This document shows, piece by piece, positions 1 through 32,104 of a DNA stretch of 32,104 nt. Source of the DNA: Promethearchaeota archaeon (lineage in GTDB: Archaea > Asgardarchaeota > Lokiarchaeia > Sigyniarchaeales > SOKP01); contig JBHLNS010000037.1 of NCBI GenBank assembly GCA_048941285.1, positions 1 through 32,104 of the forward strand, read 5' to 3'. Both the position numbers and the translations under genes were made by a program. Numbering within the stretch: the stretch's first letter is position 1; the number at the start of each line of letters is the position of its first letter. The notes under the pieces were generated by a model. It was not told where the DNA came from. It searched no databases and worked only from the letters and a program-made list of their open reading frames with translations.

Positions 1-60
1 AGATTTATATTTTTAGAATTTCTAAGATCATTATAACTTATATTAATTTATGTGGTATGA

Positions 61-1719
61 ATGACAGAAGAAGGTACGCAAGAAGAAAAACCGGTTGGCA
101 GATTAACTGGAAAAACGACCACTCATACAGTCACAGTTCTATTTGAGGCCCCTTCAGTCGAGAGAAATAATTATTTAGTGGTTTATGGAGAAAAGGATAA
201 GGACGGAAAGAAACCATATTATGTATTGTACATTACTGAAATGTGGACTGATGAGAAAGGACGTCAAGCAAAATTAGGAGTATTAGGAGAAAGACCAACT
301 AAACCTTTTGAAATCGGTTCAGATGTCTTCATGGCAAAAGAAGAACAAATTTCAAAAATTTTGGGAATTTTTAATCCCCCTGAAGAATCTCTATCATTAG
401 GAAAGCTAATTGGTTACCCATATGAGGTTTATTTATTAATTAAAAATTTCGGCAGAATTTTCATCACCGGAAAATCTGGTTCAGGAAAATCGTATACAAT
501 GGGTGTATTATGTGAAGAATTTCTAAAGAAAGGAATTCCTGTTGTAATATTAGACAGACATGGAGAATACGGTTCTCTAAAAGTAGCTGGCGAGGATTTA
601 CCAGAAGGAGAAAGTGAATTTGTTGACAGTATAATTGAATTTTCTGACTTAAAGAAAAATAAAGGTGGAGATGTAGATATTGAATATTTATTCTCATTAA
701 AGGCAACCGATATTGTTGCCCCGAATCTTTGTACAGTAGTAAATTTGAATGGTATGGCATTAGAAGTTCAAGAAGCAATAGCAGGTAAATTACTAAAAAA
801 ACTCTATGATGCCAGTACCACTAGAAATATACCTCCTTTTTACTTATTTTTAGATGAAGCTCACTTATTTGCTGGAAAAAAGCAGACTGAAACTTGTGAT
901 GTGGTCAAATTATTTGCTCAAGAAGGAAGAAAATTCGGTGCAAATATAGTAATTGGAACACAAAGACCCCAACTACTAGACACAACCATTCGGGCTCAAG
1001 CGGGAACTTGGGTTGTCCACAACCTTTCAGATATAAGAGATATTGGAATAACTATATCCAGTGCTGAAGATTTAAGTAATGAGAATAAATCAGATATTTC
1101 AGGTTTAGATAAAGGACAAGCGATAATATGTGGAGAAGCCGTTAAGGGGATCCCTCTATTTGTTAAAATAAGAAAAAGAAAAACTAAACATGGTGGAGTT
1201 AGTTTTAATCCATTAGATTTTCTATCAAAACAAACTGTAGAGGAACTACAAAAGCGAAAAGAATTACTTTTAGGTGGAAAGTCAGCAGATGAATTAGAGA
1301 CTGGAAAATCCATGTTTGAGGAAATGTTAGAACCAAAAAAAGCTACCGATTACTTAGATGAAATTGCTGCTTTAAAAGTGAAAATTCAGGAATTAGAGGA
1401 TGAAGTTGCTCGTTTAAAGCAAAAAGTAGCCGATATTAAAGAAGGAAAAGATATCCCTCTTGTTTCTACTAATGAAGCAATAGAAGATTTACAGACTGAA
1501 ATTAATGTTTGGAAGGAAAAATACAATTTTTTAAAAGAGATGGCAGAAAAAGGGGGAGAAGATATGGCCCCATTAGATGACAACAGTGAGATTGTATTAG
1601 ATTTAAATAATAGAATTATAGAATTAGATGCTCAAGTTAAAAAATATAAATCAAAATATGATGACGCTATAATCTTAGCTGAAAAATCAATAGCTGAGCT
1701 AAAAAAGCGAAAAAAATAA
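61..1719 (+). CDS. HerA/FtsK-superfamily (DUF87-like) ATPase with an N-terminal HAS-barrel-like region and a C-terminal coiled coil
   Basis: Walker A GKSGSGKS, 'ILDRHGEY', Walker B 'LFLDEAH', 'EGRKFG' and 'TQRPQLLD' are the HerA-clade motif set. The last ~130 aa are an E/K/L-rich heptad region. Confidence 0.85.
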   Translation: MTEEGTQEEKPVGRLTGKTTTHTVTVLFEAPSVERNNYLVVYGEKDKDGKKPYYVLYITEMWTDEKGRQAKLGVLGERPTKPFEIGSDVFMAKEEQISKILGIFNPPEESLSLGKLIGYPYEVYLLIKNFGRIFITGKSGSGKSYTMGVLCEEFLKKGIPVVILDRHGEYGSLKVAGEDLPEGESEFVDSIIEFSDLKKNKGGDVDIEYLFSLKATDIVAPNLCTVVNLNGMALEVQEAIAGKLLKKLYDASTTRNIPPFYLFLDEAHLFAGKKQTETCDVVKLFAQEGRKFGANIVIGTQRPQLLDTTIRAQAGTWVVHNLSDIRDIGITISSAEDLSNENKSDISGLDKGQAIICGEAVKGIPLFVKIRKRKTKHGGVSFNPLDFLSKQTVEELQKRKELLLGGKSADELETGKSMFEEMLEPKKATDYLDEIAALKVKIQELEDEVARLKQKVADIKEGKDIPLVSTNEAIEDLQTEINVWKEKYNFLKEMAEKGGEDMAPLDDNSEIVLDLNNRIIELDAQVKKYKSKYDDAIILAEKSIAELKKRKK

Positions 1720-1745
1720 TTTTTTTTTAATAATTTTTAATTTTA
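1720..1745 (+). terminator. Possible archaeal oligo-T terminator
   Basis: A run of 9 T directly after the TAA, followed by further T tracts. Weak evidence in such AT-rich DNA. Confidence 0.35.
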
Positions 1746-1872
1746 ATTCTTTTACGTTCTTTTTTCAACGAAATTAGCTGTTTGAATCAATTCTTTTTAA
1801 TTTCCTTAAACTATTTATGTGAATTATTAATTGTTTAATTATTAATTTAATAGAATTTTAGTCTTGATTAAA

Positions 1873-2943
1873 ATGAATCTAAACCTTGAAAGTATTAAAG
1901 AATTACAGCAAAAGCTATCATCCTTACTTGGTGTGTCTGGACACGAAGAAGAAGTTAGTAGGTTTATTCTTGAAGAAATTGAAAAGAAAAATTTAGCTGA
2001 TAAGTCATGGACTGATCCTTTAGGAAATGTTTTAGCTATTAAAGAGGGAAATGGAGGAGAAAATAGGATATTATTAGATGCTCATATAGATGAAATTGGA
2101 TTTATGGTTTCTCACATTGATGATAAAGGATTTTTACGATTTGTATCCATTGGCGGTTGGGATAACAGAGTTTTGTTAGGACAATCAGTAATCTTGAAAT
2201 CGGAGGATGGGGAGTTAATTAATGGGATTATTGGTTCAAAACCGCCTCATCTTACTACAGTTGAAGAACGAAAAAAAGTGGTCGATATTGATGAGATGTA
2301 CATTGATATAGGGTTTTCCTCCTATGAGGAGGTTATTAACAATCATATTAATGTTGGAAGTGTAGGCACTCTATTTAGCCCTTTTATTGACTTTCCTAAT
2401 GGGATGGTTCGTGGTAAGGCGTTTGATGATCGTACCGCTTGTAATGTTCTTCTTCATACACTAATGCTTTTAAAGGAAAATCAACCCTCTGATACTGTTC
2501 TTTTTAATTTTGCTGTGCAGGAAGAGGTTGGTGGACAAGGGGCAATAACAGGTGCATATAAATTAAAACCAACATTAGCACTAGCAATTGAAAATACTAC
2601 TGCTGCTGATGTGCCAGGCATTAGCAATGAAAAAATTCCAGTTTACATTGGACAAGGTCCAGCAATTACTGTTGCTGATAGAACACTGATCTCAAATCCT
2701 AAAGTTAATCGACGATTGATTAAAAACGCTGAGCAGGGACATATTCCTTATCAATTTAAAAAACCGAGATATGGGGGTACTGATGCTGCAAAAATTCAAA
2801 TTACACGTTCAGGGGTACCAAGTTCAGTTGTATCTGTTCCATGTAGATATATTCATTCTCCCACATCCTTATTAAAGCTTGAAGATATCTTTCATACGAT
2901 CCGCTTAATTGAAGCGTTTATAAGTAACCCTGCTAATGTTTAA
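1873..2943 (+). CDS. M42-family (TET/FrvX-like) metallo-aminopeptidase
   Basis: Motifs GVSGHE, 'DAHIDEIG', 'KAFDDR', 'QEEVG', 'GGTDA' and 'CRYIHSP'. ATG at 1873 is preferred over TTG at 1864. Confidence 0.93.
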   Translation: MNLNLESIKELQQKLSSLLGVSGHEEEVSRFILEEIEKKNLADKSWTDPLGNVLAIKEGNGGENRILLDAHIDEIGFMVSHIDDKGFLRFVSIGGWDNRVLLGQSVILKSEDGELINGIIGSKPPHLTTVEERKKVVDIDEMYIDIGFSSYEEVINNHINVGSVGTLFSPFIDFPNGMVRGKAFDDRTACNVLLHTLMLLKENQPSDTVLFNFAVQEEVGGQGAITGAYKLKPTLALAIENTTAADVPGISNEKIPVYIGQGPAITVADRTLISNPKVNRRLIKNAEQGHIPYQFKKPRYGGTDAAKIQITRSGVPSSVVSVPCRYIHSPTSLLKLEDIFHTIRLIEAFISNPANV

Positions 2944-2972
2944 GCAATTCTGTTGAATTTGCAGAAATATTG

Positions 2973-3845
2973 TTATTTTTCTTCTTTTTCCTCTTTTCTC
3001 TTCTTTACTTTCTTCTGCTGTTCTACTATCACATTGCTAATAAATTGTGTAGTAGAATATGCTGATTCTGCCTCACCAAGGCTTAAACCTCGTAATTCTT
3101 CCATTTCAGCCTCTTCTTCAGACAATCCAATTTCTTGCATAGCATATTCTTTAGCACTCATTTTATGTCTTTTTGTTCGTAATTCCGCTCTCTGTAAATA
3201 ATAATGGCTAGTCATATGAAGCACTGTACCATCGCCGTAGTCAAATGTAATAACAATTGGATCTTCGCCATATTTTTCTAGCATTTCTTTGCTCACTATT
3301 AAAAGTTTAATTCTGGTTTTATCTAAAATTTGAATTGGGTAGGATGAGCTTTCTAACCACCAGATTGGATCCGCTTCTTCATTGAATAATCCCTCTAAAA
3401 ACTTATTTGTCTTATCTAATACCTCTACTCTTACACAATCATCAGCAGTTGGTCTTTGATTGTATTTTAAATACCTAGGAAAGATTTTTTCTAAAACATT
3501 TAATAAAGCCCAATCAGTTGTAAAGAGAAACCCTCCTTTTTTAACAAAATCTTTTATTTTAGGCAAGGCATCCTCATTTACTTGTCCAGGGCAATTAATA
3601 ATCAGAATTTGTTCCGGATTCAATTCAATTTGGCTAATTTCATGCGGTTGTATTAGAATATATGGAACTTTTATTAAATCTAGTACTAACTCAATTTTAT
3701 CATAAGCACCAGCAACGATAATAATCGAAGATTCCCTCACTTTTCTTAGAATCTCAAGATCAACTGGTCGCTCTCTTTCCATTCTTTTTTCTAAAATTTT
3801 AGACGAAGCTTTATAAGCTTGTTCCATTTTCTTAAAATCTCCCAT
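2973..3845 (-). CDS. Hypothetical protein, probable class I glutamine-amidotransferase-like (flavodoxin-type) fold
   Basis: 290-aa ORF. The stretch 'ILIINCPG...KIKDFVKKGGFLFTTDWA' and the later 'YGDGTVLH' are typical of GATase1/ThuA-like domains. Function cannot be assigned. Confidence 0.6.
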   Translation of the reverse strand: MGDFKKMEQAYKASSKILEKRMERERPVDLEILRKVRESSIIIVAGAYDKIELVLDLIKVPYILIQPHEISQIELNPEQILIINCPGQVNEDALPKIKDFVKKGGFLFTTDWALLNVLEKIFPRYLKYNQRPTADDCVRVEVLDKTNKFLEGLFNEEADPIWWLESSSYPIQILDKTRIKLLIVSKEMLEKYGEDPIVITFDYGDGTVLHMTSHYYLQRAELRTKRHKMSAKEYAMQEIGLSEEEAEMEELRGLSLGEAESAYSTTQFISNVIVEQQKKVKKRKEEKEEK

Positions 3846-3910
3846 AGTAGTCCACTTTCTAATTTTTTAATTTAACACTATTTATTTCTAAAAAATATAG
3901 AAATTAATAT

Positions 3911-3925
3911 CTTTAAACTTTTTTA
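3911..3925 (-). promoter_or_regulatory. Candidate BRE/TATA for the 3845 gene
   Basis: The minus strand reads AAAAAAG-TTTAAAG, a purine-rich BRE followed by a TATA-like box, within a divergent intergenic region. Confidence 0.35.
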
Positions 3926-4019
3926 GATTGCTCAGGTTCAAAAAAATAAAAATTAATAAACCTCTAAATCAAATTAATTTCTAATAAACTTTCATTACTA
4001 ATGTAAAAAATTGATAAAT

Positions 4020-5708
4020 ATGAATAGAATCGAGTTAAGTAGAAAGAGAATTATCCTACTATTTACATTTTTAACAATATTCGTGATAGGTACTGTTTTA
4101 ATTTTCATCATACCTATAGGTGTAAGATCTACTTATAATCAAACTGTACAGACTGTTGATGGAGTTACAATTTCTTTTAATGTGTTTGAGCCTGAGGGTG
4201 GCGGGATGAATAAAAAAGCCATTATATTAGGTCATGGAGTAATGTCAAATAAAGAAATGTTAAAGGATTATGCTATTGAATTTGCTGCTGCAGGATTTGT
4301 AGCAGTTCCTTTTGACTTTAGAGGTCACGGACAAAGTACGGGAGACCATAGAACAGGATCATTAATCAATGATATAGAAGCAATTGTATCCTATTTACAA
4401 TCCAGACCAGATATTGATGCAACAAACCTTGCATATCTTGGATATTCTATGGGCGGCGTAGGTATACAATTAGTTAATCAATCAACAGATTTCAAATGTT
4501 TTATCGGTGCTGGAACTTGGTTACCACCAAATCTAAGAAAAGGAAATCCGACTGCTCCCTTAAATATTTTGATGATTTTAGGGCGATATGATGAATTGAT
4601 AACTCCGGAAGATTTAAAAGGCGGATTATCTGATTATACAGGAATCCCTGCAGGAGATTTAGATGTGAATAAATTGTATGGAAGCTTTCAAGATGGAAAT
4701 GCTTCTATGATATATTTAGATGATCTTACGAATCATGTGTTAGGCAATTGGGATCCAGATTTTATAAGGTCTGCTCGGGATTTTGTTGCGAGCACTTTTC
4801 TAGATGTTAGGCCTGTGGATCAGAATTTTGTTACAAATACAAGATTATTCATACTTTCTTTACAACTGCTTGGAGGATTTGGACTTTTTGTTCTATTAGT
4901 AGATCCACTTTCAAAACTTATACTGAGAGTAAGAGAAGGAGAAATTTTTAAGCTAGAATTAGAAGATGACAGCGTTATTAGTTTAGGAGGAAAGACGATA
5001 GGAGCATCATTGATACTTGGATTACCTGGTATAATTATTTTTATTCCGATTTTATTAATCTTATTTCTGGCAGTTGCAGGTTTTGTCTCAGCTTTATTAT
5101 TTGGTCAAGCTTTTGGAATTCTAATATTACTATGGAGAATAGGGAAGAAGAAAAAAACAAGTTTAATTGAAATAATTAAGAAACCATTCAAAACTTCAAA
5201 AAACGACATTTTAAGACAATTTTTATTGGGAGCGATTTTAGCTGCAATTCTAACGATTATCATTTATGTATCAGGTGGGTTACATTATTTAGGAATGATT
5301 CCTTCAGTAATTAAAGTTCCATGGGTACCATTATTTGGTATTATAAATTTCATTATCTTTATGATCTATGGTTTATTATTCCATGGGATGCTCCAAAACA
5401 AATTTGAAAAAGATTTAAAATCATTAATCAAAGTCTCAATAATGATTTTTGGATCTCTTTTTCTCTATTGGTTTACATATCTCTTTATTATTGGGTTGAT
5501 TACAAGGAGTTTTTTCTACTTTGGAAATTTTATACCTTTTGCAATTCCACTATTTTTAATGAATGGCTTTCTCTCAACACTGATATATCAGAAAACCGGG
5601 AACGTGATTGCTGGAGCTATTACCAATACATTATTCTTTACATTAATGATTTGTACAATTTCACCCTATCAAAGTGGATTAAGCTTCATTTTAAGCTTTA
5701 TACATTAA
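4020..5708 (+). CDS. Membrane-bound alpha/beta-fold hydrolase: N-terminal TM, hydrolase domain, C-terminal multi-TM domain
   Basis: Oxyanion 'LGHG', 'DFRGHGQS', nucleophile GYSMG, Asp in 'RYDELI', His in 'TNHVLG'. About 8 hydrophobic segments follow residue ~275. ATG at 4020. Confidence 0.85.
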   Translation: MNRIELSRKRIILLFTFLTIFVIGTVLIFIIPIGVRSTYNQTVQTVDGVTISFNVFEPEGGGMNKKAIILGHGVMSNKEMLKDYAIEFAAAGFVAVPFDFRGHGQSTGDHRTGSLINDIEAIVSYLQSRPDIDATNLAYLGYSMGGVGIQLVNQSTDFKCFIGAGTWLPPNLRKGNPTAPLNILMILGRYDELITPEDLKGGLSDYTGIPAGDLDVNKLYGSFQDGNASMIYLDDLTNHVLGNWDPDFIRSARDFVASTFLDVRPVDQNFVTNTRLFILSLQLLGGFGLFVLLVDPLSKLILRVREGEIFKLELEDDSVISLGGKTIGASLILGLPGIIIFIPILLILFLAVAGFVSALLFGQAFGILILLWRIGKKKKTSLIEIIKKPFKTSKNDILRQFLLGAILAAILTIIIYVSGGLHYLGMIPSVIKVPWVPLFGIINFIIFMIYGLLFHGMLQNKFEKDLKSLIKVSIMIFGSLFLYWFTYLFIIGLITRSFFYFGNFIPFAIPLFLMNGFLSTLIYQKTGNVIAGAITNTLFFTLMICTISPYQSGLSFILSFIH

Positions 5709-5775
5709 AAAGATTAAATAATTCATTTTTTTTTATTTTGTGATAATTATTAAGAAGTCCTTCGTAGTTAAAATT

Positions 5776-5788
5776 AAAAATTTTAAAT
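5776..5788 (+). promoter_or_regulatory. Candidate BRE/TATA for a leaderless or short-leader transcript of the 5811 gene
   Basis: TAAAAA-TTTTAAAT lies about 23-30 nt upstream of ATG 5811, and no SD motif is present. Confidence 0.35.
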
Positions 5789-5810
5789 TGGAATAAGTCT
5801 TATTTTTTCA

Positions 5811-6851
5811 ATGATGACACAAAACCAGATATTATGTGTTACATATTTTGATCAGGTCATCGGACCAAGCACTTTATATTCTAATGAAACGTTTTCTGGG
5901 TCATCAGACGCCCCAGACGTTAACCGAATTCTTGAATTCAATGATGAAGAAGGCACATTCATTTTTGCTTATAGAAAGTTTCAAACAGTTAATCATATCT
6001 TTTATATGGATTCTGATTTAGCTCGTGGTGGCAAAGAGTTAATGATGATTACTTATATGATTAAAACCGCAATCTTTAAAGATGAAATCGTTGATGTTTT
6101 TAAATATTTAGATTCCAAAGCACCTGTTTTAGAAGAATTTGCAGCTGAGATACAAAAATTAGAAGATATTTTATCAATTCTACACTTAAAAAAAAGTGCT
6201 CGATCTATTAAATATGTATTAGATTTAGCAAATGATGATTTAAAAAGTAGTTTCCTAGATATATTCAATAAATACTTTGCAAAACTGTCTCCAAAATACA
6301 TGTTAGAGACACCAATTAAGGATAAGCGTCTAATAAAAAAAATTTTTATCATTGGAGCACCTAAGGTTGGAAAGACAACATTTCTAAAGAATATCGAATT
6401 AATCCAATTTTTAAATATTAAAAGAAATGATCTACCAAGCAGGATTTTTGAAGTAATTATAGAAAACCTTGAAATTTTAAAATATGATGATAATTTAAGC
6501 GCATTTGAATGTAAAGAATTTGAGAATTTGCAGAATTGCATAAATTTCTCCCAAGGATTTATTCTACTTTTTAATTTGTCAGATAAAAATTCAATTATCA
6601 GGACAAAAGAAATTTTTAAAATTGTAGACAATACACGTTTAGAATTAGAAACAGATTTAGCACCAATATTGATTATAGGAAATAAGTTCCATGATAAAGA
6701 AGATATAGATCCTCAGTTTGTGTATGAGACTTTTGAAATACAAGAATTAGAGGAAATTGGGATTAAAATCAAGTATTTTCCGATAAATATTTTAAAAGAT
6801 GATGAAAAAGTAATGGAAGCATTACGTTGGTTAATAAAGAACATAATTTGA
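5811..6851 (+). CDS. Longin/uDENN-like domain fused to a degenerate Ras-like small GTPase domain
   Basis: The N-terminus has 'ILCVTYFDQVIGP' and 'HIFYMDSDLARGG'. The C-terminus has G1 GAPKVGKT, 'QGFILLFNLSDKNS' and G4-like 'PILIIGNKFHD'. No DxxG motif. Confidence 0.75.
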   Translation: MMTQNQILCVTYFDQVIGPSTLYSNETFSGSSDAPDVNRILEFNDEEGTFIFAYRKFQTVNHIFYMDSDLARGGKELMMITYMIKTAIFKDEIVDVFKYLDSKAPVLEEFAAEIQKLEDILSILHLKKSARSIKYVLDLANDDLKSSFLDIFNKYFAKLSPKYMLETPIKDKRLIKKIFIIGAPKVGKTTFLKNIELIQFLNIKRNDLPSRIFEVIIENLEILKYDDNLSAFECKEFENLQNCINFSQGFILLFNLSDKNSIIRTKEIFKIVDNTRLELETDLAPILIIGNKFHDKEDIDPQFVYETFEIQELEEIGIKIKYFPINILKDDEKVMEALRWLIKNII

Positions 6852-6993
6852 GTTTAATTTTAAAGGAAAAAAGCTTCATTAAGAAACTTTTATCATGAAA
6901 ATATCCATCCAGCAAATCTTTTAAATTATTATAAATATAATAAATAAAATTATACAAACATTCAACCTTAAATATTAATTAAATTTGATAAAA

Positions 6994-7344
6994 ATGGCAT
7001 TCAAAGGAATAGCGTGGGGAATTGTATTCTTTTTTACAGCTATTATATATTTAATAATTCCCTCTTACTTAATAATAAGGTTTTGGGTGTGGTTGAACAG
7101 CTTTCCTGTATATACTTTATCATTATTTATGTTATTTTTATGGATTGTAGCAATTATAATTTTTTTAATATATGTTGTAGCAATGATAAGAGCCTTCATT
7201 CAAAGGAATAATGAAGAAGGACTTGGTATTCCGAGGGGTGTAAAGGGTTTCGGATTGGTTTCTACAATCACAGTATTATCTTTTATGTTAATTTGGTTTT
7301 TAATTTTTAACCAATTAGCCTTTTTCTCTATGGTACCTCCTTAA
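6994..7344 (+). CDS. Small hypothetical membrane protein (3 TM)
   Basis: Three long hydrophobic segments with one charged loop 'QRNNEEGLGIPRGVKG'. ATG at 6994. Confidence 0.75.
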   Translation: MAFKGIAWGIVFFFTAIIYLIIPSYLIIRFWVWLNSFPVYTLSLFMLFLWIVAIIIFLIYVVAMIRAFIQRNNEEGLGIPRGVKGFGLVSTITVLSFMLIWFLIFNQLAFFSMVPP

Positions 7345-7380
7345 AATTGAGATATAACCTAATTAAGCGATATAAAATCC

Positions 7381-8583
7381 TCAATTTAAGATTTTCAGTA
7401 ATTTAATAATAATGAGAGGGTTTTTGAAAAGAAATTTTATTAGAAAAGTTAATACTAGGTGATTCTTTAATAACTTACGAATTAAAGCTTTTGGAAAATC
7501 CATATCTCCATATAAAGTAATCAAATGTTCAATTTTAGTCGTTTTTATAATTTGAAATATTTTTTTGAAGTCCTTATTGGATAAGTTTTCTAAAATACAC
7601 CTAATTATATAATGTATTTTCAACTGTTTTCCAACCATAAAAGCACAAGGTTTCACATAATTCATTTTTATAAATTTTTTTGAAAAGTTTTTGTTTATAA
7701 AGCACTTAACTATACAATTCGCTGCATTTTTTGCACTTATTAAAAGTAAAATAATACCTCCTCCCGTAGTAGCTTTGACTTGGCATGCAGAGTCCCCTAA
7801 CAATAAAACATTATCAAAAGCAACCTTTTTCATTGTACCTAAAGGAATTAAACCTCCTTGTTTGTCAATTATTTTACTCATATCAATATCAAGCAATTTA
7901 GTGAAAGATTTAAAATTACTACTTATGTTTTTTAAAGAGGCTAAACCAATTCTATATATATTATTTCCCTCAGGAACAATCCATCCAAACAATTCTTTCC
8001 ATCTTGGGTCAAAGTACATTGCAGCTTCATTTTCTTCAAAAATATTCTTAATTCTTATTTGAGAAGCATAAATTATTTTATTCTTGATACCCAATATTTT
8101 TCCAACTGTACTTAAAGGCCCATCACATCCAATTAAAAGTTTAGTTCGAATTTTTCGTTTGGAAGTTGTAATTATTAGAGAGATATCGCCATTATCTTTT
8201 ACCTTTTTGAAAGATTTGAATCTTTCTTCAAGATAATAACTGATATTACTAAGATCCTTTACTTTTTCATAAAATAAACGGTCTAAAGCGATTCTATCTA
8301 TAATATATGGTCTTTCAGCTCCACACAATTTAATAAATTCTCCAGAGGAAGAAACTATTTTTGCACAATTAACACGGTTTAAAATGAGTTCTTCCGGTAA
8401 ATGGATTAATTTGCTCAATTTTTGAGACACAATACCAGCACATTGAAGAGGTAAACCTATTTCTTTATGTTCTTCAATGACTAATATTTTCAAACTTGTT
8501 TTTGATAATAAATAACATAAGTAATTACCAGCAATACTTCCCCCAATAATACAAACATCGAAAGTATCTAAATTATTATCCAT
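7381..8583 (-). CDS. Geranylgeranyl reductase family flavoprotein (DGGGPL reductase-like)
   Basis: FAD motif 'DVCIIGGSIAG', 'PLQCAG', 'IDRIALDR', 'IGCDG', 'FGWIVP' and 'LLLGDSACQVKATTGGGI'. Confidence 0.88.
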   Translation of the reverse strand: MDNNLDTFDVCIIGGSIAGNYLCYLLSKTSLKILVIEEHKEIGLPLQCAGIVSQKLSKLIHLPEELILNRVNCAKIVSSSGEFIKLCGAERPYIIDRIALDRLFYEKVKDLSNISYYLEERFKSFKKVKDNGDISLIITTSKRKIRTKLLIGCDGPLSTVGKILGIKNKIIYASQIRIKNIFEENEAAMYFDPRWKELFGWIVPEGNNIYRIGLASLKNISSNFKSFTKLLDIDMSKIIDKQGGLIPLGTMKKVAFDNVLLLGDSACQVKATTGGGIILLLISAKNAANCIVKCFINKNFSKKFIKMNYVKPCAFMVGKQLKIHYIIRCILENLSNKDFKKIFQIIKTTKIEHLITLYGDMDFPKALIRKLLKNHLVLTFLIKFLFKNPLIIIKLLKILN

Positions 8584-8642
8584 TATAAAATCTAATGATA
8601 TTACTAAATTAGAAGTTTTGGAATGTTTCGTATTAGGTTTTA

Positions 8643-9662
8643 TTATAAATATTTCATTTGTTCTTTAGGGATTGAACGAAATCCCAATGAAATCATCATC
8701 CCATAAACAATTGCTAATGCTATATTATTAAATAAGGGGTTACTATCGATGGATAAATCTGTTCTGGGTAATAATTCAGGTAATATTTGATCAAGAATAT
8801 ATTTAGTTTTTGGATTCTCATCGTGATACTTTACAATCAGAGTTTTAAACTTCTCCATAAAAGCTTCATGTTCAGAAAGAATTTCTTGAACATTATTTTT
8901 ACCATTTACTATTCCAAAATGTCCAAAACCGGCCATTAAAGGCTCTAGTTGTCTCAAATTCCTTAATGAATTCATATAATCTTCATGATTATAATAAATA
9001 GGCATGGAAGTTGGCATAGTAAGTAATTTAGTATCGTGATATATTGTACCAGCTGCTTCACCTAAAAAAATAAAATCAATCGAATTATGTTTTATAAATA
9101 AGGGTGTTTGATGATCTGGGGTGTGTCCAGGAGTTTTTAATATTGCAAGTTTAATTTCTGTTCCTTCAATGCTAAATTTTTCAATTATATCTAAATTATT
9201 AGCGTTTGAATTAAAGTTAATACTTGGTTCTATGATCTTAAATGCTGATTCTTCTATAGGCTTCATCTCACCTACTAAGTTGCCATATGTACTCCTTCCT
9301 CGATTCAAATGATATTCATAATCGTTCAATAGTGTCTTTGTCAAAGTATTTGTAAGGATTTTTATATCTGGATTATATTTTTTTAATTCCTTGTATAATT
9401 TCCACATTCCACCATTATGATCAAAATGATGATGAGAAGTTATTAGATATTTAAAGGACTCTAAAGCCAAATTATTTCTTTTAAAATACCTTAACAATTT
9501 TTTTATATCCAAAGATGACCCACAGTCTAATAAAATTGAGGAATCTTCGAATTCTCCAAGGAAAACAGAGAGCATTCTTGTAGTACCATAAGCTTTAACA
9601 TCAATATGATGTAGATATTCATTGATTTTCCCTGAATTAAGAGTAATAACTTCTGTTTCCAT
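8643..9662 (-). CDS. MBL-fold metallo-hydrolase
   Basis: Motifs 'LLDCG', HxHxDH 'SHHHFDHNGG', 'TPGHTPDH', 'LGEAAG' and 'FGHFG'. Confidence 0.9.
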   Translation of the reverse strand: METEVITLNSGKINEYLHHIDVKAYGTTRMLSVFLGEFEDSSILLDCGSSLDIKKLLRYFKRNNLALESFKYLITSHHHFDHNGGMWKLYKELKKYNPDIKILTNTLTKTLLNDYEYHLNRGRSTYGNLVGEMKPIEESAFKIIEPSINFNSNANNLDIIEKFSIEGTEIKLAILKTPGHTPDHQTPLFIKHNSIDFIFLGEAAGTIYHDTKLLTMPTSMPIYYNHEDYMNSLRNLRQLEPLMAGFGHFGIVNGKNNVQEILSEHEAFMEKFKTLIVKYHDENPKTKYILDQILPELLPRTDLSIDSNPLFNNIALAIVYGMMISLGFRSIPKEQMKYL

Positions 9663-9754
9663 AAAAAAAGTAATTAAAATAACAATAAGAATTATTTTAT
9701 TATTAAAAATTAACTAAATTTATTCTTATTCAAAATCATCAAAAAAATAAAAGA

Positions 9755-11956
9755 TTAAAGATTAAGCTTCTGTCTCCAAATTTTCATTGAAAGTTTTAAC
9801 TCATCTTGTTCCGGGCGGCTTAATATTTCTGGATTACTTTTTAATTCCGTACTTATATTATGCACGTTTTTGAGAACACTATTATAGCCTTCTATTTTCA
9901 CATATTCATTTTGAAATCGTTCTAATGCTAATGATATTTCGGTTCCAGTCATGTTATCTATACTATTAATAATTTCATCAAATTGATTTGATAAGACCGT
10001 CTGTTTTGGAGATCCAATAACTTCTCTTTTGACAGGTTCTTCTTCCTCTGGAGGAATTGCGATTGCGGGGATGGTGGTAAACGGTTCCTCTTTTAATGGT
10101 TCTTCTTTAAGAGGTTCTCCTAAAATAGGTTTCTTAATTGTTCGCATTACTTCCTTTCTTGCTCCAACCCATGCATCTTCAATTATTGGTACAAAAATTT
10201 TGATATGTTCCTCAATAATACTTCCAATGCCTGCAATTTCAGTTACTGTTTCTCCTCTAATTTCAGTCTTAGAAAGAACACATAATATTACTTCTTCATA
10301 ATCTTTATTTACAGCCCAAAGGTTTTGAAGTGCTCGATTTCTATAATCAACATTATCCATTTTATCCATTTCTCTCATAATTGCTTCATGTTCAGGAATA
10401 GTAGGATCAATGTATGCTGCAATTCTGAAATTAATACGCGAGGGTCGGGCTTTTATTGACTCTATATCGATATCGGAAAGGTTTGGAGCGACTATCAAAA
10501 CTCTCATTTTAGCTTTCGAGATTTCTTCATTAATATGAGCTTTAGCTGCTTCTGGAGAGCGAATAAACCAGATATCTTTCATCGTAAAACCTCGAGTACC
10601 TTTTGCTTGCTCCCAGAATTCTCTTGTAGTAATTTCGCTAACTTCTAAACGGTTCATAATATCCGATAATGTGTTATCTAACGTATCAACAATTCCTTTT
10701 CCAAATATATCTTTTATATTTCCAAATGATTCAAAAATACCCCCAGAAAGTCCATCAATTCTTTCTTCAGCTAATTTTACAGCCTTATTGAAATTTTCTG
10801 AAAGATCTGTAAATATTTTATCTTTAGCATCTCCTGTTTTAGAAGCAATCGAATCTATATTTTTAACAGCTCCTTGAAGTGAATCCTTTAGTTTTGATAT
10901 AACCTCTGTATTTAATCCTTGAGTGGCCTTTTTCAATTCGTCAGCAAAAACTGTTTGGCTTACACTTAATTGCACGTTTAAATTATCAGAAATATCTTTT
11001 AAGCGAGATGCAATAACTTTATCAATAACATCTCCTACTGCTTGTTGAATTACTCCTAAACGTAGTTTCTGTAAATTATCTGTTATAGTTTCTTTAATAT
11101 CACCAAACTGATTGCGAAGATCATCAACTTGATTCTTAATTATTTGGGATGTTCTAACATTAAGAGTATCAAATTGTTTTGATAAAGAATCCAATTGATC
11201 ATCACTAAGAGATTTTGAAATATCTCCAAGTTGAGACAAATCTTCTGAAATTGTTCTAATTTGATCTATTGCAGAAATTGTCTCATCAAACTCTTGTTTT
11301 TGAGCTTGAATTTGAGAGAGCATTTTTTCTTTTAATCCTGACATTGCTTCACTTGATTGCTTTAATCTTTCCATTCCTTCCGCTTCTGATTCAAGTTTAG
11401 TAAAAGATACATCTAACTGTTTTGGGATTTGTGATTTTATCTCAGAAATATATTTATGAAACTTCTGTAATTGTGCTATTAAAGCAGCATAAGGAGGCAA
11501 AGCTTGATAATGAGGTGTTGCTCCAACTATTTCTTTAAATAAGCCCTTTTCTACAAATTTTTCAGCAATTTTGTTACAATCTTCTTTCGATCTACCAGTT
11601 AAAATAGACATTTCACCAATCGACACTGCTTCTCGGCCAGTAGTTCGAAAATAAAGGTCTATTTCCTCGTCTGACAAATCTATTTCACTTAAAACTTGTT
11701 TTGTTAGCTCTTTCGAATAAGAAACATCTTTAGCTTTTTCTATTACATCCTTTATTTCAAAATTCTCAACTTCTAAATATTGATTTAAAAAGACAATTAG
11801 TTTATGAGGGGGTTCCCCATGAACATATTCTTTGCTGATTGGGAATTTATTGATTTCTCTATATTCATCAATAGAAATTGGAAATTTTATCTCTTTTAAA
11901 CATATTTTGCAAGTAATTGGAACCTCAACAACATTTTTATCTTTAAATAGATACAT
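9755..11956 (-). CDS. TrmB-like multidomain protein: Zn-binding-like N-domain, TrmB wHTH, ~290-aa helical/coiled-coil insert, PLD-like effector domain, P/E linker, helical C-domain
   Basis: CKIC...HGEPPH at the N-terminus. 'LSDEEIDLY...SIGEMSILTG...FVEKGLFKEIVGATPHYQALPP' matches the TrmB HTH. 'IWFIRSPEAAKAHINEEISKAKMRVLIVAP' matches the start of the TrmB C-terminal domain. Confidence 0.7.
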   Translation of the reverse strand: MYLFKDKNVVEVPITCKICLKEIKFPISIDEYREINKFPISKEYVHGEPPHKLIVFLNQYLEVENFEIKDVIEKAKDVSYSKELTKQVLSEIDLSDEEIDLYFRTTGREAVSIGEMSILTGRSKEDCNKIAEKFVEKGLFKEIVGATPHYQALPPYAALIAQLQKFHKYISEIKSQIPKQLDVSFTKLESEAEGMERLKQSSEAMSGLKEKMLSQIQAQKQEFDETISAIDQIRTISEDLSQLGDISKSLSDDQLDSLSKQFDTLNVRTSQIIKNQVDDLRNQFGDIKETITDNLQKLRLGVIQQAVGDVIDKVIASRLKDISDNLNVQLSVSQTVFADELKKATQGLNTEVISKLKDSLQGAVKNIDSIASKTGDAKDKIFTDLSENFNKAVKLAEERIDGLSGGIFESFGNIKDIFGKGIVDTLDNTLSDIMNRLEVSEITTREFWEQAKGTRGFTMKDIWFIRSPEAAKAHINEEISKAKMRVLIVAPNLSDIDIESIKARPSRINFRIAAYIDPTIPEHEAIMREMDKMDNVDYRNRALQNLWAVNKDYEEVILCVLSKTEIRGETVTEIAGIGSIIEEHIKIFVPIIEDAWVGARKEVMRTIKKPILGEPLKEEPLKEEPFTTIPAIAIPPEEEEPVKREVIGSPKQTVLSNQFDEIINSIDNMTGTEISLALERFQNEYVKIEGYNSVLKNVHNISTELKSNPEILSRPEQDELKLSMKIWRQKLNL
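10083..10120 (-). repeat. Short imperfect 15-bp tandem repeat encoding GEPLK-EEPLK-EEP
   Basis: Visible in both protein and DNA within the low-complexity linker. Confidence 0.55.
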
Positions 11957-11989
11957 CTTTTTATATCATCTCTTTTAATTTTTACATTT

Positions 11990-13243
11990 TCAAAATGTTA
12001 CCTTTTCAGGATATGTTATTTCTAACAAACTAAGAGCTTTCCTTGCGATTTCAAAAGTTATTGCTCCATCAGCTTCTTGATTTTTATAAGCGGCTCTAAT
12101 TTTGGGAAGCAAAAATTCTGGAAATACTATTAATGGTTTTATATCAGTTAATAGACATATCCATTTTCTATCATTGTCGTCGATAATCTCTGTTATAATA
12201 TTTAGTTTCTTTAAATCGTCTAACAAAATCTCAGTAACAGCAAATTCAGAAAAAATTTTGGGTATTTTATCTAATGGGTAATGGTTGTGCCTCATTAATA
12301 CGAAAAAATCATAAACATCCGGATTTAAAAGAATTGATGCTAATTTTCTTGTTTCTTCAAGTGGTTCAGCATAAGGATCATAATTTGCAAAAAAGTCAAT
12401 GACTTTTTGTTTATATTTTGGCAATAATTCGTTTTTTGTTTCTTTAAAATGGTTTAATAAATTTTCGTTTGGAATACGTGTAATCATTATATCCTTGACT
12501 AAGAATAAATATTCTCCTTGATGTGAGATTTCACCTGTTTTTTTATCTTTTTCTCCTTTAATCCAATCTCTCCGAATAATATTTAACTCTAAAAATGGTT
12601 GAAGTAGAATGTCAACATTTATAGTAGAAGTCATTTTTTCTAGTATAGACTTCATATCTTTTTTTGAAATTGGAGCCTCTCGGAGAATCTGCAAGATTTT
12701 TAAGCGTTCATTGCTATTATAGATCAAAGCTGCTTTTTGGAGTTTATCTAAATTAGATAATCTGTCTACTTGGAAAATTGTGAATTTAATCTCATTTTTG
12801 AGTCTTATATTGATGTTTTCTATCAAAGAAAGTTGCTTAGAATTTCTAGCACGAGTTAATTTATCAAAAATTACATCTAATCGATTACCCATTTCTTTAA
12901 TTAAACCATCAAATATCTCAATTTCATCATCCAATTCAAATATAGAGATAGCTAAATACTGAGTTCCATCAGCAACTTGTTTGAAATAAGATACTACTTG
13001 ATAAGGAGTTTCTTTTAATCTTCCCTCAAAAAAGTTGCTATAACTATATTTAACCCCAAAAAGTCCTGTAGTATGCTGATAAAAAATTGCGAAAATATCA
13101 TTTTCAACTAATAATTCTGAAAAATTTTCTTCATCAAATTTATCTTCACGGAATATTAATTGAATTGGTTCAAATTCCGGTTCTATTTCTCCCGTTTCTT
13201 TTTGATTGATTTTAAACTGAAATGTCAAAATACCTTGGATCAA
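11990..13243 (-). CDS. Hypothetical protein: longin-like N-domain plus two tandem winged-helix-like repeats
   Basis: TTG start preceded by AGAGGA. Apparent beta-beta-alpha-beta-beta-beta-alpha-alpha pattern at the N-terminus. Internal repeat 'ILLQPFLELNII...LFLVKDIMITRIP' vs 'ILLDDLKKLNII...ICLLTDIKPLIVFP'. The ORF is solid; the domain call is inferred. Confidence 0.6.
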   Translation of the reverse strand: MIQGILTFQFKINQKETGEIEPEFEPIQLIFREDKFDEENFSELLVENDIFAIFYQHTTGLFGVKYSYSNFFEGRLKETPYQVVSYFKQVADGTQYLAISIFELDDEIEIFDGLIKEMGNRLDVIFDKLTRARNSKQLSLIENINIRLKNEIKFTIFQVDRLSNLDKLQKAALIYNSNERLKILQILREAPISKKDMKSILEKMTSTINVDILLQPFLELNIIRRDWIKGEKDKKTGEISHQGEYLFLVKDIMITRIPNENLLNHFKETKNELLPKYKQKVIDFFANYDPYAEPLEETRKLASILLNPDVYDFFVLMRHNHYPLDKIPKIFSEFAVTEILLDDLKKLNIITEIIDDNDRKWICLLTDIKPLIVFPEFLLPKIRAAYKNQEADGAITFEIARKALSLLEITYPEKVTF

Positions 13244-13437
13244 TTTTAGAATCCTCTTGAATAATTTATTATACTTCAGTTATTGAAATATATATAATAA
13301 TTTCTTAAGTAACTTATTATTATTAATTTTATTTAATTTGCGTGTGAAAAATCAAGTATAATATTAAAATCTATATTAAACAATAAACATGATTTAAAAT
13401 AATATATTTTTTTTATTTATAGGGGTTACTGTGATTT

Positions 13438-16400
13438 ATGAAATCAAAATCTAAAAAGAAAATAGTACAATTATTAATTGTCCTTGCTGCATTTCTATTT
13501 TTCCTAAACATCTTCGCCATACCAGTAAGAGGTGAGCACTTAACAAAAACAACTTATATTGAAGAGTGGATAGAGAATTCAGATTTTGATGATAGTGTAG
13601 GTTGGATATCCGAAATCTCTGGAGATGTCACTGATGTTAATAATGACATTAGTGTTGGTGTAGCCAATTTTAATATACAAGGAAAAATGTATACAAACAC
13701 ATTGATATCAGGAACGCCTAATTCTTCAACATCAGAAGGATGGAATAATAATACAAATCCAGAAATACCTGTTTATCCCACGCAAGGGCATGGAATTGAT
13801 AAGTATGGTTGTTTTGCTTCACATTTATGGGCTGAACATCTTGGGACTACTACTAATGCTTATCAAAAAACTAGTGTTCAATGGGAAAAGGTAATAACAA
13901 CACCCCATAACATGTCAGACTATACCATAACTAATGCTTCATTAGAGGTTGAGATTAATGCAACTGCTAAAGCTTTTATAGGATGTGGTAGTGGAGATGT
14001 GTGGCATTGGGAAGGTGTTGAAGCAGTTGGTGATACAACTGATGTAGTTCGATTCATTGAAGGAGATTTCATTAGGTTTTTTGTTAGACTTTCAAATTTA
14101 AATAAAGATGTTAATTATAAGGTAGCTCAATTTCAAACTACAACTTTAGGATATGATGGAGCAGAAATAAATGGTTCTTATGATTATTTGGACGACATGG
14201 TATTTTATGCTGACGATATGGAGGATCTCATATTCTTTTTAAACCAAGTGTTAGAAAATGGTGATTTTCAGAATTTTCTCATCATATTGGGGATGGAATT
14301 TAATTGCGAGGACAATTGCGCTACTGATTTAGATGAATTCACTAAAGCTTATTTCAAAACTTGTAATTTAACAATTTCCTATATAAAGAAAATTAATAGG
14401 TTAACCACAGCATCATGGAAATATCTTGGAGACATGATTGACAATAGGGGGGGATTTGTAGAAATTAATTATGCAACTTTGCAATTTGATTATAGAATAA
14501 ATGTTGAATGGCCTAGTGATCTATCACCCAATTCTGAAATTAGAATCCTAATAAATGATAACGAGCACACTGAGACAATTGAATTAAAATTTGCTGAGAC
14601 ACATTTTAAACCAGCAAAAATTGAAGGATTTGAGATAGGTACTTTAATTCCTAATAATGAAGAGATAAATCTTACCATACAAATATTTCTAGCAGATGAG
14701 TTTAATTTAATAGAAGACCTGATAATTAGCATAGATAATGTTGAATTGAATATATCATATGATATTTTCCTTCATGTTACAGACGATCCTCTATTTATTA
14801 TATTACTAATTATAGCTCTAATAGGTTCTTCTTTATTGGGAGCGTATTTTGTATACTATAGGCTAGTTTTGAGATTTCCCAGTCAAGTAAGAAAAGTCCG
14901 GAAATTTCGTAGAACACTCAATAAGAGGGATCCTCCTAAAGTGATAATAAAAAGTCGCGAAAAAGTCTTTAATTCAATTTACAATAAAGAATTGAAGAAA
15001 ACTTCGAGTGCTATAAGTTTAAAGCCCTCTACAAAAGTATTATCTAAAAAACCGATATCAAATACAAAAGAGGATAACAAGGACCTTTCAAAAAAGCTTA
15101 TAATCATTTTTTTCATTATTATTGGTTTTTTCATTGTTCCTACAATTAATTGTTTCTTTTCTAATTCATTTATACGCCATGAAAAAGTAATGAGTTTAAA
15201 TATGCTACAAGTTGGAAACTCATTTTTATTTAATAGAATTTCTCATAATGAACAATGGATTGAAAATCCCAGTTTTAATACAAATGATAATTGGACAATG
15301 TTTATGCAGGGTGATATAACTGATTTGGCTTTGGATATTAGCAATGGTAGTGGAAACTATGAAATTCTAGGTAATTATGGGACTCAAGAATTTTATGAAG
15401 ATGGTACTAGTACTAACTGGACTAGACTTCAAAATGAGGATAATATTGTATTGCCTGATTATTTCGACACTATTTCAAGTGGTGGGTCAGGGATGGATGA
15501 GCGAGGTTGGTACTCATACTTTTTTTGGCCAGATAATCAACCTCAATCGGTGAAAGTTCAATGGATGAAGAATTTTACTATGAATGTAAATATGTCAGAT
15601 TATTATATTACATCTGCGTCTTTAGAAGCGTGGATTAATGGAACTGTAGATGATAGTCCGGTGAATGGTGGAGGTATTGATAGACCAGGAGACACATTAG
15701 CTGGAGGGACAACAGTCCAAATAGCTACCGGCGATTTTGCTCGGTTTTTCATTATAATTTCAGATGTTGAAAAGAATAGAGAATTTATTGCTGCGCAATA
15801 TCAAACTGATGATTTGGGTAAGGATGGACCTCCTGCCATTTCTCAGTTAAATGATACTCTTATAATGCCTATAAATGAAGAAACATTGATATTTTACATT
15901 GAACAAGCTTTACAGTACGACCATCAAAACTTTGCTATTACATTAGGAATGTATTTTTGGTGTGAAGATAGTGGTCATCCAGGAGATTCAGATGATTGGC
16001 AAATGATGATAATTAAAAACTTTTCCCTATCAATATCCTATGAAAAGAAAATTAACCAATTTTCGACTGCTTCTTGGAATTATAATGGTAAACAAATTGA
16101 AGCTAATGGATACCGTGTTGAAATAAGAGATGCTCAACTCAAGTTCGAATCAAAATTGGACAAACTATGGCCATCTGATTTGTCTCCAAATTCTAAATTT
16201 AAAATTCTTATTAATGGTGTTGAACATAACGAAACAATTCGATTAAATGATATAGGTACATTGTTTCAAAATGTTACAGAAACTGGATTTAGTGTTGGCA
16301 GAATAATCCCAAATGATAATGTGATAAATCTCACAATTCAAGTATATCTAGCAGATGAATTTGCATTACGAGAGAATATAAAAATTTCTATAGATAATGT

Positions 16401-16875
16401 AAGTCTCTGGATTTCTTATTATGTATTCATTCCAATAAGAGAATTTCTATTATATCAGATTTTATTTGTTTTAGCATGTATTTGTGCTGGAGGTTTAGCT
16501 TCTTACGTGGTATTATACCAAAAAATATTAAAATATCCTAAAACTGTGCGAAAAGTCAGGAAATATCGAAAATCTTTACGTAAGGAAAAAGTACCAGAAA
16601 TCCCGATAAAAAGTCGAGAGTCAACATTTAAACATTCATATAATCAGGAAATGACTAAAATATCCCAATTATTAAATGCTAAATTATTATTGCGTAGAGG
16701 TGAAAAGGGAGAAGCAGGAGAAATAGATTTAGAATCCATTGAGCAATCTCAAAGCAATGTAGATGAAAAGATAAAATCTGAGGAATTAATCACCAAGTCA
16801 TTGGAAAAGAAGGAAGAACTTGATAAATTAGTTAAAGATTCTATTGGAGATGCATCGGAAACAAATAAATCTTGA
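13438..16875 (+). CDS. Large membrane-anchored surface (glyco)protein with two tandem paralogous extracellular modules (A+B fusion)
   Basis: Order: signal/TM, ~410-aa beta-rich module, TM, basic motif 'RFPSQVRKVRKFRR', TM, second module, TM, 'KYPKTVRKVRKYRK', charged tail. Many N-x-S/T sequons. Confidence 0.8.
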   Translation: MKSKSKKKIVQLLIVLAAFLFFLNIFAIPVRGEHLTKTTYIEEWIENSDFDDSVGWISEISGDVTDVNNDISVGVANFNIQGKMYTNTLISGTPNSSTSEGWNNNTNPEIPVYPTQGHGIDKYGCFASHLWAEHLGTTTNAYQKTSVQWEKVITTPHNMSDYTITNASLEVEINATAKAFIGCGSGDVWHWEGVEAVGDTTDVVRFIEGDFIRFFVRLSNLNKDVNYKVAQFQTTTLGYDGAEINGSYDYLDDMVFYADDMEDLIFFLNQVLENGDFQNFLIILGMEFNCEDNCATDLDEFTKAYFKTCNLTISYIKKINRLTTASWKYLGDMIDNRGGFVEINYATLQFDYRINVEWPSDLSPNSEIRILINDNEHTETIELKFAETHFKPAKIEGFEIGTLIPNNEEINLTIQIFLADEFNLIEDLIISIDNVELNISYDIFLHVTDDPLFIILLIIALIGSSLLGAYFVYYRLVLRFPSQVRKVRKFRRTLNKRDPPKVIIKSREKVFNSIYNKELKKTSSAISLKPSTKVLSKKPISNTKEDNKDLSKKLIIIFFIIIGFFIVPTINCFFSNSFIRHEKVMSLNMLQVGNSFLFNRISHNEQWIENPSFNTNDNWTMFMQGDITDLALDISNGSGNYEILGNYGTQEFYEDGTSTNWTRLQNEDNIVLPDYFDTISSGGSGMDERGWYSYFFWPDNQPQSVKVQWMKNFTMNVNMSDYYITSASLEAWINGTVDDSPVNGGGIDRPGDTLAGGTTVQIATGDFARFFIIISDVEKNREFIAAQYQTDDLGKDGPPAISQLNDTLIMPINEETLIFYIEQALQYDHQNFAITLGMYFWCEDSGHPGDSDDWQMMIIKNFSLSISYEKKINQFSTASWNYNGKQIEANGYRVEIRDAQLKFESKLDKLWPSDLSPNSKFKILINGVEHNETIRLNDIGTLFQNVTETGFSVGRIIPNDNVINLTIQVYLADEFALRENIKISIDNVSLWISYYVFIPIREFLLYQILFVLACICAGGLASYVVLYQKILKYPKTVRKVRKYRKSLRKEKVPEIPIKSRESTFKHSYNQEMTKISQLLNAKLLLRRGEKGEAGEIDLESIEQSQSNVDEKIKSEELITKSLEKKEELDKLVKDSIGDASETNKS

Positions 16876-17056
16876 GGAATTTCACTCCTAGTCATTAAAA
16901 TTTATCAATTAATATCCAAGCTTTTAAATCTTAAATTATCCTTGTTTCAAGATAAAGTTATGCCCAATTTGAATAAATCTAATCTTTTTCTCAAAGATGT
17001 TAAATAGAATTAGACAAAAACATGATAAATAAGTTTTTTAATAAACATTATTTAAT

Positions 17057-17090
17057 TAATTCTTAAGAATTATTTAATACAAGTATTAAA
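17057..17090. promoter_or_regulatory. Two abutting dyad-symmetry elements, candidate regulator binding sites
   Basis: TAATTCTT|AAGAATTA at 17057-17072 is a perfect 16-bp palindrome. TTTAATAC-AA-GTATTAAA follows at 17073-17090. Confidence 0.35.
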
Positions 17091-17159
17091 ATAATATAAT
17101 ATTAAATTCATTAAAGAATAGATATATAAGAATATTCAAAGTGTTGGTGATAGGTTTTA

Positions 17160-18794
17160 ATTAGAAAATATAATCATCAAAGAAATAATAAAAATTATTT
17201 CTTTATATTTATCATTTTAACCTTGTTTTTGTGTATTTTCATCTCTAATTTTGGATCAAATTATCTTTTGGCGCAGAAATCCAATATCGAAAATATTCGC
17301 ACATCAGCAGAAATACCTTATGGACTTCAATGGCTTGATAATAGATTTTTTGATGATGATTCAGCATGGATAGCAAGTGAAGAGGGGGATGGATCTGATG
17401 TTGATGCCTTAATTAGTGATGGTACCGGAAATTATTATATTCACGGTGATTCAGATATCCTAAGAATTGATGATCCCCTTAATGATATTGACTGGATTGC
17501 AAAAAGAAATCCAAATTTACCCATTTTACCTGATAATTATAATATTAATTCATCAGGAGCCCATGTCTCTCATTTATGGCATGAAGATATTAATCAAACT
17601 CGCAATCGCCCAAGTGTGCAATGGCAAAGGACAGTAAATATGCCTGTTGATATGAGAGACTATATTATAACATCTGCCTCCCTTGAAGCTGATTTCAATG
17701 CCACAGTGACAGTTTCTCCTTGGAATAATGGTGGCATAGACAGAGAAGGAGACACTGGTTTAGACGATTACTCTACAGGAGATTATACAGAGTTTTATAT
17801 CCTTCTGTCAGATGTTGAAGAAACTTTTCCAGCAGTTACAGTAGCATATAATCACACAGGAAATCTTGGAAGAGATAGTCCTGCCCTAGGAAGTTATCCT
17901 GATACACCTTTAGATATTGTACCTGAGGATGTTTTAATCAGTATTCTATCATCGATTTTGGAGACAGATGGATTCAATTTTGTTATTACTCTGGGAATTG
18001 ATATTTATTGTGAAGATAATGAATTAGGAGTCGATATTGATAGATGGAACTCCTTAAACATTAGATCATTTAATCTCACTTTTTCTTATGAAAAGATAAT
18101 TGATCGATATACTAGTGTTTCATGGGAACAAGCAGGAGACCAGATTACCGGCAATAATACTCAAATAAGGAAAGCGGAGTTGAATTTTGAATTTAACATT
18201 AATACTACTTGGCCTTCTATTGCATCTCCGAACTCAGAAATCCGTGTTTTTATCAATAATAAACAATTAACAGAATCAATTAAATTAAGTAGAGCAGAGT
18301 CTTTCCTACAGGAGGCATATCCAGGTAGATTGGATGTAACATCATTTATATCGAAAGATATTGAAATTGCACTTAAAATTCAAATATTCATAGCAGATGA
18401 ATTTGGATTAGGTGAGGAGATTACAATTTCCATCGATAATTTATATTTTCGGATTGAATATGTTGTAATTACAAGTGATATATTGCGTGAGCCATGGTTC
18501 TTTAGGGTTTTACTAATCATTGCTAGTTTTGTAGGTTTAGGTATTGGTGGCTATTTATTTGCGTATCAAAGGGTTTTAAAATATCCAAAACCCGTGAGGA
18601 AGGTAAGAAAATATAGAAGAACTTTAGCTAAGAAAAATGGACCTACGACATTTATTTTAGAGCGAGAAAAAGCTTTTAAGAAAGAGTATGACAGGGAATT
18701 AGCAAAAACATCTTCATTCATAAGAGGAAAACCATCTGTAGAATCTACGGGTACTAAAGAAATTAATCAACCAAAACAATCAATTGAATCATAA
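17160..18794 (+). CDS. Membrane-anchored surface protein, single module (A-type paralog); start uncertain (ATT 17160 or TTG 17223)
   Basis: Shares motifs with 13438-16875: SVQW, MxDYxITxASLE, CEDN, WPSxxSPNSEIR, ADEF, IDN, KYPKPVRKVRKYRR. The frame is open from 17154 and encodes the rest of the signal anchor. Confidence 0.78.
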   Translation: MRKYNHQRNNKNYFFIFIILTLFLCIFISNFGSNYLLAQKSNIENIRTSAEIPYGLQWLDNRFFDDDSAWIASEEGDGSDVDALISDGTGNYYIHGDSDILRIDDPLNDIDWIAKRNPNLPILPDNYNINSSGAHVSHLWHEDINQTRNRPSVQWQRTVNMPVDMRDYIITSASLEADFNATVTVSPWNNGGIDREGDTGLDDYSTGDYTEFYILLSDVEETFPAVTVAYNHTGNLGRDSPALGSYPDTPLDIVPEDVLISILSSILETDGFNFVITLGIDIYCEDNELGVDIDRWNSLNIRSFNLTFSYEKIIDRYTSVSWEQAGDQITGNNTQIRKAELNFEFNINTTWPSIASPNSEIRVFINNKQLTESIKLSRAESFLQEAYPGRLDVTSFISKDIEIALKIQIFIADEFGLGEEITISIDNLYFRIEYVVITSDILREPWFFRVLLIIASFVGLGIGGYLFAYQRVLKYPKPVRKVRKYRRTLAKKNGPTTFILEREKAFKKEYDRELAKTSSFIRGKPSVESTGTKEINQPKQSIES

Positions 18795-20622
18795 AAATTA
18801 CCAGAAAGTAATAAATAGATATAGAAAATTATGGAGGTTTAATAAACTTTTGAGAAAAAAAAATTATCTAGAAAAATACCTTATAATAACAATATTCTTT
18901 CTAATTCCATTATTTTCTAGTATTATTATAACAAATACTTATGTTAAAAATACTGAATTTGATATTAACACTGACAAGCTCAAGAGTTCAAGGATAGAGT
19001 ATCATTTAAATAATTCCTGGATAGAAAACTCTAAATTTGATGGATCTGGGCAGCCTTGGGAATCTAGACTTGAGGGAGATTCCAAGGATATTACTGGTGA
19101 TATTTCTTTGGGTTCAGCAAATTATAAGATAATTGGGGACTCAGGAATAATGCAAATCGATGATCCCCTTAATAATATCGACTGGCAAGATTATAATAAT
19201 CCAGAATTTCCAATATCACCGGATACCAATGGCAGTTCTTCAGCAGGTTTATATATAACTCATGAATGGGATGAAAATGTTGATCAAACACGAAATACAC
19301 CAAGTATTCATTGGAAAAGAACATTTACGATGCCAGTAGATATGTCAGATTATATTATTTCTGATGCCTCCCTTGAAGTAATTTTCAATGCAACGGTCAC
19401 AGCTGTAGGTTCAAATCCCTTACAGCCACATATAGGAGGAATTGAACGACCTGGCGACTATACAGAATCAAATCCACCGAGCATTCCTCAGTTTGGAATA
19501 GGAGATTTTGCCACATTTTATGTTTTAATATCAGATATTGATAATAGAAATTCATTTACACTAGCTATAAACCAAACTACAGATCTTGGACAAGATACTC
19601 CAGAAATATCATATTATTCAGATACCCTTCTTGATACTGTTCCTAAAAATATTCTTATTACTTATTTAAATTCAATATTGCAGTATGATAATTTCAATTT
19701 TGTAATTACTTTGGGTATTGATGTATATTGTGAAGATAATGAATATAACGTTGATGTGGATACATGGGATATGTTAATAATGCGATCTTTTAATTTAACC
19801 TTTTCTTACGAGAAAAAAGTTGATCAACATACCTCATTTGCCTGGGAACAAGTAGGAGATGCAATACCAGGAAGAAATATTCAAGTTACAGAAGCTAATG
19901 TTAACTTTAAGTATAAAATTGATAGACCTTGGCCTGTCAGTGCTTCACCAAATTCCGAAATTAGAGTGCTGTTTAATAATAATTCAATGACAGAGACAAT
20001 CCGGTTAAGTACAGCTAATAACTCCTTCCAAATAGCAAAGGAAGGAGGGTATGACGTTAGATCACTTATTTTGAAAAATGTAAATATCACAATTTCCATC
20101 CAAGTTTATATGGCTGATGAATTTGGCTTAGATCAAAATGTGACAGTTTACATTGATGATGTTTATTTAACAATTTCATATATCGAGATTTTTCGGGATA
20201 TTTTCAATGAACCTTGGGTATTTGCTGCGCTACTAGTTTTCGCTAGTGTAGCTACTGCAGGCATTGGTGGATATTTTATTGCTTATCAAAGAGTTTTAAA
20301 ATACCCTAGACCAGTTAGAAAAGTAATAAAATATAGAAGAACTCTAAACAGAACTCAAGAGCCAGAAATCGCTATAATGCCTCGAGATGTGTCATTTAAT
20401 ATGGCATATAAACATGAATTAACTACATCTTCTAAAATATTAAAAATAAAACCAGCTGAAGGAAAAGAACCTGTTGTTTCTGGAAAAGAAGCTATTGAAA
20501 AAACATCCGAAAAAGTTGTTGAAGAAAAAATTGCCTCTGAAGAATTAATTTCAAAATCTTTAGAAAAAAAAGAAGAACTTGATGAGATAGTAAAAGATTC
20601 ATCAAGAGCAGATAAATCCTAA
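18784..20622 (+). CDS. Membrane-anchored surface protein, single module (B-type paralog with conserved cytoplasmic tail)
   Basis: Same module motifs. The TTG start overlaps the upstream gene by 11 nt. The tail EKIASEELISKSLEKKEELDEIVKDS matches the tail of 13438-16875. Confidence 0.8.
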   Translation: MNHKNYQKVINRYRKLWRFNKLLRKKNYLEKYLIITIFFLIPLFSSIIITNTYVKNTEFDINTDKLKSSRIEYHLNNSWIENSKFDGSGQPWESRLEGDSKDITGDISLGSANYKIIGDSGIMQIDDPLNNIDWQDYNNPEFPISPDTNGSSSAGLYITHEWDENVDQTRNTPSIHWKRTFTMPVDMSDYIISDASLEVIFNATVTAVGSNPLQPHIGGIERPGDYTESNPPSIPQFGIGDFATFYVLISDIDNRNSFTLAINQTTDLGQDTPEISYYSDTLLDTVPKNILITYLNSILQYDNFNFVITLGIDVYCEDNEYNVDVDTWDMLIMRSFNLTFSYEKKVDQHTSFAWEQVGDAIPGRNIQVTEANVNFKYKIDRPWPVSASPNSEIRVLFNNNSMTETIRLSTANNSFQIAKEGGYDVRSLILKNVNITISIQVYMADEFGLDQNVTVYIDDVYLTISYIEIFRDIFNEPWVFAALLVFASVATAGIGGYFIAYQRVLKYPRPVRKVIKYRRTLNRTQEPEIAIMPRDVSFNMAYKHELTTSSKILKIKPAEGKEPVVSGKEAIEKTSEKVVEEKIASEELISKSLEKKEELDEIVKDSSRADKS

Positions 20623-20628
20623 AATTTT

Positions 20629-21183
20629 TTAGTCTTTTTTTTTCAAACAAGCCATTATTATTGCATCATGATAAGTTCCGTGAAAATTCAAATATTCTTT
20701 TAATACACCTTCTTTACTAAATCCACATTTTTGGAATAGAGAAATGGACCTCTTATTCTCAATTGCTATGAAAGCTTCAAGCCTATTAAGTTTTAGATGA
20801 TTAAATGATAAAGTTTTAATTAGACTTAGAGATCTTTCTGCCAGCCCTCTCCTCCAAAAATCTGGAATTACCCAGATGCCAACTTGAGCTCGACGATGTT
20901 GCCAGTTAATATTCCAGAGACTGATCGAGCCAATTTTCACTTTATTATTTTTAAGAAACTCAATTATGTAATTAAATTGAAGTCTATTATCCCAATATTT
21001 TAGATATCCTTTAATCAATCTTTTTGAGTGTTCCAATGTCTTTAATGGCCCTAAAGATAAATATGTTATCAGATTCGTATTATTTAGGCTTTTAAATAGA
21101 AAATCAATATCATTTTTTGAAATTTTCCTAAGAAAGAGGTCTCTATCATTAATTTCTTCAACAATTTCTGAATTTCTTAACAT
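20629..21183 (-). CDS. GNAT N-acetyltransferase, RimJ/RimL family
   Basis: Motifs 'AQVGIWVIPDFWRRGLA', 'LKLNRLEA', 'ENKRSISLFQKCGFSKEGVLKE' and 'YHDAIIM'. Confidence 0.9.
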   Translation of the reverse strand: MLRNSEIVEEINDRDLFLRKISKNDIDFLFKSLNNTNLITYLSLGPLKTLEHSKRLIKGYLKYWDNRLQFNYIIEFLKNNKVKIGSISLWNINWQHRRAQVGIWVIPDFWRRGLAERSLSLIKTLSFNHLKLNRLEAFIAIENKRSISLFQKCGFSKEGVLKEYLNFHGTYHDAIIMACLKKKD

Positions 21184-21285
21184 TTAGTTAAAACCAAGGT
21201 CATTATCTCTTATATAGTGAAAAAGACATTTATAAATATTTAAAAAAAAAAGAGAAAAAAAATAATAAATAGGTTTTATTAGGGG

Positions 21286-22116
21286 TTATATTCCCCCTGT
21301 AAATTTTGGGTCTCTTTTTTGTAAAAAAGCTTGGATGCCTTCATTAACGTCTTTAGAACCACTATTTACTCCAAAACCTAACATTTCAAATTGATTTCCT
21401 ATTTCTATGGGAACTTGGGTTCCAAATTTTACTGCTTTCTTTATCACTAATAGACTTGTTGTCGGTCCATGTCCTAACCATGAAGCTCTTTCATGAATAA
21501 GGTTTTCAAATTCTTCACCATCATCACATAAATAACTTACATGCCCCCATTCATACATTTTTGCTGCGGGTATACGATCTCCAAAATAAATCATATTTAG
21601 TGTTCGATTCAGCCCTATTCGTCTTGCCATTCTTTGGGTTCCCCCATTTCCAGGAAAAATACCTCTAGCTATTTCAGGAAATCCAAAAAATGATCTTTTA
21701 GTAGCAATTAAAACATCACAGACGAGAGTTAATTCGCATCCTCCTCCAAAAGCATAACCATCTACCGCTCCAATTACTGGTTTTGGAAATTGTTCAATTA
21801 AAGTATAATATCTGTGTTTTTGCTGCATTGATATTGTCCAATGAACAGGAACATTAAATTTTAATCCCTTTCCCATCGGTGCAGATAAATCTGCACCCGC
21901 AGAAAAAGCGGGTTTTTTAGTAACATTTTTGGTTCCTCGAAGAACTATACATCTAACACTACTATCAAGTTCAAATTGCTCCATTGCTTCATAAATTTCC
22001 CTTAATGTTTGAGTTGTAAGTGCATTTAATTTATCTGGTCTATTTATAGATATTACTGCATAATTACCTTCTTCATTCTTTTCTACTGAAACATGTTCAA
22101 ATTCCTTTTCTGACAT
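21286..22116 (-). CDS. Enoyl-CoA hydratase/isomerase (crotonase family)
   Basis: Motifs 'INRPDKLNAL', 'AFSAGADL', 'KPVIGAVDGYAFGGGCEL' and 'FPEIARGIFPGNGGTQR', with both catalytic Glu present. SD AGAGGT upstream. Confidence 0.93.
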   Translation of the reverse strand: MSEKEFEHVSVEKNEEGNYAVISINRPDKLNALTTQTLREIYEAMEQFELDSSVRCIVLRGTKNVTKKPAFSAGADLSAPMGKGLKFNVPVHWTISMQQKHRYYTLIEQFPKPVIGAVDGYAFGGGCELTLVCDVLIATKRSFFGFPEIARGIFPGNGGTQRMARRIGLNRTLNMIYFGDRIPAAKMYEWGHVSYLCDDGEEFENLIHERASWLGHGPTTSLLVIKKAVKFGTQVPIEIGNQFEMLGFGVNSGSKDVNEGIQAFLQKRDPKFTGGI

Positions 22117-22285
22117 TTAATATAACCTCTTTTATATAATTTCTAAAATTCTTTAATATGAAGATTTAATGATAATTAGTATTATTTTTTTTTAAAATTA
22201 AAAATTTTCAAATTGGATCTAATGCCTTTTTAGTTGGAAAATCAAACATAAAAAAATAAGAAAAAAAAGATAATACTGGGTTTAT

Positions 22286-23473
22286 TTATTTCCTCATTTT
22301 AGAAAATTCTCCAGATTTCATTAATGCACAAGGTCGCAAGTATTCTTTTCCAGTTTTACTTGCTAATTCTTCTAATATTCCACTCCATTTCTCAAAATTC
22401 TTTTTACCTGCTGCAAAAGGTCCTGGTGAATTCATACCCGCCATATTCGCATCATCTATGATCTTAAACCCAGATGCAACTCCTTCTTCTAATATACGAC
22501 ACCCTTCATTTAAAAGGATTGCCATTGAAGTTTCTAAATCAAATAAACCCGCAGGTTCAGCACTCTTTACCTTTGCTTTAATTCCGTCTCTTCCAGCACT
22601 CCAATCGTAAAAGCCTTTACCTGATTTTGCCCCAAAACTACCCCCTGCCACCATTTCTTTCACAATTTTCGGAGGCTCGAAATCTGGAGAGAGAGTCTCT
22701 TTATAGTAATTCATAATATGCAACATTGTATCTAATCCAACATAATCAGAAAGCTCACATGGTCCCATCGGCATTTTACCACCAGCATCAGCGTCTATAC
22801 GTTCCCATGGTATTCCTTTTTCATTAGCAGTGTCAAATACCCAGCCAATATATATTTGAACAGGAGCATTCATTCTATTTACAATAAATCCGGGGCGATC
22901 TTTTAAAACAGGAGCTATATATCGGTTACCTCGTAAACAAGGCAGACTATTTGCGACATCCATAGTCTTTTGAAATGTTTCATCAGAAGTATCTTCACCT
23001 CTAATAACTTCAATACATCTCATTAATGGAACAGGATTAAAGAAATGCATTCCTGAAACTCTATCTGGGGCACCACAATCCTTACCAATTTCTGTAATAC
23101 TCATTGTAGAAGTATTTGATGCAAAAATTATGTGAGAAGGACCATTTTCCATAACTGTTTTACATACTTTCTTTTTAATATCCATTTTTTCGATTACAGC
23201 TTCAATAACAATATCAGCATCTTTTACTGCAGAAGCTAAATCCGTTGATTTTTTACATCTTGCCATAAGATCAGCAGTAGCAATACCTTCTCCTAATTGC
23301 CCTTTTTCTTCGGACTTTTTGACGCCCACTTCTATACCTGAAAAAGCCTTATTAACCAGCTCATTATTAATATCAACTAATGTGACATTATAGCCAGCCA
23401 TTAGAGCAACTTGAGCAATACCTTGCCCCATAAGGCCGACGCCTAATGTGACAATATTTTTAATTTCAGTCAT
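22286..23473 (-). CDS. 3-hydroxyacyl-CoA dehydrogenase with a duplicated C-terminal domain
   Basis: GVGLMGQGIA, 'EAVIEKMDIK', 'ASNTST', 'GMHFFNPVPLM', 'PGFIVNR', 'MGPCELSDYVGLD', 'GAKSGKGFY', plus a second C-domain 'LNEGCRILEEGVA'. Confidence 0.93.
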   Translation of the reverse strand: MTEIKNIVTLGVGLMGQGIAQVALMAGYNVTLVDINNELVNKAFSGIEVGVKKSEEKGQLGEGIATADLMARCKKSTDLASAVKDADIVIEAVIEKMDIKKKVCKTVMENGPSHIIFASNTSTMSITEIGKDCGAPDRVSGMHFFNPVPLMRCIEVIRGEDTSDETFQKTMDVANSLPCLRGNRYIAPVLKDRPGFIVNRMNAPVQIYIGWVFDTANEKGIPWERIDADAGGKMPMGPCELSDYVGLDTMLHIMNYYKETLSPDFEPPKIVKEMVAGGSFGAKSGKGFYDWSAGRDGIKAKVKSAEPAGLFDLETSMAILLNEGCRILEEGVASGFKIIDDANMAGMNSPGPFAAGKKNFEKWSGILEELASKTGKEYLRPCALMKSGEFSKMRK

Positions 23474-23579
23474 TTTTTTATTTCAACCTCTCAAAATTAA
23501 CATTAAAATAGAATTTAGTAATGATAAATTTAGCATCAATTATATTTTTTTTTCAAAGATATTGAGAAGATTGAAAGTC

Positions 23580-24107
23580 TTATTTATAAAAAATTAGTTC
23601 TTCAACACACACATCTTTCTCATCATCATTTTCGAGAAAATTAATTTCTATTTTTTTTATGTTATTTCCCAATAATTTTTGAAATGCTGTTTCAAAGTAT
23701 CCTTTATTTGTTCTACAAAAAGTTTTACCATAATTTAACTTTTCACGGTGGCTAATTGGTATACGTAAAAAGCAGTGATTTTCAATAATTATTCTTACTT
23801 TATCATCATATTGTTGAATATCTTTTATTTGAACTGAATAAAAGTCTTTTAATTCTTCCATCAAAATTACTAATGCTTCCATTATTTCAAATTCTTCTTT
23901 ACCATATTCTCGTTTTAATCTTTCCGCTATTTTCGTCCCAGGAAAAACACCTATTTGATATAAAATTGAAAGTAAACTATTACGACCAAAAACATCATAA
24001 ACTTTATAGACTAATGATTCTGACATAATTTCAAATCCTTTGATTGAATTGATATTCTCAATCGGATTTTGTATTCGCTCATTAATCTCCTTTATATATT
24101 CTTCCAC
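23580..24107 (-). CDS. V4R / TRAPP(Bet3)-fold-like small protein
   Basis: 'LYQIG..PG..IAERL' helix, followed by three spaced Cys (HCFL, FCRTNKGYFETAF, VCVEELIF) as in V4R domains. GTG start. Confidence 0.65.
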   Translation of the reverse strand: MEEYIKEINERIQNPIENINSIKGFEIMSESLVYKVYDVFGRNSLLSILYQIGVFPGTKIAERLKREYGKEEFEIMEALVILMEELKDFYSVQIKDIQQYDDKVRIIIENHCFLRIPISHREKLNYGKTFCRTNKGYFETAFQKLLGNNIKKIEINFLENDDEKDVCVEELIFYK

Positions 24108-24559
24108 AATCGAATACCCCTAATTTCAACGAGTATATCTGAAAACTTATCGATTCTTAATAATTAATTATAGCGTTCTATCTATTTAAAACTTAATTTT
24201 AAATTAAACTTACAAAAATAGAATAAATTATAAATTATTTAACAGGTTTTTTTTGGAAAAAGTTAACATTTAAGAAGAATACAGTAATTTACTAGATTTA
24301 TATTAAATTTTGTAATTATAACATTGAAATCCAAAATCGAATTACATAATAAAAGAAATTAGTTTTTGAGAATAATAATAAAAAAAATAAAAAAATATCT
24401 ATATTTGGTGCTCAAAGTTAAACAATGTTAAATCACCTAAAAAAGTCCTAAAACTGAATTCTTTATCATCTGTTTATGGTTTAAAGATATAACTAAAGGA
24501 TTAATATTTATGTTTTAATTAAAAAGTGTCAATGCAGTAGCAATTTAATCCCTTGAAAG

Positions 24560-25048
24560 TTAAGAGTATTGCTCAAAATTAATCTGAATTATTTTTCTAA
24601 TAGCTTTTTCAACCTGATCTTCAATAGTTTTAAGAATATTTCTATAAGTTTCATTAGATGTGTAATATGGATCGATAATATCAATATTATCAGATTCTCC
24701 GTTAAATTCCTTTAGTGTAAATGTTTTTTTTATAATCTCTCGAATGTTTGGAAAGGAATTTTTAATATCTTCTGATTGATGCCTTTCCATTGTTAGAATT
24801 AAGTCCTGTTTTTCTAATAATCTACGGTTTATTATTTTTGGAATAAAATCTGAATGTCTAATCCCTTTCTGGTTTAAATAATTCTGAGATTCAGGTTGCA
24901 TATAATCAAAAGCATTGAAAAATCCACAAGAGTCAAATTCCAGGTCTACATCAAGTTTCTTAGCATAATAACGCGCTAAATATTCTGCTGCTGGAGATCT
25001 TGCAGTATTTCCTAGACAGACAAAAAGTATTCGCCTGATTTTATTCAT
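24560..25048 (-). CDS. Low-molecular-weight protein phosphatase family (paralog 2, CLGNTARS)
   Basis: P-loop 'LFVCLGNTARSPAAE', 'DLILTME' and 'IIDPY'. Confidence 0.9.
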   Translation of the reverse strand: MNKIRRILFVCLGNTARSPAAEYLARYYAKKLDVDLEFDSCGFFNAFDYMQPESQNYLNQKGIRHSDFIPKIINRRLLEKQDLILTMERHQSEDIKNSFPNIREIIKKTFTLKEFNGESDNIDIIDPYYTSNETYRNILKTIEDQVEKAIRKIIQINFEQYS

Positions 25049-25074
25049 ATATGTTCAATTCATTTTCATTATGT

Positions 25075-25581
25075 TTACAATAAATCTTCTGATTTGTTAT
25101 ATTCAATAATCTTTTTAACTGTTTTCAATACACCATTCTCAATTTTTTCAAGAATTTTATTATATTCTTCATGAGGTAAATAAAATGGATCTTTAATTTC
25201 TAGATTTTGCTTTTCTCCAGCAAAATCTAATAATAAGAATAATTTTTTATCAAGATCTCTAAGATTTTTGAACTTTCTTTTCACCTTATTAATATGATGT
25301 TTTTGTTCGAATCCTAAAATAAGATCTTGTTTTTCCAATAATTGAAAATCTATTCTTTTCGTTTTAAATTCACCAATGTCGATACCTTTAGACTTCAAAT
25401 AATTTACAGTCTCTGGTTGAGCAGTTTCATAGTAATGATAAATACCAGCTGAGTCAAATTCTATATTATTCAACTCTTTTCTAAATTTTGTTTCTTTCAA
25501 CCATTTTGCATATGCTTCTGCAAAAGGACTTCTACAAGTATTACCTGCACAAATAAAAAGTACTTTCTTTATTTTGGACAT
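25075..25581 (-). CDS. Low-molecular-weight protein phosphatase family (paralog 1, CAGNTCRS)
   Basis: P-loop 'LFICAGNTCRSPFAE', 'DSAG', 'DLILGFE' and 'IKDPF'. Confidence 0.92.
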   Translation of the reverse strand: MSKIKKVLFICAGNTCRSPFAEAYAKWLKETKFRKELNNIEFDSAGIYHYYETAQPETVNYLKSKGIDIGEFKTKRIDFQLLEKQDLILGFEQKHHINKVKRKFKNLRDLDKKLFLLLDFAGEKQNLEIKDPFYLPHEEYNKILEKIENGVLKTVKKIIEYNKSEDLL

Positions 25582-25715
25582 TTTTAATTCCTTCTTATTT
25601 CCTATTCATTAGAAAGATTTTCTATTAAAAAAAAATTTTGATTAACTTCAATAAGCAAAGACAATTTAAAATAAAACAGAAGCCTAAAGGATTATAGAAT
25701 CTTAATTATTTTTGT

Positions 25716-25878
25716 ATGCCAGAAGAATTACTTTTCAAGGAATATGAATAGGATATTGAGTCAATATTTACTCCAAAAAGAAATTGCATATTATTAGTTG
25801 GAGCTGGAATCTCCACAGATCCCTATTCGAAAATACCAAAACTATATTGATGAAATACCAAGAAAAATCGGAAAATAA
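25716..25878 (+). pseudogene. Remnant of a SIR2-like gene (N-terminal fragment only)
   Basis: Manual translation from ATG 25716 gives MPEELLFKEYE*DIESIFTPKRNCILLVGAGISTDPYSKIPKLY*. It has an in-frame TAG at 25749, the SIR2 'hhhGAGIS..P..hP' motif and a TGA at 25848. Confidence 0.65.
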
Positions 25879-25985
25879 AATCTAAAAAAGAGTTTGTTTA
25901 ATTTAATTGTAATAAAATTTTAATTTAATTAATTGTATTTTTAAATAGATTTTAATTATTTCTGGGAGAATTAAAAGAATTTCTC

Positions 25986-27557
25986 TTGAAGTTTAAAACA
26001 GACTTTTTAATTATTGGAAGTGGAATTTCTGGGCTTTCACTTGCTTTGTATCTATCAGAATTAGTCCCGAAAGCCAACTTATTATTAGTTACAAAAGAGA
26101 CTTTACATGAAAGTAGTACTTTTCATGCTCAAGGTGGAATTGCATGTGTATGGAATAAAAATGATAATTTTGAAAAGCATGTTCAAGATACACTACTTGC
26201 TGGAGACGAATTATGTAATGAAACAGTTGTGAGAAAGATAATAAAGCAAGCACCTGATAGAATAAAAGATCTGATAAATTTAGGAGTAAAATTTACAAGA
26301 AATAAACAAGGAGAATATGATTTAGGAAAAGAGGGAGGTCATTCAGTAAGAAGAATTTTTCGTGTAAACGACCAAACTGGAAGAAGCATAGAGCAAGTAC
26401 TTATTGATCATGTGAAAAAGTTAGAGAATATTGAAATTAAAGAAAAATGGTGCGCTATTAATCTCTATGTTAAAAATCTAAAATGTCAAGGAGCATATAT
26501 TTTAGAGCAAGAATCAGAGGAAATTCACAACATAGCCGCAAAAGGTACTATTATAGCAACAGGAGGTGCTGGTAAAATTTACTTATATACCACAAATCCA
26601 GATATAATTTCTGGAGATGGCATTGCAATGGCTTATAGGGCTGGAGCTATGATCTCTAATCTAGAATTCTATCAGTTTCATCCCACTTGTTTATACCATC
26701 CATATGCAAAATCATTTTTGATTACTGAGGCAATGCGGGGGGAAGGTGCAATCCTAAAAGATATGCGAGGAAATGAATTCATGAAAAAATATCATCCTCA
26801 GAAGGATTTGGCACCACGCGATATAGTGTCAAGAGCTATTGATGCAGAACTTAAGAAATCTGGTGATGATTATGTATATTTAGATATTGCTTCTTATAGA
26901 GATTCCACTTTTATTAAAAATCATTATCCCGCAATTTATGAAAAATGCTTAGAATTTAATATCGACATCACAAAAGAACCAATTCCAGTGGTACCAGCTG
27001 CTCATTATTGTTGTGGTGGAGTGGTCGCCGATGTTGATGGTAGGACAGATATAAAAAATCTATTTGTTATTGGAGAAGCTGCGTGTACAGGTTTACATGG
27101 AAGCAACAGACTCGCTTCTAATTCTCTCTTAGAAGGATTAGTTACTGCTTATGAGTGTGCAGGGTATTTTTCAGATCGCAATTCTGAGTTAAAAGTCAAA
27201 GATTTCCCTGAATGGGAATCTGGCAATGCTATTCCCTCTCAAGAAGCAGTAGTTATAACACAGAATTGGGATGAGATTAGAATGTTAATGCAAAATTTTG
27301 TAGGTATTGTAAGATCTGATGCGCGATTGAAAAGAGCCCTTAAAAGAATGAATATTTTTGCTGAAGAAATTGATTATTATTATTGGAATTATAAAGTGGA
27401 TAAAAATTTAGTAGAGCTAAGAAACTTATCAATGGTTGCTGAATTATTAATAAGATGTGCGTTATCTCGGAAAGAAAGTAGAGGAACCCATTTTAATCAA
27501 AATCATCCGAATAAATTAGAATTAGCTAGAAATTCCTATATTAAAAGACCTTGGTAG
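25986..27557 (+). CDS. nadB: L-aspartate oxidase
   Basis: Motifs 'IIGSGISGL', 'STFHAQGGIA', 'EGGHSVRRI', 'QFHPT', 'LITEAMRGEGA', 'LAPRDIVSRAI', 'PAAHYCCGG', 'GLHGSNRLASNSLLEG' and 'RKESRGTH'. Confidence 0.95.
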   Translation: MKFKTDFLIIGSGISGLSLALYLSELVPKANLLLVTKETLHESSTFHAQGGIACVWNKNDNFEKHVQDTLLAGDELCNETVVRKIIKQAPDRIKDLINLGVKFTRNKQGEYDLGKEGGHSVRRIFRVNDQTGRSIEQVLIDHVKKLENIEIKEKWCAINLYVKNLKCQGAYILEQESEEIHNIAAKGTIIATGGAGKIYLYTTNPDIISGDGIAMAYRAGAMISNLEFYQFHPTCLYHPYAKSFLITEAMRGEGAILKDMRGNEFMKKYHPQKDLAPRDIVSRAIDAELKKSGDDYVYLDIASYRDSTFIKNHYPAIYEKCLEFNIDITKEPIPVVPAAHYCCGGVVADVDGRTDIKNLFVIGEAACTGLHGSNRLASNSLLEGLVTAYECAGYFSDRNSELKVKDFPEWESGNAIPSQEAVVITQNWDEIRMLMQNFVGIVRSDARLKRALKRMNIFAEEIDYYYWNYKVDKNLVELRNLSMVAELLIRCALSRKESRGTHFNQNHPNKLELARNSYIKRPW

Positions 27558-27635
27558 GAACGTAGTGCTTTTTAATCCTATAATTTTATATGGTTACTCT
27601 CATTAATATTGATAATTCCCAATCTATCACCTATT

Positions 27636-28892
27636 ATGAATATCTATCTGCCTTTTAAGAATAAACTTGAAAATCTTTTAGATGATCAGCAATTTAGAGT
27701 TCTAATTTCCTTTACTGATCTCTCGAAAAGAGATAATTTCATAAAAGAAAATGGTCAGCTTAAAATTTTGGGTAAAATAGATTTTATGCCTTCATTATTG
27801 GTCAGATTAAATAAAGAGCAGATTTTTAATTACCAAAGCGAAGAAATAATAAAAAATATTCAAGAAGACCAAGTTCTTTACCCTTCAATGCTAGATGTTA
27901 TTGAAATGTTAGAACTAAACGAGTATAGGAACTCTGAAATTGCATATTCAGGGAAAAATGTAAAGGTAGGAATCATTGACAATGGAATAAATAAAGAAGT
28001 TTCAGCAATTTCAAATATATCGATTAAAAAATATAGAATATATGAAAAAGAAAAATACGTAAAAAAGAACGGTGCAGGAAGTGAAATAACTCATGCAACA
28101 ATAATGGCAAGTATAATTTGTAATAAATTTGAGAATAACGATAATAATTATGTTGGAATTGCTCCGAGTGTTAGCATTATTGATTTCGACATTTCAAATT
28201 CAATTAATCAATACTCTTTATATCACATCTTAACTGTTTTTGATAAAATTGATAAGGAAAAAATTAATATTGACATTCTTTTCATTCCTTTAACTACAAA
28301 AGACTCGTCTGATGGTGAAGATCTTTTATCCCTAGCTTGTAATTTATTAACACAAAGAAATATTATGATAGTTTGCCCAACAGGAAATTTCGGTCCAAAT
28401 AACTATACTATAGGAAGTCCTGGAGCTGCTAAAAATGTTATAACCATTGGCGCACTTACTAAAGATCTAAAGATCTCTAATTTTTGCGGACGAGGTCCAA
28501 CTCTGGATGAAAGAATAAAACCAGATTTGTATTTCCCTGGTTCTAATGTTATAGTGCCGATAAGTGATAATTTGAGATTAAGAGTCTCAGGTACTAGTAT
28601 TTCAGCAGTAATATGTGTAGGAGTAATCGCATTAATCAAAGAATACGACCCAGACATTTCATATAAAGCCCTTATAAATTTATTGAAAGAATCAAGTATC
28701 GATTTAAATTATAAAGGAAACACTCAAAGTATAAGAACTCTCAAAGTAACAGATATATTTAGTAAACTGGATTTATTTCATGAAAAATTAGTGCCTTATA
28801 ATTACTTAATTAAAAAATCTTTAACATTGTCTATTGGATTTCTAATATTAGTTATTATATTGTTTTATTTCTTCTATTTTTTTAGAATTTAA
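27636..28892 (+). CDS. Divergent S8 subtilase (AprX-like) with a propeptide-like N-terminus and C-terminal TM anchor
   Basis: Asp 'VGIIDNGI', His 'THATIMAS', oxyanion Asn 'PTGNFG', 'ITIGA', 'RGPT...KPDL' and Ser 'SGTSISA'. Hydrophobic C-terminus. Start is ATG 27636 or TTG 27609. Confidence 0.85.
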   Translation: MNIYLPFKNKLENLLDDQQFRVLISFTDLSKRDNFIKENGQLKILGKIDFMPSLLVRLNKEQIFNYQSEEIIKNIQEDQVLYPSMLDVIEMLELNEYRNSEIAYSGKNVKVGIIDNGINKEVSAISNISIKKYRIYEKEKYVKKNGAGSEITHATIMASIICNKFENNDNNYVGIAPSVSIIDFDISNSINQYSLYHILTVFDKIDKEKINIDILFIPLTTKDSSDGEDLLSLACNLLTQRNIMIVCPTGNFGPNNYTIGSPGAAKNVITIGALTKDLKISNFCGRGPTLDERIKPDLYFPGSNVIVPISDNLRLRVSGTSISAVICVGVIALIKEYDPDISYKALINLLKESSIDLNYKGNTQSIRTLKVTDIFSKLDLFHEKLVPYNYLIKKSLTLSIGFLILVIILFYFFYFFRI

Positions 28893-28922
28893 CTATTATA
28901 TCCAAATTTTAAGGTATTTAAT

Positions 28923-30419
28923 TTGAAAAATTATGACATTATACTTATTCATCCACCAAGAACATTAAATGCAAATACTGGTAAAAAGTCCAAGCCAATA
29001 CGAGGTTCGTTTATCTTTATTCCAATGGGGGTCTTTGCTATGGGAGATCTCCTTGAAAAAGAGGGTTTTGGAGTCCAAATTCTGAATTATCCTCTTGAAA
29101 AGTATCTAGACCCTAATTGGGAATTTACAAATTACCTAAATTCTATTGACTTTGATATCTGTGGGATTGATTTACATTGGACACATAATGCCTCTGGAGC
29201 TATTGAAGTCGCTAGATTAGTAAAAGATGTAAATCCTGAGGCGAAAGTAATTTTGGGGGGATTTACTGCTTCATATTATCATCATCTAATTTTAAAATAT
29301 TATACATTTATTGATGGGATTATAAGAGGAGAAGGTGAGATTCCACTCTTAAAATACCTTCAAAACAGTAATCAGAATCATTCTTTAGATTCAGTGCCAA
29401 ATTTAACTTATCGAGAGCCTTCTAATCACATAAAAATAAATCCTCTCTCATATACCGCAAAAACTTTGGATAATTTTAATTTTACAAATATGACACTATT
29501 AAAAAACGCTAAAGATTATTTTGATTATAGCAAAAAAATTATGGGAATCTCTTTTAATCTTCCAATAGGAAGAGGTTGTCCTTTTAATTGCCCATTTTGT
29601 GGAGGGGGACAAAGAGCTCAACAAAAATTTACAGGGAGAAATAATGTAATCCTACGAGATCCAGAAAAAGTTATAGATGATATTAGTAAAATGGTTGATA
29701 ATTATAAAATTTCAAGTGTCTTTTTTGGTCATGGGGTTTATCCAGCTAATATTAAGTATTGGAAAATACTATTTGAGTTAATTCGAAAAGAAAAACTAGA
29801 TATTTCTGCAGATATGGAGATATGGCGTTTACCCTTTCCTAAAAATATATGGAACTCATTTTATAAAACATTTGATCTCAGCTATTCATCAATTAGTATT
29901 TCTCCTAGAACAATGTCTCAAAATGTTCAACAAAAAATAGCTCAGATTTGTGATCCAACATTTAAATTTCCTAAAAATCAAATTAATGATTTAATAAAAA
30001 ATGCCAATTTATTTAAGCTCAATTTAAGAATATGGCTAACTATTGGATTTCCATTTCAAACCCATATTGATATCCTTAAGGATTTTAATTTTGCATTGAA
30101 ATGTGTTTTAAAATATGGAAAATCTAATTCAAAACCCATTACTATAATGAATGAACCTTATTTTATTTTCCCTGGTTCACCTGCACATGAATCTCCTAAG
30201 AAATTTGGATTAGAATTGAAGTATAATTCTTTTCCAGAAGTGGTGGAGGCTTTTAAGAAAACAAAAATATCACATTTTTATAATGTGATAAATTATAGCA
30301 CGGAGAATTTTTCTGGTGCTTCTATTAATACGATAAATCTACTATTTTTTCTAAGCACTTTAAGCATGTTTCTAACAACAGGTTCAGGAAAAAAAAATCA
30401 GATAAAAAAAAATAACTGA
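28923..30419 (+). CDS. Cobalamin-binding radical SAM protein
   Basis: B12-binding-type N-domain ('GIDLHW', 'VILGGFTAS', 'IRGEGE') followed by 'GRGCPFNCPFC' (CxxxCxxC). Confidence 0.88.
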   Translation: MKNYDIILIHPPRTLNANTGKKSKPIRGSFIFIPMGVFAMGDLLEKEGFGVQILNYPLEKYLDPNWEFTNYLNSIDFDICGIDLHWTHNASGAIEVARLVKDVNPEAKVILGGFTASYYHHLILKYYTFIDGIIRGEGEIPLLKYLQNSNQNHSLDSVPNLTYREPSNHIKINPLSYTAKTLDNFNFTNMTLLKNAKDYFDYSKKIMGISFNLPIGRGCPFNCPFCGGGQRAQQKFTGRNNVILRDPEKVIDDISKMVDNYKISSVFFGHGVYPANIKYWKILFELIRKEKLDISADMEIWRLPFPKNIWNSFYKTFDLSYSSISISPRTMSQNVQQKIAQICDPTFKFPKNQINDLIKNANLFKLNLRIWLTIGFPFQTHIDILKDFNFALKCVLKYGKSNSKPITIMNEPYFIFPGSPAHESPKKFGLELKYNSFPEVVEAFKKTKISHFYNVINYSTENFSGASINTINLLFFLSTLSMFLTTGSGKKNQIKKNN

Positions 30420-30564
30420 TTTTGAAAAATGATTTAATTTTTTTAATACTATTGAAATTTTATTAAAACTCATTAAGTATAATCTATAAAAATTGAAAAT
30501 TATTAGTTTAATAACTAGAATATGAAATATTTAATACTGAAGTTATTAATTTTTAAATAGTAGG

Positions 30565-31308
30565 ATGACTCAAAATAATGAACAACTCCATTTAATAATT
30601 GATAATAGAGAGCAGAAGTTAAAGGTTATATTAGACAAAAAAAAAGATACCATAACCTATGAATCAAAACAACTAGATATTGCAGATGTTGTCATTTCGA
30701 GTGAAGTTGCGATAGAAAGAAAAGAAGGAAGCGATTTTGTTTCCTCGATAATGGATAATAGATTATTTGAACAGCTACTCCGTCTAAAAGATACATATGA
30801 ATATCCAATTTTAATTATAGAAGGCTTAAATGATAATGTTTTTGAGAATACAGGAATGAAAATCTCGTCAATTTATGGCGCTCTGGCATTTATTTCATAT
30901 AAATTGGGGATATCGGTAATACCCACAAGAAATTTAGAAGATACGGCTATAGTTATTGAAAGAATTGCCTATAGAGAACAAGTGAAAGATAGTAGTCCCA
31001 TATTTTCAAGAAAAGCACCAAAAAATTTGTCTAAAAAAGAAAGAAGATCTTTTATAATTGAAGGGTTAGTTGATATTGGCCCTAAAAAAGCTAATGCTTT
31101 AATTGATAGATTTAAAAATCCGTATCAGGTTTTCAAAGCGATAAAACGTACAGAAATTATATATACTAAGACGGGAAACCCTAAAGGAATTAGAGGCCCT
31201 TTAGAAGAACTTACTGGGTTTGGTTGGAAATTTGTTGAAAAAAATCAAAGACTCCTTTTTGGAAAGAAGAAAAAAAGCCCCCAAAAAAGAATAAATGATA
31301 AATATTAA
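30565..31308 (+). CDS. xpf: Short XPF/ERCC4 structure-specific endonuclease (nuclease + HhH, no helicase domain)
   Basis: 'IIDNRE', 'ADVVIS..VAIERKEGSDF..SI.D.RLFEQ..RL', 'ILIIEG' and HhH 'LVDIGPKKA'. Confidence 0.88.
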   Translation: MTQNNEQLHLIIDNREQKLKVILDKKKDTITYESKQLDIADVVISSEVAIERKEGSDFVSSIMDNRLFEQLLRLKDTYEYPILIIEGLNDNVFENTGMKISSIYGALAFISYKLGISVIPTRNLEDTAIVIERIAYREQVKDSSPIFSRKAPKNLSKKERRSFIIEGLVDIGPKKANALIDRFKNPYQVFKAIKRTEIIYTKTGNPKGIRGPLEELTGFGWKFVEKNQRLLFGKKKKSPQKRINDKY

Positions 31309-31348
31309 CCCTATATTTAGTTTAAAAAAATCCTTAGATTGAAACAAC

Positions 31349-32104
31349 ATGGAAAAACAATTCAACCAATTAGAAAAGATTGTTCGAAATTATATGCGCA
31401 AATATAAAGTTCCTGGATTAGCAATTTCTATTTTTCAGGAAAACCAAATTGTATATTCAAAGGGATTTGGTGCCCGTGATCTTGAAGAATTCACTCCAAT
31501 GACTCCGCAAACACTCATTGGGATCGGTAGTATCACTAAATCTATGACTGCATTTGGTATTATGAAGCTTGTTGAAAGAGGGAAACTATCTCTTGAAGAT
31601 TCTGTATCAAAATATTTAGATTTCGCACCTTTTACTACACATCCTGATATTCTAATTAAGCATATTTTGTCACATTCAAGCAGTGTTCCTGCAGCAGATG
31701 GTGGATTAGCGTCATTATTTTACACCTTCGGGGATTATAAAAAAGTATATCCCGCTACAACAAAGGAAGATTTTATTGCGCATCTTAGTGAACCCGAAGA
31801 TTATATTATCTTTAAACCGGGAGAGAAATTTTTTTATAATAATGATATGTTCACATGCTTAGGATTTATTATACAGGAATTATCTGGATTGCCTTATCCA
31901 GAATTTATGCAACGTGAACTTCTCGATCCACTTGATATGAATCGTGCGGTTTTTTCAAAAAAAGATTTTGAGAAAGATAGTAATAAGATCACTGGATACA
32001 TACCTAAAAATGAAGATAATATAATGGTACCTGAAAAGCATTCAGTTCCGCTTTATGATTATCTCAATGCTCCAGGTGGATTATATGTTTCGATGGAAGA
32101 GATG
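31349..32104 (+). CDS. Serine hydrolase, beta-lactamase/AmpC-like family (3'-truncated by the window edge; absent from the ORF track)
   Basis: Manual translation MEKQFNQLEKIVRNYMRKYKVPGLAISIF... shows SxxK 'IGSITKSMT', 'HILSHSS', YxN 'PGEKFFYNND', 'PLDM' and 'APGGLY'. The frame is open to the end of the window. Confidence 0.9.
   Translation, partial: MEKQFNQLEKIVRNYMRKYKVPGLAISIFQENQIVYSKGFGARDLEEFTPMTPQTLIGIGSITKSMTAFGIMKLVERGKLSLEDSVSKYLDFAPFTTHPDILIKHILSHSSSVPAADGGLASLFYTFGDYKKVYPATTKEDFIAHLSEPEDYIIFKPGEKFFYNNDMFTCLGFIIQELSGLPYPEFMQRELLDPLDMNRAVFSKKDFEKDSNKITGYIPKNEDNIMVPEKHSVPLYDYLNAPGGLYVSMEEM

Follow-up and report, generated by a model that had tools for sequence, protein, structure and literature searches.

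The longin-domain GAPs FLCN, GATOR1 and C9orf72-SMCR8 control nutrient signalling and lysosomal traffic in eukaryotes, and the search for their origin has turned to Asgard archaea. In eukaryotes they are longin-DENN heterodimers, in which the arginine finger is carried by one partner only. The locus described here lies in a window of 32,104 nucleotides, the whole stretch of DNA analysed, and joins a longin-type domain with a candidate arginine finger to a small GTPase-like domain in one chain.

A conserved two-domain gene

The gene occupies positions 5811..6851 of the forward strand and encodes 346 amino acids plus a stop, in a frame that is open under table 11. Translation bears out the reading frame of the original prediction, the two peptides quoted in it (ILCVTYFDQVIGPSTLYS, residues 7-24, and NHIFYMDSDLARGGKELMMITYMI, residues 61-84 of the 346-aa protein) and its Arg72, specified by codon 72, CGT, at 6024-6026. 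The span that it had marked, 5811-6290, covers residues 1-160 and hence the N-terminal domain. Because most orthologues start one residue further in ('MSQ...'), the alternative start, ATG 5814, may be the true one, in which case the arginine would be residue 71.

At E ≤ 0.001 we found 309 homologues, and orthologues were located in 21 named Promethearchaeota-type MAG loci. All 40 sampled genomes of the host's own taxonomic family carry the gene with an open frame. The close orthologues (n = 118) are 343-348 aa long and always hold both domains in one chain; conservation within this clade reaches 97% or more at 93 positions, and the N-domain and the G-domain share on average 0.73 and 0.69 identity with the 346-aa protein, which indicates constraint on both. 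Its conservation marks 5811..6851 as a genuine gene, belonging to an Asgard archaeon of Lokiarchaeia type. The notion that the frame arose by chance in AT-rich DNA or is a decaying pseudogene, and has no function, could draw on the low local G+C (0.26-0.31) and on a 192-aa antisense ORF inside the gene, but the homologues, the open frames across the family and the constrained positions already refute it. The AF2 models are also confident, and we give this notion practically no weight.

A 119-aa hydrophobic ORF follows 133 nt after the stop (6985..7344, forward strand); it is a predicted membrane ORF with three long hydrophobic stretches, for which Pfam returned no match. In 20 of the 21 related loci this ORF lies beside the gene, and the same 21 loci contain an FAD gene in 19 cases and an MBL gene in 17. 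We rejected the downstream synteny as a functional clue, as the whole neighbourhood is syntenic in close genomes. A near-length search for stand-alone close relatives of the N-domain yielded 21 proteins, mostly labelled partial or located on contigs shorter than 3 kb.

The N-terminal domain is predicted to be a GAP-type longin

To residues 1-165 (5811..6305, forward strand) we assign a longin domain on the basis of an AF2 model and of Foldseek and VIA matches. Modelled alone, the domain reached a pLDDT of 86.0 and a pTM of 0.84, with strands 6-14, 18-24, 48-54, 57-67 and 75-85 and helices 37-43 and 96-159 by DSSP. The predicted ββαβββα order of elements agrees with the definition of a longin applied here, a five-stranded antiparallel sheet with elements in the order ββαβββαα. 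Fifteen Foldseek matches had E ≤ 0.001, the best being 8dhb_J (E = 8.8e-6), and those listed at this threshold are all FLCN-FNIP2, GATOR1/KICSTOR, SEAC or Lst4 chains or the Lokiarchaeal longin 8yqg. By VIA-align the best structural match was 8yqg_B (Z 12.2), with 8dhb_J, 6ulg_L and 6nzd_H at Z 11.2, 11.0 and 10.9 (rmsd 3.0-3.3 Å over 134-146 residues); these three share 19% identity with the N-domain, against 5-12% for the other longins listed. A wide VIA search found 19 chains at Z of at least 8, and the 19 listed are all longin/roadblock-type. Non-GAP longins come within about 1-2 units of FLCN (Sec22b 10.2, TRAPP 9.8, Ykt6 9.6), so VIA Z alone cannot separate the longin classes. The predicted longin fold is thus upheld by the model, and its nearest solved relatives by Foldseek and VIA belong to the FLCN/GATOR1/Lst4 class. 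As modelled, the N-domain is a longin of the FLCN/NPRL2/SMCR8 'GAP-longin' class, an assignment that forms part of our preferred explanation.

Pfam gave no match to residues 1-165 at E ≤ 10, PF11704 (Folliculin) and PF06218 (NPR2) included, and nothing significant for the N-domains of 13 relatives, where the lone PF11704 match (1 of 13) had E = 0.076. On this Pfam test the paralogue at L008 reached 16.8 bits, short of the cut-off of 23.3. HMMER profiles of the N-domain (A3, A4), searched against all PDB sequences, reached no FLCN, NPRL or SMCR8 chain; together with a profile of the L008 longin they produced chance matches only (E of at least 0.11). The names folliculin, SMCR8 and NPRL2 do not occur among the 115 proteins retrieved with A4; the organism names given by the sources are all Asgard, the remainder being sediment or subsurface metagenome labels. 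An Atlas lead pointed to one cluster with NPR2 in 19% of its members (score 0.84).

The breadth of the longin superfamily bears on a different reading, in which the domain is a non-catalytic scaffold for dimerisation or for binding a GTPase, or else a platform of the GEF type, and its conserved motifs are structural. Rag C-terminal roadblock domains, MglB and the TRAPP and Mon1-Ccz1 longins would be its models. The TRAPP, Sec22 and Ykt6 longins reach Z 8.5-10.2 with our domain, and the top structural match, 8yqg, was deposited as a dimeric Lokiarchaeal longin. In the accessible text of PMC10933270, longin/roadblock modules are mostly platforms or GEFs, not GAPs, and Rag-like longin/roadblock-GTPase proteins are modelled by AF2 as homodimers. 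Evidence on the other side comes from the motifs themselves.

GP and arginine motifs are near-invariant

The GP motif (G18, GGA, and P19, CCA; 5862..5867, forward strand), preceded by F13, opens strand 18-24, the second strand of the AF2/DSSP assignment. The candidate arginine finger, A71-R72-G73 (GCT CGT GGT; 6021..6029, forward strand), belongs to the loop that joins strands 4 and 5, with R72 between strands 57-67 and 75-85. In the reading that we prefer, the hairpin of strands 4 and 5 with R72 is a neighbour of the strand 1-strand 2 hairpin that carries G18-P19. The F-x(4)-GP strand-turn of the original prediction therefore has the published position: PMC12290439 describes GAP longins as having GP in the loop before, or at the start of, strand 2, beside the Arg finger. 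SMCR8 R147 and FLCN R164 are both located in the βL4-βL5 loop (bioRxiv 10.1101/2020.04.16.045708), and the RagC pocket receives the inserted FLCN R164.

We counted the motifs in 164 relatives of 290-380 aa, grouped by identity into bands of at least 55% (118 proteins), 30-55% (16) and below 30% (30). From the highest band to the lowest, R72 is retained in 118/118, 14/16 and 29/30, the last exception being a gap; G18 in 117/118, 16/16 and 26/30, the rest in the lowest band being gaps; and P19 in 117/118, 16/16 and 27/30. Relatives as distant as about 20% identity still keep both motifs almost without exception, and this retention is far above chance. R72-G73 is invariant in 18 of 18 aligned rows, seven paralogues from the same genome among them, so that conservation of Arg72 in Asgard homologues, proposed earlier as a check, extends across the family and to these paralogues. 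The longin of the L005 paralogue carries GP. A stand-alone 164-aa longin family without a G domain has both F-x4-GP and [AGSV]RG in 47 of 47 members. The candidate FLCN/SMCR8-type finger of the original prediction agrees with the published placements in its loop position and is conserved; profile membership of the domain (PF11704/PF06218) is not borne out.

Like FLCN (Lst7), NPRL2 (Npr2) and SMCR8, the protein would combine a longin fold with GP at the strand 1-2 turn and an Arg in the strand 4-5 loop. Unlike them, it has an Arf-derived G-like domain after the longin and no DENN domain, and whereas those systems have one finger per heterodimer, all eight longins of the GAP class in this genome carry ARG. 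For a platform with purely structural motifs, a predicted hairpin Arg that is invariant at about 20% identity would be unusual. The GP motif also argues against it, since the accessible text of PMC12290439 reports GP in FLCN, NPRL2, C9orf72 and SMCR8 and not in FNIP2, NPRL3, adaptins, TRAPP subunits or DENND proteins. We regard the platform as a possible but less than probable account of this domain.

A degenerate Arf-derived G-like domain

The longin is followed by a linker, residues 166-172 (6306..6326, forward strand); over residues 164-172 the pLDDT falls under 50, and the full-length AF2 model reaches a pTM of 0.54, where the N-domain by itself reached 0.84. The remainder, residues 173-346 (6327..6848, forward strand), is assigned as an Arf-family-derived G-like domain by Pfam, a family profile and VIA. 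Pfam Arf (PF00025) matches residues 176-345 at 24.1 bits, marginal to the cut-off of 22.3 (E = 2.8e-5), in accord with the Ras-like domain predicted to follow the longin in one chain. The family profile matches Arl8/Arf chains with E down to 2.4e-31, and 8oul at E = 3.8e-28; VIA gives Z of about 15 to Arf6, LokiRagO and Sar1. By its sequence, the domain descends from an Arf-family G domain. Pfam PF04670 (Gtr1_RagA) has no match in the 346-aa protein, and the domain order of Rag/Gtr proteins is reversed here. We also considered a DENN origin of the C-terminal domain and rejected it: no DENN entry occurs among the matches listed by a wide VIA search with the full model, 50 rows that are all G-domain-type chains, and FLCN chains align over 212-227 columns with the full model versus 177-217 with the N-domain alone.

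A longin joined to an Arf-like domain is reminiscent of the eukaryotic SRP receptor, with its longin-like SRX and Arf-like SRβ, and the protein might be a covalent version of that pair. Some sources do call relatives 'signal recognition particle receptor subunit beta', canonical relatives match PF09439 (SRPRB) weakly (for example P0207, E = 5.1e-13), and SRX chains are present in the fold lists. Those chains, however, score Z 6.0-7.2 where FLCN chains score about 11, Arf PF00025 stands far above SRPRB in every relative scanned, and the 346-aa protein has no SRPRB match. An SRX-SRβ-like pair is accordingly very improbable.

The P-loop GAPKVGKTT (residues 182-190; 6354..6380, forward strand) conforms to G1, GxxxxGK[ST], and is the sole G motif kept. 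In the clade of at least 55% identity, G182, G187 and T190 are each present in 118/118 and position 188 is K in 113 and R in 5, with position 189 varying (T69 K40 S6 I1 R1). Where the switch I (G2) Thr is expected stands D207 (6429..6431, forward strand), an Asp shared by 117/118 close orthologues; in canonical relatives (below 30% identity) this position is T in 20/30. Switch II is replaced by residues 225-243, YDDNLSAFECKEFENLQNC (6483..6539, forward strand), with no DxxGQ: neither Gly nor Gln follows D226, here or across the 118 close orthologues. The stretch includes two conserved cysteines, C234 (116/118) and C243 (118/118), and 6 of 16 mid-clade relatives have C-x6-7-C-x2-C-x5-6-C at the switch II position; P0122 and P0125 are examples of such four-Cys members. 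G4 persists as a remnant, NKFHD (6681..6695, forward strand) instead of NKxD, in which N291 (118/118) and K292 (112/118) are kept and position 294 is H42 Y18 S18 N11 F8 in the close clade, compared with D26 E3 G1 in canonical relatives. G5 reads I-N-I instead of S-A-K, likewise across the 118. Canonical relatives retain the G3/G4 residues (D 24/30, G 20/30, Q 18/30, NKxD D 26/30).

In a 51-row tree, a branch with SH-aLRT 100 splits 26 rows, the 346-aa protein included (25 degenerate, 1 partial), from the other 25 (18 canonical, 5 partial, 2 degenerate), which points to the degenerate G domain as the derived state. Judging by its residues, the G-like domain of this protein's clade is unable to operate as a conventional GTP switch.

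The arginine probably serves a GTPase other than its own

The Rosetta-stone logic of the original prediction, a GAP fused to the GTPase on which it acts, fares poorly here, since the fused domain lacks the switch I Thr, DxxGQ, the NKxD Asp and SAK. Taken literally, that logic amounts to an intramolecular (cis) or dimer-paired GAP, in which R72 would complete its own Gln-less G-like domain to form a self-contained NTPase. The constant pairing of the two domains in the 118 close orthologues and the preserved P-loop are in its favour, as is a sister clade that joins the same longin to an intact Arf-like domain, the one with the G3/G4 counts given above. A helix-1/switch-I stretch (K193 N194 E196 I198 Q199 F200 L201 N202), at least 97% conserved, could be the docking surface. 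Loss of G2-G5 and replacement of T189 by K in 40/118 nonetheless speak against GTP being bound and hydrolysed in the regular way; interdomain packing is not confident in the full-length AF2 model, at the pTM and linker pLDDT already given; and the Arg is equally conserved in the 47 of 47 longins that have no G domain. A complex prediction of longin 1-165 with G-like 173-346 and GTP/Mg, made without controls, had a score of 0.00 in each of two runs (mark 0.32) and weighs neither for nor against the pairing. We consider a cis or dimer-paired GAP unlikely.

The explanation that we prefer, with a probability of roughly 0.5, is that R72 of the longin is a trans-acting GAP finger for a separate small GTPase and that the degenerate G-like domain has a regulatory or scaffolding role within a cytosolic regulator. 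Action in trans is suggested by the Arg being kept in longins without a G domain and by R72 being kept although its own G domain has lost the catalytic motifs. The longin domain would dock onto a separate canonical small GTPase, and R72 would enter the client's nucleotide pocket and speed GTP hydrolysis, as with FLCN, NPRL2 and SMCR8. The G-like domain may meanwhile bind a nucleotide or a partner; with its P-loop conserved (K188 in 113/118) it may still bind nucleotide, and it could itself be a client. Clients might come from the same genome, one candidate being the longin-RagA-like protein at L008, whose match to Gtr1_RagA (PF04670, E = 6.4e-25) places it among the Rag/Gtr proteins. GAP chemistry, trans action and client identity are in each case what we infer.

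A bolder variant gives the cysteines a role. A GAP-type longin might be tethered permanently to a pseudo-GTPase in which C234 and C243 are the remnant of a four-Cys site, and which, as a pseudosubstrate or a metal/redox sensor, controls whether R72 can reach free Arf/Rag-like GTPases. We rate this proposal as doubtful, a long shot. If it were true, the tethered longin would be a prokaryotic parallel to the longin-plus-accessory-domain design of FLCN, NPRL2 and SMCR8, and the pseudo-GTPase clade would be a snapshot of cis longin-GTPase modules becoming trans-acting GAPs.

Relation to known longin-GTPase systems

The original prediction overstated the novelty of the protein. Asgard NPRL2-like or FLCN/SMCR8-type longins and their GTPase and PAS/GAF/kinase (two-component) fusions have been published (bioRxiv 10.1101/2020.10.19.343400; PMC12290439, accessible text), and the latter source reports both the GP and the Arg motif in Asgard longins; these accounts date from 2020-2025. 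Our protein resembles them in lineage, fold class and the two motifs, and the GTPase and PAS/GAF/kinase fusions were seen here too. It differs in its degenerate G domain, which goes without mention in the accessible text of the two reports and is the sole part of the architecture for which we found no description in the portions of the literature available. With the general idea already in print, the gain is incremental unless activity is demonstrated or the Cys site proves functional. What the gene adds is a family-wide, well-conserved Lokiarchaeial case in which invariant GAP-type motifs accompany a decayed fused G domain, a combination which argues that the arginine serves something besides its own G domain. 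As a clean construct, the 346-aa protein would also be suited to testing an archaeal longin GAP biochemically for the first time.

The Prometheoarchaeum MK-D1 L-G proteins (PMC10933270) likewise have a longin followed by a GTPase, annotated Arf and structurally near Rag; the available text of that source treats them as GTPases, whereas our protein's clade is without G2-G5. Rag/Gtr GTPases also join a G domain to a domain of the roadblock/longin superfamily, and the L008 paralogue has a true Gtr1_RagA domain, but Rags place the G domain N-terminally and the roadblock C-terminally, while the longin comes first in the 346-aa protein. The best PDB sequence matches of the G-like domain are the Asgard ArfRs (GerdArfR1, 8oum/8oun; HodArfR1, 8oul; E = 1.4e-4). 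Unlike our protein, these are single-domain and have intact motifs, and their DLGGQ aligns opposite FECKEF of the G-like domain.

Predicted structure of the N-terminal domain

Pfam gave no match within residues 1-170 of P0001, the 346-residue protein under study, and NCBIfam added nothing. An AlphaFold2 model of residues 1-170, built from a 52-row alignment (pLDDT 86.0, pTM 0.84), has predicted strands at residues 6-14, 18-24, 48-54, 57-67 and 75-85 and helices at 37-43 and 96-159, the order of secondary structure of a longin domain. A Foldseek search of the PDB with this model returned 15 matches at E ≤ 0.001; the rows listed at that threshold are solely chains of FLCN-FNIP2, GATOR1/KICSTOR and SEAC entries, the Lst4 longin and the Lokiarchaeal longin 8yqg. 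The longin fold put forward in the original prediction is thus borne out at the level of the model.

By VIA-align, the model superposed best on the solved Lokiarchaeal longin (8yqg_B, Z 12.2) and on the FLCN-FNIP2 chains also matched by Foldseek: 8dhb_J (Foldseek E 8.8e-6; Z 11.2), 6ulg_L (11.0; Foldseek also matched chain N) and 6nzd_H (10.9), over 134-146 residues at an rmsd of 3.0-3.3 Å. The output does not name these chains; 8dhb_J, 6ulg_L and 6nzd_H cover an identical range of residues, on which ground we take them for FLCN. GATOR1 chains scored 10.6-10.7, Lst4 9.9-10.6, and the Sec22b, TRAPP, Ykt6 and VAMP7 longins 8.2-10.2. Z scores by themselves therefore draw no clean line between GAP longins and the remaining longins, a point that bears on the alternative in which the domain is a non-catalytic dimer or GEF-type platform. 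What sets the N-domain apart is the Foldseek ranking together with its 19% identity to 8dhb_J, 6ulg_L and 6nzd_H, compared with 5-12% for other chains; HMMER profiles of the N-domain did not reach FLCN. A further alternative is an SRX-SRβ-like pair, for which the corresponding SRX scores were 6.0-7.2.

GP and arginine motifs

Both peptides on which the original prediction rested were located, at residues 7-24 and 61-84, and Arg72 is indeed codon 72 of the frame (CGT, 6024-6026). In the predicted structure, strand 2 begins with G18-P19, and A71-R72-G73 lies within a seven-residue loop joining strands 4 and 5. Longin sheets usually place the 1-2 hairpin and the 4-5 hairpin side by side. A preprint on C9orf72-SMCR8 assigns SMCR8 R147, equated with FLCN R164, to the βL4-βL5 loop (bioRxiv 10.1101/2020.04.16.045708); in the active FLCN structure, R164 sits in the RagC pocket. 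The accessible part of a second study places the GP motif of FLCN, NPRL2, C9orf72 and SMCR8 at the position of G18-P19, describes the FNIP2, NPRL3, adaptin, TRAPP and DENND longins as devoid of it, notes that the arginine finger neighbours it, and reports both motifs in Asgard longins (PMC12290439).

Conservation was counted on 164 relatives of 290-380 residues, in three bands of identity to P0001. R72 is kept in 118/118 relatives at ≥55% identity (the window's clade), 14/16 at 30-55% (mid-clade) and 29/30 below 30% (canonical relatives), so that its conservation among Asgard homologues holds; the exceptions are two substitutions (N, K) in the 30-55% band and one gap in the <30% band. G18 is retained in 117/118, 16/16 and 26/30, and P19 in 117/118, 16/16 and 27/30, every miss being a gap.

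The C-terminal G-like domain

The Pfam Arf-family match at residues 176-345 is marginal (24.1 bits; cut-off 22.3), and the domain is clearly of Arf type at the family level: the family profile reaches the Asgard ArfR chain 8oul at E 3.8e-28 and Arl8/Arf chains at E values as low as 2.4e-31, and residues 172-346 of the model align to Arf6, LokiRagO, LokiRagM and Sar1 at Z 14.5-15.1. A GTPase-type domain does, then, follow the longin domain in the same chain as predicted, but in the window's clade (118 rows) the P-loop is its only retained G motif, and G2-G5 are lost. Within G1, G182, G187 and T190 occur in 118/118 rows, residue 188 is K in 113 and R in five, and residue 189 varies (T69, K40, S6, I1, R1); canonical relatives keep this loop (G182 26/30, G187 27/30, K188 25/30). 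The G2 threonine, present in 20/30 canonical relatives, is replaced by D207 in 117/118. Of the G3 motif DxxGQ (D24, G20 and Q18 of 30 in canonical relatives), D226 remains (D101, N13), with no Gly or Gln after it. G4 (NKxD) reads N-K-F followed by H42, Y18, S18, N11 or F8, against D26 and E3 of 30, and G5 (SAK) has become N/K-I, against S26 and A22 of 30.

For a 51-row tree, the close clade was reduced from 118 rows to 14, and nine rows that were fragments or had another architecture were omitted. A branch supported at SH-aLRT 100 sets 26 rows, the window included (25 degenerate and one partial), apart from the other 25 (18 canonical, five partial and two degenerate); the loss of G motifs is therefore a shared, derived state. 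The domain is not in free decay: members of the close clade average 0.69 identity over it and 0.73 over the longin domain, and it has invariant residues of its own (F232, C234, C243, Y322, D331 and W340). Six of the 16 mid-clade relatives (P0122, P0125, P0128, P0130, P0131 and P0134) carry C-x6-7-C-x2-C-x5-6-C in place of switch II. The window's clade retains the second and fourth of these cysteines (C234 116/118, C243 118/118; residues 225-243, window 6483-6539), and the motif may be a former metal site.

The longin class in other architectures and its proposed function

The N-domain profile found seven sites in the 3.55-Mb assembly to which the window belongs, and PF11704 an eighth, by a weak match whose 17.5 bits fall short of the cut-off; F-x4-GP-like and ARG motifs occur in all eight. 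The seven further proteins (L002-L008, on contigs C32, C31, C39, C20, C30, C14 and C35 of the same genome, G000) comprise two stand-alone longins (164 and 167 residues), a 224-residue form, a 403-residue form whose C-terminus has no domain assignment, a 330-residue longin with a degenerate G domain devoid of a P-loop, a longin-PAS-GAF protein and a longin-Gtr1/RagA protein (PF04670, E 6.4e-25) whose C-terminal region has no domain assignment. Elsewhere the module is found at the head of proteins that also contain PAS, GAF and histidine-kinase ATPase domains. Relative P0140 joins the N-domain to a TIR domain. P0172 (1119 residues) and P0180 (1772 residues) begin with the longin-Arf module and have PAS and GAF domains, with a weak histidine-kinase ATPase match in P0172 as well. 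The stand-alone 164-residue family has both motifs in 47/47 members, and among 201 genomes sampled from the phylum, 98 had a match to the class profile.

The arginine and GP motifs stay invariant with an intact G domain, a degenerate one or none at all, which is most simply read as the longin domain acting on a separate molecule. Analogy with FLCN, NPRL2 and SMCR8 suggests that a canonical small GTPase would receive R72 in its pocket. The degenerate G-like domain would be a regulatory or scaffold module. Were R72 instead a cis-acting finger, it would complete the P-loop domain of its own chain; the P-loop is retained, and the full-length model (pTM 0.54) has a disordered linker and an interdomain geometry that carries no confidence. 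The original observation stands, and its interpretation as a FLCN/SMCR8-type longin GAP fused to a small GTPase finds partial support, in the fold and in the position and conservation of the motifs; the GTPase half is degenerate in the window's clade.

The core of that idea is already in print, since its elements are reported in PMC12290439 and in two further studies. The available text of Liu et al. describes abundant NPRL2-like longins in Asgard archaea, longin-fused Rag-family GTPases and fusions to two-component domains (bioRxiv 10.1101/2020.10.19.343400), and that of Tran et al. longin-GTPase architectures among 74 GTPase-like proteins of MK-D1 (PMC10933270). The degenerate, Cys-bearing G domain of the window's Lokiarchaeial clade was not found in literature searches on Asgard pseudoGTPases and arginine-finger longins, supplements aside.

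Family distribution and genomic context

The P0001 family is real and conserved. A word-indexed search gave 309 homologues at E ≤ 0.001, the best 120 of which share 59-88% identity, are nearly all 343-348 residues long and come, where a source is named, from Promethearchaeota or Lokiarchaeota-type MAGs. An exhaustive search of cluster representatives gave 108 matches at E ≤ 0.001 (28 at E ≤ 1e-30), with identity down to ~20%. A sample of 201 genomes from the phylum had matches in 48, and in 40/40 of the window's own taxonomic family, to which full-length matches above 40% identity were confined in this sample.

The gene is a single open frame of 346 codons (window 5811-6851, forward strand) that opens with adjacent ATG codons at 5811 and 5814. 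The majority of orthologues align from the second, which may therefore be the true start; residue numbers used here may then be one too high. Within the gene lies an antisense frame of 192 residues (6053-6631, reverse strand), probably a side effect of high AT content (window G+C 0.24-0.33).

The surrounding genes are ordinary and unrelated to P0001: upstream, a hydrolase of the S33 type that has numerous hydrophobic segments, and on the opposite strand an FAD gene and a metallo-β-lactamase-fold gene. A 119-residue hydrophobic frame (6985-7344, forward strand), 133 nt downstream, has three long hydrophobic stretches and gave no match in a Pfam search. An orthologue of P0001 is present in 21 named MAG loci; this frame adjoins it in 20 of them, where the entire neighbourhood is syntenic. 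Farther along, five large frames at 9755-20622 (733 and 417 residues on the reverse strand; 1145, 523 and 612 on the forward strand) had no Pfam match at E ≤ 1e-5, and a tandem pair of low-molecular-weight phosphotyrosine phosphatase (LMWPc) genes occupies 24560-25581 on the reverse strand.
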